A stretch of 64,000 nucleotides of DNA from Kiritimatiellia bacterium (GCA_017540905.1 JAFYAC010000084.1:1216-65215), one strand, 5' to 3'. Shown: positions 1-64,000, counted from the stretch's first letter. The notes: a model not told the origin generated them from the letters alone. A program made the numbers and translations.

Positions 1-1666
1 CCCAGGCCCGCTGCTGGCGGAGCATCGCGCCGGCCCGGTCCAGCACGCGTTTTTTCCATCCGTTGAAGAATCCGTCCAGCGCCGCCGGCGTCGGCCCCGC
101 GGCCATTTCGCCCGAAAACAGCATCGGGTCCCAGTTCCAGCCCTGGCGGCCCTGCGCCTCTTCCAGGCGCGTGGTTTCCGCTTCCAGCGCGTCGAGATAG
201 CGCTGGTCGCCCGTCAGCGCGTGCAGGTTCACCGCGGCCTTCACGAACTCGGGCTCGGGCAGCTCGTCCGGTTCGTCCCAGTAGACGGCTTCGGTCGAAT
301 CGATCCACCGCCCGTCCTCGCGTTGGATGCCGAACATCACCGTTTCGGGCTTCCGGCCCACCGCGAACTCCCACGCCCGTTCCGCGCTCACCAGGTACTT
401 CCCGCGGAAGCGCGCGTCGCACCGGACCAGCAGCGACGCGTGCGCCGCGTACGCCAGCGAACTGGCCCGCGTCGCCCGCGACAGGGCGTACGGCATCGGA
501 TCGCGTTCCGCCACGTTCCCCGGCACGGGGTGCCCCGTGCTCTCCACCCACGTCCCCACCCCGCCGTCCTTCTGCTGCCCCTGGAGCAGGTGGCGCAGCC
601 CCCACTCCGCCTCGTCCAGGATGTCCGGGATGCCGTTCGACCGCTCCGGGATCCGCAGCTGGTGGTCCGCGAAATTCCCCGGCCGCATCAGGTAGACCGC
701 GCACAGGTCGTTGACGATCTTCAGGTGCTGCGGCCGCCGGTCGTAGTCCGCCGCGTCGTGCCATCCCCCCGACAGGTGCAGCCGCTCGCCGTGCGCCCAG
801 TCGGTGGTCTCCTGCACGAGGGTTGTCCACAACACCTTCGGCGACACCTTGCCCTCCTCGGGCGGGAACACCCCGCGCACGACGTTCGTGTGGCAGGCCT
901 CCGCGATCCAGTGCGTGTAGGGCTCCTCCTTGGCGATGCCGCAGCGTTTCTGGTAGAGGCCGCCCATGTGGACGCGGAACGCCGCCTCCGCCGCGCCGCG
1001 CCAAATCCGGAACGTCCGGCTCCGCCCCACCCCCGGCACCCGCACGTAGTACTCCCCTTCGCGCTCCACGTCCGAGAAATCCATCTCGTACGTGTCCTCG
1101 CCCGACCACTGCGCCCCCTCCTGCGTCAGCGAGTCCTCCACCCGCACGCGCGGCGGCTCCGGGCTGTCCTTTGCGACCTCCCCCGTCGCCGCGTCCACCA
1201 GCTGCCAGCCCGCCAGCCCGGCGTGCGGCTTCCACGCGCCCAGCTCCGGTCCGAGCCACGCCCCCATGTAGGCGTACTTCGGCGCCCACGGCAGGTATCC
1301 CACCTGGTTGACCTTGAACAGAGGGCTCGGCGCGTCCGGATCGTACTCCTCCGGCGGCTCCTCCCAGGTGCGGAAACGCGCGTGGACGATCCGGGGTTCG
1401 GGTTGCCAGAACGTGTTGCCGAAGCCCTGCATCCACCGCCCCGCCTGGCCCGGCACGTACCGTCCCAACCGCCCGACGGCCCGCATGGCCAGCCACTTCC
1501 GCGGCGGCCCCTCCAGCGGGTCGGCCAACCCCACCGGAACCGGCCAGTGGTTCGGGTCCGACGCCCACGACGCCCCGATCCCCGGGTCGTCCGTCTGTTC
1601 GACGGCCGTGTACGGATCGAGGAACCGCAGCAGCACCGCCGCCACCATTGCGTTCGTCCAGCTCAT
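1..1666 (-). CDS. Glycoside hydrolase family 9-like protein (Ig-like CelD_N module plus catalytic domain); 3' end lies beyond the window edge
   Basis: Absent from the ORF track because it is open at the left edge. Hand translation of the minus strand from ATG 1666 gives MSWTNAMVAAVLL, FKVNQVGYLPWAPKYAY, GEYYVRVPGVGRSRTFRI and LSGGWHDAADYDRRPQH (GH9 GGWxDAGD-type motif). Overlapping + ORFs 221..1792 and 823..1311 are R/P-rich shadows. Confidence 0.7.
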   Translation of the reverse strand, partial: MSWTNAMVAAVLLRFLDPYTAVEQTDDPGIGASWASDPNHWPVPVGLADPLEGPPRKWLAMRAVGRLGRYVPGQAGRWMQGFGNTFWQPEPRIVHARFRTWEEPPEEYDPDAPSPLFKVNQVGYLPWAPKYAYMGAWLGPELGAWKPHAGLAGWQLVDAATGEVAKDSPEPPRVRVEDSLTQEGAQWSGEDTYEMDFSDVEREGEYYVRVPGVGRSRTFRIWRGAAEAAFRVHMGGLYQKRCGIAKEEPYTHWIAEACHTNVVRGVFPPEEGKVSPKVLWTTLVQETTDWAHGERLHLSGGWHDAADYDRRPQHLKIVNDLCAVYLMRPGNFADHQLRIPERSNGIPDILDEAEWGLRHLLQGQQKDGGVGTWVESTGHPVPGNVAERDPMPYALSRATRASSLAYAAHASLLVRCDARFRGKYLVSAERAWEFAVGRKPETVMFGIQREDGRWIDSTEAVYWDEPDELPEPEFVKAAVNLHALTGDQRYLDALEAETTRLEEAQGRQGWNWDPMLFSGEMAAGPTPAALDGFFNGWKKRVLDRAGAMLRQQRAW

Positions 1667-1676
1667 GCTTTCCTTT

Positions 1677-3212
1677 CTACTCCATCGGGCGGTAGACGCG
1701 GAAGCCGTGGAATTCGTCCACCAGCGGCCATCCACGCCCGGCGATGTAATCGGTCAGCGTGCCATGGGTGTCCCACGTGTCGGGACGGTTGACCAGCACC
1801 AGGTCCGGGGCCGGCGCGTCCCGCAGTTCTTCGATGCCGGGGGAGGAGCAGTGGACGAAGCGGTCGGTTTCCTCCAAGGCCGGATTGTAGATCAAGGCAG
1901 TCAGGGAGTTGCAGGACATCCACACGCATTGGCCCTCCCGCAACGCCTCCGTGGCGATGGATACCGCGCGCCGGTAGTCTTCCTTGCCGTGCCGGTCCCC
2001 GAAACGGAGCGCCAGCGACGACGCGGCCAACGCCGCCAGCAGCACCGCCACCGCCGCGCGGGGGGCGGCCCTGCGGGACGCCAGCATCCGGTCCGCCCAC
2101 ACGGCCACGGCCAGGAGCGCGGCGGGGAATACGGGCATCGCGTGCCGTGCGCGCACGGCCATGTCGTCGGCGAACCCGACGGCGTGCATCGAGAGCACGC
2201 CCAGCACGCCCAGCAGGAGCGGCACGGCATGGGGCGGCACGCGGAACCCGCGGGAACGGCCCCCCTCCGCCGCGCGGGCGCGGGCGCGGCTCCGCCACTC
2301 CCGCCAGCCTTCCACGGCGAAAAACGCGTTCGCCGCCCCGAAAAGCGCCAGCGGCAGCGCGTACGGCACCGCCGCGCGCACGCCCCCCACCCGCATCACC
2401 AGCCGCGCCGGCCCAAGTCCGGAAAAGCCCAGCCATTCATAGGCGAAGAACGCCATCGTCGCCGGCGTGGGCGGTCCCAAGTTCGTTCCCCGCGCGCCTA
2501 CCATCAGGGTGTGGAGATACCAGCCGCCCAGCAGCGCCAGCCCCGCGGCGTCGACCGCCAGCCACGCCCAATGGGCCGCCAGGAAGCGCTTGAACCACTT
2601 TTCCCGGACAATCCGCACCAGCAGCCACAGGCACGCCCAAAAGGCGTACACCACCCCCGTCAGGGCCGCACCGCACGTCATCAGCACCCCCGCCGAAAAC
2701 GCCCCGAAACCGAACTTCTCCAACGGTTTTCCGCTTCCCTCCGCAATGGAAAGGAACATCAACGTCCCTCCCGCGAAATGCAGGATGTACCCCTTCGCTT
2801 CGTCCATGTACATGGCGACGAAGGGCGACACCGCCGCCAGGAGGCACCACAACGCCCTGACGCGCCGGCTCCACCGCCGCCGCGTGGCCACGTATCCGAA
2901 CGCCACGGCCATCCAGACCCCGTTCAGCGCGCGCAAGCCCCACTCGGAACGGCCCGCCACCTTCGCCCACACCCACTGGGAGAGCATGAAAAGCGGCTGT
3001 TGCAAATCCGAACCGCGGGTCGCGGAAAAGCCCTTCCAAAAATCCCCGAACGCCGGTTTCATGGATTTCGACACCGCCATCCCTTCGTCCAGCCAAAACG
3101 ACTGCCCCGTGACCCACAGGCCCAAAACCAGCCAGCACGCAATCACCGCCAAAGGGAAGCCCCATTGGCAAGCCTTCGAACCCGTTGCCGTGTTTTCTTG
3201 TCTTTCTTTCAT
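1677..3212 (-). CDS. GT-C fold membrane glycosyltransferase (ArnT/PMT_2-like)
   Basis: ORF 1677..3305. Polytopic hydrophobic protein with FWLDEGMAV (Asp/Glu motif in the first loop) and a soluble C-terminal domain. Start trimmed to internal ATG 3212 (MKERQ...), just before the first TM helix. The stop lies 10 nt upstream of the GH9-like start. Confidence 0.6.
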   Translation of the reverse strand: MKERQENTATGSKACQWGFPLAVIACWLVLGLWVTGQSFWLDEGMAVSKSMKPAFGDFWKGFSATRGSDLQQPLFMLSQWVWAKVAGRSEWGLRALNGVWMAVAFGYVATRRRWSRRVRALWCLLAAVSPFVAMYMDEAKGYILHFAGGTLMFLSIAEGSGKPLEKFGFGAFSAGVLMTCGAALTGVVYAFWACLWLLVRIVREKWFKRFLAAHWAWLAVDAAGLALLGGWYLHTLMVGARGTNLGPPTPATMAFFAYEWLGFSGLGPARLVMRVGGVRAAVPYALPLALFGAANAFFAVEGWREWRSRARARAAEGGRSRGFRVPPHAVPLLLGVLGVLSMHAVGFADDMAVRARHAMPVFPAALLAVAVWADRMLASRRAAPRAAVAVLLAALAASSLALRFGDRHGKEDYRRAVSIATEALREGQCVWMSCNSLTALIYNPALEETDRFVHCSSPGIEELRDAPAPDLVLVNRPDTWDTHGTLTDYIAGRGWPLVDEFHGFRVYRPME

Positions 3213-3323
3213 GTCCAATGCCCGAATGTGATGGATTTCAACGTCTCCGCTTCCCGAGGTTTCCTGTTTCGGGGAATGCGCGTTCCGGAATCGTGTGCCC
3301 GTCAAACCCGCCTAGCCCGTTTC

Positions 3324-4640
3324 TCATCCCGCAGGCAGTTCGAACTTGTACGGCTTCTCGACCGTCAAGTAGAGGTAAAAACTCCATGCGGTCAGGGCAA
3401 GCATGAAAATGGGGGTCAGGGGAAATACATGGAGATAATCGAAGTGGAACGGATTGTCGCTCAAATACACGATGGAGCCGACGCGGGGGATTTTTCCGAG
3501 CCAGGAGGACACTTGGAGAATGACCCTTCCCGGAATGTCCAGAAACAGCGGGAAGAGAAGGGTGATTCCGAAGAGCTTCCACCGCCTAGTCCTGGCAAAA
3601 TCGAAAAGTCTTGCCATCAGCAGGGGGAAGACCAGGAGCAAATCATGCAATCCATGGTACGAAACCAACATGGTCAAGCAGAAAGCCAACAGCAACACCG
3701 TGTCCGTCATGTACCGGTTTTTGCATTCCCGCGCGACCAGCCAAATCATCATGCCGCAAACAAGGGCCTTCAAAACATGGTTGGCGGCGGAAAGCCTGAA
3801 AAAACCGAGATGGCACATCATCGGGTTGGAATCGAAATGGTTCGATTGCCCTGGCTGCATGAAAATTTCCACGGCCTTGGAATAGCCTGCGTAGACATCG
3901 GCCAAGTTGTTTCCCCGGAAAGCGGGCGACAGCGAAAAAAGGAGGAAAAGCAGGAATGCCGCAACGCACAATTTCCTGTATCCCTTGAAAAACAGCAACG
4001 GTGCGAAAACCGTGAGCACGCTGTATTTGGTGACGGCCATGAAAGCAAACAAAAAAACGCACGTTGCATTGACAAGCAGTCGGGATGCGCGGGAAGGGCC
4101 GGGGGACGGCTTCGCCCCCCCCGCACACCAGAACATGCCATACAGGCAGAGCGCCAGGATGATGGTGATCTGGCCGGCGCGCATGGAATTCATCACGCTG
4201 GAGGACGAAAAAAAGCAAAGGCAGCAGACCCCGAAAACAAGCTGCCTTCCGCCGCGTGAAAACAAATCACGCCACTGGTAGCCGCATGCCCTGACCAATG
4301 TCAATCCAATCAGGAGGTACGAAAGCACGACGTTGAGCAGAATGAATCCAATTTGCAGGGCATCGCTCCACAGATATCCGGGCAGTGAAAAAAACGGCAT
4401 TTGCCCGGGATAGGTGATCGGGACAAGACCCTTGGCGGCGAAATGGAAAATCCCGTCCTGGTTGAGTGCGTCGACGTTGTCGGGGAAAGGATTGATTCCC
4501 TGGAAAAGTGTTTTGGATATGGCACTGTATCCCGCGAGGTCGACCAGCCACATCCCTTGGTGGATCAGCATGAGAATCCGCAACAAGGGAACAAGAAAAA
4601 GCGGAATGGCAATGCACCAATACAAAAACCTGTTTTTCAT
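3324..4640 (-). CDS. Polytopic membrane protein, GT-C-like (DUF2029/GT87-like) glycosyltransferase candidate
   Basis: 438-aa ORF with ATG start and more than 10 hydrophobic helices (MKNRFLYWCIAIPLFLVPLL...). G+C is clearly lower than its neighbours (about 47% in sampled 60-nt lines against about 70%). The family call is tentative. Confidence 0.5.
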   Translation of the reverse strand: MKNRFLYWCIAIPLFLVPLLRILMLIHQGMWLVDLAGYSAISKTLFQGINPFPDNVDALNQDGIFHFAAKGLVPITYPGQMPFFSLPGYLWSDALQIGFILLNVVLSYLLIGLTLVRACGYQWRDLFSRGGRQLVFGVCCLCFFSSSSVMNSMRAGQITIILALCLYGMFWCAGGAKPSPGPSRASRLLVNATCVFLFAFMAVTKYSVLTVFAPLLFFKGYRKLCVAAFLLFLLFSLSPAFRGNNLADVYAGYSKAVEIFMQPGQSNHFDSNPMMCHLGFFRLSAANHVLKALVCGMMIWLVARECKNRYMTDTVLLLAFCLTMLVSYHGLHDLLLVFPLLMARLFDFARTRRWKLFGITLLFPLFLDIPGRVILQVSSWLGKIPRVGSIVYLSDNPFHFDYLHVFPLTPIFMLALTAWSFYLYLTVEKPYKFELPAG

Positions 4641-4688
4641 TTCATCTTTCCTTCCATCGGCGAACCATCGCCTGGCTCCATGCTTTCG

Positions 4689-5828
4689 TCAACGCCCTCC
4701 CGTCAGCAAGGCGTACATGCGTGGCAGCCACCGCTTCGTTCCTTCGGCCAGGGCCAGCGACACGCCCAGGGGGACGGCAATCCGCAGCAGGAAAATCCCC
4801 GCCGCCGGCACGTGCAACCGCGTCGTCAGCAACTGCTGCGAGCGGTCGCACATCAAGGTGAACATGACCCCCATGTGGGCCGCGTACACGAAAAAGGAAT
4901 CCTTCGCCACCGGAAGGCGGGCGAGGCGGCCGGCCCCGGGCAGGAAATCGTACAAAACCCACACCGCCCCCACGCCGAGCACGTTGGTGGCCTTGGAGAG
5001 CAGGATTTTCGCCGTCATGCAGTCCTCCCCGCCGTGGAGCCGCAGGAAAACGTACCCGACGCACGCCGCCAGCCACACCGCCGGCAGCGCCGCGCGCAGC
5101 CGCCCGATCCCGTCCCGCGGAACGGGGTGCCGCGCCAGGTACAGCCCCAGCGGGAAGAAGAGGAACCCGCGCAGGCTCAGCCCCGTCTCGAACAGCTGCC
5201 AGCAGGAACGCGGCATCCAGTCGTGCAGGAAGAACGCCGTCCCGGCCGCCAAGAGGTACACCGCCCCCCAGAAGCGGCTGGACGCGATCTTCATGAACAC
5301 CGGCGCCGCCAGGACCAGCAGGAACAGTTCGCGGACGTACCACATCGGGCCGTTGGCCGGCGCGTACCGCAAATCCCCGCCGTAGACGAGGACCAGGTTC
5401 CACGCCGACGCCAGCGGTTCCCGCAGGCAGGTGTTGGACGTCGGCGGCCGCCCCGCCAGGTGGTTGCCCAAAACCGTGAACGGAATCACCGTCACGGCGA
5501 AAAGGGTGCACCAAAGGAGATAGGGGACCAGCAGCGTGCGCACCCGCTTCTTCACGCCCTTCCCGTACCAGCCGGGCGCCGTCCCGCAACCCGATTTGAC
5601 CGCCAGCAGGTACCCCGAAATCACGAAGAAGATCGGCACGCCGAACGTCGGCAGGGTCCATCCCGCCAGCAACGCGAGCCACGCCGTCGCGCCCCCCGCC
5701 TCCACCATGGAATTCTGGTAGGCGTGGAGCATCACGATGCAGCACGCGCTGAGGAACGACACGCCGACGAGCTTTTCGCTGAGGCGCGGGCCGATGGCCG
5801 TGGACGGCGGTTGGGAGGGGCGGTTCAT
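4689..5828 (-). CDS. Acyltransferase family 3 (OafA/WecH-like O-acyltransferase)
   Basis: ORF 4689..5993 trimmed to ATG 5828 (MNRPSQ...). About 10 TM helices, with FLSACCIVMLHAY, GVPIFFVISGYLL and LWYVRELF-type motifs typical of acyltransferase_3. Confidence 0.7.
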   Translation of the reverse strand: MNRPSQPPSTAIGPRLSEKLVGVSFLSACCIVMLHAYQNSMVEAGGATAWLALLAGWTLPTFGVPIFFVISGYLLAVKSGCGTAPGWYGKGVKKRVRTLLVPYLLWCTLFAVTVIPFTVLGNHLAGRPPTSNTCLREPLASAWNLVLVYGGDLRYAPANGPMWYVRELFLLVLAAPVFMKIASSRFWGAVYLLAAGTAFFLHDWMPRSCWQLFETGLSLRGFLFFPLGLYLARHPVPRDGIGRLRAALPAVWLAACVGYVFLRLHGGEDCMTAKILLSKATNVLGVGAVWVLYDFLPGAGRLARLPVAKDSFFVYAAHMGVMFTLMCDRSQQLLTTRLHVPAAGIFLLRIAVPLGVSLALAEGTKRWLPRMYALLTGGR

Positions 5829-5929
5829 GCCGGCGAGTCTAGCCCATCCACCCCCGAATGCAAGTTTGCAAGTTTGCTTTGCCAGCGCGCCGCGGGTCGG
5901 GTATGGTGGCGGGGTTTCCAGCGAAAGGC

Positions 5930-7657
5930 ATGACCATGAACCCTGTCGATTTCCTCGAGGCCCGCGTCGCCGCCGTCCGCGCCCGCCTGACACCCGGACG
6001 CTTCTACCCGCTGCTGCTCGCGGCGCTCGTGCTCGCCGGCCTGGCCGTGTTCCTGCTGCCGGGCATCGCCTCCGGCAACGACATGTACTACCATTTCACC
6101 CGCATCCACACCATGTGCCAGGACTTCCGGCTCGGCGAAATCCCCGCCATGGTCAACCACGGGGCCATCTCCAACTACGGCTACGCCACCGGCCTCTTCT
6201 ACCCGGACGTCTTCCTCTACCCCTGGGCCTTCCTCGTGCTCTGCGGCATGGGCATCGTCGCCGCCTACAAATGCTTCGTCGCCGCCTGGATGCTCCTGAC
6301 CGCCTTCAGCGCCTACTTCTGCGCGAGGAAACTGTCCGCGACGCACTTCGGCGCCTTCGCCGCCGCCCTCCTCTACTCGTGGAGCAGCTACCTCGCGACG
6401 GACCTGTTCCCCCGCGCCGCGCTGGGCGAGTTCCTCGTCTTCGCCTTCATGCCCTGGATCCTCTGGGGCCTCCACGAAATCCTCTTCGGCGACCCGCGCC
6501 GCTTCTGGTGGTTCTCCTTCGGGTTCGCCGGCGTGGTCTGTTCCCACGGGCTTTCGCTGATCATCCTCTCGTTCCTGTGCGGCGCCATCGTCGCGTTCAA
6601 CTTCCTCCGCCTGCTGCGCGAGCCGCGCCGGCTGCTGTACCTGGCCCTCTCGCCCCTCCCCGTCCTGCTCGTCGGCGCCGCCGTCCTCGCGCCATCCGCG
6701 GAGCAGTTCGCCCACTTCGAATTCCTGATCAAGGGGGAAAAGAACGCCGACTTCCTCGCCCGCTGCATGCCCGCCCTCAAGCTCTTCCTCGAAATCCCGA
6801 CCTGCGAACTCGAGATCTGGCATCCCTCCGGCGTCGGCACGATTTTCCTGATCCTGCTCCTCCTGCGCGGGAAGCTGGTCTCCAAGCGCACCCCCGCCGA
6901 ACGCTACCGCGACATCCTCCTGATCGCCGGCGTCTCCTGCCTCGCCCTGTCCACCAGCATGCCGCCGTGGAAGGAGGTCCTCCAGCCGCTCATCATCGTC
7001 CAGTTCCCCTGGCGGTTCTTCGCCCCGGCCACGGCGTTCCTCGCCTTCGGCGGCGGCCTGGTGCTTTCAACGCACGTGGGGTCGGACTGGAAACGGGAGC
7101 GCTACTGGCTGGTGGTCGTCGTCATGGGCTCCGCCAGCATGTGGTTCGCCAACGTCGGCTACACCTACGGCTCGTCCCTCCGCGCCGGGGGCCTCGTCCG
7201 CGGCTACGCGCCCGGCCGCCCGCAGGAAGCCAGCGGCATCCACTACCTGCCCCTCGGCTCGATCCTCGATCTCGAAATCCGCGAACGCGGCGATGTCGCC
7301 ACCCCCTCCCACCCCCTCGATTGCACGGTCACCCGCCCGCAGATCAACGTGCTCGAGCTCGCCTTCTCCGGCAACGCCGCCGACAACGAAGTCGAGCTCC
7401 CGCTCCTGCCATACTGGGGCTACCGCGCGCGCCTCACCGCGCCCGGCGGCGCGGAACGCGAACTCGCCATCGGCCAGGGGCCGAACAAGTTCCTCTCCGT
7501 GAAAATCCCCGCCGACTGCCCCTCCGGCACCGTGTCCGTCCGCTACGAAGCCACCCGCATCCAGCGCGCCTCCCAGGCCTGCTCCCTCCTCTCGTCCGCC
7601 GCCTGGCTCGCCTTCGCCCTCCGCGCCCGCTCCCGCCGGAAGAAGGCGGCCGCCTGA
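5930..7657 (+). CDS. YfhO-like GT-C membrane glycosyltransferase
   Basis: ORF 5858..7657 trimmed to ATG 5930 (MTMNPVDF). Has a GNDMYYHFTRIHTM motif, many TM helices and a C-terminal beta-rich extracytoplasmic domain with a final TM. Divergent from the acyltransferase gene. Confidence 0.6.
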   Translation: MTMNPVDFLEARVAAVRARLTPGRFYPLLLAALVLAGLAVFLLPGIASGNDMYYHFTRIHTMCQDFRLGEIPAMVNHGAISNYGYATGLFYPDVFLYPWAFLVLCGMGIVAAYKCFVAAWMLLTAFSAYFCARKLSATHFGAFAAALLYSWSSYLATDLFPRAALGEFLVFAFMPWILWGLHEILFGDPRRFWWFSFGFAGVVCSHGLSLIILSFLCGAIVAFNFLRLLREPRRLLYLALSPLPVLLVGAAVLAPSAEQFAHFEFLIKGEKNADFLARCMPALKLFLEIPTCELEIWHPSGVGTIFLILLLLRGKLVSKRTPAERYRDILLIAGVSCLALSTSMPPWKEVLQPLIIVQFPWRFFAPATAFLAFGGGLVLSTHVGSDWKRERYWLVVVVMGSASMWFANVGYTYGSSLRAGGLVRGYAPGRPQEASGIHYLPLGSILDLEIRERGDVATPSHPLDCTVTRPQINVLELAFSGNAADNEVELPLLPYWGYRARLTAPGGAERELAIGQGPNKFLSVKIPADCPSGTVSVRYEATRIQRASQACSLLSSAAWLAFALRARSRRKKAAA

Positions 7658-7674
7658 CCGACACGGCCCCCTTG

Positions 7675-8460
7675 TCACCTGAAACGGTCCGGCAACCACT
7701 GGTCGAGCATCTCGTCGAGCTTCCCGTTGGCCTTCCACTTGTCGAGGGCGGCGTTCGCGGCGGAGAGCAGCGCGGCGTTGCCGGGATGGATCGCCCACGC
7801 GATGTCCTGCTGCTGGAGCGGGTACGGGATGACCTCCAGCACGCCCGGATGCTTGGCCGACAGGTCCAGCACCGCCGCCAGGTCGTCGACGTAGATCGAG
7901 TAGCGGTTGTGCTCCAGGTCCTGGGGAACCGCGTCGTAGTCGGTGATGGGCACCACCCGCGCCCGCGGGCAGTGTTGCCGCACGAACGTCTCGCCGTAGG
8001 TGTGGCGGAGCACGCCGACGGACGCGTTGACGGAGAGAATCTGCGACGCGGAGGCGTACGACCGCGCCCAACCCTTGCGGGTGACCGCGACGAGCGGATT
8101 GTTCAGGTAGGGCTTGCAGAAGCGGATTTTGTACGCCCGCGCCGGCGTCACCGTCAGCCCCGACATCAGGATGTCCACGCGCCCGTCGAGCAGCGCGGGA
8201 ATCAGCTCCTCGAACCCCATCTGCACGATTTCCACCCCGCAACCGAGTTCCTTCGCCAGCGCCGCGGCGAAGTCCGCCTCCAGCCCCCGCGGCTCCCCTT
8301 CGGATTCCATGCAAATCGGCGGATAGTTCGGCGAAAATCCCACGCGCAGGGTCTGGATTTCCGGCGCGGGCACGGGCGGCGGCGTAACGCACCCCCCGCC
8401 CCACATGGCGGACAGGACGGCAACCAACATGGCGGAAAAACGGGCGAATCTCTTTTTCAT
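7675..8460 (-). CDS. Amino-acid ABC-type substrate-binding lipoprotein (SBP_bac_3 family)
   Basis: ORF 7675..8583 trimmed to MKKRFARFSAMLVAVLSAMWGGGC (lipobox), with GAGG 6 nt upstream. Body: LRVGFSPNYPPICMES..., DILMSGLTVTPARA. No permease or ATPase gene is adjacent. Confidence 0.75.
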   Translation of the reverse strand: MKKRFARFSAMLVAVLSAMWGGGCVTPPPVPAPEIQTLRVGFSPNYPPICMESEGEPRGLEADFAAALAKELGCGVEIVQMGFEELIPALLDGRVDILMSGLTVTPARAYKIRFCKPYLNNPLVAVTRKGWARSYASASQILSVNASVGVLRHTYGETFVRQHCPRARVVPITDYDAVPQDLEHNRYSIYVDDLAAVLDLSAKHPGVLEVIPYPLQQQDIAWAIHPGNAALLSAANAALDKWKANGKLDEMLDQWLPDRFR

Positions 8461-8539
8461 GGGCATCCTCGCATAACCAACCTGCCGCATACTATGCCCC
8501 CCTACCCCACCCGTCAAGAATCCCTTGCCCTCCTTGCAT

Positions 8540-8574
8540 CCGCAAACTCGTCTCTCGTCTCTCGTCACTCGTTG
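8540..8574. repeat. CCGCAAACTCG + (TCTCTCG/TCACTCG)n heptamer module
   Basis: ccgcaaactcgtctctcgtctctcgtcactcgttg. Related copies at 9133..9164, about 43320..43345 and 43924..44020. Confidence 0.8.
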
Positions 8575-8928
8575 CCCCCCCAAGCACCGGGGGGACGGCG
8601 CCCTCGCCCGTCTTCATGCAAGGGGGGTACGGATGGGACAATCCATGGGCTTTCCAACCACGAGCGGACGCCCCCCCCCGCCCCCACACACTCACCACAC
8701 ACACACCGCCCCAATCTCCATCAACTCGCGATATCAAGGAAAACTCCCCTATTCAGCCCCATTTTTACCCATCTTCTCCCCCATGAACATGACGCCCCTC
8801 TCCCCCCCGGCGCGAGATGCTCGCGATATCAAGGCATTCCTGCGGGTTTCCCTTGGTATCCTGTCCGTCCCATGGCGATTGCACTCCGCATTGTCCTTTG
8901 CCCGGGACGTTGGTTCCCGTGGCTTCCC

Positions 8929-8954
8929 GGGAGGGCCCGGCTTCGTCCGGGCCG
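8929..8954. repeat. GGGAGGG-headed hairpin module (GGGAGGGCCCGGCTTCGTCCGGGCCG)
   Basis: Identical core at 50675..50700 and 63802..63827. Confidence 0.85.
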
Positions 8955-9007
8955 AGTCCAAGGACTTCGCCAGCCGCATCCCTTGTGGTTCCCCATGGCC
9001 GGGATGG

Positions 9008-9032
9008 GTAGGGCGGGCAGTCCCTGCCCGCC
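9008..9032 (+). repeat. REP-like element: GTAG head plus perfect 9-bp stem hairpin
   Basis: gtagggcgggcagtccctgcccgcc. The same element occurs inverted at 43472..43497 and 48065..48089. The flank ggag(c/t)c.gtcatgcc is also conserved. Confidence 0.85.
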
Positions 9033-9237
9033 GGAGCCAGTCATGCCGCGGGAATGCGCCGGAGGTGCACGGCCTCGGGGTTTCCGGGTTCCGGCCGGTT
9101 TGTTTAAGGGAATGGCGCTGCCGACAGGCCGCACCGCAAACCCGTCGTCCGTCACCCGTCGCCCGCCGCTCGTTTTTCCCGCTTGCGTCCTTGGCGCGGG
9201 GGCTTACAATCGGCGGCGCGAAAAGAAAGGAACGATC

Positions 9238-12200
9238 GTGAAAAGCGACATCCCGGATTCCGTTGGCCACGCGCCCCATGGCGGCTACCTCTCCATCCTG
9301 TCGGCGTGGGCGCTCGCGTTCGGCTGCGCCGTCGGCTGGGGCGCGTTCATCATGCCGGGGACGACGTTCCTGCCGATGGCGGGGCCCCTGGGCACGGTGC
9401 TGGGGATCGTCGTCGGCGCGCTGGTGATGGGGATCATCGCGCTCAACTACCACTACCTGATGCAGCGCCATCCCGACGCCGGCGGCGCCTACGCCTGTGT
9501 CAAGGAGCTGTGCAACCATGACCACGCCTTCCTCTGCGGCTGGTTCCTGCTGCTGACCTACGCGGCGATCGTCTGGGCGAACGCCACCGCGCTGGCGCTG
9601 GTGGAGCGCACGCTCTTCCGCGGCGTGTTCCGCTTCGGCTTCCACTACGGCTTCGCGGGCTGGGAGGTCTGGGGCGGCGAGCTGCTGCTTTCGGCGGCGA
9701 TGCTGGCGGCGGGCGGGGCGCTGCTGGCGCACGCGAAGCGCTGGGCGGCGCGCGTGCAGACGGTCCTGGCGTGCGTGCTGGCGGGTTCGTCCGCGCTGGC
9801 GCTGGCGGCGGCGCTGTGGAAGTCGGGCGGCGGGTTCCGGACGCTGGCGCCGGCCTTCGCGCCGGGCGGCGGGGGCGGGTTGGTGCAGATGCTGGGGATC
9901 GTGGCGCTGGCGCCGTGGGCGTACGTGGGCTTCGAGTCGGTGTCGCACTCGGCGGAGGGCTTCCGCTTCCCCCGCCGGCGCGCCATCTGGGTGATGGCGG
10001 CGGCCCTCGCGGCGGCGGCCTTCGCCTACGCGGCCTTCGCGGCGGTGGCCGCCTCGGCGGCGGCGCGGCCGGAAGGGATCGCGGACTGGCCGGCGCACGT
10101 CGGGGCGCTGGGCGACCTGCCGGGCATCGAGTCCATGCCGGTGTTCAACGCCGTCGAGAACGCCCTCGGCCGGCCCGGCGCGTGGTTCCTCGGGGTGGCG
10201 ACGCTTTCGGCGGTGTTCACGGGGCTGCTGGGGATGCTGACGGCGGCGAGCCGCCTGCTGGTGGCGATGGCGCGCGACGGGATGTTCCCGGCGCCCCTCG
10301 CGGCGCTGACGCGCTCGGAGAGCCCGGCGCGGGCCGTCTGGGCGCTCGTGGCGGTGTCGTGCCTGGTGCCCTTCGCGGGGCGTACGGCCATCAGCTGGAT
10401 CGTGGACGTAACGACCGTCGGCGCCTCCGTCGCCTACGGCTACGTCTCGCTGTGCACCTGCCTCTCCGCGCGCCGCACCCGGAGCCGCCTCTACGAAGCC
10501 ACGGGCCTTGCGGGCCTTGTCGCGTCGGTGGCCTTCGCCGCCTTCTGCCTGGTGCCGGACCTCCTGGCCGTGGGAACCTTTTCCACCGAATCCTACCTCA
10601 TCCTCGCCGTATGGAGCGTCCTCGGCGCCCTCCGCTTCCGCCGCCTGCTGGTGCACGACGCCACGGGGCGCCTCGGCAAATCCACCGTCGTCTGGCTCGC
10701 CCTGCTCTTCCTCGTCTTCTTCACCACCCACATCTGGGTCCGCCAGGCCACCTACCGCGTCGCCGCCGACGTCGTCACCGAAGTCGGCGCCCACTACGCC
10801 GGGGGCGAATCCCGCGAAGCCCCGGCCCCGGACGACCCCTACCTGCGCGGCAAAGAAGCCATCATCGGGGACGCCCTCACCCGCTACCACCTCGCGCAGA
10901 TGGTGATCGTGGTCCTCGCCCTCGGCGTCATGGTCGGCATCTACACCGCCATCTCCCGCCGCGAGCGCGACGCCGCCAAGGCCAAGGACTACTTCTTCTC
11001 GACCATCTCCCACGACATCCGCACCCCCATCAACGCCATCGTCGGCTACACCGAGACCCTCCGCCTCGCGCCCGCAGGCGACGCCGCCGACCGCGGCGAA
11101 GCCCTCTCCGCCATCCTCTCCTCCTCCCGCACCCTCCTGCGGATCGTCGACGACATCCTCGAACTCTCCCGCCTCGAATCCGGCAACGCCGTCATCGAGC
11201 CCGAACCCACCGACTGCGCCGCCCTCGTCCGGAACGTCCTGCGCGCCTTCGAAGACCCCGCCCGCAAGGCCGGCCTCGACCTGCGCACCACCGTCGACCC
11301 GATGCCGCGCCTCCTCGTCGACGCCATCCGGATGCGCCAGATCGTCTTCCACCTGGTCGGCAACGCCATCAAATTCACCGAAAAAGGCCACGTCGAAATC
11401 CGCGTCGCCTACACCCCCGTCATCGACACCCACGTCGGCGACCTGCGCATCGAAGTCGAAGACACCGGCGTCGGCATCGCCGCCGAAGACCTCCCCCGCA
11501 TCACCACCGCCTACGTCCAACTCGGCGCCAAACTCGCCCGCAACGGCGGCACCGGACTCGGACTGGCCGTCTGCCGCCAGCTCGCCACCGCCATGGGCGG
11601 AACCTTCTCCGTCCGCTCCACCGTCGGCAAAGGCACCACCTTCACCGTCCTCCTCCCCCGCCTCAAGACCGCCGACGAAGACGCCCCCGCCTCCTCCCCC
11701 TCCTCCTCCTCCTCTCCCGCGACGGCCGGCGACCCGCCCGCTCCCCCCGACTGGCTCCCACCCCCGGAAGACTTCACGGACGCCCCCTTCCCGCCCGCCA
11801 CGCCCGAAACGCCCGCCCCGCCCGCCCCGTCCGCCACGACGGCGACGCCTCCACCTTCCCCCGCGCCCACGGCCCCGGCCCCCGCCGCACCCGCCCTGGC
11901 CACCGCCGCCGCTCCCGCCGCCCCCGCCCATCCCCTTCCCCGCATCCTCCTCGTCGACGACTCCAAGATGAACCTCATGGTCCTCAAAGCCCTCCTCAAG
12001 CGACTGGGCAGCTACGACCTCGCCCTGGCCTCCGACGGCAACGAAGCCCTGGAGATGCTCCGCCACGCCGGCGACCGCCCCTTTTCGCTGGTCCTGACCG
12101 ACTACTGGATGCCGAACCTCGACGGCGCCGGCCTGGCCGCCGCCATCCGTTCCGACCCGCACCTCGCATCCATCCCCGTCCACGTCATCACCGCCGACAT

Positions 12201-12294
12201 CGAACTCCAGGCCGAATACGTTTCCAAAGGCTTCGACTCCCTCCTCCTCAAACCCGTCACTCCCGACGCCCTCCGCCCGATCCTTCCGCACTGA
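9238..12294 (+). CDS. Hybrid sensor histidine kinase with N-terminal APC-family amino-acid permease domain (permease-HisKA-HATPase_c-Pro-rich linker-REC)
   Basis: C-terminal 1018 codons of the artefactual ORF 5737..12294, with an in-frame GTG at 9238 after aaagaaagg. About 12-14 TM helices (GGYLSILSAWALAFGCAVGWGAFIMPG...), H-box FFSTISHDIRTPINAI, G-box GTGLGLAVC and receiver ILLVDDSKMN...TDYWMPNLDG...LLKP. Confidence 0.8.
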   Translation: MKSDIPDSVGHAPHGGYLSILSAWALAFGCAVGWGAFIMPGTTFLPMAGPLGTVLGIVVGALVMGIIALNYHYLMQRHPDAGGAYACVKELCNHDHAFLCGWFLLLTYAAIVWANATALALVERTLFRGVFRFGFHYGFAGWEVWGGELLLSAAMLAAGGALLAHAKRWAARVQTVLACVLAGSSALALAAALWKSGGGFRTLAPAFAPGGGGGLVQMLGIVALAPWAYVGFESVSHSAEGFRFPRRRAIWVMAAALAAAAFAYAAFAAVAASAAARPEGIADWPAHVGALGDLPGIESMPVFNAVENALGRPGAWFLGVATLSAVFTGLLGMLTAASRLLVAMARDGMFPAPLAALTRSESPARAVWALVAVSCLVPFAGRTAISWIVDVTTVGASVAYGYVSLCTCLSARRTRSRLYEATGLAGLVASVAFAAFCLVPDLLAVGTFSTESYLILAVWSVLGALRFRRLLVHDATGRLGKSTVVWLALLFLVFFTTHIWVRQATYRVAADVVTEVGAHYAGGESREAPAPDDPYLRGKEAIIGDALTRYHLAQMVIVVLALGVMVGIYTAISRRERDAAKAKDYFFSTISHDIRTPINAIVGYTETLRLAPAGDAADRGEALSAILSSSRTLLRIVDDILELSRLESGNAVIEPEPTDCAALVRNVLRAFEDPARKAGLDLRTTVDPMPRLLVDAIRMRQIVFHLVGNAIKFTEKGHVEIRVAYTPVIDTHVGDLRIEVEDTGVGIAAEDLPRITTAYVQLGAKLARNGGTGLGLAVCRQLATAMGGTFSVRSTVGKGTTFTVLLPRLKTADEDAPASSPSSSSSPATAGDPPAPPDWLPPPEDFTDAPFPPATPETPAPPAPSATTATPPPSPAPTAPAPAAPALATAAAPAAPAHPLPRILLVDDSKMNLMVLKALLKRLGSYDLALASDGNEALEMLRHAGDRPFSLVLTDYWMPNLDGAGLAAAIRSDPHLASIPVHVITADIELQAEYVSKGFDSLLLKPVTPDALRPILPH

Positions 12295-12326
12295 AGCGCC
12301 ACCGACCGCGCCCTCCCCCCCTGGGA

Positions 12327-12347
12327 GCACGGGCAGCTTGCCCGTGC
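12327..12347 (+). terminator. Perfect 9-bp stem hairpin 33 nt after the kinase stop codon (possible terminator; no U-tract)
   Basis: gcacgggca-gct-tgcccgtgc, followed by acgtggcg rather than a T run. Confidence 0.3.
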
Positions 12348-12390
12348 ACGTGGCGCGGGGTGCGCAACCGTGTTGCCGCCGCGCAGACGC

Positions 12391-12612
12391 CTGGAGCGGT
12401 TTGCGAAATAATGTGGCTCTACCGATGGGAAAAAGCCACTTTGCATGCACCATCCTTCCACCACGGCCGGGACGGAGCCCGGCCCTCCCGCTTGGAACCC
12501 CTACTGGAAAAACGGCGCACGGGAAGTGGCTCTGGGAGGGCCGCGCTCCGTCGCGGCCGTGCGAATGAGGGGCAACGGATAGGCTACAGTATTTCGTAAA
12601 CCGCTCTAGAAC
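12391..12612. mobile_element. MITE-like element (about 222 bp) with about 26-bp terminal inverted repeats of the CTRGAGCGGTTT...GAAATA.TGT.G type
   Basis: Left end ctggagcggtttgcgaaataatgtgg; reverse complement of the right end ctagagcggtttacgaaatactgtag (22/26 match). The interior carries GGGAGGG-type hairpins. Confidence 0.6.
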
Positions 12613-12644
12613 GGCGCGCCCGGGGACCCCGCCCCACCAATCCC

Positions 12645-12672
12645 TTGACAAAACGGCTGTGGATTCTACTTT
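12645..12672 (+). promoter_or_regulatory. Sigma-70-like promoter candidate for the GT2 gene
   Basis: TTGACA (12645-12650), 16-nt spacer, TACTTT. The ATG at 12682 is only about 10 nt downstream, giving a very short leader. Confidence 0.35.
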
Positions 12673-12681
12673 GTTTGGACG

Positions 12682-13794
12682 ATGACTTCCGGACTTGCAG
12701 ATTCAACCACGAAAGAGAGAACCCCGGGGACGCCGTTGTTCTCCATGGCCGTTCCATGTTGCAATGTCGCGGCGTACCTGGACGAGTGCATCGCGTCGTT
12801 GCTGTCCCAGGCTTTCGGGGACTGGGAATGCCTGCTGTACGTCGAGGAATCGCGCGACGCCACCCTGGAGATCGCGAAAGGGTACGCGGCGGAGGATCCG
12901 CGGTTCCGGGTGTTCGAAGGGCCGCGCAGCGGGTCCTGCTCCGTCCCGCGCAACCGCTGCATCGAGGAGGCGCGCGGGGAATACGTCGTGTTCCTCGACG
13001 GCGACGACTCGCTCGTCCCCGGCGCCCTCGCGCGCCTCGCCGACGCCATTGCCGCCCGTCCCGGCGCCGACATCTACCCCTGCGCCGTCCAAGTCCACGA
13101 CGACAGGACCGGCCTCGACACGGAACTCCGCGACAACTATCCCCCCGACGCCCCCCCCGAACTCAGCGGCACCGAGGCCACGCTTTTGGCGGAATCATTC
13201 CGGCGCCATCCCAACCCCATGATGCAGATGGAGATTTTCCGGCGCGGTTTCCTGCTGGAAAACCGTCTTGCGTGCATTCCGGGCCTTCGCGGACAGGACC
13301 GCGAATTCTCGCCCCGGGCCCTTTTTGCGGCCCGCCGCGTCGTTCCGCTGCATGAAACGTTCTACATCTACCGGAAGCGGCTGGGTGCCGTCACGGTATC
13401 GACGGGCAACGCCCGGCTCCTGACCGACCAGGCCATCATTCACAAGTCTCTCTTCGCCTTCCATGCCTCCGTCCGGCGTCTTCCGGGATTCGATTCCCGC
13501 CTGACGCTTTGCTGGGCGCGATGCTGGACCAGCTGGGTGTTCCATGTCTGGTTCTCGCCGCGGAACGTCGCCCTCATCCCCCGCGCCCGGCGTCTGGAAA
13601 CCCTGCGCGAACTCTTTTCCGGCGGCTTCGGCGACTTCGATGGTTTGATGGCCGGCTCTCCCCTTGTCCGGCGCGTTGCCGCGGCATGGATGCGGGCCTT
13701 CGTCGGGCACCCGCTTCTCCGCCCCCTGGCCGAATGGTTTTTCCGTCTTTATTTCGCCCTTTCCCAAAGAAGGCAGCGGCAAGGCTCCGAATGA
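12682..13794 (+). CDS. Family 2 glycosyltransferase (GT-A fold)
   Basis: FSMAVPCCNVAAYLDECIASLLSQ, VFLDGDD (DxD). The stop overlaps the next start (ATGA at 13791). Confidence 0.8.
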   Translation: MTSGLADSTTKERTPGTPLFSMAVPCCNVAAYLDECIASLLSQAFGDWECLLYVEESRDATLEIAKGYAAEDPRFRVFEGPRSGSCSVPRNRCIEEARGEYVVFLDGDDSLVPGALARLADAIAARPGADIYPCAVQVHDDRTGLDTELRDNYPPDAPPELSGTEATLLAESFRRHPNPMMQMEIFRRGFLLENRLACIPGLRGQDREFSPRALFAARRVVPLHETFYIYRKRLGAVTVSTGNARLLTDQAIIHKSLFAFHASVRRLPGFDSRLTLCWARCWTSWVFHVWFSPRNVALIPRARRLETLRELFSGGFGDFDGLMAGSPLVRRVAAAWMRAFVGHPLLRPLAEWFFRLYFALSQRRQRQGSE

Positions 13795-14966
13795 AAGACG
13801 TCTTGCTTTATTACAATTTTTCCTACCCGTTGGGAGGCGGCGACCTGTTGCCGCTTTCCTTTGCCGCGGAACTGCAGGATGTCAGCCGCGTGACCATGGC
13901 CGTGGACTCGCTTCCCGGATTCCGGCGGGCAGCCGACGCTTTCGGTATCCGGCTCGATCCGGCAAGGGTATCCGTAGTCCCCCTGTTTTCGGACGGCTAC
14001 TCCGGCAAAGGCCACACCCGTTGGCATTCCTTCCTCAGGAATGTCCGCCTGAAACGCCTTGCGCGAAAAGCCGATGTCTGCATTTCGGCCGCCAATATCA
14101 CCGACTTCGGAAGGCCGGCCCACCACTTTGTCAATCTGCTCGCGGGCATCGACCCCCTCCTCCCCCAAGCCGCCTCCGGGTGCAACCCCTCTCTCCCTTT
14201 CTGGAAGAAAATGCGCCGCCAATTCGTCGAATCCGTCGGCCGCCCCCTTTCGGGGTGCCGCGCCAAGCGTTCCCTGGTTCTCGACCCGGGGGAACGCGTC
14301 TACCCGAATTCCTGTTACGTCCGCGACGTCCTTTTCCGTTTCTACGGCCCCTTTGACGCTTCCGTTTTCTATCCGCCCACCCTGTTTTCCCCGCATCGCG
14401 CGGACATCCCCCGCCAACCGCTCCGATGCCTCTGCCTGGGCCGCATTTCCCCATCCAAACGCATCCCCGACATCATCGAAATCGTGGACCGGGCCCGGCG
14501 TATCTCCCATGCCGACCTCCGCCTCGTCATCGCCGGCCCCATCGCACCGGGTTCCCGCGAAGCGGCTTTCCTGGATCGCGCGGCCTCGGCCAATCCCTGG
14601 CTGGAAATCCGCGACGGCGTGTTTGGCGACGCCAAGGAAGAACTCCTGCTTTCCTCGACCTTCGCCATCCATGCCCGCCGCGACGAAGAATTCGGAATCG
14701 CCGTCAGCGAATACCTTGTCGCCGGTCTCCTGCCCGTCGTTCCCGGAGAAGGCGGCTCGAACGAAATCGTCGGCACCCCGGACCTCGCCTACAGGACAAT
14801 CGACGGGGCCGCGGCCATACTTGCGCGCCTCGCCACCGACACGGAGTTCCGCGACCGCTGCCGCCGCCATTGCGACGGACGGGCACGGCTCTTTTCCCGC
14901 GATGCCTATCTCGAGCGGCAGCGACGCCTCCTCCGCGGCATCCTCGACGGCGCGCAAAACCGCTGA
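13791..14966 (+). CDS. Family 4 (group 1) glycosyltransferase
   Basis: In-frame ATG 13791 within ORF 13509..14966 (MKDVLLYYNF...). C-terminal half carries RRDEEFGIAVSEYLVAGLLPVV (E-x7-E-like GT-B motif). Confidence 0.7.
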   Translation: MKDVLLYYNFSYPLGGGDLLPLSFAAELQDVSRVTMAVDSLPGFRRAADAFGIRLDPARVSVVPLFSDGYSGKGHTRWHSFLRNVRLKRLARKADVCISAANITDFGRPAHHFVNLLAGIDPLLPQAASGCNPSLPFWKKMRRQFVESVGRPLSGCRAKRSLVLDPGERVYPNSCYVRDVLFRFYGPFDASVFYPPTLFSPHRADIPRQPLRCLCLGRISPSKRIPDIIEIVDRARRISHADLRLVIAGPIAPGSREAAFLDRAASANPWLEIRDGVFGDAKEELLLSSTFAIHARRDEEFGIAVSEYLVAGLLPVVPGEGGSNEIVGTPDLAYRTIDGAAAILARLATDTEFRDRCRRHCDGRARLFSRDAYLERQRRLLRGILDGAQNR

Positions 14967-15028
14967 TTTTCCCCTCCTCCCTTTTCAAACGCCCGGATGC
15001 AATCGTCCGCATCCGCCGGGCCGCGCCC

Positions 15029-16555
15029 TCACTTCCGCCGCAGCGTGTCCAGCAACTCCAGGCAATCGTGGCGGAACAGCAACAGCAGCGCGGCCGACAC
15101 GGCGCCCGCGGCCGCAACGGACTTGCACAGGAACCCCATGACGCCGCTCTCCATGACGGTGAATGCGGCCAGCCACGCCCCGAAGAACAGCCACACCGCC
15201 AGCACCGTGAAGTTGACCTGTTCCATCCAGTAGCGGTGTTTCTGCGCCTTCGTGAAATACTTGGTGAACAGCACGTGCGTTTCCCACGGGACCTGGATGA
15301 ACAGCACCGAGGCGATGGTTCCGAAAATCACGCCGTCGAGCTTCCATCCCTCCGGCAGGAAAACCACGAGCCCGAGACTGATTGCGAGATTGACCGCGCC
15401 CGCGACGAGGGGTTTCCAGCGGTCGCCTTTCCACAGCCCCGCCGCGGTCTTGAAGGTCAGGACCGTCTGGCGGGACTGGTTCACGAAGAAGTACAGGACC
15501 ATCAGCAACGGCGTCACGACGTGCCGCACCAGCGTCGGGTCCTCGCGCGTCCACACTCCGATGAACGGCTGGAAAACCGCGGCCATCACCGCCGTGCACC
15601 ACAGCGCCACGAGCATCACCACCCGGTTCGCCTTCAGGAACAGGCGGAAGTTCGTCTCCCGCGATTCAGTGTGGATCTTGTTGCCGAAACCGCCCGTCAT
15701 CGAGGTGGCGACCGTCCCCACCAATCCTGCCACCGACGTCACGACATAGTAGTAATTGCCGTAGGCCGCCACCGCCACCAGTCCCAGCGCGCCCGAAATC
15801 ACCAGGTTGTCCGACGAATTCGTCACCGTGCCGCCCACCTTGTGCAGGAAGATCGACTTGGCGTCGGAGATCACGCTCCGCTTCCGTTCCGCATCCAGAT
15901 TTCCTTCGGGGAAGAGGTCGGGGAACAGCCGGCGCGACTCGCGCAGCAGCAGGAGGTTGTAGAGCAGCGTGAAGGCCACCGTCACCGCCACGTAGCCGTA
16001 GTAGTTCCTCGTCAGGAACAGCACGAGGAACACGCTGACGTACTTGAGCACCTCGACGAACGAGGAAATGTTCGAAATGACGTCCCGCCGGGCGTGCGCC
16101 GACAAAATCGACCCGCGGTAGGCGAAGAAGAAGTAGCTCGCCGCCGTGTTGAACAGGTGCGCGAAATACAGGACGTACAGGTCGACGCCCGCCGGCACGT
16201 CCCCGTGGATCAGCCGCCGCAGGAAGGGCGCGAGGCACAGGCCGAAGACGAACACCGCCGTCCCCACCCACCGGTAGAGCGTGCGGAAGAAGTTCAGGTA
16301 CGCGCGGAGCAGCGCCCGGTCCCCGTCGGCCACCGGCTTGTACATCGAACAGATGACCGCCGTCCCGAACCCCAGCTCCGCCAGCGACATCACGCCCAGA
16401 ACCGATGCGAACAGTCCGTTCAGGCCCAGGAACTCCGGTCCCAGCAGCCACAGGAACAGCGTCCGGTTCAGGAACGGGAACACCAGGCGGATGCCGCTGA
16501 ACAGCAATCCCGCCAGCATGTTCCGCCGCGCGTGCCGCGCGAAGTCGAGCTTCAT
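15029..16555 (-). CDS. wzx: Wzx-type oligosaccharide flippase (MOP superfamily)
   Basis: ORF 15029..16654 trimmed to ATG 16555 (MKLDFARHARRNMLAGLLFSG...). About 12-14 TM helices. The start overlaps the upstream stop by 4 nt. Confidence 0.7.
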   Translation of the reverse strand: MKLDFARHARRNMLAGLLFSGIRLVFPFLNRTLFLWLLGPEFLGLNGLFASVLGVMSLAELGFGTAVICSMYKPVADGDRALLRAYLNFFRTLYRWVGTAVFVFGLCLAPFLRRLIHGDVPAGVDLYVLYFAHLFNTAASYFFFAYRGSILSAHARRDVISNISSFVEVLKYVSVFLVLFLTRNYYGYVAVTVAFTLLYNLLLLRESRRLFPDLFPEGNLDAERKRSVISDAKSIFLHKVGGTVTNSSDNLVISGALGLVAVAAYGNYYYVVTSVAGLVGTVATSMTGGFGNKIHTESRETNFRLFLKANRVVMLVALWCTAVMAAVFQPFIGVWTREDPTLVRHVVTPLLMVLYFFVNQSRQTVLTFKTAAGLWKGDRWKPLVAGAVNLAISLGLVVFLPEGWKLDGVIFGTIASVLFIQVPWETHVLFTKYFTKAQKHRYWMEQVNFTVLAVWLFFGAWLAAFTVMESGVMGFLCKSVAAAGAVSAALLLLFRHDCLELLDTLRRK

Positions 16556-17511
16556 GCGAAAACACTCCGGGCCACCCGCTTCGCCTTCGCGGAAAACGCC
16601 ATCCACGAAATCGACATCCGGCACAGCGCCTTGTTCCCCGCCCGGAGCGTCCAAGGCGCCGGGGAGGGCAGTTCAAGCCCCCGGGAGGATGCCCACTCCA
16701 CGACGTCCACGGTTTCGCCGAAAAACCGGAACGCCCGCTTCGTCCACCCCTGCCACGGTTTCGGCTGCCCGATGAAATGCACGAACAGCCGCTTCCGGTC
16801 CTTGTCCATCCGGTAGGTCTCCTGCACCGCCGGCGCCCCCGGCGCGAACGCCAGGCAGGCATTGAGCGTGCTTTCGTCCAGTTGCGGATAGTACTTCAGC
16901 CCCCGGTCCACGACCCCCACGTCCCGCTCCGGCAGCACCCGCTCCTGCAAGGCCGCGTACGTTTCGAGAAATCCCCGGTACCGCCGGAGCGACAGCGAAA
17001 AGAAGCAGGCCGATCCCGTCGTCGTGAACCGCGCTTCTTTCTCCGCCCTTCCCGCCACGGCTTCCACGTCGCGGCGCCACGCCTCCAGCACCTCCCCCGG
17101 CACCGAGCGCCCGTCCAGGCCGCGGGCCCACCGCCACACCCGCCCCGGCAATTCCTCCGGCTTCCGCATCCGGAAATGGATTTCGTCCGGCTTCTCCGGC
17201 AGGAGGATGTCCGAAACGTTCCCCGAAAAGAACCCGTCCGAGTCCGCCCACGTTGTCCACTCCGTCCCCGCCTCCAGCATCGTCTTGGCCTTGAGGCACG
17301 TCAGCGACCGTTTTTCCCCGTCCAACGGCAGGAACTCCACCCCGCCCAGCTGCCGCAGCACCCGCTTTTCCTTCTCGCCGAAACCCTTGCAACCCACCAG
17401 GAACGGCTCCTCCATCCCCGCCTTACGGGCCGACGCCGCCAACAGGAAAATGCCCCAAAGGTAGGCTGCGTCCCCAATGGTCACAATCGTGTTTTCCTTT
17501 GCTTCGTTCAT
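16552..17511 (-). CDS. Putative GT-A fold glycosyltransferase (DSD as DxD motif)
   Basis: ATG 17511 within ORF 16552..18450 (MNEAKENTIVTIGDAAYLWG..., WADSDGFF). The N-terminal 313 codons of the track ORF are G/R-rich shadow. ATGA overlaps at both ends. Confidence 0.5.
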   Translation of the reverse strand: MNEAKENTIVTIGDAAYLWGIFLLAASARKAGMEEPFLVGCKGFGEKEKRVLRQLGGVEFLPLDGEKRSLTCLKAKTMLEAGTEWTTWADSDGFFSGNVSDILLPEKPDEIHFRMRKPEELPGRVWRWARGLDGRSVPGEVLEAWRRDVEAVAGRAEKEARFTTTGSACFFSLSLRRYRGFLETYAALQERVLPERDVGVVDRGLKYYPQLDESTLNACLAFAPGAPAVQETYRMDKDRKRLFVHFIGQPKPWQGWTKRAFRFFGETVDVVEWASSRGLELPSPAPWTLRAGNKALCRMSISWMAFSAKAKRVARSVFA

Positions 17512-18503
17512 CGTGCCGCAAGTCCCTTCGCGAAAAGATACGCCTGGATGGCCAGCGTGCAAGCCACGCCGGGATGGGGAGTCCGCAATCCAAGTTTGTG
17601 CGGCGGGCGTCGGCAGTCGTGTCCCGTGAGTTCTTTCATGAGCTGCCTGTACTTCTCCCTGTGCGGAGCCGCCTTGGCGAGAAACGCCGCGCGGACTTTC
17701 CACGGGTCGGGCCTGTGCGCCACCCAGTGGGCGATGCCCGCCGCGATGGCGTTCGGTTCGGGTTCGACGCGCCGGACGTATTCGTCCGGCATGACCACGT
17801 CCCGCCCGCCGATGGACGGGGTGTCCACCACGGGCAGGCCGCTCAGGAGGTACTCCGCGGAAGCGAAGCAAGCTCCTTCCACGGCGGAAAGCGCCAACCC
17901 GCATTTCGCCCGCGCCAGGAGGCACGAAATCTTGGAGCCGGAAAAAGCCTCCACCCACCGGGCCGCCGGGTATTTTGCATGCATTTCGTCCGCGTATCCG
18001 CGCTCCGACGCCCGCACCCCCGCACCGAGGAACAGCAGGCGCGGGGCCAGTTCCGCCGGCACCAGCCCGTGCCGCTTGAACGGCGTGAGGCGCGCGATGT
18101 ACGCCGCATCGAACGGCCGGTTTCCCCCTCCCATCGGACGGAACCGGCGCTCGTCCATCAAGGCGTTCTGGTGGATCCACCGCGTCTCCATCCCCGCCTT
18201 CCCCAGCGCCTCCATCTCGGCGGCCGAGTTGCACATCGTGACCAGCCGCGCCCCTCCCGTCCCCTCCCGGAACGCCGCCGCCGCCGCCGCGAGCCGCCCG
18301 ACGGACTCCGGCGTCTCGCACTCCCACCCCAGCTGGACCAGCACGCATCCGCCCGGATTGGCCCGCGCGAACGCCTCGAAGACCTCCCGGCGCTTGATGA
18401 AATCCGACTCGTACGCCACGACCACGCCGGGCCGGGCGCACAGCACGCACGCCATCCGCTTTTCCACGAGCGATTCCATGGACTCAACCGAACCGTTTTT
18501 CAC
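17508..18503 (-). CDS. Putative GT-B fold (group 1-like) glycosyltransferase
   Basis: Within ORF 17508..18761. GTG 18503 overlaps the upstream stop (GTGA); the alternative start is ATG 18479 (MESLVEK). C-terminal motif: GLALSAVEGACFASAEYLLSGLPVVDTPSIGGRD. Confidence 0.5.
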   Translation of the reverse strand: MKNGSVESMESLVEKRMACVLCARPGVVVAYESDFIKRREVFEAFARANPGGCVLVQLGWECETPESVGRLAAAAAAFREGTGGARLVTMCNSAAEMEALGKAGMETRWIHQNALMDERRFRPMGGGNRPFDAAYIARLTPFKRHGLVPAELAPRLLFLGAGVRASERGYADEMHAKYPAARWVEAFSGSKISCLLARAKCGLALSAVEGACFASAEYLLSGLPVVDTPSIGGRDVVMPDEYVRRVEPEPNAIAAGIAHWVAHRPDPWKVRAAFLAKAAPHREKYRQLMKELTGHDCRRPPHKLGLRTPHPGVACTLAIQAYLFAKGLAAR

Positions 18504-19843
18504 GCTGCACTCTCCTTTTCGCGCGGCAATGTCCGCAACCAGGCAACCAGTGCGAAACAAATCATCAGCAGGAACATGCTCATCCGCTGCCGCAGGACCC
18601 ATTCGAGGGAACTCTGGAGGTAATTGGCCGTCAACCCCCCAAAGAAGCCCGCGGCGATGAAATGGTATCTCGCCCCACGCAGGCGCCAGACCCCGCGCAG
18701 GCATGCCAGCCAGTGCCACCCGAACCATGCCAGCATGGCGAGAAGGGCCGGAATCCCGCATTCCGCCCCCGTCAGGAGATACACCGTTTCCACAATCCCC
18801 GTGAAAGAGCCCACGTCGGCGCCCATCTTCTCTTCAACAAGGGAGAGATACTCGTGGTCCTCCCCCAGGTTCAGGCTCCAGTTGTTGACCCCCACGCCCG
18901 CCCATGGATGCGCTTTCATCATTTCCCACGCGCAGTGGGCCAAGGCAACGCGCGTGTTCTTCGAAGCCTCCGGGGCACCCGTGAACCGTTCCACAAAATG
19001 CGGCCAGATGGCGGCAAGCCCGATCGATCCAATCACGGCAAAGGGTGCCAGCCGCTTCGCCAGGGAATGGAAACGGACCCGCCCACCGACCAGGCAGCAT
19101 CCCGTCGCGAGGCCGTAGCCGATGGGCAGCACCGCGATTGCCCCGCGCGAATACGACCACATCGTGCAGAGTCCCGTGCACGCGAAGGCCGCCACGCACA
19201 GGCGCCCCAATTTGTCCCGCAATCCCAATTGCAGGTACCCCGCGAGGAACATGGGCCCGAGCATGTTCATGGCCATTGCCATGGTGTTCCTGTGCGAGAA
19301 CACCCCCTGCGTCAGCCTGAAAGAATAGTGCTGCTGGATCACTTTGAATGCGTTTGCAATCACGAAAACCGCCAGTGCCTTGACAACCGTCTCGACCTGC
19401 CCCGTTCCGGTGAGAAACCCGTATACGGCGTGCCAGAACAAGAACAGCATCAGCAATTTCCATATTTCGAACCACCCGATGATCACGCTGTCCGCATTCC
19501 GGAAGCTCGGAAGGCAGAGAAGAAGATACAGGAAGAACAGCCGGATCCCTCCCTCCGGGAGCGGCGAATGCCATTTTCCCCGGATGGCCAGAGCGAGGAC
19601 CACCGCCAGGGCCAGCAGGTGGAGGATGCTGATTTCCATCCCCAGCGCGGTGCCGCGGTAGTACTGGTACGACACGAAACTGATGCTCGTCGATTCGTAC
19701 AGGTACAACCCCGCCAGCATTCCGCAGAACGCCCAGCCCATCCACCGCTTGTTGATCGCGAGGACCGCGGCCAGAAGCGGAACCGCCGCGAACGCTGCCC
19801 AGAAAACCGCGTATTTCACGGGAAGCCCCGCTTCAAGCCGCAA
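18500..19843 (-). CDS. O-antigen ligase/polymerase-like membrane protein (Wzy_C family)
   Basis: 447-aa polytopic ORF with a large loop containing SYSRGAIAV...H-rich region. The track start at 19843 is TTG; GTG 19819 (VKYAVFW) is an alternative. Confidence 0.65.
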   Translation of the reverse strand: MRLEAGLPVKYAVFWAAFAAVPLLAAVLAINKRWMGWAFCGMLAGLYLYESTSISFVSYQYYRGTALGMEISILHLLALAVVLALAIRGKWHSPLPEGGIRLFFLYLLLCLPSFRNADSVIIGWFEIWKLLMLFLFWHAVYGFLTGTGQVETVVKALAVFVIANAFKVIQQHYSFRLTQGVFSHRNTMAMAMNMLGPMFLAGYLQLGLRDKLGRLCVAAFACTGLCTMWSYSRGAIAVLPIGYGLATGCCLVGGRVRFHSLAKRLAPFAVIGSIGLAAIWPHFVERFTGAPEASKNTRVALAHCAWEMMKAHPWAGVGVNNWSLNLGEDHEYLSLVEEKMGADVGSFTGIVETVYLLTGAECGIPALLAMLAWFGWHWLACLRGVWRLRGARYHFIAAGFFGGLTANYLQSSLEWVLRQRMSMFLLMICFALVAWLRTLPREKESAA

Positions 19844-19942
19844 CTCCGTCCGGGCAAGCGCCGGGCCAAGGTACCGGAGAGGTGGCCGACCGCCGCCGCA
19901 CGGACCCGTTCTTTCGCCCTGCCACCCATCCCGCCGCCCATC

Positions 19943-21025
19943 CTACTCCTCCGTGAACGCAGTGACGTTCGCATGGAGCAGGTTGACCAACTGCGCCGTC
20001 GGGAACAGCTTCCGGACGAACACGTTGTACTCGCCAAGGGTGTCCTTCGGCACGTACACGATGTCGTTCGGCTTCAGGTACACGTTCTTGCACTTGCCCG
20101 TGAGGATGCCGTCCACGTCCACCTTGTACATCTTCGGGTCCACCAGACCGTCCCGGATGATGATCACGTGGCTCCAGTGGCTGTCCAGCATCCACCCGCA
20201 GTCGGTCAGCGTCTCGATCAGCCCCATCGGCGCCTGGTAGAGCCGCTTCTGCGGGTTGAGGATCTCCCCGCACACCGTCACGCTCGATTCCATGCGCTGG
20301 GCGATGAAAATGTAGTCGCCCTTGCGGATCAGCACGTTGTCCAGGGCATCGCCGTGCTCGATGGCCCGCTGGAAGTCCACCGGCAGGATTTTTCCGTCGC
20401 GGATCAGCAGCGAATGCTCCAGGTCGGCCACGTCGATGCTGATGCCGTGGAACAGCCGGACCGCCGTCCCCCCCGCCTGCGCGTAGACGTCCGACAACCG
20501 GGTCGACGCGGAAATCGGATACAGCCCGGGGGTTGCGCACGCCCCGGAAACGGTGGCCGTCTCGCTGTCCACTTGCAGGACCGTCACCCCGACGACGGGA
20601 TGCTTGATGTACATTCCCAGCCCCTTTTCGATCGCGTCCCGCGCCTCGACGATGGTCCGCCCCCCCACGCTCACCTGCCCCAGGAACAGCATCCCCACGC
20701 ACCCGTCGGGACTCACCTTCGTCCTCACGTCCAATTCATTGTGCCCGTAGACCCGGATTTCGATCTCGTCGCCCGGGTTCACCCGGTACGGCGGTTGCTC
20801 CTCGTTCCACAGCGCCTGCAGGAACTCCACCCGCTTCCGCTCCGATTCCGCGTCGCGGCCGTTCGTCTCCAGCACCGCGTTGCTCGACTCGAGGTCCCAG
20901 TTCAGGGCCTTGCTGTAGTTGGTCGTCCACCGCCCCGGATAGCATCCCGCGAGCGCCAGCGCCAGCAGGGCCGCCGCCAGCGAAGCCGGGACCGCACGGG
21001 GAAACCGCTTGCCGCACCCTACCAT
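19943..21025 (-). CDS. wza: Polysaccharide export outer-membrane lipoprotein (Wza-like; Poly_export plus SLBB domains)
   Basis: ATG 21025 within ORF 19943..23026, preceded by GGAGGAAAGCCG. Lipobox LALALAGC. YRVNPGDEIEIRVYGHNEL and repeated SLBB-like segments. Confidence 0.75.
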   Translation of the reverse strand: MVGCGKRFPRAVPASLAAALLALALAGCYPGRWTTNYSKALNWDLESSNAVLETNGRDAESERKRVEFLQALWNEEQPPYRVNPGDEIEIRVYGHNELDVRTKVSPDGCVGMLFLGQVSVGGRTIVEARDAIEKGLGMYIKHPVVGVTVLQVDSETATVSGACATPGLYPISASTRLSDVYAQAGGTAVRLFHGISIDVADLEHSLLIRDGKILPVDFQRAIEHGDALDNVLIRKGDYIFIAQRMESSVTVCGEILNPQKRLYQAPMGLIETLTDCGWMLDSHWSHVIIIRDGLVDPKMYKVDVDGILTGKCKNVYLKPNDIVYVPKDTLGEYNVFVRKLFPTAQLVNLLHANVTAFTEE

Positions 21026-23001
21026 CGGCTTTCCTCCAGTTCTTTCCGCACCACCCGGGCGCGCGCGCCGGTCACCAGCCCCATCACCGGCTTGCCCGCC
21101 GCCTTCGCCAGGCGCCGCGCGTACGTCAATTCCGACCGCCGCGTCCGGTTCGTCCCCGCCAGCAGCAGCGCCGAATCGCACAATCCCAGCAACTGCCCCG
21201 TGAAGTCCCCTCCGCGCCGCAACCCGCCGTGCACCGCCAGGAAGATGCAATCGAACTCCGACCGCAACGCCGCGATGTCCGCCGCCAGCATCTGCAGCTC
21301 CGTCGGCGCCAGCGAGTAGCGGTTCACCACGGGAAACCATCCCTTCGGACCCTTCCGCACCGTGTTCAGCATCGTCTCCGCCTCCTCCTGGGGCACGTCG
21401 CGGCTCCCCTCCCGCACCACCGTCAGCGTGAACGAACGCACCCCCGACATCGAAAGCGCCCAGTCCAGTTCCTCCTCGAACATCGGGACCGGATTCGCCC
21501 CTCCCAGCCGGCACACCAGCACCACCCCCTTCGATTCCGGCGCTTCCATGAAATGGTTGGCCACCACCCCCATCGCTTCCTTCGCCTCCTCCCGGTGGCG
21601 GCGGATCGCCCAGCGTCCCGGAATCGATCCCAGCACCCGGACGTCCCCCGCCGCCGCCAGCTCCTGCGCCCCGCGCACCCGCCCGAACAGCAATCCCGCC
21701 ACCACCACCGCCAGCGCCAGCGCCCCCGTGCACCCACCGGCCCCCGTCGCCGCGAAGACGAAGTTTTCCGTACGGTACGGACCGCGGTCCACCGCCCCCA
21801 CCGCCGGTTCGAGCTGCTGCAGCTCGCTTTGCGCGTTTTCCAGCATGTGCGCCGCGTTGCTGATCTGCTCTTCCAGCTCCTCCAGCTCGAGGTTCAGATC
21901 CCGGCGCCGGTGCGTCAGCATCATCACCTTCGGCGTCACTTCCAGCAGCACCCGCGCCCGCTCCTCGTTCCCCCTCAGGCTTTGCTCGAGGTTCTTCCGC
22001 GCCTCTTTCAGCGCCTCCAGCTTCGACGTGATGTCCAGGGCCGAAGTCTGATCCCGCTCCGCCTGCCGAATCCACTCCTCCCCGGGATCCTCCCCGCCGC
22101 ACTCCGCCACCAGTTCCAGGTACCGCTTTTCCACGGCCGCCCGGTCGTCCAGCTTCCCCTGCACCCGCGGGTTCAAGTCCGTGTAGACCTGGCGCAGCTT
22201 CGCGATTTCGTCGTCCAGTTCCTCCATCGACGCCTTCAGCTTGCGCAGCTCCGGGGCCCGCGCGATCAATTCCGCCGTCACCGAGTGTTCGTCCCCCTTC
22301 AGCGTGTCGCGCGTCTTCTCCGCCGTCTCGATTTCCACGTCCAGCATCAGCAGGTTCCGCCGCTCCTCGCCGATCAGCGTGTTCAGCGCCGTCTGCGTCT
22401 CCACCGGCGTGTCCGTCCCCGCCTGGACCTTGAGATCGGCGATTTCGCTCTCGATCCGCGTCCGTTCCGTCATCATCCTCGTCCGGCGGTCGGCGGCGTC
22501 CCCGTTCCACCGGTTCAGGTCCTTCACCCGCCACTCCCCGTATTCCGCGATCAGGATGGCCGCGTACGCGTTGACCTTCCGCACTGCCGCCTCGCTGCTT
22601 CCGCTGTGCGCCTGCAGCGTGTAGAGGTTGCTCGGCTGCCGTTCCTGGAAGATTTCCAGGCTGCCGCCCAACGTGTTCTCCTCCCCCGCCGGCAGCGGGA
22701 GTCCCTCCTTCACGCGCACCTTGAGCGACCGGCGGTCCAGCAGGCGGAACACCTGCTTGTCTCCCATCGCCGGGACTTTCGTGCCCTGGAACGGCATGTA
22801 CATCAGCCGGGTCATCGCCGTGAAGCGCCAGTCGCTCCGCGCCGACCGTCGCACCAGATACCACGACGCCCCCGCGAAAAGCCCCAGGAAAACGACCGCG
22901 AACAACCACGTCCATTTCAGCACGATGCCCAGCGACACCTTGCCGAGTGCGGCCATTTTCCGCAATCGTTCCAGTTCTTCGGCTGACAGTTCGTCGCTCA
23001 T
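21019..23001 (-). CDS. Polysaccharide co-polymerase (Wzc/GumC-like PCP) with degenerate C-terminal P-loop-like domain
   Basis: ORF 21019..23091 trimmed to ATG 23001 (MSDELSAEEL; GGAGGGTTGAGGAAC upstream). Two TM helices flank about 380 aa of coiled coil. The C-terminal domain lacks a GK[ST] Walker A (VVLVCRLGGANPVP) and a Tyr cluster. Confidence 0.65.
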   Translation of the reverse strand: MSDELSAEELERLRKMAALGKVSLGIVLKWTWLFAVVFLGLFAGASWYLVRRSARSDWRFTAMTRLMYMPFQGTKVPAMGDKQVFRLLDRRSLKVRVKEGLPLPAGEENTLGGSLEIFQERQPSNLYTLQAHSGSSEAAVRKVNAYAAILIAEYGEWRVKDLNRWNGDAADRRTRMMTERTRIESEIADLKVQAGTDTPVETQTALNTLIGEERRNLLMLDVEIETAEKTRDTLKGDEHSVTAELIARAPELRKLKASMEELDDEIAKLRQVYTDLNPRVQGKLDDRAAVEKRYLELVAECGGEDPGEEWIRQAERDQTSALDITSKLEALKEARKNLEQSLRGNEERARVLLEVTPKVMMLTHRRRDLNLELEELEEQISNAAHMLENAQSELQQLEPAVGAVDRGPYRTENFVFAATGAGGCTGALALAVVVAGLLFGRVRGAQELAAAGDVRVLGSIPGRWAIRRHREEAKEAMGVVANHFMEAPESKGVVLVCRLGGANPVPMFEEELDWALSMSGVRSFTLTVVREGSRDVPQEEAETMLNTVRKGPKGWFPVVNRYSLAPTELQMLAADIAALRSEFDCIFLAVHGGLRRGGDFTGQLLGLCDSALLLAGTNRTRRSELTYARRLAKAAGKPVMGLVTGARARVVRKELEESRW

Positions 23002-23101
23002 GTTCCTCAACCCTCCATCTTGACACGCTACCCCATAAAAATCAACGAGTTTTCGCGGTTCGCGCGCGGGCGGGAAAGATTCCTCCCCCACCCCGCCGCC
23101 G

Positions 23102-24178
23102 TCACTCCGCGGGCCGCGGGGCGATGGTTCCGCCGCCGAGGATTTCGTCGCCGCGGTAGAGGACGGCGGACTGGCCGGGGGCGGCGCCGCGCACGCCGCC
23201 GCCGGGGAAGCGGACGAGGGCGGCGTCGGCGCTCCACAAGGCGTCCACGGGCTCGCCGGTGGAGCGGATTTTGCAGGCGAGGGGGCCGTCGGGCGGGCGG
23301 TGGCCGGAGATCCACGATTCGCCCTCGAGGCGGATTCCGCGGCAGACGATGTCGTCGGCGTCGCCCACCACGACTTCGTTCCGGCAGGCGTTGGTTTCCA
23401 CGACGTAGAGCTTGCGCCCGCCGCCCACGCCCAAGCCGCGGCGCTGGCCGACGGTGTAGTTCCAGAAGCCCTGGTGCGTGCCGAGGACCTTCCCCGACGT
23501 GTCCACGATCCGGCCCGGACGCGCCTTCTGCCCCAGCAGTTCGGCGTACTCGCCGCCGTAGAAATCCTGGCTGTCGGCCCGGTCGGCCGCCTCCAGGCCG
23601 CGGCGGCGCGCCTCCGCGCGCACCGCCTCCTTGGTCATGCCGCCGAGGGGGAACATCGCCATGGCGAGCTGCGCCTGGTCGAGGCGGTAGAGGAAATAGG
23701 ACTGGTCCTTCCGGCGGTCCGCGCCGCGCAGCAGGCGCCACGCCCCGTCCGCTCCGCGATCGATCCGCGCGTAGTGGCCGGTCGCGAACTTGTCGAACTC
23801 CAGCCCCGCCTCCCGCGCCAGCCGCGGCAGCAGGCCGAACTTCATCGCGGCGTTGCAGCGCACGCACGGATTGGGGGTCCGCCCGGCCAGGTACTCGCTC
23901 CGGAAGTGGTCCAGGATCGCGCGCTCGTACGCATCGGCGCAGTCGAACACGCGGTAGCCGATTCCCAGCCGCGCGCAGAGCTCCTCCGCCCGGGCGATGT
24001 CCTCCGCCTCGCCGGGGCCGAAGCACGCGTCGCGGACCGGCCCGTCCCCGGCGGGGGCATGGCGGCCCTCCTTCCAGAGCTTCATCGTGACGCCGACGAC
24101 CTCGTGTCCCGCCTCCGCCAGCAGCGCCGCCGCCAGCGAGGAATCCACACCGCCCGACAGACCCACCGCGACCTTCAT
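23102..24178 (-). CDS. mnmA: tRNA-specific 2-thiouridylase
   Basis: ATG 24178 within ORF 23102..25189. MKVAVGLSGGVDSS (PP-loop), TPNPCVRCN, KDQSYFLY. The start overlaps the GT4 stop (ATGA). Confidence 0.9.
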   Translation of the reverse strand: MKVAVGLSGGVDSSLAAALLAEAGHEVVGVTMKLWKEGRHAPAGDGPVRDACFGPGEAEDIARAEELCARLGIGYRVFDCADAYERAILDHFRSEYLAGRTPNPCVRCNAAMKFGLLPRLAREAGLEFDKFATGHYARIDRGADGAWRLLRGADRRKDQSYFLYRLDQAQLAMAMFPLGGMTKEAVRAEARRRGLEAADRADSQDFYGGEYAELLGQKARPGRIVDTSGKVLGTHQGFWNYTVGQRRGLGVGGGRKLYVVETNACRNEVVVGDADDIVCRGIRLEGESWISGHRPPDGPLACKIRSTGEPVDALWSADAALVRFPGGGVRGAAPGQSAVLYRGDEILGGGTIAPRPAE

Positions 24179-25383
24179 TTCCGCAAACTCCCGTAAAACG
24201 CTCCGAGCTTCTCCGCCAGCGACCCCCATCCGTACTCCCGCGCCGCCGCCTGCCCCGCCGCGACGGCCGACGCCCGCCATTCCGCGTCCGTCGCGATGCG
24301 CAGCAGCGCCGCGTCCAGCCCCGCCGCGTCGCCCGGCGCGAACGGCAACGCCGCGCCCGGATGCGCTTCCAGCAACCGGCCCAATCCCCCCGCCGTGCTC
24401 GCCGCCACCGGAACCCCCGCCGCCCACGCTTCCAGCACCGCGATGCCGAAGGGTTCGTGCCGGCTCGCCAGCGCGAACGCGTCCGCAGCCCGGTATTCCG
24501 CCGCAAGCTCCGCGCTGTCCGCCGGGTACGGGCCCGCGAAGGCCAGGCGCTCCGCGGCGCCCAGGTCGCGCGCCCGCGCTTCCAGTTCCGCCTTGTAGTC
24601 CGGCTGGGTCACGGGGCCCACGAGGCACAGGTGCATGCTGGGGTTCCGCCCCAGCGCCTCCACCAGCGCCATCTGGTCCTTCTGCCGGTCGATGCGGGCG
24701 ACGCACAGGACGCGAAACGGCTTTCCATTCGACTGCAACCGACTGCAATCGACTGCACTCGATTGCCCCCCGAACCGCACGACATCGACCCCGTTCGGCA
24801 GCCACAGCACGCGCGGATGGCGCTTCTTCCAGTGCTCCGCCTCGTCTTCGCCGACGCACACGATGCCGTCGGCGCCTTCCGGCACGCGGCGCTTCCAGCG
24901 GAGCGCCGTTTCGGCGAGTTTGCCCCACGGCAGGCGGTGGCGCGTCGGGGCGCGCAGCTCCGTGGCCTCCGCCACCGGCACGTTCGCGGCGCCGCCATGG
25001 AGGGAAATCACGCTCTTCGCGCCCGTGGCTTCCGCGGTGCGGATGCAGAGCTCGGCGATGCGCCCCATCGCGTGGCAGTGGATGACGTCGGGCTTCCACC
25101 CGCGCAAGGCCTTCCCAAGGCCCGGCACGAAGGGGTTCCCGCCCTTGCGGTCCAGGGCGTCCGCCACGCGCCGCGGCATGGGCCACCACGGGTAGATGCA
25201 GGGGAAGCGGACGATTTCCAGCCCCTCCCGCTCCTCGCGCGGGACCTTGCAGAGGGCGTCCGTCGCGAAAATCCGCACTGCGTGCCCCGCCCGCGCCTGG
25301 GCTTTCGCGAGATTCCAGACGACCTGCTCCGTCCCCCCCCAGTCGGCGAACGAGATCCGCCGGAGCACGTGCGCGATCTTCAC
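24175..25383 (-). CDS. Family 4 glycosyltransferase carrying an in-frame repeat insertion
   Basis: GTG 25383 (GTGA overlap with the upstream stop) within ORF 24175..26442. VKIAHVLRRISFADWGGTEQVV..., ASRHEPFGIAVLEAWAAGVPV. The inter-domain linker reads GGQSSAVDCSRLQSNGKPF and is encoded by the 11-mer repeat at 24726..24771. Confidence 0.75.
   Translation of the reverse strand: MKIAHVLRRISFADWGGTEQVVWNLAKAQARAGHAVRIFATDALCKVPREEREGLEIVRFPCIYPWWPMPRRVADALDRKGGNPFVPGLGKALRGWKPDVIHCHAMGRIAELCIRTAEATGAKSVISLHGGAANVPVAEATELRAPTRHRLPWGKLAETALRWKRRVPEGADGIVCVGEDEAEHWKKRHPRVLWLPNGVDVVRFGGQSSAVDCSRLQSNGKPFRVLCVARIDRQKDQMALVEALGRNPSMHLCLVGPVTQPDYKAELEARARDLGAAERLAFAGPYPADSAELAAEYRAADAFALASRHEPFGIAVLEAWAAGVPVAASTAGGLGRLLEAHPGAALPFAPGDAAGLDAALLRIATDAEWRASAVAAGQAAAREYGWGSLAEKLGAFYGSLRK
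24726..24771. repeat. About 46-bp element built from about four 11-mers (TCGAYTGCAAN), located inside the GT4 CDS
   Basis: cattcgactgcaaccgactgcaatcgactgcactcgattgcccccc. A second copy of about 85% identity lies in inverted orientation in intergenic DNA at 33801..33845. Confidence 0.85.
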
Positions 25384-26153
25384 CGGTGGTATCTCCCGAA
25401 CAGCAGCCGCAGCGACAGCCACGAAAATTTGACCAGCCCGTAGGCGTAGCGCTTCCACAGCCGCCGCGGCTCCTGCCAGATGCGGTACACCCATTCCAGC
25501 CCGTTGTCCTGCATCCACTTCGGCGCCCGCTTGACCAGGCCCGCCAGGAAGTTGAAGCTCCCGCCCACCCCGATGACGACGCCCGCCTCCAGCTCCGGCA
25601 CGTACCGCCCCATCCAGAGCTCCTCCTTGGGGTTCCCCAGCGCCACGAAGAGGATGTCCGGCTTCGCCGCGTTGATTTCCGCCAGCAGCGGGCCCTGGTT
25701 CTCCTCCAGCCGCACCAAGGACGTGTTCATGCCGGCGATTTTCAGGCCGGGCGCCATCTTCAGGATGTATTCGAACGCCGCCTTGTTGGCGGATTCGGTC
25801 CCACCCAGCACGTAGACGCTCATCCCCTCCTCCGCGCACCGCTTGCAGAGGAGCGGCACCGAGTCGGACCCCGTCACGCGCTCCGGCAGCGGGTCGCGCG
25901 CCAGCCGCGACAGCCACACGATGGGCATCCCGTCGGCGACCACGAAGTCCGACCGCCGCAGGTACAGCCACAGTTCCTTGTTCCCCTTGAACGGCCACGC
26001 CGGCACGGCGTTGGACACGAAATCGACGTTCAGCGTCGCGACGAAGTGCGCCGGGCGCCGCCGCACCTTCGCCAGCTCGATGATCTTCTCGACGGCTTCC
26101 GCCTGCGTGACCTTCGCGAGGGGGATGCCGAACAGCCAGGCGACGCCGCTCAT
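25380..26153 (-). CDS. WecB/TagA/CpsF family glycosyltransferase (GT26)
   Basis: ATG 26153 within ORF 25380..27230. MSGVAWLFGIPLAKVTQAEAVEKI..., ADGMPIVWLSR, VYVLGG, ILFVALGNPKEELW. Confidence 0.8.
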   Translation of the reverse strand: MSGVAWLFGIPLAKVTQAEAVEKIIELAKVRRRPAHFVATLNVDFVSNAVPAWPFKGNKELWLYLRRSDFVVADGMPIVWLSRLARDPLPERVTGSDSVPLLCKRCAEEGMSVYVLGGTESANKAAFEYILKMAPGLKIAGMNTSLVRLEENQGPLLAEINAAKPDILFVALGNPKEELWMGRYVPELEAGVVIGVGGSFNFLAGLVKRAPKWMQDNGLEWVYRIWQEPRRLWKRYAYGLVKFSWLSLRLLFGRYHR

Positions 26154-27247
26154 CGCGCGCCTCCGAGCAGCGCCACCATCCCCTTCGCGTGGGCTTCCCA
26201 CGAAAAGGCGGCCGCGCGCGCCCGGCCCCGCTCCGCGCGGGCCTTCCGCGCCTCTTCCCCCTCGCCCAGCAAGACTTCCAGCGCCCGCGCGATGTCGGCG
26301 GGGTCTTCCGGGTCGAACGTCTCGGCGGCGTCGCCGGCAACTTCCGCGAGAGCGCCGTTGCCGGAGCACGCGCAGGGGATGCCGCGCGACATCGCCTCGG
26401 CCAGCGAAATCCCGAATCCCTCGAACAGGCTCGGGAACACATAATACCCGGTCTCCGCCCACAGCCGTTCCATCGGCTCCCCGGCGGGGACGAACCCGGT
26501 GAACCGGATGCAGTCCGCGTGCGGGCTGGCCGCCGCGGCGGCCTTGACGGCTTCGGCGTCCTTCCAGTCGGCGCCGGCGAGCACGAGCGGATGGGCCTCG
26601 GCCATCGCGCGCGGCAGCTTTCCGTACGCCTCGATGAGCCGCGCGTGGTTCTTGCCGGGGTGCTCGATGCGCGAGATGTAGAGGAGGTTCCGCGCGCCGT
26701 CGTCCCGCCGCCAGCCTGCCGGCGGCTGCGGGAAACCCTCGTGGAGCACCGCGACGTCCCCTTCGCGGCAGCCCCAGAAGCGCACCATGTCGGCCGCGGT
26801 CGCGCCGCTCACCGCGACCAGGTGCCGCGCCTTCTTCGCGAAGCGCGGCAGCACGTGCGCCAGGTACACCATCCGCGAGGGCGAATACTTGCCCGGAATC
26901 CTGAAATTCGCCAAGTCGTGCACCACGGCCACCGTCGGCAACGGGTAGCTGGCGCACACGCGCCGGTTCGCCGCGCAGATGACCATCCCGTCGAACTCCC
27001 CCCGGTGGCGCCGCAGCCAGCGCGGCAGCAGGAACAAGTGCCAGAGCATGCTGACGAGCGGCTTCGCGGTCGCCCGCGGCGCCCGCACCGACGGCAGCCC
27101 GCGGCCGACGTCGATCCGCGCCCACGGCTCGCGCAACAGCGTCAGGTCGTGCCCCTGGCGGCGCAGTTCGGCGACGAGCCCGCGCGTGTACGCGGAGATG
27201 CCGCTCTTCCCGCCGTCCCAGGGAATGCAATCGACCAGCAGCCTCAT
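26150..27247 (-). CDS. Family 4 glycosyltransferase
   Basis: ATG 27247 within ORF 26150..29392 (MRLLVDCIPWDGGKSGISAYTRGL...). FPSLFEGFGISLAEAMSRGIPC. The start overlaps the kinase stop (ATGA). Confidence 0.8.
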   Translation of the reverse strand: MRLLVDCIPWDGGKSGISAYTRGLVAELRRQGHDLTLLREPWARIDVGRGLPSVRAPRATAKPLVSMLWHLFLLPRWLRRHRGEFDGMVICAANRRVCASYPLPTVAVVHDLANFRIPGKYSPSRMVYLAHVLPRFAKKARHLVAVSGATAADMVRFWGCREGDVAVLHEGFPQPPAGWRRDDGARNLLYISRIEHPGKNHARLIEAYGKLPRAMAEAHPLVLAGADWKDAEAVKAAAAASPHADCIRFTGFVPAGEPMERLWAETGYYVFPSLFEGFGISLAEAMSRGIPCACSGNGALAEVAGDAAETFDPEDPADIARALEVLLGEGEEARKARAERGRARAAAFSWEAHAKGMVALLGGAR

Positions 27248-30200
27248 GCCGCGCCTTTCCCGGCGAGCTCCGCGAAGAGGTCCGCGAGCTTGGCGCCCGT
27301 GACCGGCTTGGCGAGGACCTTCGCGAAATGGCGCGTGTCGTGCGTCGATTCGACTTCGACGTCGGCGGTGATGGCGACCAGCGGGATCGCCGCCAGGCGC
27401 GCGTCGCGCTGCATTTCCTCGGAGAACTGCTGGCCGTCCATTTCGGGCATCCACATGTCGGTGAGCACGATGTCCGGGGTCCAGTCCGCGAGCGCTTCCA
27501 GGGCCTTGACGCCGTTTTCCGCGTAGCGGATTTCGCCGACGCCCAGCTTGCCGAGGTGGATGCCGAGGACCTTGCGGTTGATCGCGATGTCGTCGACCAC
27601 CAGCACCGACTGCGGGATGCCGCGCGCCTTCGCGGGGGCGGCGGGCGGCGCCACCGGGGCCGGCGCGGGGGCTTCGCCGCCGGCGGTCTCCAGTCCGGGG
27701 ATTTCGATGGTGAACGTGGTGCCGTGCCCGAGGCGGCTCTGGACGGACACCGTGCCGCCAGCGCTGTCCACCAGCCGCTTGACGATGGGGAGCCCGAGCC
27801 CGGTGCCCTTGTTGCCGGCGGCCTGGTCGTGCATGCGCGAGGAGATGTCCTGCACGAAGGGGTCGAAGAGCTTGGACATCTTTTCGTCGGAGATGCCGCA
27901 TCCCGTGTCGCCCACCTCGATGCGGAGCAACCCTTCCGCCGGCTTCCACCCGTACTGGACGGAAATCTTCCCGTCCCGGGTGAACTTCGCGGAGTTGCCG
28001 ACGAGGTTGATGAGGATCTGGCGGAAGCCCTGGCGGGAGAGGCGGAGGAGCGGAATCTCGCCCTCGCTCGTCTGGTGGACGGTCAGGCCCACGCCGTTGC
28101 GCTCCAGCAGATGGCCGAAGATCGCCGGCAGTTCGCCCGCCAGTTCGGGGACGTTGCACGTCCCGTCGCGCATGTTCATCGCGCCGGTTTCGAGCTTGGA
28201 GAGGTCGAGGATGTCGTTGATCAGGTCGAGCAGCGCGGTCGCGCTGGAGAGGATGCCCTGCACCCACTCGCGGCGCTTGGACTCGACGCCGCCCTCGTGG
28301 GCGAGGAACTCGGCGAAGCCGATGACGGCGTTGAGCGGCGTGCGCAGCTCGTGGGACATCATGGCGAGGAAGCGGGACTTGGCCATGGCGAGCTCGTGCG
28401 CCTGGTGGGCGGACGCCTGGGCGAGCTGCGCCTGCCGCTTGAGCAGGACGATGAGCGAAACCGCGTACACCAGCAGCAGCGCCGCGAACACCACCGCCGC
28501 GCTCGTCGCGTACTCCTTGAGCTGCTCGTCGGTCAACCCGAAGAACGTCCGCTCGGCGAGCCGCCCCGCCGCCGCGGCCATGAACATCTCCTGCCACTGC
28601 TGCGAGGGGATGCTTTCCATGGTCTTGCGCAGGATGCCGGTGAGCTCGTTGGGCGTGGAGGCGTGCGTGTACATCACGAACTCGGTGCGGAAATCCTCGG
28701 CCCCGTAGAGCTCGTTGCAGCTCTGCGGCACGGGCAGCGAGAAGACGTCCAGCGCCCCGTACGCCGCCGCGTCCGGCCGCTCCGGGTAGGGGATCCAGAA
28801 ATCCGTGTCCCCGCGCATGAACTTCGCCTCGGCCGTCTGGATGCCGGTCTGCGGGGCGACCTCGAACTTGAGCCCCGTGTGGCGCGCGAGCTCTTCCAGC
28901 AGCGCCTTGGGCAGGCCCATGGGGCGGCCCTTTTCGTCGCGCACGGGGAAGGGCCACGGCGAGAAATCGATCACGATCGGCGCCGGGTCCTCCAGGCGGC
29001 GTTCGAGCCATTCGGACTCCTGGACGGTCAGCTCGCTCAGGCCGCTGTGGGCGCCGTAGTGCTTCTCGCTGATGAGGCGCATGTACTTCGGCGAGTCGTC
29101 GCACACCACGTCCAGCGCCTCCTCCAGTTCGCGGAACAGCTCCGGCTTGCCCTTCGCGCACACCAGGTACATCGGGTGCGACGCGTAGAGCCGCAGCGCC
29201 CGCTCCCCGTCCAGCTCCTGCATCTCGATGTTGACGCATCCGTCCACCGCCCCAGAGAAGTACGCGTCCAGCAGCTCCCGGTTCGACGCGAACTCCCGGA
29301 GCTCCACCTCGTAGTGCCGCTCCTCCACGCGCTGCTTCACCCGCTGCGCGCTGAGGGACCCCGCCAGCAGGCCGATCTTCATCCCCTTCCACGTCTCCGG
29401 CCGCCCCGCCTGGTAGGGGCTGCCCGGGCGCGCCCAGAGGTAGATCCGCAGCATTCCGATCGGCGTGTGCGGGAACTCCATCGCCGCGCCGCGCGCCGGA
29501 CTGAACCCCAGCCCGCCCACCAGGTCCAGGCGTCCGGCCTTCACGTCGCCGACGCTCTGGTCGTAGTCGCCGTACACGTAGTCCGGCGTCCAGTGCGTGA
29601 TGGCGCAGAGCGACCGGATCCAGTCCTCGATCAGCCCCGACCGCGCCCCGTCCGGCGTCACCTTGAACAGATCGCCGCGGCTGTAGGCCGCGATGCGCAC
29701 GCGTTTCGCGGGCCGCGCGATGCCCAGCAGCTCCTCGCGCCAGCCGTCATAGCACTCGATGTTGTCGATGTACCACTCCCGGTAGGCCGCCGCGAGCCGC
29801 GCCATCAGCTCCGGGCGGTCCTTGCGCACCGCGAAATACACGTTGCGCATCCCGATGGGCACGATTTCCACGAGCCCTTCCGGACGCTTCCCGTACGGCG
29901 TGTAGAGGAACAGCGCATCCACCTCCCCGGCCTTGAGCGCCTCGACGGCGCCGGCGCTCGTCGGGTACTCCACGTATTCCGGCTCCAGGTTCGCGTGGGC
30001 GAAATACCCCTCCCGGTCGGGGTTCATCCCCTGGGACACCGGCGAATAGGCCACCTTCATGCGCGGCCAGTCGGTGATTTTCATCGAAAGCATGAGCTCG
30101 GCCCGGTCCGGCGTCGCGTACAGCGCATAATGCATCCGGCCGAGCGGCTGGTGCGGGAAATCGTAATCCTCGAGCAGCTTCGGCGTGCGGAACGCCGAGC

Positions 30201-30492
30201 ACACCACCTCCGCGTTCGAGACCACGAGCATCCCCTCCCCGTCGAACTCCGCCCTCACCGGTTCCAGCCCGGCCCGTTGGAACACCTCCCCCATGACCCT
30301 CCGGCAGAACTCCACGTCCGGCGCCGCCCACACGTCGACCTCCGAATTCCGCTCGCAGTCCGCCACCGACACCGTCTCGGCGCGCACCGCCCCCGCCGCC
30401 GCCCACAGCGCCAGAAGCGCCACCGCGGCCGCACCCCGCAGTCCCCCCCGCGTCGTCCTTCCGGTTCCGGCACCTCTCCAATGGCTTTTCAT
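27244..30492 (-). CDS. Hybrid sensor histidine kinase with signal peptide, three periplasmic SBP_bac_3-like domains, TM, HisKA, HATPase_c and REC
   Basis: Full 1082-aa ORF. H-box FLAMMSHELRTPLNAV, GTGLGLPIV, and receiver VLVVDDIAINRK...TDMWMPEMDG...LAKP. No HPt domain. Confidence 0.85.
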   Translation of the reverse strand: MKSHWRGAGTGRTTRGGLRGAAAVALLALWAAAGAVRAETVSVADCERNSEVDVWAAPDVEFCRRVMGEVFQRAGLEPVRAEFDGEGMLVVSNAEVVCSAFRTPKLLEDYDFPHQPLGRMHYALYATPDRAELMLSMKITDWPRMKVAYSPVSQGMNPDREGYFAHANLEPEYVEYPTSAGAVEALKAGEVDALFLYTPYGKRPEGLVEIVPIGMRNVYFAVRKDRPELMARLAAAYREWYIDNIECYDGWREELLGIARPAKRVRIAAYSRGDLFKVTPDGARSGLIEDWIRSLCAITHWTPDYVYGDYDQSVGDVKAGRLDLVGGLGFSPARGAAMEFPHTPIGMLRIYLWARPGSPYQAGRPETWKGMKIGLLAGSLSAQRVKQRVEERHYEVELREFASNRELLDAYFSGAVDGCVNIEMQELDGERALRLYASHPMYLVCAKGKPELFRELEEALDVVCDDSPKYMRLISEKHYGAHSGLSELTVQESEWLERRLEDPAPIVIDFSPWPFPVRDEKGRPMGLPKALLEELARHTGLKFEVAPQTGIQTAEAKFMRGDTDFWIPYPERPDAAAYGALDVFSLPVPQSCNELYGAEDFRTEFVMYTHASTPNELTGILRKTMESIPSQQWQEMFMAAAAGRLAERTFFGLTDEQLKEYATSAAVVFAALLLVYAVSLIVLLKRQAQLAQASAHQAHELAMAKSRFLAMMSHELRTPLNAVIGFAEFLAHEGGVESKRREWVQGILSSATALLDLINDILDLSKLETGAMNMRDGTCNVPELAGELPAIFGHLLERNGVGLTVHQTSEGEIPLLRLSRQGFRQILINLVGNSAKFTRDGKISVQYGWKPAEGLLRIEVGDTGCGISDEKMSKLFDPFVQDISSRMHDQAAGNKGTGLGLPIVKRLVDSAGGTVSVQSRLGHGTTFTIEIPGLETAGGEAPAPAPVAPPAAPAKARGIPQSVLVVDDIAINRKVLGIHLGKLGVGEIRYAENGVKALEALADWTPDIVLTDMWMPEMDGQQFSEEMQRDARLAAIPLVAITADVEVESTHDTRHFAKVLAKPVTGAKLADLFAELAGKGAA

Positions 30493-30576
30493 CGTGTAGT
30501 CTCTTTCGGTAAAACTCGGTTTTTATAGCCCTTTTCCCCCTCCCCCGCAAGCCCCTATCGCGCCCCTTTTTCCACC

Positions 30577-30818
30577 GGGGCGCATCTCCGGTTTGTGCAC
30601 GGGGCGGACCAAATCCACGCTTGCATATTCCCGCGCGAGGCGCATGGTGGGGCGAGGCGTCCCCGCCGAGCCGTTCTTGCCGGTTTTCCAGATCTCCTGC
30701 CCCCTTCCACACCGGCTCGCCGGGGACGGCTCGCCCCACCAGGGGCCTTGCCATCCAATCAAGGGGCACCAAAAGTCGAGGCGGAAGGGAGGAGGGGGCA
30801 CAAACCGGAGATGCGCCC
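30577..30818. repeat. About 240-bp nested inverted repeat (outer 21-bp arms plus inner 27-bp arms); MITE- or structured-RNA-like
   Basis: Outer arms ggggcgcatctccggtttgtgc (30577-30598) and gcacaaaccggagatgcgccc (30798-30818). Inner arms gtggggcgaggcgtccccgccgagccg (30647-30673) and cggctcgccggggacggctcgccccac (30713-30739). Confidence 0.7.
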
Positions 30819-30881
30819 TTCCGCGCGACCTGTGGATGGAAAACTTCCGGGAAGTTGCAGTAAAAACTTGACCCGCTCTAG
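30818..30881 (-). mobile_element. Partial MITE-like element (left-end half of the about 175-bp family) abutting argC
   Basis: Reverse complement cctagagcgggtcaagtttttactgcaacttcccggaagttttccatccacaggtcgcgcggaagg matches the left halves of the copies at 47633, 50460 and 60890. The TAG stop of argC lies in its terminus. Confidence 0.6.
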
Positions 30882-31936
30882 GGATAGCACCCCGGACGGT
30901 CCAGCGCCGTGTCTTCGGGGAATCCGCACAGGATGTTCATGTTCTGCAGGGCGTTGCCCGCCTGGCCCTTCACCAGGTTGTCGATGTGCGACACCACGCG
31001 CAGGCGGCGCGTCCGCTCGTCCACCGTCACCGTCAGGTTGCAGTAGTTGGTGCCGCGGACGTGGACCGTGCCGATCGCCGCGTTCTCGTCGTAGAGGCGG
31101 ACAAAGCGGTTGTTCCTGTGGAACTCCGCGTAGGCTTCCCGCACCTGCGCCGGGGTCACGCCGTCGCGGAGCGTCCCGTAGAGGCAGCTCATGATGCCGC
31201 GGCAGACCGGCACCACCTGCGCCGTGAACGTCACCCGCATCTCCTCGCCCGCCAGCTTGCCCAGCAGGCGCTCGACCTCCATCACGTGCTGGTGGCCCTT
31301 CAGGCGGTAGGCGCCCATGTTCTCGTAGCGGGCCGGGAAGTGGTGCCCCGCGCTCGGCTTCTTGCCCGCGCCGCTGATGCCGGTCTTGCAGTCGCAGATG
31401 ACGCTCGCCGGATCGACCAGCTTCGCCGCCGCCGCCGGCGCCAGCCCCAGCAGGCAGCTCATCGCGAAGCAGCCGGGATTGCCGACGAGACGCTGGTTCT
31501 CGCGGTAGGCCGCGCGGTTGAGCTCGGGCAGGCCGTACACCGTCTCGGCGAGCAGCTCCGGCGCCTTGTGGACGGGGTCCTTGCCGATGCGGCGTGCGTA
31601 TTCCGCGTAGTCCTCCGCGTTGTCGAAGCGGAAGTCGCCGCTGTAGTCGATGACCTTCGCGCCCTTCGCCAGCTCGGCGGGCGCCTGCCGCTGCCCCACG
31701 CCGTCGGGGGTCGAGAAGAACACGACGTCCGCCGGCTCCTGCGCCGCCGGGTCGTCCGGCGCGAGGATGGGCAAATCGCAGAAGCCCTGCAAATGCGGAT
31801 ACAGCTGGCTCATCGGCATGCCCGTCTCCGTCGCCGCGACGAGCGTCCGGATCTTCACCCCCGGATGCCGCAGCAGCAGCTCCACGATCCCGACCCCGCC
31901 ATATCCCCCGCACCCGACCACCTTGACGTTCAGCAT
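30878..31936 (-). CDS. argC: N-acetyl-gamma-glutamyl-phosphate reductase
   Basis: ORF 30878..32101 trimmed to ATG 31936 (MLNVKVVGCGGYGGVGIVELL). Active-site region LVGNPGCFAMSCLLGL; C-terminal DNLVKGQAGNALQNMN. Confidence 0.9.
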   Translation of the reverse strand: MLNVKVVGCGGYGGVGIVELLLRHPGVKIRTLVAATETGMPMSQLYPHLQGFCDLPILAPDDPAAQEPADVVFFSTPDGVGQRQAPAELAKGAKVIDYSGDFRFDNAEDYAEYARRIGKDPVHKAPELLAETVYGLPELNRAAYRENQRLVGNPGCFAMSCLLGLAPAAAAKLVDPASVICDCKTGISGAGKKPSAGHHFPARYENMGAYRLKGHQHVMEVERLLGKLAGEEMRVTFTAQVVPVCRGIMSCLYGTLRDGVTPAQVREAYAEFHRNNRFVRLYDENAAIGTVHVRGTNYCNLTVTVDERTRRLRVVSHIDNLVKGQAGNALQNMNILCGFPEDTALDRPGCYP

Positions 31937-32227
31937 GTTTCGACCTTTCCTTTCTGGCAATTCGCAAATCCGCGGCGGGATGCGGCATCCCGCCGCTTCT
32001 CCCGCCCCCAAAGAACGTCCCGCGCGCCGCACCGGCCCAAACCCGCGTTGCGGCGGAAACCCGCCGCCAGGTTGGACGCCAGGCGCTCCCGCGCAGGGCA
32101 ACCGTCCGCCAATCTACCACCGCCCCCCCGAAAGGCAAGGCGGAAGCACCCCCCCGCCCTCCCGCAACATCCCCCCGCCCCTCTCCCCCGCACAGTCCAT
32201 CCAACTTTTGCAATCACAAGAAAACCC

Positions 32228-32256
32228 TTGACATCCCTCCGAAACCCCTCCATTCT
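32228..32256 (+). promoter_or_regulatory. Sigma-70-like promoter candidate giving a near-leaderless transcript
   Basis: TTGACA, 17-nt spacer, CATTCT. The ATG at 32263 is 7 nt after the -10, and no RBS is visible. Confidence 0.35.
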
Positions 32257-32262
32257 CCCCCC

Positions 32263-33213
32263 ATGAACATCCTCACCTCCGCCTCCAAGAAAACCTCCTC
32301 CATCTTCCAGGAACTCGCCGACGCCCCCGCCATCGCCCCCATCTACGCCTTCCCCGTCACTGCCCCCGTCCTCCTCGCCCTCGGCACCGGCGTATTCACC
32401 GCCTGCCTCGCCACCGAGACCGGCCGCGCCATCCTCTCCGAAATCAAGCGCCGCCGTCGCCTCCGCGAAAAACTCCCCGCCTCCCCCTCCCTGCGCGGCT
32501 CCCCTACCCCGGAAGAACTCGAAGCCGACGGCGCCCTCTTTCCCCGCACCCTGGCCATCCGCCTGCGCATCGGCTCCCGCCTGGCCGACCTCGAACCCAC
32601 GCTGGCCCGCATCTACCGCCACAAAAAGCTCCCCAACGGCCAAAAGCGCCTCGCCGCCCGCGCCCCCGGGCTCAAAGGATGGCTCGCCGACCGCCGCGTC
32701 ACCCTCAACTACTCCACCCTCGTCCGCTACAAAAAGCTCGCCCAGCGCCTCCGCCAGCTCCTCGCCCTCGACGACCGCCTCCCCCTCGAATGGCTCATGC
32801 CCGGCGCATCCCCCGACCGCCCGCTCCCCGCCGACCTACAAGCCCCCTGCGCCGCCGCGCGCCGCCGCCTCGCCCGCCTCCTGCGCGAGCACCGGAACTT
32901 CGACCGACTGCGCAAGCACGTCGAGGCGAAGCTGGGCATCCCCGAGCTGCTGACCGTACGCCGCAACGCCCGCCGCGCGAAGGAAGCGGCCCGGTCCCGC
33001 CGCTGGCTGGCGAAACAAAAGCCAATCCACTGCCGGTCGGTGGTCCTCGGCGACTACACGGTGAACACGGACCCGACCCGACTGGACGCGACGGCACGCG
33101 CCTTTGCCCGCTTCCTCCGCGAAAAAGACCTACCGCCGAAGCTCGCCGCCCTCCGCGACCGCTTCCTCCGCCGGCTCGCCGACGCCGCCGGCTCCCCCGC
33201 CGCCGGACCTTGA
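32263..33213 (+). CDS. Hypothetical protein (one N-terminal hydrophobic segment, Arg/Leu-rich helical remainder)
   Basis: 316-aa ORF with ATG start. No family recognised. Confidence 0.45.
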   Translation: MNILTSASKKTSSIFQELADAPAIAPIYAFPVTAPVLLALGTGVFTACLATETGRAILSEIKRRRRLREKLPASPSLRGSPTPEELEADGALFPRTLAIRLRIGSRLADLEPTLARIYRHKKLPNGQKRLAARAPGLKGWLADRRVTLNYSTLVRYKKLAQRLRQLLALDDRLPLEWLMPGASPDRPLPADLQAPCAAARRRLARLLREHRNFDRLRKHVEAKLGIPELLTVRRNARRAKEAARSRRWLAKQKPIHCRSVVLGDYTVNTDPTRLDATARAFARFLREKDLPPKLAALRDRFLRRLADAAGSPAAGP

Positions 33214-33681
33214 CCGCGCCACCGCCCGCCGCCACGCCCGCACGAACCACCCGCGCTCCTGCGCGAGGCCAAACAGCACCGACGCGGCGGCCAGGGACAG
33301 CAACGTCAGCGTCGCGGGAAACTCCCCGTAGTCGTACGAACCCTTCACAACAAATAAACCCGGCAATCCCGCCAAGGACGCAAGAATTCCCGCCACGATC
33401 CACCTGTTCCACTCCCGCGCGACCGCCCCATACAGCATCGCCAGCACGAACGGCAGGACCAGAAACCCGGGCCACAACCACAACGGCCGGGCCATCGCCG
33501 CGAGCTGTGCCAGCCACATCACCCCTATCCATCCACCGCCCCATGCCGCGAGCGAAAACTCCCACGGCCACTGCCCCGTTGCGATGGCATACGCCCACGT
33601 GAGCCCCGCCCAGCATGCCGCGACGCCCCCTACCGTAGTCCTGCCGCCTTGCATGATGGCCGTTATCAGTCCGTCATTCAT
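33130..33681 (-). CDS. Small Trp-rich integral membrane protein, hypothetical
   Basis: 183-aa ORF with ATG start and 4-5 hydrophobic helices (GQWPWEFSLAAWGGGWIGVMWLAQL...). Its 3' end overlaps the convergent gene by 84 nt. The palindrome array lies 50-90 bp upstream. Confidence 0.5.
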   Translation of the reverse strand: MNDGLITAIMQGGRTTVGGVAACWAGLTWAYAIATGQWPWEFSLAAWGGGWIGVMWLAQLAAMARPLWLWPGFLVLPFVLAMLYGAVAREWNRWIVAGILASLAGLPGLFVVKGSYDYGEFPATLTLLSLAAASVLFGLAQERGWFVRAWRRAVARSRSGGGGAGGVGEPAEEAVAEGGELRR

Positions 33682-33729
33682 GCCCGCCTTTTACGCAATC
33701 CATGGCGGCGCGGCAAGGCGGAAATCGAG

Positions 33730-33771
33730 TTTTCCAACCATTGGAAAACTTTTTTCCAATCATTGGAAAAA
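33730..33771. repeat. Array of 2 AT-rich palindromes TTTTCCAA(C/T)CATTGGAAAA (centres 22 bp apart)
   Basis: ttttccaaccattggaaaa, then ct, then tttttccaatcattggaaaaa. Same motif as the arrays at 45262 and 58974. Confidence 0.9.
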
Positions 33772-33800
33772 TTGCGGGGCAACGGTTGCGGCGGTCGCGC

Positions 33801-33845
33801 GGGGGCAATCGAGAGCAGTCGACTGCAATCGATTGCAATCGAATG
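33801..33845. repeat. Second copy of the 11-mer (TCGAYTGCAAN) element, intergenic
   Basis: gggggcaatcgagagcagtcgactgcaatcgattgcaatcgaatg is the inverted counterpart of 24726..24771. Confidence 0.85.
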
Positions 33846-33869
33846 CTCTCGGGGGGCGGGGGCGGGCGC

Positions 33870-36548
33870 TTACAGGCTTTCGAGGAGGGTGGCGAGTTTG
33901 TCGCGCTTTTCCTGGAGTTCCTTGCGGCGGGCGCGGGCTTGTTCCACCACCTCGGGCTTGGCGCGGGAGATGAAGTTGACGTTCTCCAGGCGCTTGGAGG
34001 TGTTCTCGAGTTCCTGGGAGGTCTTGGCGAGCTGCTCGGAAAGGCGCTTCTTTTCGGCGTCGACGTCGATGTGGCCCGCCAGCGACATGAAGAGGGTCCC
34101 CAGGGGGGTGATGACGCTCGGCATGGCTTTCGCGGGGGCATAGTCCATCTCGACTTCGAATTTCTCGGCCCGCAGGTGCGGGAGGTACGCGGCGCGGTCG
34201 GCGGAGACGCGCGAGGCGGTCGCGGCGTCGGCCGGGCGGAGGATGAAGTCGGCGGTCTGCGCGGGCGCGAGGCCGTAGTCGGCCCGCAGGTTCCGCGCGA
34301 GCCCGATGGTGGCGTGCTTGGCGTCGACGTAGGCGACGGCGTCGGGGGAGATGCCCTGCGCGAGGAGTTCTTCTTCGTCGAGGGCCTTGGGCCAGGGGGC
34401 GACGACGATGGACTCGGCGATCTGCGTGTAGCCCATGTCCTGCCAGAGTTCTTCGGTGAGGAACGGCATGATGGGGTGCAGGAGGCAGAGGGCGCGCGAG
34501 AGGATGTAGTGCATGACCTTGAGGACTTCGGCCTTGCGCGCGGGGTCGTTGCCGTAGAAAGGCTGCTTGGCGTATTCGACGTACCAGTCGCAGTATTCGT
34601 GCCAGAAGAATTCGAGGATGGCCTTGGCGTAGTCGTTGAAGCGGCAGCGCTCGATGTGTTCGTCGCACGCGGCGATGAGCCGGTGCAGCCGCGCGATGAT
34701 GTGCTGGTCGTCGGCGGTGAGCAGGGCGGGGTCGAACTGGGGGTCGCGCACGTCGGGGGCCTCGCCGGGGGTGTTCATCTGGAGGAAGCGGGCGGCGTTC
34801 CAGATCTTGGTGCCGAAGTTGCGCCCGAGCTCGAACTTTTCCTTGGAGATGTACACGTCCTGGCCGGTCGCCGTCAGCGCGATGAGGCTGAAGCGCAGCG
34901 CGTCGGCGGAGAAGTCGCGGATGATGTCCAGCGGGTCGATGGAGTTTCCGAGGGACTTGGACATCTTGCGGCCCTGGTTGTCGCGGACGGTCCCGTGCAG
35001 GTAGATGCGCCGGAAGGGGACGTCGCCCATGAACTCGAGCCCCGCCATGATCATGCGCGAAACCCAGAAGAAGATGATGTCCGGCGCCGTGACCAGGTCG
35101 CTCGTCGGGTAGTAGAACTTGAGCGACTCGGTCTGCTCGGGCCACCCGAGGGTGCTGAACGGCCACAGCCAGGAGCTGAACCACGTGTCCAGCACGTCGG
35201 GGTCCTGGCGGAATTTCTCCGACCCGCACTTGGGGCAGCGGTCGGGGGCGGTGCGGGCGGCCCACTCGTGGCCGCAGCCTTCGGCCTCGCAGGTGTAGAC
35301 GGGGATGCGGTGGCCCCACCAGATCTGGCGGGAGATGCACCAGTCGCGGATGTTCTCCATCCATTCGAGGTAGACCTTGTTCCAGCGCTCGGGGACGAAC
35401 TTGAAGCGGCCTTCCTTGAGCGCCTCGATGGCGGGGCGGGCGAGGGGCTTCATCCGGACGAACCACTGCGGCGAGAGGCGCGGCTCCACGACGGTGTGGC
35501 ACCGGTAGCAGTGGCCGACCGCGTGCTGGTGCGGCTCGACCTTCACGAGCAGGCCGGCGGCCTGGAGGTCGGCGACGATCTTGTCGCGGCAGGCGAAGCG
35601 GTCGAGGCCGGCGTAGGGGCCGGCGTTCTCGTTCATTTTGGCGTCGTCGGTCATGACGTTGATCGACGGCAGGTCGTGGCGGCGGCCCATCTCGAAGTCG
35701 TTGGGGTCGTGCGCGGGGGTGACCTTGACGGCGCCGGTGCCGAACTGCGGGTCGACGTAGTCGTCCTCGATGACGGGGATTTCGCGGCCGACGAGCGGCA
35801 GGACGAGGGTCTTGCCCTTGAGCTTGGCGTAGCGCTCGTCGCGGGAGTTGACGGCGACGGCCGTGTCGCCGAGCAGCGTCTCGGGGCGGGTCGTGGCGAC
35901 GACCACGCACTCGTTCTTGCGGCCGTCCTTGACGGGGTACCGGATGTGCCAGAGGTGGCCCGCCTCGTCCTCGTGCTCGCTCTCCTCGTCGGAGAGGGCG
36001 GTGCAGCAGCGGGGGCACCAGTTGATGATGTAGTTGCCGCGGTAGATGAGCTTCTTGTCGTAGAGGCGGCAGAAGACCTCGGCGACGGCGCGGCTGAGGC
36101 CCTCGTCCATGGTGAAGCGGGTGCGGTCCCAGTCGCAGGAATTGCCGAGCTTGCGGAGCTGGTTGAGGATGGTGCCGCCGTACTGCTCCTTCCAGGCCCA
36201 GACCTCCTTGAGGAAATCCTCGCGGGACATGTCCCAGCGGGTCTTGCCCTCCTTCTTGAGCTTGCGTTCGACGACGTTCTGGGTGGCGATGCCGGCGTGG
36301 TCGGTGCCGGGGACCCAGACGGTGTTGAAGCCCTGCATGCGGCGGCGGCGGACGAGGACGTCCTGGATGGACTCGTTGAGGGCGTGGCCCATGTGGAGGA
36401 TGCCGGTGACGTTGGGCGGGGGTATGACGATGCTGTAGGGCTTGCCGCCCTTGGAGGGTTCGGCATGGAAGAAGCCCTTCTCGCACCACCACTGGTACCA
36501 CTTGGGCTCGGCGGTCTTGGGGTCGTAGGATTTCGGAAGTTCGGTCAT
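33870..36548 (-). CDS. valS: Valine--tRNA ligase
   Basis: ORF 33870..36596. [14 protein letters not shown] (HIGH), [11 protein letters not shown] (KMSKS) and a C-terminal coiled coil. Start placed at ATG 36548 ([10 protein letters not shown]) with GAGGAG 9 nt upstream; ATG 36596 is an alternative. Confidence 0.95.
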
Positions 36549-36683
36549 GGGATCGGTCTCCTCGTTCAATGCATGTAAACTTTTATTATCGGCCATCCCC
36601 CCCCCGCGGGCAAGGAAAAACGCCCGCCGGAAAAACGGGCCGGCCGCAGGCCTCCCCCACCCTCCCGCGCGCGGGCCGCCGGC

Positions 36684-37562
36684 TCACGCCCCCTTTTCCA
36701 GCTTCGCGACAATCTCCCGGAACGCCTTCGACGGCGCATTGTCGTCGTACAGCGCCATGAACGGCATCCCGTCGTCGCCGCCCGCGCACACCATCGGGTC
36801 CAGCGGAATCTTCCCGAGGAACCCGATGTCGTACTCCGCCGCCAGCCGTTCCCCGGCGCCGGACGAGAACACGTCCGTCACCCCGCCGCAGTGCGGGCAC
36901 ACGAAGCCGCTCATGTTCTCCACCAGCCCGGCCACCCGCAGCGGCAGCTTGTTGCAGAAGTCCACCGACTTCGAGACATCCTCCTCCGAGACCCGCTGCG
37001 GGGTCGTGACGATCACGGCCGCGGCCCCCGGATCCCCGAGCAGCAGCTGGCAGATGGTCAGCGGCTCGTCCCCGGTTCCCGGCGGAACGTCAATGACCAG
37101 CGCGTCCAGCTTCCCCCACTCCACCTGGGCCACGAACTGCCGGATCAGGCCGATCTTCATCGGCCCGCGCAGGATCACCGCCGTGTCGGGCGCATCCAGG
37201 ATGAACCCCACCGACATCACCTCGAGCGGCCCCGCCTCCATCGGCACGAAGCGGCCTTCCGGCGTTGTCGCCAGCCGCTTCCCGTCCAGATGCAGCATCC
37301 TCGGCACGCTGGGCCCGTGCAGGTCGATGTCCAGCAGCCCGACGCGCCGCCCCTTCCCCTCCTGCGCCAGGGCCAGGGCGAGGTTGACGGCGACCGTGCT
37401 CTTGCCGACCCCGCCCTTGCCGGACATCACCACGTACTTGCGCGGGATTCCGCCCAGCACTTCGCGGATGCGCAGGTCCTCCGGACTCTGCCCGCAGTTC
37501 GAGCAGTCGCCCCCGGACGGGCAGTTCGCGGCGGACGGACAAGTGGCTTTCGATTCGCTCAT
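36684..37562 (-). CDS. apbC: Mrp/NBP35/ApbC-family Fe-S cluster carrier ATPase
   Basis: ORF trimmed to ATG 37562 (MSESKATCPS; AAGGAG upstream). VMSGKGGVGKST, DLHGPS, CPHCG. Confidence 0.85.
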   Translation of the reverse strand: MSESKATCPSAANCPSGGDCSNCGQSPEDLRIREVLGGIPRKYVVMSGKGGVGKSTVAVNLALALAQEGKGRRVGLLDIDLHGPSVPRMLHLDGKRLATTPEGRFVPMEAGPLEVMSVGFILDAPDTAVILRGPMKIGLIRQFVAQVEWGKLDALVIDVPPGTGDEPLTICQLLLGDPGAAAVIVTTPQRVSEEDVSKSVDFCNKLPLRVAGLVENMSGFVCPHCGGVTDVFSSGAGERLAAEYDIGFLGKIPLDPMVCAGGDDGMPFMALYDDNAPSKAFREIVAKLEKGA

Positions 37563-37813
37563 CGTTACATCTCCTTGATTGGCACTCCCGCCAAGATACC
37601 ACACCCCCGCCCCCTTGCCAACGCCGGCCCCAACCCCGCACGCAAACTCTACGCGCGTCCTTCAAAGGGGCATGAAATGCTCGGTTCGCGGCGTCCCGAT
37701 GCCGACGGCGGGGCGCGGGACGCCGCAACCGCATGCCAGCCGTCATACCCAACGGGGAAGATGCGCCCCGGTTTTGGCCAATCCACTATCCCTCCTGGAA
37801 AAATTGAGTTTTC

Positions 37814-37831
37814 AAATGGTTATAACCATTT
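37814..37831. repeat. Perfect 18-bp palindrome AAATGGTTATAACCATTT at the left edge of the lower-G+C island
   Basis: Read directly from the sequence. Lies in an AT-rich stretch 65 nt downstream of the last small ORF of the island operon. Confidence 0.9.
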
Positions 37832-37895
37832 TTGGTGAAACAGAAAGATATATTGGAGAGACAAACAGGCAAAACAGGCATCTCTTCCGTCATCT

Positions 37896-38129
37896 TCATT
37901 CCCGTTCCTCCTCCCGCTCTCGTGCGTATTCCTCTTCCATCCCGTATCCTCCTTGCCCTTCCTCGACCTCGTCACCGCTCCCTGGTTTCCTCAGCTCCAG
38001 CTCCACCATCCGCAGCATTCCGCCGACATACACCTCGAACGTCCCCGAACCGCTCAGGGAGGCTGCGTCGGTGTTTCTCGGCTCGAGCAGCTCGAACACC
38101 ACCAGCGTCCTGCCATTCTCTTCCCGCAC
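37896..38129 (-). CDS. Small acidic-tailed hypothetical protein (77 aa)
   Basis: GTG start 3 nt after the stop of the upstream ORF. No family recognised; could be non-coding. Confidence 0.3.
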   Translation of the reverse strand: MREENGRTLVVFELLEPRNTDAASLSGSGTFEVYVGGMLRMVELELRKPGSGDEVEEGQGGYGMEEEYAREREEERE

Positions 38130-38132
38130 CCG

Positions 38133-38450
38133 TTACCCGCAAAACCCGCAAACCGACCTCGCCGCGATGGAGACCCGGTCCAGGCCCTGCGTGAAGGCAT
38201 CGAGCTGGCCGAAGGGAATCATGTCCCAATGGAGGTAGGCCGCCTTCAGGACCGTTTTCTCCGCCTTGTCCGCGGGCTTCGCGCAAGATTGCCAGCCCGC
38301 CAGGAGACGTTCCGTCCACCAGCGGTTGTGTTCGGCGTGCAGGAGTTTCAGGCGGGATTCCGCGTTTCTTGGGCAGTCGGGGAAGGCGGCGGCCTTCTCC
38401 TTGAAGCTGTCGCCCGCGTTGATGCTCGACCATTGGCCCCAGCGTGGCAT
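38133..38450 (-). CDS. Small protein with RyR-domain-like signature (or C-terminal remnant of a larger gene)
   Basis: LLHAEHNRWWTERLLAGWQ...KAAYLHWDMIPFGQLD resembles the RyR repeat pattern (H-x-x-W-x-x-E-R-x-x-x-G-W ... P-hD-EL). Weak RBS. Confidence 0.35.
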   Translation of the reverse strand: MPRWGQWSSINAGDSFKEKAAAFPDCPRNAESRLKLLHAEHNRWWTERLLAGWQSCAKPADKAEKTVLKAAYLHWDMIPFGQLDAFTQGLDRVSIAARSVCGFCG

Positions 38451-38588
38451 CTGTTTCCACAGCTGTTCCGTTCACTCCTTGCCCCAGACCCCCCGCGCCC
38501 CTTCCACGAACTTCCCAACCGCCGCCTCCGGGAGCCCTTTGCCGAAGGCAGATGATCCACCCGGCCGCCCGCCCTGCATCCAGGGATC

Positions 38589-39584
38589 TCAGAAAGCGCA
38601 GTCCTCCTGGTCCGCCTCATGTTGGGCAATCCACGCTTCGAGGGCTGCCCGGTTGCGTGCATACCAGTCGTTGCACAGGTGGTAGGAAACACCGCAAATG
38701 ACAAGCGGTTCAGCATAATAACGACGTTTGTCGAATGTTTCCCCGGCCTTCACCAGAAGGGGGAAATTCAATCCGAACGCCTCTTTGGAATACTCTGCGC
38801 TCATCAAATCCTCGACCTCGGAATCGTTTTCGAGCCCCTCGAGAATCGCCCTCACGACCGTTTTCACAAGGTTCCCAATCTTGGTGGCCTTGACATCGCT
38901 CTCCCCGGTTCCATTGGCATTCCCGGACTCCCCGGACCTGTTGCCGCCCTTCTGCGGCATGCCCGAGACAACCTCCAACTGCACGGCCCGCAAGAACAAT
39001 TCCGCCGTGTCGGAAACTTCTGCCACGAGCGGGAGCATCGGCTCCATGATTTCCCGCTGGAAATCCCTGTTGATCAAAAGGCGGAAATCGAACTCGAAGC
39101 CCTGTTGCCGGAAAAATCCGGCCACCATGTCGAAGGCCGGACGGAGAACCTCTTCGTACGAATGCGTGACCTTGGGTGCGGCAAAACAGATTGAGCCTTT
39201 CCTGACATCCATGTAGCAATGGAGTCCGATGGCCGCGCGGAACAATTTTCCGGCGATCTTCGCCGCGCTCTCGTGCTTGTTTTTTCCGTATTGGACCCCA
39301 TTCGTGTGAAAGGCGGATTCTACGGCATGCCATGACCAGTCCATTGCCAACAGCCCGACGACGTCGCACTCCGTCTGGTGGAGTATTTGCGTGGCATCGG
39401 CATTCTTTTTGAATATGTCCAATTGCCCGAAAAACTGTTTGCCTTCCTGTACCAGCCGTTCGATGTCGGCGAGGTTGTGCTCCACCCAGTTCGGAGACGG
39501 CTTCCAGTTCGTTTGCACCACCGTGCAACCTTTGACATGCTTCAGCCAGGAAGCGACCAATGATTCACACATTTCGATTTTCAT
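38589..39584 (-). CDS. Hypothetical protein (331 aa); possible N-terminal PD-(D/E)xK-like module and C-terminal RYY...W module
   Basis: ORF 38589..39599. Start set at the second ATG (39584), which has GGAGAG 7 nt upstream. MKIEMCESLVASWLKHVKGCTVVQTN...TECDVVGLL...AVESAFH; C-terminal KRRYYAEPLVICGVSYHLCNDWY. About 57% G+C. Confidence 0.6.
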   Translation of the reverse strand: MKIEMCESLVASWLKHVKGCTVVQTNWKPSPNWVEHNLADIERLVQEGKQFFGQLDIFKKNADATQILHQTECDVVGLLAMDWSWHAVESAFHTNGVQYGKNKHESAAKIAGKLFRAAIGLHCYMDVRKGSICFAAPKVTHSYEEVLRPAFDMVAGFFRQQGFEFDFRLLINRDFQREIMEPMLPLVAEVSDTAELFLRAVQLEVVSGMPQKGGNRSGESGNANGTGESDVKATKIGNLVKTVVRAILEGLENDSEVEDLMSAEYSKEAFGLNFPLLVKAGETFDKRRYYAEPLVICGVSYHLCNDWYARNRAALEAWIAQHEADQEDCAF

Positions 39585-39696
39585 CTGCAATCTCTCCATT
39601 CTTTGCTTGCTATTTGCGATTGTAGTTCGGTATGGAAATTCGTCAATCGCGGTTCATGGGCAGTTTCCATGATTTTCCCATCCGCCCGGGTTCGTG

Positions 39697-40629
39697 TCAG
39701 TACCGCAGGATTTCCTTCAGCTTCCTGCACCCCTTGAAGTGCACCCCCCGGTCCACCTCCAGCCCCTGTGGAACCCGCACCGTTTCCAAGTCGTCGCAAC
39801 CGGCGAATGCGCCCGCCCCGACCTCCTCGACGGTGGAGGGAAGGGTGGCCGTCCGCACCCCCGTTCCGCGGAATGCACTTTCGCCGATGTACGCCAGACC
39901 CTCGGGCAACACGATTTCCCGGAGGGCCTTGCACTCATAGAACGCCCCGACCCCGATGGCCTTCACGCTCGCGGGAATGGCCATGGATTCCAAGGCCGCG
40001 CACAGCGCGAACGCCCGTTCCCTGATTTTCGTCGTGCCCTCGTGGATGACGACCTTCTTCAAGGTGGAACAGCCACGGAATGCCCACTCCCCGATTTCCA
40101 TCACGCTTTCAGGGATGGCTACCGACTTCAGGGAGGTACAATTGAGGAACGCACACCCCCCGATAGCCGTCACGCTCCCGGGAATGAGGACCGACTCCAA
40201 GGCGGTACAAGCGACAAACGCCGCGTACCCGATTCCCGTCACCCCCTTGGGAATGACAACCGATTTCAGGGATTCGCAACCCGCGAACGCATTCTCCCCG
40301 ATGGCCCTTGCGCTTTCGGGGATGACAACCGACTTCAGGGAGGTACAATTGAGGAAAGCCTCATCCCCGATTGCCTTCACGCTTCCGGGAATGTCGATCG
40401 CCTCCAAGGCCGCGCAATCCTTGAACGCCGCCCCCCCGATTTCCGTCACGCTGGCCGGGATGCGGATTGCACGGAGGCTGGTGCATCCCTCGAACGCCTG
40501 TTCTTCGATGGCCGTGGTCCCATCCTGGATTTCCACGCATTCGATGTCCGTCCGGTTCTGGTACGCCCTTGCCTTGATGGGGGCGCCGGCCTGGCCGATC
40601 TTGAGGGTTTTCTTCGTTTCGTTTGCCAT
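39697..40629 (-). CDS. BspA-type leucine-rich repeat protein (LRR_5), no signal peptide
   Basis: About 11 repeats of the form I-P-x-S-V-x-x-I-G-x-x-A-F-x-x-C-x-x-L. N-terminus MANETKKTLKIGQAG is hydrophilic. GGGAG RBS. Confidence 0.8.
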   Translation of the reverse strand: MANETKKTLKIGQAGAPIKARAYQNRTDIECVEIQDGTTAIEEQAFEGCTSLRAIRIPASVTEIGGAAFKDCAALEAIDIPGSVKAIGDEAFLNCTSLKSVVIPESARAIGENAFAGCESLKSVVIPKGVTGIGYAAFVACTALESVLIPGSVTAIGGCAFLNCTSLKSVAIPESVMEIGEWAFRGCSTLKKVVIHEGTTKIRERAFALCAALESMAIPASVKAIGVGAFYECKALREIVLPEGLAYIGESAFRGTGVRTATLPSTVEEVGAGAFAGCDDLETVRVPQGLEVDRGVHFKGCRKLKEILRY

Positions 40630-40677
40630 GTTCGATCTCCCGTTTGTTTGTATCCAAATGCGTGGTTTGCCGTCCGT

Positions 40678-41328
40678 TCACCCGAACGGGCGGCAGCAAA
40701 CCGCCTTCTGCCGCCACTCCGGGCGCGCCGGGCGCATGCCATGCTCCAGGCAACTGCGCATCTCCCCGCGCGCGTCTTCCCCGAAGACCACGACGTCGGG
40801 CTCCAGCTCCCACATGAGCATGTAAAACAGTTCGGGGCGCGCAAAGCCCCCGAACAAGTCCTCGTAATCCCCGCCCAGCCTCCCCTTCAACACCTCCCAG
40901 GCCGGATCCGTGGACAACCCCGAAAACGCGTTCACGTGGATGGCCACGTTCGTCCGCTGCCCGGCGCGGTAACTGGCGTCGAACGCCCGGAGCACCGGCT
41001 CCATGCCGTCGAACCACCCGGAAGGGTGCCGCCCGAAATACCCGTCGCACTGCTCCCGCAGGAACGCCGCCGCCCCGGTCTCCGGCAGTTCCCGGAGCGC
41101 GAACGGGGCATCCGGCCCGTCCGCGAATTCGAGCGGCGACGGATTCACCCCCACCGTGATGATCCGCCGGTTGCCCGCCTTTCCGTACGCCGCGCTGTCC
41201 CCGAACCACGGGATGGGGAACATCCCCCGCACGAACCGGCATTCCCGCCTCCCGTGGCGGCACGTCCGCTCCCTCTTTTCCCTGAAATCCTCGATGAAAG
41301 CATCGATCAATTTGTCGCTGACGGGCAT
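40678..41328 (-). CDS. Hypothetical protein (216 aa), possible uracil-DNA-glycosylase-superfamily fold
   Basis: ATG 41328 within ORF 40678..41628 (AAGGA RBS). RIITVGVNPSPLE and AIHVNAFSGLS loosely resemble Mug/TDG motifs GINPG and NPSGLS. Tentative. Confidence 0.55.
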   Translation of the reverse strand: MPVSDKLIDAFIEDFREKRERTCRHGRRECRFVRGMFPIPWFGDSAAYGKAGNRRIITVGVNPSPLEFADGPDAPFALRELPETGAAAFLREQCDGYFGRHPSGWFDGMEPVLRAFDASYRAGQRTNVAIHVNAFSGLSTDPAWEVLKGRLGGDYEDLFGGFARPELFYMLMWELEPDVVVFGEDARGEMRSCLEHGMRPARPEWRQKAVCCRPFG

Positions 41329-41453
41329 GTCCTTTTTCCCTTGTTTTCGTCCCCCCGCGGGGACAGGCGCGCTTGCTCCGGTTGCCGTTTGGGCGTCACA
41401 AGCAACGGCGCAGAAGCGGGCCTGCCGTTCCCCGGGGCGGGCTTGTGTCATTG

Positions 41454-41822
41454 CTACCGGCTTTCCAGATAGCTGGCAAGTTTCCTGAAGGCGGTCCGCC
41501 GGTCCAGCCATCTGTCTTTGTCCATCCCCTGCGCTGCCTGCAACCGGCCGTCGATGAAGATGACGCACAGACGATAGCCTTCCGCGTTTTCCTCCCCTGT
41601 ATAAGAGCACACGAACTCTTCGAACCATCCGGCCCCATGCTCGTTGTCGATTTGCTTCGCCAGTGCCCGGAGCCGTGATTTGTAATCGCTGACCACCTTC
41701 TTGCTCAGCCTGCGTTCGGCCGCTTCCATGGCGAACTCGCCGAATTCATCCAGCAGCAGATCGAAGTCTGATTTTTCTTTGGTTTCGCGCGTCCTGGAAG
41801 CCCTTGCAGTCGTTTTGTCCAT
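41454..41822 (-). CDS. Hypothetical protein (122 aa), first gene of the island operon
   Basis: ATG with AAAGGAG 7 nt upstream and a TGnTATAAT promoter. Charged helical N-terminus; no family recognised. Confidence 0.6.
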   Translation of the reverse strand: MDKTTARASRTRETKEKSDFDLLLDEFGEFAMEAAERRLSKKVVSDYKSRLRALAKQIDNEHGAGWFEEFVCSYTGEENAEGYRLCVIFIDGRLQAAQGMDKDRWLDRRTAFRKLASYLESR

Positions 41823-41848
41823 GTGGTTCTCCTTTTGGTTGCCCCCGT

Positions 41849-41857
41849 ATTATACCA
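41849..41857 (-). promoter_or_regulatory. Extended -10 promoter element (TGGTATAAT) for the island operon
   Basis: The minus strand reads ...ttgaggggttggTATAATacgggggcaaccaaaAGGAGaaccacATG. Confidence 0.6.
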
Positions 41858-42429
41858 ACCCCTCAAAAATTGCTCAGCCGACAACGGAAAAAAATCAGAT
41901 TTTTTTCTCGCTTTAGAGAAGATTGGCTTTAGGATTGTAAGAATACAAGTGATGATGCGTAGAAATGCGGAAAAATAAATGGCACAAAATGACATAAAGA
42001 GGGCTCTGCGTGATTGTTTTTTTTCGTGGGACCGCCTCTGGAAGTCCACGAATGCAAGAAACAAGGAGAGTAACAGGACACGCCCCCCTCCGTGAGGGGG
42101 GGGCGCGGCCATGGATGGGATGTTCATGCCTGGGAAAAGACAAGTGGCAGGGGCCGCGACGGGTGCGGGATGCCGTCGCGGCGAGCGCAACTCCACTCGG
42201 GCAACAAGCGAATCAAGCCCTTTGCGGATGGACCGTGCGGAAGCCTGCATCAACGGCCCCCCGCAGTACTCCCCCCGCCGCCCTCCGGGCGGCACCCCCC
42301 CCTCGGAGGGGGGCGATTGCTTGCGCACGCTCCATTCTCCGAATACCGCCCCGCAATCCCGGCACCATCATTCCCGTCCGCCAACACTGTTCAAGAAATA
42401 GTGTGGCGCATATTTTGCCCTCCAGACAG

Positions 42430-42454
42430 GTAGGGCGAGCTCTCCGAGCGAGCC
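42430..42454 (+). repeat. REP-like variant (GTAGGGCGAGCTCTCCGAGCGAGCC)
   Basis: GTAG head plus hairpin. An inverted relative lies at 43286..43310. Confidence 0.7.
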
Positions 42455-42527
42455 GTTTCTTTCGTTGCGAACCCTGTTCAAGACGATGCGCGGGGACCGG
42501 AAACCTTCCACCCGCGTCGTGCTCCCT

Positions 42528-42887
<360 letters not shown>

Positions 42888-42922
42888 GCCGTTTCTCCTG
42901 TCCTGGTTCCGTGTTCCCCGCA

Positions 42923-42928
42923 ATTATA
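42923..42928 (-). promoter_or_regulatory. Consensus -10 (TATAAT) upstream of the region-4-only gene
   Basis: The minus strand reads aaaggctgggTATAATtgcggggaacacggaaccaggacAGGAGaaacggcATG. Confidence 0.5.
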
Positions 42929-43394
42929 CCCAGCCTTTCGTTTTCACTAACTGCTGGGAAAGCGATTTTTCCGGCATCCTGCCCTTCCGCCATGGCGATT
43001 GCATTTGGCCCCACGCGGGAGGGCCGTGCTCCGCCACGGCCGGTGTCACAAGTGCGAGTGACAAGTGGGCGGAGCGCCCTGCGGGCAGTCTTTTTCTTCC
43101 CGCCCGTGCTTTCCTGCCCGAGGGGCACACCGCACTTCGTCCTTCATCCTTCCGCGCGCCCGCTTTCCCGAGCAGATCAACCCGCCATCACCATCCTCCC
43201 GTTTCTTCATGCATGGCGTCCATGCTCTCGGCACGTTTCCCGACCTCAGAATCTGACACCCTGCAAACTCCTCCCTCGTACACGCGGCTCGCTCGGAGAG
43301 CTCGCCCCACCGCCAGCAGGGCGTACCGCAAACGTGTCTCTCGCAACTGCGCGCCCTAGTCATCGTAAAGGCCATTCTTTCGCATGTTTTCGGG

Positions 43395-43497
43395 GTAGGG
43401 CGGCGAGTCCCTTCGCCGCCGTGCATCTGTCTTGCGCATGGAGTTGCCTTCATGCCACACCCCTTTCGCACGGCGGGCAGGGGACTGCCCGCCCTAC
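43395..43497. repeat. Inverted REP doublet (REPIN-like): GTAG-hairpin ... hairpin-CTAC
   Basis: gtagggcggcgagtcccttcgccgcc (43395-43420) and ggcgggcaggggactgcccgccctac (43472-43497). Confidence 0.75.
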
Positions 43498-43923
43498 CCG
43501 CGGCCGACAAATACGAATGTTTTGACTTTACGCCGTACCAGGGCGCACAAGGCTGGTTTCAACTGGGCAAAACCACGCCGCAGCCGTGGATTTGCCCACT
43601 TTTGTCTTGTGCGTTTGCCAGGAGGGCGCCTTCACTGGCGGCCTGCCGACCCCCTCCGACGTCCGGGCGTTTTCCAAGGCGGCCGGGCTCGGCCTGCCCA
43701 TCGGCCGCGACGCCGTCCTCTGTCTCGCGGAACGCGCCCTGCCCCTGGCACGGAATGTCTCCATCCTGCCCATCGGGGCACTTTGAAAACAAGCCGCCCC
43801 CCCCCGGCAGTCAACCTGCAACAAAGAACCTGGCCGTCCCCCCGCAAACTCCTCACTCGTCCCTTTGCCGGAGCGCGGGCGGCCCACCCGCTTCCCCCTT
43901 CACCTATCCGCCCGCAGGGCGCG

Positions 43924-44020
43924 CCGCAAACTCGTCACTCGTCACTTGTCACTCGCATCTGCGCGCCCTCAGGGCGCGCCACCGCATCTTGTCACTTGTC
44001 ACTGTTCACTTTTCACTTCG
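43924..44020. repeat. Heptamer (TCGTCAC/TTGTCAC) tracts around the hairpin GCGCGCCCTCAGGGCGCGCC
   Basis: ccgcaaactcgtcactcgtcacttgtcactcg ... accgcatcttgtcacttgtcactgttcacttttcacttcg. The right part encodes the last codons of doc. Confidence 0.8.
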
Positions 44021-44407
44021 TGGCGCTCCCCGGGCGCAGCGCTCCCGGATCCACCCGAGTAGCCCCTCGTACCCCATCGACCCGTCGGCGAGGGCGAGCC
44101 CGGCGCGCACGATGTCGTCGTCGCTGCAGTCGAGGCGCACCCCGTTCGTTTCGAGGAACGTCAGCACCACGTACATGCCGATGCGCTTGTTGCCGTCGAG
44201 AAAAGCGTGGTTGGCGACGAGCGACGCCCCGAGCCGGGCCGCTTTTTCCTCCTTGGACGGGTACAGCTCCCGGCCGTCGAACGTGGCGAACGCCGCTTCC
44301 AGGGCCGATTCCAGCAGCGCCTCGTCGCGCACGCCCACCGCGCCGCCAGTCTCCGCCGCGATGTACTGGTGGAGCAACAGCACCTTGTCCTTCGAGAACT
44401 TGATCAT
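44006..44407 (-). CDS. doc: Doc (death-on-curing) Fic-domain toxin
   Basis: HAFLDGNKRIG (Fic motif HxFx[DE]GNxR). ATGA overlap with phd. Confidence 0.9.
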   Translation of the reverse strand: MIKFSKDKVLLLHQYIAAETGGAVGVRDEALLESALEAAFATFDGRELYPSKEEKAARLGASLVANHAFLDGNKRIGMYVVLTFLETNGVRLDCSDDDIVRAGLALADGSMGYEGLLGWIRERCARGAPRSEK

Positions 44408-44646
44408 TTCGCCAATTCCAGGAAAGCGCCCTTGTGGCGCCTCATCACGCGGCGAGCGACGACCTCGATCCGCTCGTCCTCCGACAGGTCGAGGTAATCC
44501 TCCCCATCCAGATCGACGACGAGATACTTCGGGCGGTTCCGCTTGAAAATCACCGTCCGCCCGTCCCTGTCGGTCTGCCTGGCGACGGCCGAAAAATTCC
44601 GGTTCGCCTCCGACAACGAAACAATCTTGCTGCTATCCACGATCAT
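44404..44646 (-). CDS. phd: Phd/YefM-family antitoxin
   Basis: 80 aa (MIVDSSKIVSLSEANRNFSAVARQ...GRTVIFKRNRPKYLVV), sitting immediately upstream of doc and overlapping it. Confidence 0.8.
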   Translation of the reverse strand: MIVDSSKIVSLSEANRNFSAVARQTDRDGRTVIFKRNRPKYLVVDLDGEDYLDLSEDERIEVVARRVMRRHKGAFLELAK

Positions 44647-44797
44647 GAAACGACCTCTACCTTGCCTTTCCGTCCCCCAATCTAGGATGTTTTCATCCTA
44701 CCGTCAACCCCGCCCTCCGCCCGCTTCCCTTTTCACACTCCGCCCGCAGAACGCACAGCCTTGAAAAGTTGAAAGGTTGAGGGAATCCGTTGAAGCG

Positions 44798-45128
44798 TCA
44801 TCCTTTGCGCCCGCAGGGCGTACCACCTTGAAGGGTTGAAAGGGTGAAGAGTTGAAAAGCGGCCACCACGCCGACCAGCGACGGATACGCCTCCGCCGAA
44901 AACTCCGTCTGGAGCGCCCCGATTTTCGCGGCAACGGTCCCCGGCACGATCCCGAGCCCGTCCGTCAGCAGCTTCGCGAGCGCCGAAATCCCCATGCCCG
45001 CGAAGATCCCCCTCGACCCGCCCTCGCCCGCCCCGTCCTCGGCCGCCAGCAGCACCTCCGCGCAGGCCGTGCCTTCCGGGTACGGCAGGATACGGTTTGA
45101 ACGCCTCGCCCTTGACCTTGCCGCCCAT
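44798..45128 (-). pseudogene. Frameshifted fragment of a membrane transporter gene (OPT oligopeptide-transporter-like)
   Basis: ATG 45128 with AAGGAG RBS gives MGGKVKGEAFKPYP. The sensible sequence then continues in another frame: ILPYPEGTACAEVLLAAEDG...GIFAGMGISALAKLLTDGLGIVPG. It ends in low-complexity TTGAAAGG repeats. Only about 110 codons long. Confidence 0.35.
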
Positions 45129-45261
45129 GTCGTCTCCTTTTTTCACGATGACCACGCACCTGCCATTCCTTCATCATGTGATGCCCCGTCCCCGCCTGTC
45201 AAAACCGCAATCGCCCCGCTCCGGTTTTGCACAATCCGGCCGCCCGCCGGGCAACCGAAAG

Positions 45262-45362
45262 TTTTCCAATGATTGGAAAATATTTTTCCAATGGTTGGAA
45301 AAATCAGGCCATTTTTCCAATGATTGGAAATTTTTCGTCCATTTTCCAATGATTGGAAAAAA
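45262..45362. repeat. Array of 4 palindromes TTTTCCAATG(A/G)TTGGAAAA (centre spacing about 22.5, 28.5 and 29 bp)
   Basis: Read directly from the sequence. Lies 150-250 bp upstream of the secreted LRR gene. It generates the FSNDWK/FPMIGK peptides seen in several track ORFs. Confidence 0.9.
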
Positions 45363-53514: not shown

Positions 53515-55089
53515 TCATTCCACCACGGTGATGCGCGTGAACTTGCCGGTCTTCAGCTGCGCCTTGCCCTCGTACTCGCCCTCGCGCGCCCCTTCCACGC
53601 GCACCGTCATCCCCTCCGCCAGCTCCGGCAGCCCCGGAACGCTGTCGTTCCAGATCACCAGGTCCAGCTCCGCGTCCCCCTCCTTGAACGCGTACGCCAC
53701 GCCCTTGCCCGCCAGGTCGCGCGGCGCGCCGAGCACGCCCGTGCGGCCCGCGGCGGCGGGGGCTTTCTTCGCGGCGGCCTTGCGCGCGGGGGCGGGGGCC
53801 TTGCCGACCTTGACCCACTTCGCGGCATCCTGGAGCAGGATCGACGCCTTGCCGTTCCAGGCGTCCACGACGCCCTCGACCGTCACCGAATCCCCCTTCG
53901 CGGGCGCGGCGGCGAGCTCCGCGGCGACATCGTCGAAATACTTCACGTAGATCGAGCCGCCCGCCTCGTCCTTCACGATCACGCTCACCGGCTGGTTCCC
54001 CTTTTTCTCGCCCACGAACACCACCGCGCCGGCGATCTTGACCTTCTGCCCCTTGCGGTCCGCCGTCACCGACGCGATCGGCTCCACCTCCGCCGACACC
54101 AACCGCCCGCGCGAGAAATCACGCTTGGGCGCCGGGGCCGCCGCGGGTTCGGCGGCTTCCGCGGGCTTCACCTTCTTCTCCGCGACTTTCGCGGCCACCT
54201 TCTCCGCCGCCTTCTCCGCCGCCTTCTCCGCCGGCGAGAGATACGGACCCGGAATCTCCGGCGCTTCCGGCAGGATCTCCAGATCCTTGCCCGAGCCGAG
54301 CTTCAGCTGCACCTGGTTCTGGTATTTGCCCACGTCCACGCGCGCGCGGACCCAGGTCCCCGAGCGCTCCAGCTCCGCCGGGTTCGCCAACTGCGCGTAC
54401 TCCGCGGGCCAGAACGACACCTCCGTCTCGCCCGTCCCGTCCGAGAGCGTCAACTTCCACGGCTGGTTCGTGTTCTCCGCCGGGGGCTTGAGGGCGACCG
54501 TCTGGCCGACGATCGTCACCGTCTTGCCCGAGAACTTCACGTCCAGGTCCCCGATGCGCACCGCGTCCGCCGGGGCCCGTTCCAGCACGAACGTCTTCAT
54601 CCCGCTGAGCTTCAGGTTCGACTTGTCGTCCGAGATGTTCAGCTGCGCGTCGAACGCGATCTTGTCGCCGGCCTTCGGCACCAGATTCCGCTCCTTGAGC
54701 GCCTCCATCTGGCGTTCCGTGATGAACACCACCATCCGGCCCGTCCCGTCGTCCACATTGAAGCTCATCCCGCGGCCCGACTTGAACGGCCGCGCATCCG
54801 TCGCCACCGTCCCCTCCACGCGGACCAGGCCGAAGTTCCACGTCGGCTCGATCTTGCCCAGCTGCACCACCGGGATTTCGCGGTTCTTGGCCATCAAGTA
54901 GAGGAGGAAGAGCCCCACCGTCGCCAGCAGCACCGCGGCCCAGCGCGTGGCGGTCAAACTCATCCGTTTCGAGACCTTGGCCCCGCAGTAGGGGCATTTG
55001 GTGACGGCGCCGACGAACCTGCCGCACGACGGGCAGTTCATCTCGTCCGATTGCGTCTCGTGACCGGGCAATGCTTCCTTTTTCGACAT
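53515..55089 (-). CDS. Zn-ribbon / single-TM / four tandem OB-fold domain protein
   Basis: MNCPSCGRFVGAVTKCPYCGAKV, TM WAAVLLATVGLFLLYLMA, then four units of the type hVxVxGxV...DxTGxhxVxhW/F (for example LVRVEGTVA...VDDGTGRMVVFI and VTIVGQTVA...LSDGTGETEVSFW). AAGGAG RBS. Confidence 0.65.
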   Translation of the reverse strand: MSKKEALPGHETQSDEMNCPSCGRFVGAVTKCPYCGAKVSKRMSLTATRWAAVLLATVGLFLLYLMAKNREIPVVQLGKIEPTWNFGLVRVEGTVATDARPFKSGRGMSFNVDDGTGRMVVFITERQMEALKERNLVPKAGDKIAFDAQLNISDDKSNLKLSGMKTFVLERAPADAVRIGDLDVKFSGKTVTIVGQTVALKPPAENTNQPWKLTLSDGTGETEVSFWPAEYAQLANPAELERSGTWVRARVDVGKYQNQVQLKLGSGKDLEILPEAPEIPGPYLSPAEKAAEKAAEKVAAKVAEKKVKPAEAAEPAAAPAPKRDFSRGRLVSAEVEPIASVTADRKGQKVKIAGAVVFVGEKKGNQPVSVIVKDEAGGSIYVKYFDDVAAELAAAPAKGDSVTVEGVVDAWNGKASILLQDAAKWVKVGKAPAPARKAAAKKAPAAAGRTGVLGAPRDLAGKGVAYAFKEGDAELDLVIWNDSVPGLPELAEGMTVRVEGAREGEYEGKAQLKTGKFTRITVVE

Positions 55090-55339
55090 GGCGTACTCCT
55101 TGTTCGCTGCCCCGCCGCCGGGGCGACCTTTGGCTTAACGCGGCTTCTTCAGAGTAGCCGCCCCGCCCTCCGCCCGCAACGCCTTTCGCCCCGCGCCGTC
55201 GAAACGTTTTTCCTGCGCGGGCGGGAGGGCATGCCCCGAATGCGGGTCGGACAAAGCTTTTCCCTTGAGGGAGGGGCCTGCGGCGCCAAACACGGAGGGA
55301 ACGGAGGCACGGAGACGCGTCTTTCCGTTCCAGAGCAGG

Positions 55340-55519
55340 AAAACTCCGATTTGTCCGATGACTCCGCTCGGAATGGGAAAAATGTCCATCGTGCGGGCAG
55401 CGACGGAGCTCCCGGGCAAGGGGACGTCCGTCGCTGTCCGCGTTGAGGGATGCCAGGGGGATAGCCATTGGGAAGCTTTGCCGGAGCGTTAGCGCAGGCA
55501 TCGGACAAATCGGAGTTTT
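55340..55519. mobile_element. MITE-like element type 1, short (about 180 bp) copy
   Basis: Ends aaaactccgatttgtccgatg... and ...catcggacaaatcggagtttt. The right 150 bp is near-identical to 63590..63737. Confidence 0.7.
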
Positions 55520-55615
55520 TGTTTTCCTCAAAAATACATCCACAATATTTCCGAAACGGATCCAAAACATGACGAACGCCCCTCCAACGACATCCGATTG
55601 CACGTTCCTGTTTCC

Positions 55616-55641
55616 GGCGGCGAGGGGACTCGCCGCCCTAC
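55616..55641 (-). repeat. REP-like element (GTAGGGCGGCGAGTCCCCTCGCCGCC), inverted orientation
   Basis: ggcggcgaggggactcgccgccctac. The 25-bp flank ccggaa.c.ggaacgtgcaat.ggat is shared with the 47922 copy. Confidence 0.85.
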
Positions 55642-55801
55642 CCTTTGCGCGAACGACGACGCAAGGTTTTCGTCCGGCTGCGTCTTTGGAATGCTTCCGT
55701 CTGTCGGGCCCCGGCGGGCGGGGGCGGAATCCGGGCACCGCCCCTCTCCGAAAACCCGCGTTCCCTTTCCAGGCGGATGGTGCTACACTTGGCCCCATTC
55801 C

Positions 55802-58084
55802 ATGAACGACCGCACCTCCATCCCGCCGCCCGACCCCGACGCGCCGCAGCCGCCGCGCACGGCGCCCGCATTGGCCGAATCCGGCGGGGAGCACCTCGAA
55901 GGGCTCGTCGAGCTCGTCACGTTCCACAGCGTCGAGACGGGCTTCTGCGTGCTCAAGGTCAAGGCGCAGGGGATGCGCGACCAGGTGGCCGTGGTCGGCA
56001 AACTCCCGCGCGTGAACGTCGGCGAGTGGATCAAGGCCGACGGGCGCTGGGTCTTCGACCGCGCGCACGGACGCCAGTTCTCCGCCGACCGCCTGGAGGC
56101 CGTCGTGCCCGACTCGCTCGCCGGCATCGAGAAATTCCTCGGCTCCGGCCTCATCAAGGGCATCGGGCCGGTCTATGCGGGCAAGCTCGTCAAGGCGTTC
56201 GGCAAGGACGTCCTGGACATCATCGAGAACCGCTCCGCCGAGCTCGAGCGCGTGGACGGCATCGGCCCCACCCGCCGCCGCCTCATCAAGGACTCCTGGA
56301 ACGCGCAGAAGAGCATACGCGACATCATGGGCTTCCTCTTCGCGAACGGCGTCGGCACCCAGCGCGCCTTCCGCATCTACAAGCGATACGGCGAAAAGGC
56401 CATCGAGACCATCCGCCTCGACCCCTACTGCCTCGCCCGCGACATCCGCGGCATCGGCTTCAAGACCGCCGACCAGATCGCCCTGCGCCTCGGCGTCCCG
56501 GCCGACTCGCTCCTGCGCGCGCGCGCCGGGCTTTCCCACGTGCTGCTGGAGCTCTCGGACCAGGGGCACTGCGCGTGCCCGCAGCTGCTGCTCCTCGACA
56601 GGGCGGAGGCCATGCTCGCCATACCCGCCGCCCGCCTGGAGGAGGCCCTCCGCCTCGAACTCCAGGCCGGACGCCTCGTCCCCGGCCGCGGCACCGACGG
56701 CGAAACGTGGATCTACCTCGCCCACCTGCACCTGGCCGAACGCGAAGCCGCGGCCCGTCTGGCCGCCATCGCGCAGGGCGCCCACCCCTGCCCCGGGGTC
56801 AAGGTCGACGCCGCCATCGACTGGGTCCAGCGCAAGCACGGCATGGTCCTGGCCGAAGGCCAGCGCGCGGCCTTCGCCGGCGCCTTCCGCCACAAAGTGC
56901 TCGTCATCACCGGCGGGCCCGGCGTCGGCAAGACGACCCTCGTGCGGGCGCTCGTCGAAGTCCTGGCGGCCAAGAAGATGCGCATCCAGCTCTGCGCCCC
57001 CACCGGCCGCGCCGCCAAGCGCATGGCCGAACTCTCCGGGCGCGAAGCCAAGACCATCCACCGCCTCCTCGAATACGACCCCGCCACCAACGGCTTCAAG
57101 CGCGACGCCTCCCGCCCGCTCGCCACCGACGTCCTCGTCGCCGACGAAACCTCCATGCTCGACATCCAGCTCGCCCTCTCCCTCTTCCGCGCCGTGCCGC
57201 CGGGCGCCCTGCTCATCCTGGTGGGCGACATCGACCAGCTGCCCTCCGTCGGGCCCGGACGCGTCCTCGGCGACATCATCGCCTCCGGAACCCTCCCCGT
57301 CTACCGGCTCGACCACGTCTTCCGGCAGGGCGGCGGCTCGGCGATCATCGAGAACGCCCACCGCGTCAACCGCGGCGAGATGCCCCTGCTCCCCGAAAAG
57401 GGCGACGCCGCCGGCCCCACGCCCGCCTCCGACTTCTACTTCGTGCGCGCCGAGACCCCCGAACGCGGCGTCGAGCTCGTCCGCAAGCTCGCGCGCGACT
57501 CCATACCGCGGCGGTTCGGGTTCTCGCCGATGGAGGACATCCAGATCCTGACCCCGATGCAGAAGGGCGAACTCGGCGCGCGCAACCTCAACCTCGTCAT
57601 GCAGACCGCGCTGAACCCGCGCGGCACCGACATCGAGCGGTTCGGCTGGCGCTACCGCACCGGCGACCGCGTCATGCAGACCGAGAACGACTACGACAAG
57701 GACGTCTTCAACGGCGACATCGGCCGCATCGAGCGGGTGGACGCGGAGGAGAGCGAAGTGACGGTCCGCTTCGACGACCGCCGCGTCGTCTACGATTTGC
57801 AGGAGCTCGACGAACTGACGCCGGCCTACGCCGTCACCGTCCACAAGAGCCAGGGCAGCGAGTACCCGTGCGTGATCGTTCCCGTGCACACCCAGCACTA
57901 CGTGATGCTGCAGCGGAACCTCCTCTACACGGCGATCACGCGCGCCAAGAAACTGGTCGTCCTGGTGGGCACCCCGAAAGCCCTCGCCCTTGCGGTCCGC
58001 AGCACCGGCTCCCTCCACCGCTACACCACCCTCGCCCCCCGCCTCCGCGAAGCCTTCGGCCTCGCCCCGCTGCCCCCGGCCTGA
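55802..58084 (+). CDS. recD2: RecD2-type SF1 DNA helicase (ATP-dependent RecD-like helicase)
   Basis: ATG 55802 within ORF 55598..58084. VLVITGGPGVGKTT, LVADETSMLD, ILVGDIDQLPSVGPG, TVHKSQGSEYPCVIV, LLYTAITRAKKLVVLVG. N-terminal OB and HhH modules (GIGPVYAGKLVKAFG). Confidence 0.9.
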   Translation: MNDRTSIPPPDPDAPQPPRTAPALAESGGEHLEGLVELVTFHSVETGFCVLKVKAQGMRDQVAVVGKLPRVNVGEWIKADGRWVFDRAHGRQFSADRLEAVVPDSLAGIEKFLGSGLIKGIGPVYAGKLVKAFGKDVLDIIENRSAELERVDGIGPTRRRLIKDSWNAQKSIRDIMGFLFANGVGTQRAFRIYKRYGEKAIETIRLDPYCLARDIRGIGFKTADQIALRLGVPADSLLRARAGLSHVLLELSDQGHCACPQLLLLDRAEAMLAIPAARLEEALRLELQAGRLVPGRGTDGETWIYLAHLHLAEREAAARLAAIAQGAHPCPGVKVDAAIDWVQRKHGMVLAEGQRAAFAGAFRHKVLVITGGPGVGKTTLVRALVEVLAAKKMRIQLCAPTGRAAKRMAELSGREAKTIHRLLEYDPATNGFKRDASRPLATDVLVADETSMLDIQLALSLFRAVPPGALLILVGDIDQLPSVGPGRVLGDIIASGTLPVYRLDHVFRQGGGSAIIENAHRVNRGEMPLLPEKGDAAGPTPASDFYFVRAETPERGVELVRKLARDSIPRRFGFSPMEDIQILTPMQKGELGARNLNLVMQTALNPRGTDIERFGWRYRTGDRVMQTENDYDKDVFNGDIGRIERVDAEESEVTVRFDDRRVVYDLQELDELTPAYAVTVHKSQGSEYPCVIVPVHTQHYVMLQRNLLYTAITRAKKLVVLVGTPKALALAVRSTGSLHRYTTLAPRLREAFGLAPLPPA

Positions 58085-58104
58085 CCGCCCGCGCCCCGCG
58101 CCCC

Positions 58105-58980
58105 TCAGAACCGGAACTTCAGCCGCACCAGCGGCAGCGCCCCCGTCTCCACCTCCGCCCCGCCGTCCCCCTGCACCGCGCGCACGGCCCCCTCCAGCCG
58201 CTCCCGGTTGTGCCGGTGCGCCGCGTCGATGCCCCCGTAGATGCTCCCCGTGTACCACGTCAGCTCGAAGAACGTGCTCACCCCGAAGAGCGCCCACTGG
58301 TCCTCCTCCGCCGTCTCCACCATCGCCCAGATGAACAGCCCGTTGAGGATCATCGACCGCACCATGTTCCCCCACTCCCCCGAATACGCGTATCCCAATC
58401 CCGGCACCATCCCCAGCACCCCGCCCACCCACGGACGCTTGTCCCCCCGCGCCGCGTACCCCCGTATCGCCTCCCGCGACGCCTCCGCCTCCCCCGCATC
58501 CGGCAAGGCACCCAGCGCATCCAGCGCCGCATCATAATCCTTCTCCCGCAAATGCGCCGCCGCCTCCCCCCGCGCCGCCGCCGCCCGCCACCCGTCCCCG
58601 TCGTCCCGTCCCTCCGCCTTCCGCCCCAGACTCCCGTAGAAAAACGCCGCCGAGCCCCAATCCTTGTCCGCCTCCGCCTGACTGGCGCGCAGCCACGCCA
58701 GCGGCAGCTCCAGCGCGCGTTCGCGGTCCGCGTCCTCCGCCCGGTCCAGGTACTTCCACGCCCGCTTCCGGTCCCCCGCGCGCGAATACTCCCGCGCCGC
58801 CATCCAGTACCATCCCGCCGCCCGCTCCCCGTCCTCCTCCCCGAGCGCGAGCCGCCGGAACTCCAGCGCCGCCTGCGACCACTGCTTCTCGCCGTCGAGC
58901 TGCAGCGCCAGCGCCGCGTCCTGCCCCGCGACCGCCACGCCGCCCGCCCACACGCAACCGGCAACCAAAAAAGTTTCCAA
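58105..58980 (-). CDS. TPR-like repeat protein with C-terminal two-TM module (start uncertain)
   Basis: C-terminal part of ORF 58105..59487. AGWYWMAAREYSRAGDRKRAWKYLDRA..., then WVGGVLGMVPGLGYAYSGEWGNMVRSMILNGLFIWAMV. There is no in-frame ATG after the palindrome array. TTG 58980 precedes a lipobox-like LVAGC. Confidence 0.5.
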   Translation of the reverse strand: METFLVAGCVWAGGVAVAGQDAALALQLDGEKQWSQAALEFRRLALGEEDGERAAGWYWMAAREYSRAGDRKRAWKYLDRAEDADRERALELPLAWLRASQAEADKDWGSAAFFYGSLGRKAEGRDDGDGWRAAAARGEAAAHLREKDYDAALDALGALPDAGEAEASREAIRGYAARGDKRPWVGGVLGMVPGLGYAYSGEWGNMVRSMILNGLFIWAMVETAEEDQWALFGVSTFFELTWYTGSIYGGIDAAHRHNRERLEGAVRAVQGDGGAEVETGALPLVRLKFRF

Positions 58981-59097
58981 TGATTGGAAAACTTTTTTCC
59001 AATGGTTGGAAAACTTTTTTCCAATGGTTGGAAAACTTTCCGTTTTTTTCCAATGATTGGAAAAAATTTCTGCGATTTTTCCAATGATTGGAAAAAA
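58974..59097. repeat. Array of 5 palindromes TTTCCAATG(A/G)TTGGAAA (centre spacing about 22.5, 22, 28.5 and 31 bp)
   Basis: Read directly from the sequence. Abuts or overlaps the 5' end of the TPR-like gene and appears in the track as repeated FSNHWKK/FPIIGK. Confidence 0.9.
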
Positions 59098-59474
59098 TTT
59101 TTTCCACCGCGGCATGCAGGAACGCAGGGCCGGCGATGATGCGCGACCGGACCGCGCGCAAGCATCCGCCCCCCTCCGAGAGGGGGGTGGCGCTTCAGCG
59201 CCGGGGGGAGTACTGCGCGTTGCCGTCGCGCGAACCGGCCGCTTTCTTGGCAACGGAAGAGCTTGTCCTCCATGCGGTTCGCACCCTGCACGGCTTGCCG
59301 CTACGGCCACCCGCAGTACTCCCCCCGTCGCGGCCCCTTGCGCCGGGCATGCATCCACCTTGCGCCCATCATGCACGGCCGCGCCACCCCCCTCTCGGAG
59401 GGGGGCGTGTCCCGTCGCCCGCCTTGCATCCACCGGACACGGGGCCATCTCCCAGACAGTGCATTCCATATCCG

Positions 59475-60359
59475 TCACTCCATCCATGAATCATGCTCCT
59501 CCACGGGGTCCGCGATGCGGATCGAACCATCCGGGCGCTCCACCGTCCGCTTCTCCTCGTGCACCACCATCGGCTCGCGGATGAGCCGGTCGGCGCCCAT
59601 CGGGATGCCGAGCAGGCCGTGCTTGCGCGACGCCTGAAGGAAATACTCCGAGCAACTCGGCGATAGCGAACAGCGGCTACCGAGCGCCGGCGAAATCGCC
59701 TTGCGGTAGAACCCCACCACCGCCCGCCCCGGCCACGACCCGATTCCTCCCGACGCCCCGTGCCCGCGCCGCTTCATCCCGTTCGTGCGCGGATTGCTCT
59801 CCCGCCACACCGCCGACGGCCACGAATCCCGGCACGCCTCCACCGCCATCGCCAGGTCCGGACGCGCCCCGCGCAGCGCACCGTCCGCCTTCAGGTAGAA
59901 ATGCATCAGGCAGGCCGCCCGCGAAAACAACTCCGGCTCCCGCAGATGCAAAAACGCGTATTCCAGCGCCTCCGCCGTCCGGGCGTCCGCGTGCCGCCCG
60001 TCCCACGCCGCCCGCGCCGTTTCGTACGCCGCCAGCGGACGCAGCGCCTCCGGCTCCGTCCCCTCCGACCGCCACAACCCGTCCAGCCGCTCCACCGCCG
60101 CCCCGTACGCCTCCGACCCCCATGCCGCCGTCCCCACCCCCGCCATCGCCTCCAGGAAGGCAATCCGGTCCCGCGCCCCCGCCCCCTCCTCCGCCTCCGC
60201 CCGCCGGCACTCCACCCCCAGCGCCGCCCAGTCCCCCTCCTCGAACAACTCCTCCGCCAGCCGCATCGACACCCCCTCCCCCCGCGCCGCCACCGCCGCC
60301 GCCAGTAACAGCACCGCCACCCCGTTCGCCCCCCACAAGGCTTTGCGTTCACTTTTCAA
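59475..60359 (-). CDS. YidD-domain protein (membrane protein insertion efficiency factor) fused to an about 200-aa N-terminal secreted helical domain
   Basis: C-terminus VGFYRKAISPALGSRCSLSPSCSEYFLQASRKHGLLGIPMGADRLIRE is the YidD signature. TTG 60359 gives the signal peptide (M)KSERKALWGANGVAVLLLAAAVAARG. The upstream part of track ORF 59475..60542 is implausible. Confidence 0.6.
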   Translation of the reverse strand: MKSERKALWGANGVAVLLLAAAVAARGEGVSMRLAEELFEEGDWAALGVECRRAEAEEGAGARDRIAFLEAMAGVGTAAWGSEAYGAAVERLDGLWRSEGTEPEALRPLAAYETARAAWDGRHADARTAEALEYAFLHLREPELFSRAACLMHFYLKADGALRGARPDLAMAVEACRDSWPSAVWRESNPRTNGMKRRGHGASGGIGSWPGRAVVGFYRKAISPALGSRCSLSPSCSEYFLQASRKHGLLGIPMGADRLIREPMVVHEEKRTVERPDGSIRIADPVEEHDSWME

Positions 60360-60376
60360 GGGACCGCCCCATGCTT

Positions 60377-60661
60377 TCAAGTTTCCACATCGAAGAAGGT
60401 GGCGGCCACAACCCAAACCACGAAAGGGAGAACACCGGCCAAGGCCCCGAGGAGCAGGGCAACCCACTTCGGCAAAAGGGGACGCGGAGCGAGCAGGCGT
60501 GCGACACCCCACAGCACCCCGCCGACAACCAATCCCAAACACGCCGGGACCATGAAAAGCGCGAGATTGTAGCCCGCTGCGTTTCCGAGGTCGTCAACGT
60601 TGTACCAAGGGTTGTTCACCCACACGAGACTGGCGGCAATGCCCTCTGCCACGATGGCCAT
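60377..60661 (-). CDS. Small hydrophobic protein (94 aa, 3 TM), hypothetical
   Basis: ORF 60377..60766 trimmed to MAIVAEGIAASLVWV, because the upstream codons are a hairpin repeat (60723..60746). Confidence 0.35.
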   Translation of the reverse strand: MAIVAEGIAASLVWVNNPWYNVDDLGNAAGYNLALFMVPACLGLVVGGVLWGVARLLAPRPLLPKWVALLLGALAGVLPFVVWVVAATFFDVET

Positions 60662-60889
60662 CGCAAGGCCCACCGCCCCGGCCAGCCGCCGTCCCGCCCC
60701 GGCGGCACGTCGGGCTTTCCTGGGAGGTGCGGCTTTCAGCCGCGCCATTGTGCAAGGGATGTTCATGGTTCCGCCAATCTATGGAACCGCCCCCCGGATG
60801 GCAAGTTTTATGACACCGCCCCCCCCTTGCCCCCCAAAACGCCAAAGCCTATGTGTTTTGCCGTTCCCGCCCCCCGCCGCCCCAGCCCC

Positions 60890-61064
60890 CTGGAGCGGTT
60901 TCAGAAACAGTGTGGCCGCCGTCCATTGTGTCGCCACCTTTTCCACAGCGGACGCGCAGAAGCGCGACCCTCCCCGTGGCGGGCGCCCCGGGAGGGTCGC
61001 GCTTCCGCGCGACCTTGTGGGTGGATCATTTCCGGGAAGCTGCAGAAAATCTCAACCCGCTCCC
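60890..61064 (-). mobile_element. MITE-like element, about 175-bp family, inverted copy
   Basis: The plus strand starts ctggagcggtttcagaaacagtgtgg and ends ctcaacccgctcc. Core ggagggtcgcgcttccgcgcgacc. Confidence 0.65.
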
Positions 61065-61133
61065 CAAAAGCAAACCGCCCATGCCCTGGAAAGGGCACGG
61101 GCGTTGCGAACCAGCCTTGTCGCGGCCGCTTTC

Positions 61134-62216
61134 TCAGCCGTTCTTCTTCTGGAACTCGGCCATGAACGCGACCAGCGCGTCCACCGCCTCGACCGGGCAC
61201 GCGTTGTAGATGCTGGCGCGGATGCCGCCGACGGAGCGGTGGCCCTTCAGGCCGATCATGTTCTGCGCGATGGCTTCCTTGACGAACAGCGCTTCGAGCT
61301 CCTCGCTCGGCAGCCGCCACGTGACGTTCATGTTGGAGCGGAACGACGGGACGGCGGTGCCCTTGTAGAAGCCGCCGGAGCCGTCGATCGCCGCGTAGAG
61401 CTTGGCGGCCTTGGCCTTGTTGATGGCCTCGATGCCGGCGGCGCCGCCCTTGGCGAGCAGCCAGCGGGAGACGAGCATCAGGATGTAGATGCCGAACGTC
61501 GGCGGCGTGTTGTAGAGGGAGTTCTCCTTGGCCTGCGTCCGGTACTGGAGCATCGTCGGCAGCGTCTCGGGGGCGCGTTCGAGCAGGTCCTTGCGGATGA
61601 CGACGAGCGTCACGCCCGACGGCCCGAGGTTCTTCTGCGCGCCGGCGTAGACGAGGCCGAACTTGGTGATGTCGAACGGGCGCGACAGGATGTCGCTGGA
61701 CATGTCGGCGACGAGCGGGGACGGCGTGTCCGGGAAGAACGGCATCTCGGTGCCCGCGATCGTTTCGTTGGAGGTCACGTGCACGTAGGCGGCGTCCTTG
61801 CTGTACGGCAGCGCCGCGAAGTCCGGCATGTTCGTCGGGATTTCCTTGGAGGTGTCGGCGAGGATGTTGACCGTGCCGACCTTCTTGGCTTCCTTGATGG
61901 CCTTGTTCGCCCAGGTGCCGGTGTTGACGTAGTCGGCGGAGCCACCGGCCGGCAGCAGGTTCAGCGGCACCTGCGAGAACTGCAGCGACGCGCCGCCCTG
62001 CAGGAACAGCACCTGGTAGTCGTCGGTCAGGCCCAGCAGCTTGGACATGTTCGCGACGGCTTCCGCGTGGACGGCGTCGTACGCCTTGCCGCGGTGCGAG
62101 TGCTCCATGATGGACATGCCGGTGCCGGCGAAGTCGGTCAGTTCCGCCTTCGCCTGTTCCAGGACTTCCAGCGGAAGGGCCGCCGGGCCGGCGTTGAAAT
62201 TGTAGGCTCTGCTCAT
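61134..62216 (-). CDS. serC: Phosphoserine aminotransferase
   Basis: ORF trimmed to ATG 62216 (MSRAYNFNAGPAALP; AAGGAG upstream). SHRGKAY and YAGAQKNLGPSGVTLVVIR (PLP lysine). Confidence 0.9.
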   Translation of the reverse strand: MSRAYNFNAGPAALPLEVLEQAKAELTDFAGTGMSIMEHSHRGKAYDAVHAEAVANMSKLLGLTDDYQVLFLQGGASLQFSQVPLNLLPAGGSADYVNTGTWANKAIKEAKKVGTVNILADTSKEIPTNMPDFAALPYSKDAAYVHVTSNETIAGTEMPFFPDTPSPLVADMSSDILSRPFDITKFGLVYAGAQKNLGPSGVTLVVIRKDLLERAPETLPTMLQYRTQAKENSLYNTPPTFGIYILMLVSRWLLAKGGAAGIEAINKAKAAKLYAAIDGSGGFYKGTAVPSFRSNMNVTWRLPSEELEALFVKEAIAQNMIGLKGHRSVGGIRASIYNACPVEAVDALVAFMAEFQKKNG

Positions 62217-62365
62217 TGTGTTCTCCTTGTTTGTGTGTTTCTTCGCATTCTGCCCCCGCGCCGCCGGAAATGCAACCCGCTTTCGTCCGCTTCCGGTAAA
62301 ACGTCTCGACAAGGCCCGCTCCCTCCGTTATGGTTCCCGGAGACAAATCAAGGAGGATTTTCAAA

Positions 62366-64000: not shown

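Follow-up and report, generated by a model that had tools for sequence, protein, structure and literature searches.

A probable mosaic island in a Kiritimatiellae gut bacterium carries a member of a widespread, nuclease-like protein family

Several groups of described proteins and loci are close enough to the region considered here to serve as a reference. Type IV or modification-dependent restriction enzymes, such as the SRA-HNH, MspJI-like and GmrSD enzymes, combine a reader with a nuclease in a single chain. These enzymes are distributed patchily across phyla, are found on mobile elements and in clusters of restriction-modification or defence genes, and are mostly solitary. The uracil-DNA-glycosylase (UDG) superfamily includes Mug/TDG, SMUG1 and the family 4/5 UDGs, of which Mug carries a GINPG motif. 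BspA-type proteins are built of LRR_5 repeats of 23 residues and include BspA of Tannerella forsythia, the streptococcal HupY/LrrG and the BspA-like proteins of Trichomonas. Defence and other variable islands have a lower G+C content, lie near toxin-antitoxin genes and show fast gene turnover between close relatives. The region compared with them here is a run of six ORFs in a 64-kb stretch of DNA from a Kiritimatiellia bacterium, the whole of which is referred to as the window (Table 1).

The six ORFs are all intact and lie head-to-tail on the minus strand, as the initial annotation had described. Gene callers predicted the same genes on identical metagenome contigs, where the 77-aa ORF is 68 aa long. 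The intergenic gaps are 3–138 bp, without overlaps, and contain no terminator-like sites. The run had also been credited with a TGnTATAAT promoter of its own and a strong ribosome-binding site, and both were found as described. The element TGGTATAAT is the sole match to TGNTATAAT in the 64 kb (0.02 expected from shuffles), and the promoter before the 122-aa ORF is strong. Since the ORFs are intact and co-oriented, with short gaps and no intergenic terminator, co-transcription from the promoter at 41849 and some functional coupling are possible. A second promoter-like site is present at 39646–39619, however, so that a single transcript for the six genes is not evident. The six genes are arranged in the same way on every retrieved contig of this species; these contigs are at least 99.9% identical, and their shared arrangement therefore says little. 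The region is the lowest-G+C 4-kb stretch of the window, but the contrast reported at first (55–57% against 70%) was overstated, as the measured values are 60% for the region and 66% (0.663) for the window. In addition, G+C is uneven by gene (0.551 in the 331-aa gene, 0.676 in the 216-aa gene), and GC3 varies from gene to gene (0.705, 0.707, 0.79 and 0.885, with 0.90–0.94 in valS and mrp).

Table 1. Position of the ORFs and signals of the region, in window coordinates
Feature	Position	Strand	Remarks
ORF, 122 aa	41454-41822	-	matches no family; most likely a longer gene reduced to its 5' part
216-aa protein, one of the short forms in a large family of ~250 aa without annotation	40678-41328	-	possible uracil-DNA-glycosylase-superfamily-like fold
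Spacer between 216-aa gene and LRR gene, 48 bp	40630..40677		synteny breakpoint
BspA-type LRR_5 protein, 310 aa	39697-40629	-	without N-terminal signal peptide
Two-domain protein, 331 aa	38589-39584	-	restriction-endonuclease-like N-domain and C-terminal RYY..W module
ORF, 105 aa, function unassigned	38133-38450	-	no family match
Acidic-tailed ORF, 77 aa, GTG start	37896-38129	-	may not be a real gene
Extended -10 element TGGTATAAT upstream of 122-aa ORF	41849..41857	-	direct reading and window-wide motif scan
Shine-Dalgarno AAGGAG	41829..41834	-	6 nt before ATG at 41822; direct reading
Promoter-like TTGACG-16-TACAAT upstream of 331-aa gene	39619..39646	-	consensus match 10/12

The 331-aa protein, modelled with a pLDDT of 90, consists of an N-domain (residues ~1–205) and the RYY..W module (residues ~229–325). 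A PD-(D/E)xK nuclease core had been proposed for the N-domain, and this proposal stood in part. Taken as an order of secondary-structure elements and not as a superposition, the model follows alpha-beta-beta-beta-alpha-beta (H3-17, E22-27, E73-79, E84-90, H103-125, E129-136), and, as such a core requires, acidic residues are found where strand 2 begins and within strand 3. The residues E7, E72, D74, D/E89, H93 and K113 are conserved among 74 sequences of the family. Against the proposal, an invariant alanine, A91, stands where the canonical (D/E)xK motif has its lysine, and the best match of the model to PDB folds (E 0.069) is below significance. The canonical lysine could be substituted by K28, which is nearly invariant, or by the invariant K113 of the next helix. 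Restriction-endonuclease-type folds account for 7 of the top 50 sub-threshold PDB matches to the model (E 0.13–1), namely MunI, Ecl18kI, XPF, Zip2-Spo16, the Avs4 nuclease domain, Nt.BspD6I and FAN1. The protein has no sequence match in PDB and none to a described enzyme or Pfam domain; one of its relatives matches the Pfam EC042_2821 restriction-endonuclease-like domain (E 0.0011). An HNH endonuclease from another locus, L196, has at its N-terminus a segment that aligns with the RYY..W module (BLASTP 3e-12, profile 9.6e-20); the endonuclease itself matches Pfam HNH at 1.3e-8.

The 331-aa family contains at least 148 proteins, and a scan of species genomes found relatives in at least 293 of them. 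It spans many phyla, among them Bacillota, Campylobacterota, Bacteroidota, Verrucomicrobiota and Cyanobacteria-related lineages, and also occurs on plasmids and in prophages, with 20 viral or prophage contigs carrying a member. The immediate neighbours in 54 lineages (<70% identity) are heterogeneous, the commonest family, HTH_3, making up 6 of 105 neighbours, and in most loci the gene is solitary, without an adjacent methylase. Relatives occur on a Priestia plasmid within a Sau3AI/Dcm/MutH-like/SNF2 cluster, and they are also found beside GmrSD_N genes and adjoining toxin-antitoxin genes. Many neighbourhoods consist of housekeeping genes, as in Campylobacter concisus, where the gene is located between eamA/der and a DAHP-synthase-family gene. 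The 331-aa protein is the piece of the region most likely to have a defence-type function. It would act alone as a putative nuclease, in which the RYY..W module would recognise a nucleic-acid feature and the N-terminal domain would cut by means of E7, D74 and D/E89, with K113 in the following helix as a relocated lysine.

The 216-aa protein has 560 relatives at E≤1e-3. Members of the family share an invariant NPS loop (VG[LV]NPSxxEF) that follows a strand, and a second conserved strand-loop, ALHxDxxSPxAT. The likeness to Mug/TDG suggested earlier is still the best available lead, and the structure model (pLDDT 88) points to a possible UDG-superfamily-like fold, but no test reached significance. 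Two structure searches placed SMUG1 (E 0.15, TM 0.38), TDG (E 0.18) and phage UDGs (E 0.13–1.2) near the top, all below significance, and macro-domain proteins scored much like the UDGs. Pfam UDG (PF03167) does not match the window protein at E≤1 and weakly matches 5 of 80 relatives (best E 0.0028), and hhalign against E. coli Mug gave a probability of 2%. The gene is translationally coupled (-9 to +5 nt) to a ~285-aa partner of a different family in 38 of 76 loci and is solitary in the rest; the partner family was not found in the window. Tentatively, the 331-aa family may represent widespread single-gene defence nucleases of a kind not described before and, separately, the 216-aa family and its ~285-aa partner may form an undescribed two-gene system for base or nucleotide processing, although the proposal as a whole is rather doubtful. 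If true, the former would have a nuclease core with a relocated lysine, and the RYY..W module would act as a new kind of reader for nucleic acids, a domain that the family shares with HNH nucleases.

The remaining ORFs offer fewer leads. The 122-aa protein has no match in Pfam, PADLOC, NCBIfam, PHROGs or PDB. A homologous ORF in the close relative L205 (54% identity to residues 58–122) runs ~255 residues further, and the window lacks ~700 bp of L205 between 41419 and 41390. The 122-aa gene is therefore most likely the 3'-truncated front end of a longer gene, as judged from this single relative. The 105-aa ORF matches no family, and its sole PDB sequence match is an unrelated protein at E 1.1; the RyR-repeat-like signature ascribed to it found no backing in these sequences or in Pfam, where RyR was absent at E≤1. 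The 77-aa ORF also has no family match. Relatives of these two small ORFs were absent from the loci fetched for the 331-aa and 216-aa families.

The initial annotation had placed all six genes in a single module centred on the LRR protein and had called for a gene-neighbourhood comparison, naming homologues that are never co-localised elsewhere as the result that would count against it. The comparison was run, and the components were not co-localised in 106 loci of the 331-aa family or 88 of the 216-aa family, nor in L205. Within ±8 kb of the 331-family gene, the 216-, 122-, 105- and 77-aa proteins had no relatives in any of the 106 loci, and one locus encoded an LRR protein, ~3 kb away. The 88 loci gave no LRR match, and the 331-aa protein was represented among them by its C-terminal module alone, in one protein. 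L205 is 93% identical to the window over 721 nt at the 216-aa gene. The DNA homology ends at 40670, 8 bp past the stop codon of this gene; L205 continues with a gene unrelated to the LRR gene, and the genes on both sides of the 216-aa gene differ from those in the window.

The preferred reading, with a probability of about 60%, is that the region is a mosaic, a recently rearranged variable island of a Kiritimatiellae gut bacterium, and not a conserved multi-gene system. Genes of separate histories would by chance have become co-oriented behind a strong promoter, the LRR_5 gene would have been placed directly after the 216-aa gene at the synteny breakpoint, and the 331-aa gene would be self-contained, with its own promoter-like site. 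The island setting described at the outset, in which lower-G+C accessory genes lie beside a toxin-antitoxin pair, holds. PhdYeFM antitoxin and Fic/Doc toxin genes (44404–44646 and 44006–44407) overlap by 4 nt, and these neighbours and a sigma-70 region-4-only gene, all noted before, are supported by Pfam matches (Fic/DOC, E 7.4e-15; PhdYeFM, E 9.2e-7 and 29.0 bits, slightly below the 29.8-bit cut-off). The crcB gene at 47155–47583 is intact.

A decaying mobile-element remnant, in which most genes are functionless and the promoter is a leftover, is an unlikely description of the region. It would agree with the apparent truncation of the 122-aa gene and the ~700 bp missing there, with the missing partner of the 216-aa gene, with the two small ORFs that have no relatives and with the adjacent stretch at 42.9–44.0 kb, which is gene-poor and has many short inverted repeats. 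No tRNA gene was found in the window, nor an integrase near the region, which would also fit such a remnant. However, the 216-aa protein retains all invariant residues of its family, and short forms of 215–227 aa are also found outside the window. In addition, the full-length 331-aa protein aligns to its relatives end to end, the repeat array of the LRR gene is uninterrupted, and no frameshift occurs in any retrieved contig.

The 310-aa protein matches Pfam LRR_5 (PF13306) in three stretches with an E of 7.7e-91 (301 bits against a cut-off of 27.7). Its gene is a tandem repeat with a 69-nt (23-aa) period, and the protein is the repeat array alone. Direct reading of the termini found no hydrophobic segment at the N-terminus (MANETKKTLKIGQAGAPIKARAYQ) and no signal peptide, lipobox, cell-surface anchor or recognisable C-terminal sorting signal. 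This agrees with the contrast drawn earlier with a second LRR_5 protein at 45513, 5 kb away, which has an N-terminal hydrophobic segment and signal peptide. That the 310-aa protein nevertheless leaves the cell by a non-classical route and interacts with the host at the surface or in secreted form, like other proteins of the BspA type, its gene lying only incidentally among those for DNA-enzyme-like proteins, is improbable. Its best matches, to the adhesin and surface-protein models HupY/LrrG (2e-32) and Gli349 (2e-21), both below cut-offs, the nearby protein with a signal peptide and the position of the gene at a synteny breakpoint argue for this, while the missing export and sorting signals argue against it, as do the adjacent genes examined, among which no secretion-system gene was noted. 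This alternative is compatible with the mosaic explanation and differs from it on the LRR protein only.

Least probable is a single defence operon under its own promoter, with a cytoplasmic LRR_5 protein that would sense an invader and activate the glycosylase-like and nuclease-like enzymes encoded beside it: the intact co-oriented genes behind a unique extended -10 element and a strong ribosome-binding site, the LRR protein without signal peptide, the two plausible enzyme-like folds and the island context with phd-doc favour it, but it is already close to refuted because the co-occurrence is not conserved in the 106 and 88 loci, and it also has against it the 93%-identical relative with no LRR gene beside its 216-aa gene, the different habitual partner of the 216-aa family, the separate promoter-like site of the 331-aa gene, the heterogeneous GC3 and the PADLOC-DB 2.0 search, which left all six proteins without a family match at E≤1. 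Overall, the initial annotation was partly confirmed in what it observed and partly supported in how it interpreted it.

Like defence and variable islands, the region combines lower G+C, a toxin-antitoxin neighbour and fast gene turnover between close relatives, and its genes have relatives among restriction systems. Unlike such islands, it contains no gene that matches a described defence system, and no integrase, tRNA gene or flanking direct repeats stood out. The LRR protein shares with the BspA-type proteins a strong LRR_5 match and repeats of 23 residues, but it differs from them in being only 310 aa long and in consisting of repeats without a signal peptide or anchor. The NPS loop of the 216-aa family is similar to the Mug motif GINPG, and the leading matches of the 216-aa model in two structure libraries include UDGs. 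The likeness to the superfamily is limited by Foldseek values of E≥0.13 and TM 0.3–0.4 and by the lack of a Pfam UDG match for the window protein. Half of the 216-aa family is coupled to the ~285-aa partner, and UDGs are not known to have such a partner. The main interest of the region is the 331-aa family, a widespread, unannotated and nuclease-like single gene. It differs from the type IV and modification-dependent enzymes in having no significant match to a described enzyme and an invariant alanine in place of the (D/E)xK lysine. Like them, it pairs a nuclease-like domain with a separable module, is patchy across phyla, lies in clusters with restriction-modification and defence genes as well as on mobile elements, and is mostly solitary.

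The six minus-strand ORFs would best be read as part of a mosaic variable island, in which only the 331-aa reader-plus-nuclease-like protein would be a strong candidate for a conflict-related function of its own. The initial annotation had proposed a single conflict module built around an intracellular LRR sensor with DNA-acting enzymes. Its observation was largely right; the region is truly an accessory island, its neighbours are of island type, and Pfam bears out the neighbouring phd, doc and sigma-70 region-4-only genes. Gene callers give the same six genes on near-identical metagenome contigs (the last called as 68 aa), and metagenome contigs at strain level share at least 99.9% identity. 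The source is given as a Kiritimatiellae bacterium (gut or rumen metagenomes) by the name attached to P0121, a protein with 98% identity. The promoter and strong RBS described earlier are present: TGNTATAAT occurs once in the 64-kb window (0.02 expected), and AAGGAG is found 6 nt before the ATG of the first (122-aa) ORF. The G+C of the region is the lowest among all 4-kb stretches of the window, but the contrast was overstated in the initial annotation (0.60 vs. 0.663). GC3 values are 0.705 for the 331 gene, 0.707 for the 122 gene, 0.79 for the LRR gene and 0.885 for the 216 gene, with 0.90–0.94 in the comparison genes valS and mrp; this gene-by-gene spread is consistent with separate acquisitions. 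The six genes may be co-transcribed because no terminator-like sites were found in the intergenic gaps of the run. Neither Rfam nor tRNA scanning gave a match in the window, and thus no evidence of an integration site.

Coordinates of features in the window and in homologue loci
Feature	Sequence	Position	Strand	Location
Six ORFs (122, 216, 310, 331, 105 and 77 aa)	window	41822 to 37896	minus	
Promoter element TGGTATAAT	window	41849-41857		upstream of 122-aa ORF
Extension of 216-aa ORF to 257 aa	window	41328-41451		
A+T-rich stretch	window	~41500-42250		adjoins G/C-run palindromes
G/C-run palindromes CGCCCCCCTCCGTGAGGGGGGGGC and partner	window	42081-42104 and 42292-42315		spacer upstream of 41849 promoter
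Inverted repeat pair, 27 nt	window	42429-42455 / 43285-43311		between sigma region-4 gene and doc
Inverted repeat pair, 32 nt	window	43055-43086 / 43910-43941		between sigma region-4 gene and doc
Related short repeats	window	44739-44827 and 46906-46934		
TTTTCCAATGATTGGAAAA array	window	45262-45370		~150 bp upstream of LRR_5 gene at 45513
Gene downstream of 216 gene	L205 (close relative)	1784-2005		
Two paralogues with 331-family N-domain	L012 (GCA_963660225.1)	356-1342 and 7001-8005		flank two GmrSD_N genes
284-aa module-HNH protein	L196	2589-3443		directly after 216-family gene and partner
216-family (~250 aa) and ~285-aa pair	L116	6001-7595		
216-family (~250 aa) and ~285-aa pair	L117	6001-7708		
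216-family (~250 aa) and ~285-aa pair	L118	6001-7633		
216-family (~250 aa) and ~285-aa pair	L119	6001-7615		

Several repeats have been observed around the run. G/C-run palindromes adjoin a stretch with a G+C of 0.50–0.52. The two inverted repeat pairs (96 and 88% complementary, respectively) each flank about 825 nt of gene-poor sequence and may be leftovers of small mobile elements; short repeats related to them recur further along the window.

The 310-aa protein is the sole product among the six assigned to a family (LRR_5, Pfam, E 7.7e-91), and its gene has repeat units of 69 nt. Pfam, PADLOC, NCBIfam and PHROGs gave no matches for the other five proteins. As the initial annotation had noted, the N-terminus of the 310-aa protein is without the hydrophobic segment present in the LRR_5 paralogue at 45513. 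The array upstream of that signal-peptide-bearing gene consists of four copies of a palindrome-containing unit at a spacing of 22–29 nt and looks like an operator. Neither Pfam nor PDB sequences support the RyR resemblance suggested for the 105-aa ORF, and PDB sequence searches with single proteins and family profiles gave no matches for the 331-, 216-, 105- and 122-aa proteins. The 122- and 105-aa proteins were sought in plasmids, and the upstream protein of L205, a contig of a close relative, in plasmids and phages; the sole outcome was a marginal match of the 105-aa protein (E 5e-3) to an unannotated Sinorhizobium replicon.

The proposal of one LRR-centred module is not supported by the survey of homologue loci, in which co-localisation is absent, an outcome that the initial annotation itself had named as refuting. 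The 106 loci of 331-family relatives (±8 kb) contained no relatives of the 216-, 122-, 105- or 77-aa proteins, and an LRR protein was present in a single case, a Clostridiales genome, at a distance of about 3 kb. Likewise, the 88 loci of the 216 family gave no LRR matches, and the HNH protein of locus L196 provides their sole connection with the 331 family, through the C-terminal module alone. The 216-aa gene of L205 (GCA_016295045.1) encodes a 90% identical protein, but the homology with the window stops 8 bp past the 216 stop codon, within the 48 bp that separate the 216 and LRR genes, and the gene that follows in L205 is unrelated to LRR. This gene starts with MKEDAVSKPKMKDIRIFVASSKELERERNEL, which may be similar to the TIR-like DUF4062 motif found at the N-terminus of STAND-type conflict proteins. 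The ORF upstream in L205 is at least 322 aa and runs off the contig end; its first 65 on-contig residues correspond to residues 58–122 of the 122-aa protein (54% identity) and are followed by about 255 more, and the window is without about 700 bp present in L205 at that point. The simplest reading, based on this single relative, would be that the 122-aa gene, owner of the strong promoter, is what was left after truncation, and that the LRR gene became the neighbour of the 216 gene recently. Rapid island reshuffling is illustrated here, as both flanks differ in a relative with 93% identical DNA over the 216 gene. Some gene callers lengthen the 216-aa ORF by 41 residues, starting it at an ATG that follows the 122-aa stop codon by 2 nt (TAGcaATG); this extension is of low complexity and falls at the deletion scar seen on comparison with L205.

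The window 216-aa protein is a short member of a large unannotated family. Relatives numbered 3 by word-indexed search and 560 at E<=1e-3 by exhaustive search, and a profile search gave 333 at E<=1e-5. The conserved motifs are WFGD..Y..S..R[IV]VTVG[LV]NPS..EF, Y[FY]...PY..WF and ALH.D..SP.AT.P.W, and the window protein retains all invariant residues. Its AlphaFold2 model (pLDDT 88, pTM 0.87) placed uracil-DNA glycosylases near the top in both structure libraries searched with Foldseek, PDB and BFVD (SMUG1, E 0.15; TDG, E 0.18; phage UDG, E 0.13), but none was significant and macro domains scored similarly. Pfam UDG matched 5 of 80 relatives weakly, and hhalign of the family against E. coli Mug (sequence checked against 1MUG) was not significant. 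The glycosylase assignment of the initial annotation is thus kept as the leading lead, a candidate fold. P0349, a 374-aa metagenomic relative, carries a nucleoside 2-deoxyribosyltransferase domain (PF05014, E 1.5e-14) N-terminal to its 216-family domain, a fusion that hints at action on N-glycosidic bonds or nucleotides.

Elsewhere the 216 family has a habitual partner. In four genomes of different lineages, the 216 gene is directly followed by a 251–288-aa gene of a second unknown family (WGEWEP..NTDPFVFG..LDTVxV..RLYxGAT..GFARP). Among L115–L202, this partner lies −9 to +5 nt from the 216-family gene in half of the loci with room downstream (38/76). Carriers of the pair include Cyanobacteria and a Thermomicrobiales MAG, neither gene has a Pfam match, and the partner is absent from the window. 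A constant slot for a variable downstream "effector", occupied here by LRR, was rejected, as half of its members stand alone and no gene other than the partner recurs downstream.

The 331-aa family is matched by 148 clusters at 90% identity and has 293 confirmed matches among the species genomes scanned, which span Bacillota, Campylobacter concisus, Bacteroidota, Akkermansia, Lentisphaeria, Planctomycetia, Melainabacteria, Paenibacillus and others; relatives are also present on 20 IMG/VR viral contigs. In the alignment, about 205 strongly conserved N-terminal residues (including MKIEMGES, NWK, QxECDxxG, (D/E)xAFH, K113 and DTSELFLR) are followed by a low-complexity linker and a C-terminal module, RYY..P....G..Y..C..W. 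The nuclease fold proposed for this protein is kept as a candidate. Its AlphaFold2 model (pLDDT 90) has an N-domain of the order alpha-beta-beta-beta-alpha-beta, in which the predicted places of E7, D74 and D/E89 are those of the acidic residues of a PD-(D/E)xK enzyme. However, the motif lysine position is an invariant alanine; the lysine could be replaced by invariant K113 or nearly invariant K28. Foldseek against PDB gave no significant match (best E 0.069), and neither the 331 nor the 216 fold searches reached a significant assignment; the sub-threshold matches of the 331 model include several restriction-endonuclease-type folds. One relative matches the Pfam EC042_2821 restriction-endonuclease-like domain (E 0.0011).

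The C-terminal module is mobile. In the 284-aa protein of L196 it forms the N-terminus (BLASTP 3e-12; module profile 9.6e-20), followed by an HNH endonuclease half (Pfam, 1.3e-8), and a 312-aa protein on a Hymenobacter plasmid ends in it, with WYL-domain and DUF1998-domain genes a few genes away. Pfam "RYYR-CCHC" gave a single weak match, to one relative, and a literature search on that domain name found none. We infer that the 331 family acts on nucleic acid, and the best argument is that the module is common to two unrelated nuclease folds.

The 331-aa family is without a conserved partner. Collapsing the loci left 54 lineages less than 70% identical, whose 105 immediate neighbours represented 107 Pfam families, the commonest being HTH_3 (6 neighbours). 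Relatives were found in a Sau3AI/Dcm/MutH-like/SNF2 cluster on a Priestia plasmid, near toxin-antitoxin and transposase genes, in serine-recombinase-rich elements, and in a context where a NUDIX gene overlaps the start of the 331-family gene and an AAA+ ATPase gene lies upstream of the NUDIX gene, two genes away. The first of the two L012 paralogues differs in its C-terminus. A methylase-linked type II system was rejected as the general case, since 7 of 106 loci have a C5-methylase within 4 kb and 1 of 54 lineages has one as an immediate neighbour. The C. concisus gene has plain housekeeping surroundings; in many genomes its place on the chromosome is constant, with eamA/der on one side and a DAHP-synthase-family gene on the other (C. 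concisus and related Campylobacter MAG loci L020, L022, L026, L028, L047, L067, L069, L073, and L074). The window 331 gene has its own promoter-like site, TTGACG-16-TACAAT, directly upstream. Its chemistry and any role in defence are what we infer.

If real, a module in which an intracellular LRR sensor controls DNA-acting enzymes would be an immune architecture new to bacteria; the evidence speaks against it, and therefore the locus is not worth pursuing as a system. The 331 family also occurs in hosts that can be cultured (Campylobacter concisus, Paenibacillus and Priestia plasmids), making it a candidate for an inexpensive phage-challenge screen. Overall, the 331 and 216 families are two sizeable families without Pfam, PADLOC or NCBIfam coverage that have confident predicted structures and contexts typical of conflict systems.

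What the first reader, a model, noticed from the sequence alone, without database searches (positions are those of the whole stretch)
58974..59097. Arrays of an AT-rich perfect palindrome (TTCCAATGATTGGAA) upstream of three unrelated genes, with helical-turn spacing
Three arrays of 2, 4 and 5 copies lie at 33730-33771, 45262-45362 and 58974-59097. Each unit is TTT(T)CCAAT(G/C)(A/G)TTGGAAA(A), in DNA that is otherwise about 70% G+C.

Centre-to-centre spacings are about 22, 22.5, 28.5, 29 and 31 bp, close to 2 or 3 helical turns. That would place dimer sites on one face of the helix.

Each array lies upstream of a start codon. The genes are the Trp-rich membrane protein (33681, minus), the secreted LRR protein (45513, plus) and the TPR/two-TM protein (about 58980, minus). 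In the last case the array touches or overlaps the 5' end and stays open in frame, which creates FSNHWKK repeats in the ORF track.

This looks like an operator or iteron array for an unidentified dimeric DNA-binding protein. Alternatives are a nucleoid-organising, partition-like or phase-variable element.
Basis: seen in the sequence. Interest (0 to 1): 0.66.

Follow-up and report, generated by a model that had tools for sequence, protein, structure and literature searches.

The report
Class-wide phased palindrome arrays between genes
The three AT-rich palindrome arrays are real, but they are local copies of an apparently undescribed repeat found between genes all over this rumen Kiritimatiellia genome and across its bacterial class, most likely docking sites for an unidentified symmetric DNA-binding protein and not private switches for three genes.

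Summary
In detail: 11 copies of TTCCAAYSRTTGGAA lie in three arrays at the stated coordinates, against 0.2 expected by chance.

The arrays are not gene-specific operators. This 3.5-Mb genome holds about 570 sites in 168 arrays, spaced only 22 or 30-31 bp apart. Dialects of the core TCCAA-N3-TTGGA occur across the class Kiritimatiellia, usually as doublets 32 bp apart, and are at background level in the rest of the phylum.

Arrays lie in every kind of intergenic region. Density ranks convergent > co-directional > divergent, and there is no link to secreted-protein genes.

Recognition of duplex DNA by a two-fold symmetric protein is favoured by five results:
- spacing is conserved while linker sequence is not;
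- a three-species footprint shows the same;
- there are no compensatory changes;
- symmetry extends to bases that cannot pair in a hairpin;
- doublets have an internal dyad.

The protein remains unidentified. RAYT, Fur and DnaA were tested and rejected; Lrp/AsnC was inconclusive.

In this genus the site was amplified, partly as a ~160-bp composite unit of about 47 copies. Copy number changes between congeners, and arrays coincide with synteny breakpoints. The function is inferred to be architectural or boundary-marking. No RNA-seq could be used.

The parts
33732..33768 (.). Array 1. Two sites (centres CCA and TCA), 22 bp apart. It lies about 100 bp downstream of the valS stop (33870) and 51 bp upstream of a 156-aa ORF (33214-33681, minus strand).
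   Evidence: In congener G002 the right flank is joined to a different locus and no array is present.
45264..45358 (+). Array 2. Four sites in the canonical oriented order TGA-22-TGG-29-TGA-29-TGA. It lies between a Fic-gene region (minus strand) and a BspA-type LRR gene (45513-46616, plus strand).
   Evidence: G002 has only 2 sites here, and synteny breaks at the array.
45225..45243 (+). Companion box TTTTGCACAATCCGGCCGC. Its end is 21 bp before the first site of array 2. It forms the left part of the ~160-bp composite unit (about 45214-45369).
   Evidence: the 21-bp offset occurs in 37 of 54 cases and always in the same relative orientation; about 47 copies, with similarity confined to -50..+11; no consensus secondary structure.
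58975..59093 (+). Array 3 (the finding's coordinates). Five sites TGA-22-TGG-22-TGG-29-TGA-31-TGA. It starts 22 bp upstream of the predicted start (58953) of a 282-aa protein with no Pfam match (58105-58953, minus strand).
   Evidence: It is conserved in G001 and G002. G002 has 6 units.
59102..59467 (.). Foldback repeat of a separate dispersed family, inserted between array 3 and the YidD-fusion gene (59475-60320, minus strand). It is not part of the palindrome system.
   Evidence: G001 and G002 have about 40 bp here; 274 HSPs genome-wide with internal inverted arms; only 5 of 60 lie near arrays.
33870..36569 (-). valS (valyl-tRNA synthetase), the gene whose 3' end precedes array 1.
   Evidence: tRNA-synt_1, E = 7e-143.

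Best explanation
The arrays are local members of a dispersed family of helically phased palindromes that is confined to the class Kiritimatiellia. The conserved core is TCCAA-N3-TTGGA, usually extended to TTTTCCAA-K-S-M-TTGGAAAA.

The sites are most likely read on duplex DNA by a two-fold symmetric protein that is still unidentified. It would bind neighbouring sites cooperatively on one face of the helix: a dimer of dimers at 32 bp, and in this genus at 22 and 30-31 bp.

The sites sit at gene boundaries and favour the 3' sides of genes. By inference, the complex acts as an architectural or boundary element, such as a nucleoid-associated, topological or read-through barrier. It does not act as a gene-specific operator.

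In this genus the ancestral site was amplified to about 430-530 copies per genome. This happened by tandem expansion and by spread of a ~160-bp composite unit (GCACAATCYGSTRGC box, 21 bp, then a four-site array). The arrays are now unstable and coincide with rearrangement breakpoints.

Shown: the distribution, the spacing, the symmetry, the footprint and the copy-number instability. Inferred: that a protein binds, and what the complex does.
For: Genome-wide census
- About 570 sites lie in 168 arrays, with spacings of only 21-23 or 29-32 bp.
- The arrays share an oriented canonical architecture.

Class-wide distribution
- The generic form TTTCCA-N5-TGGAAA has 0-4 copies in 108 genomes from the rest of the phylum. 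It reaches 1368 copies per genome inside the class. The reversed control pattern gives 0-2.
- Dialects exist in genera that first looked motif-free.
- A stripped-down dialect with exact 32-bp doublets occurs in a family scored as zero.

Selection on site and spacing
- In G024, 66 of 78 adjacent pairs are exactly 32 bp apart, while linker columns are unconserved.
- A doublet 10 bp after the dnaN stop is kept in three species. Both sites are conserved; the 13-bp inner linker has diverged but kept its length.

Duplex and protein, not hairpin
- One-sided arm changes outnumber compensatory ones: 227 to 5 in G024 and 350 to 4 in G000.
- The palindrome extends to positions 7 and 9, which cannot pair in a hairpin. 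These switch symmetrically from G/C to T/A between lineages. The centre is always G or C.
- The centre base is unbiased relative to transcription, 74 G to 70 C.
- Doublets show an internal dyad: centre pairs GC 39, CG 14, same-base 22, p = 4e-7.

Location
- Arrays are 20- to 75-fold enriched in non-coding DNA.
- Density ranks convergent > co-directional > divergent in both genomes (p = 0.003 and 0.025). In G024, 57 of 108 co-directional gaps of 60 bp or more carry one.

Instability
- Copy number differs at 8 of 12 loci retained between G000 and G002, and 9 of 21 loci are synteny breakpoints.
Against: - No binding protein was identified. Four named candidates failed or were uninformative.
- No gene recurs next to sites in low-density genomes.
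- Counts differ up to 400-fold within single genera (1 against 411; 5 against 380). That looks more like bursts of a selfish repeat than a stable host system.
- About 30% of the arrays in this genome are copies of one composite unit with defined ends.
- If transcribed, the arrays would fold very stably (-43 to -52 kcal/mol, z about -6.5 to -6.9). An RNA-level role is therefore not excluded.
- Gene calls come from my own crude caller, which covers 79% of G000. The MAG is 84% complete and contains some duplicated contigs, so counts are approximate.
Confidence: 0.55

Rival explanations
1. Selfish or mobile repeat with no host function. It would be a MITE-, REP- or BIME-like element that spreads by transposition or gene conversion and is simply tolerated in intergenic DNA.
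For: - Counts are burst-like and patchy within genera.
- A ~160-bp composite unit has about 47 copies, defined ends and conserved internal linkers.
- Copy number changes quickly and arrays sit at synteny breakpoints.
- Arrays separate single accessory-gene cassettes on contig C83.
- Lower density in promoter-bearing (divergent) regions fits purifying selection against insertions.
Against: - The Y1 transposase (RAYT) family does not follow the motif. Motif-poor G005 and G018 have 14-16 copies. Motif-rich G000-G002 and G020 have only weak partial hits, and G021 has none.
- I did not recognise terminal inverted repeats or target-site duplications at the composite ends.
- In other lineages the linkers are unrelated in sequence but fixed in length. 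Copying of a unit does not explain that.
- An orthologous doublet is conserved across three diverged species while its surroundings diverge.
- The same core and the same 32-bp spacing persist across many families.
Confidence: 0.2
2. RNA-level element. Transcribed palindromes would form hairpins, or long stems between neighbouring units, that stabilise or terminate transcripts at 3' ends, as REP elements do in enterobacteria.
For: - Many sites lie 2-20 bp after stop codons, and some nearly fill short convergent spacers.
- Density ranks convergent > co-directional > divergent.
- Predicted folding is strong.
- Complementary centre bases in doublets are in excess, 53 complementary against 22 not.
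- Array orientation in G000 is biased relative to transcription, 51 to 23.
Against: - There is no compensatory covariation.
- Conservation is symmetric at positions next to the centre, which cannot pair.
- The centre base shows no strand bias relative to transcription in G024.
- Arrays are common in divergent promoter regions, 21 of 39 in G024.
- The strict linker length is not needed for pairing.
- No U-tract follows the palindromes, and no intrinsic-terminator-like sites are predicted in the window arrays.
- No Rfam family matches.
Confidence: 0.12
3. DNA uptake signal for natural transformation. It would be an over-represented, lineage-specific 'dialect' sequence accumulated by biased uptake.
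For: - Density is high, up to about one site per 3.5 kb.
- Dialects differ between genera and families.
- Distribution among relatives is patchy.
- Sites often lie downstream of genes.
Against: - From memory, known uptake sequences are not palindromes, do not need tandem arrays at fixed helical spacing, and are frequent inside genes. Here coding DNA is depleted 20- to 75-fold.
- Arrays also sit in variable accessory regions.
- Competence genes were not tested.
Confidence: 0.05
4. One reading: private operator or iteron arrays that regulate the three downstream genes.
For: Each window array lies within 22-155 bp of a start codon.
Against: - There are 168 arrays genome-wide.
- 40 of them lie in convergent regions.
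- No functional or secretion bias appears among neighbouring genes.
- Arrays 1 and 2 are lost or halved in a congener in which at least one flank is retained.
Confidence: 0.03

Closest known systems
REP elements and BIMEs of enterobacteria (repetitive extragenic palindromes arranged in mosaic arrays that dock IHF and DNA gyrase; from my own knowledge)
   Same: - Hundreds of short extragenic palindromes per genome, in arrays with a few fixed linker classes.
- Preference for 3' and convergent regions.
- Association with rearrangements and with insertions of other repeats.
- A mosaic with a second conserved box.
   Different: - The units are AT-rich in a GC-rich genome.
- Sequence, not pairing, is conserved (no covariation).
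- The RAYT transposase does not track them.
- The core and its 32-bp spacing are conserved across a whole class, not just a species group.
Lrp/AsnC-type operator clusters (E. coli Lrp, Ss-LrpB, archaeal FFRPs) and NrdR-box pairs (from my own knowledge)
   Same: - 15-16-bp palindromes with a weakly specified centre.
- Repeated at about 31-32 bp (three helical turns).
- Bound cooperatively by dimers that assemble into higher oligomers and wrap DNA.
   Different: - Those are local operator clusters of a regulon, whereas these sites fill up to half of all longer intergenic regions.
- The single Lrp-like gene of the class is also present in motif-free families, shows no covariation with the dialects and has no sites beside it.
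Fur-family 7-1-7 boxes (Fur, PerR, Zur; from my own knowledge)
   Same: A 15-bp 7-1-7 inverted repeat. The dialect of this genus shares the inner AATnATT.
   Different: No Fur-family gene is found in G000, G020, G024, G030, G019 or G091, which are among the most motif-rich genomes on the panel. The dialect of other lineages has AAGsCTT instead.
Noc and ParB binding sites (NBS ATTTCCCGGGAAAT, parS; from my own knowledge)
   Same: - A dispersed palindrome with TTTCC/GGAAA arms.
- Tens to hundreds of copies.
- An architectural rather than gene-regulatory role.
   Different: - The arm spacing differs (7 central bases against 2).
- These sites form phased doublets and arrays.
- ParB-family gene content was not tested.

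Membership tests
REP/REPIN-RAYT system | Presence of a RAYT (Y1 transposase, PF01797) gene tracks the repeats | tested here: not met
   Motif-poor G005 and G018 have 14-16 matches. Motif-rich G000-G002 and G020 have only weak partial hits, and G021 has none.
REP/REPIN-RAYT system | Imperfect palindrome maintained as a hairpin, with compensatory changes | tested here: not met
   227 one-sided against 5 compensatory changes in G024, and 350 against 4 in G000; the companion box has no consensus structure.
REP/BIME | Extragenic location, arrays with a few fixed linker classes, bias to 3' and convergent regions | tested here: met
MITE | Defined ends with terminal inverted repeats and target-site duplications | tested here: inconclusive
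   the ~160-bp composite has defined ends (similarity from -50 to +11), but I recognised no clear TIR or TSD; no clean empty site was recovered. Most sites in other lineages are not part of any longer unit.
Fur-family operator | A Fur-family protein is encoded in genomes that carry the boxes | tested here: not met
   PF01475 is absent from G000, G020, G024, G030, G019 and G091.
DnaA-box cluster | The half-site is a DnaA box read by DnaA domain IV | tested here: not met
   Only the g6 dialect (TTTTCCACA) fits TTWTNCACA. There is one DnaA_C domain per genome everywhere. The recognition helix RNHATVLHA is identical across dialects. Classical boxes (TTATCAACA, TTGTTCACA) lie next to dnaA and are distinct from the array there.
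Lrp/AsnC operator cluster | An Lrp/AsnC protein whose presence or recognition helix tracks the sites, usually with autoregulatory sites | tested here: inconclusive
   a single copy is present in 34 of 36 genomes, including motif-free ones; no clean covariation of helix 3 with the dialects; no sites next to the gene in motif-rich genomes.
Intrinsic terminator | GC-rich hairpin followed by a U-tract | tested here: not met
   none is predicted in the arrays. The units read T-tract, stem, A-tract, so the T and A tracts pair with each other.
Known RNA family (Rfam) | Match at gathering score | tested here: not met
   no match in the window.

The most novel reading that the evidence does not exclude
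Kiritimatiellia have an undescribed, abundant, sequence-specific architectural DNA-binding protein. It would assemble as a dimer of dimers on TCCAA-N3-TTGGA doublets spaced three helical turns apart and mark gene boundaries. In some genomes this covers more than half of all longer intergenic regions. Protein and site would co-evolve into lineage 'dialects', and the sites would be prone to runaway amplification. This would amount to genome punctuation, or a topological insulator system, with no characterised bacterial counterpart.
Probability: 0.3. Interest if true: 0.8.

Novelty: new variant of a known kind. Interest (0 to 1): 0.6.

Why it matters
If a dedicated protein reads these sites, Kiritimatiellia would have a sequence-defined system that marks gene boundaries at a density close to one per operon in some genomes. 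That would make it possible to test how bacteria insulate neighbouring transcription units or supercoiling domains.

There are practical consequences too:
- The arrays create spurious in-frame peptide repeats in ORF tracks.
- Several arrays in this assembly lie within 300 bp of contig ends, and synteny between close relatives often breaks at arrays, so they complicate comparison of these MAGs.
- Annotation pipelines and motif-based regulon predictions for this class should recognise and mask them.

Tried and rejected
- **RAYT / Y1 transposase as mobiliser.** Its phyletic pattern does not follow the motif.
- **Fur-family reader**, suggested by the 7-1-7 / AATnATT layout. The family is absent from several of the most motif-rich genomes on the panel.
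- **DnaA boxes**, suggested by TTTTCCACA in one dialect. DnaA is single-copy with an invariant recognition helix, and classical boxes are present at dnaA.
- **Lrp/AsnC.** It is present everywhere, shows no covariation and has no autoregulatory sites. Inconclusive, not supported.
- **Companion box as a REP-like hairpin.** RNAalifold finds no consensus pairs.
- **Sigma-54 or sigma-70 promoter reading** of the box and arrays. By eye the spacing does not fit sigma-54, and the scan finds no sigma-70-like site inside the arrays.
- **Paralogous gene family flanking arrays.** There is no strong enrichment; the best is a 41-member family, p = 0.017.
- **Recurrent neighbour gene in low-density genomes** as a candidate autoregulated binder. 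None found.
- **Secreted or envelope gene enrichment.** None.
- **Presence/absence profiling for a partner protein.** Abandoned once genomes scored as motif-free turned out to carry dialects.
- **Literature.** No paper holds the motif strings, and nothing turned up on Kiritimatiellota repeats.

Full report
**Observation.** The three arrays exist exactly as described. One search finds 11 matches to TTCCAAYSRTTGGAA at 33732-33768 (2 sites), 45264-45358 (4) and 58975-59093 (5). Shuffles of the window give 0.21 on average. Spacings are 22; 22, 29, 29; and 22, 22, 29, 31 bp. Seven units are perfect 7-1-7 palindromes. The four TGG/CCA-centred units break the symmetry at one position. No Rfam family matches anywhere in the window.

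**Scale in this genome.** The window lies in a 3.5-Mb, 67% G+C MAG of 178 contigs. Earlier notes of this scan call it an uncultured rumen Kiritimatiellia.
- It holds about 570 sites in 168 arrays of 1-7 units, most often 4. Spacings fall only at 21-23 or 29-32 bp.
- Arrays have an orientation and a canonical form, TGA-22-TGG-30-TGA-31-TGA, with recurring linkers.
- About 47 arrays carry a second conserved box, GCACAATCYGSTRGC. It ends 21 bp before the first site and always has the same relative orientation.
- Similarity among these copies runs from about -50 to +11 around the array and then drops to background. This defines a ~160-bp composite unit.
- The box has no consensus secondary structure.
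- Some contigs are duplicated in the assembly (identical array flanks; dnaA found on both C42 and C75), so counts are slightly inflated.

**Position relative to genes.** I used a codon-usage gene caller of my own. It is crude and covers 79% of G000.
- Of the 168 arrays, 83 lie in co-directional regions, 40 in convergent, 25 in divergent, 8 inside genes and 12 at contig edges.
- Per kb of intergenic DNA the order is convergent 0.32 > co-directional 0.23 > divergent 0.18 (p = 0.025).
- Genes with an array at their 5' end are not enriched for signal-peptide-like N-termini (0.31 against 0.22, p = 0.16).
- No paralogous family is strongly associated with arrays.
- In co-directional regions, arrays point against transcription 51 times and with it 23 times (p = 0.0015). 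This probably reflects the oriented composite unit.
- In the window, array 1 follows valS, array 2 lies between a Fic-gene region and a BspA-type LRR gene, and array 3 lies between a YidD-fusion gene and a 282-aa protein with no Pfam match.
- None of the three arrays contains a sigma-70-like promoter or an intrinsic-terminator-like site.

**Distribution beyond this genome.**
- The exact 15-mer occurs 433-528 times in the three genomes of the genus. Copies also occur in other families of the order.
- In those families the dominant form is TTCCAAG-S-CTTGGAA at 31-32 bp.
- With a free centre, the counts are 1014 in G020 and 714 in the 2.5-Mb G024.
- Sister genera that first looked empty carry dialects. 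G005 has TTTCCACGCTATGGAAA, and G014, G007 and G011 have TTTCCAC-N3-GTGGAAA.
- The generic TTTCCA-N5-TGGAAA has 0-4 copies in 108 genomes from the rest of the phylum, with the reversed control at 0-2. Inside the class it is patchy: 1 against 411 copies within one genus, and 5 against 380 within another.
- Low-count genomes still carry 31-32-bp doublets and triplets.
- A family scored as zero (G083) has exact 32-bp doublets of a stripped-down core, TCCAA-N3-TTGGA. They occur in co-directional, convergent and divergent spacers. G037 seems to lack the system entirely.
One of them is a Pontiella MAG.

**Evidence on how the sites are read.**
- In 400 kb of G024 there are 145 arrays for 315 genes. 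They occupy 23 of 38 convergent, 21 of 39 divergent and 64 of 235 co-directional regions, often 2-20 bp after a stop codon. Among co-directional gaps of 60 bp or more, 57 of 108 carry one.
- Sixty-six of 78 adjacent pairs are exactly 32 bp apart, although the linker columns are unconserved.
- A doublet 10 bp after the dnaN stop is retained in three species. Both sites are conserved, the inner 13-bp linker has diverged at constant length, and the DNA beyond is unalignable. One species has grown to four sites.
- Arm mismatches are almost never compensated.
- The palindrome reaches positions 7 and 9, which cannot pair in a hairpin. These switch symmetrically from G/C to T/A between lineages. The centre is always G or C.
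- The centre base is unbiased relative to transcription. Doublets prefer a dyad arrangement of centres: GC 39, CG 14, same-base 22, p = 4e-7.

Together these results favour a two-fold symmetric protein on duplex DNA, binding as a dimer of dimers on one helical face. They argue against an RNA or single-strand hairpin. That rival is not excluded, because transcribed arrays would fold at -43 to -52 kcal/mol.

**Dynamics.** I compared G000 with congener G002 at 21 loci.
- Arrays are retained at 12 loci, and unit number differs at 8 of those. Window array 2 goes from 4 to 2 units and array 3 from 5 to 6.
- At the other 9 loci, homology stops 10-20 bp before the array and the far flank lies elsewhere. 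Window array 1 is one of these.
- The 22-bp difference at array 3 shows that the array is non-coding.
- A 365-bp segment beside array 3 is missing from both congeners. It belongs to a separate foldback repeat family.

**Search for the partner protein.** It failed.
- RAYT does not track the motif.
- Fur-family genes are absent from several of the most motif-rich genomes tested.
- DnaA is single-copy with an invariant recognition helix, and classical DnaA boxes sit at dnaA.
- The single Lrp/AsnC gene of the class is present in motif-free families, shows no covariation and has no adjacent sites.
- No gene recurs beside sites in low-density genomes.
- The literature held here contains neither the motif strings nor any account of such repeats in this phylum.
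- Earlier agents of this scan reached the same general reading on other windows. I treat those notes as leads, not as support.

**Verdict.** The interpretation as operators of three genes is not supported. The idea of phased sites for a dimeric protein, and the nucleoid-organising alternative, remain the best reading. The family works like REP/BIME-type genome punctuation but fails the tests for REP/RAYT membership. I file it as a new variant of a known kind, with an unidentified reader and an inferred function.

Noticed in passing
window 59102-59467: A ~365-bp foldback repeat with internal inverted arms containing CCCCCCTCCGAGAGGGGGG. It is absent at this site in both congeners and belongs to a dispersed family (274 HSPs in the genome).
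   Followed up: partly
window 33795-33850; also G000 contigs C121, C114 and C14 next to arrays: Tandem GCAATCGA(T)TGC-type palindromic repeats (for example TGCAATCGATTGCA) lie between the valS stop and array 1. Similar repeats sit beside arrays on other contigs.
   Followed up: no
G000 contigs C56/C116, C57/C112 and C42/C75: Pairs of contigs carry identical array flanks, and dnaA is present on both C42 and C75. The MAG therefore contains duplicated contigs (strain heterogeneity or redundancy), which slightly inflates repeat counts.
   Followed up: no
G000 C75:8600-9000 (same as C42): The region upstream of dnaA holds classical DnaA-box-like words (TTATCAACA, TTGTTCACA, TTTTCAACA, TAATTCACA) next to a four-site palindrome array at 8499-8596. 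It is a candidate oriC or dnaA control region.
   Followed up: partly
G000 contig C83:700-4950: Four four-site arrays within 4 kb separate single accessory genes from one another (a HigA-like antitoxin, an HD-domain protein, a carboxylate-amine-ligase-like protein and a small Cys-rich protein). The layout is cassette-like.
   Followed up: partly
L030-L032 (G020:C65): GC-rich inverted repeats (CGGGTCGGAGACCCGGCCTACA...TGTAGGCCGCGTGACCTCACGCGGCGGC) lie directly beside palindrome doublets. The doublets here overlap the 5' coding ends of genes for proteins that look secreted.
   Followed up: no
G037:C6 (L208-L217): This motif-free genome has a different dispersed repeat, GGTTTTCCAACCCGTGACACGGACAGGAATG. 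It has about 9 copies in 200 kb and contains a single TTTTCCAAC half-site.
   Followed up: no
G000 C93:6902-7126 and orthologues (L168-L197): A single-copy Lrp/AsnC-family protein of about 160-175 aa is conserved in 34 of 36 Kiritimatiellia genomes sampled. It has an acidic helix 3 and a conserved C-terminal tail (..THFMLKTYK..GVLM...ERL.VSP).
   Followed up: partly
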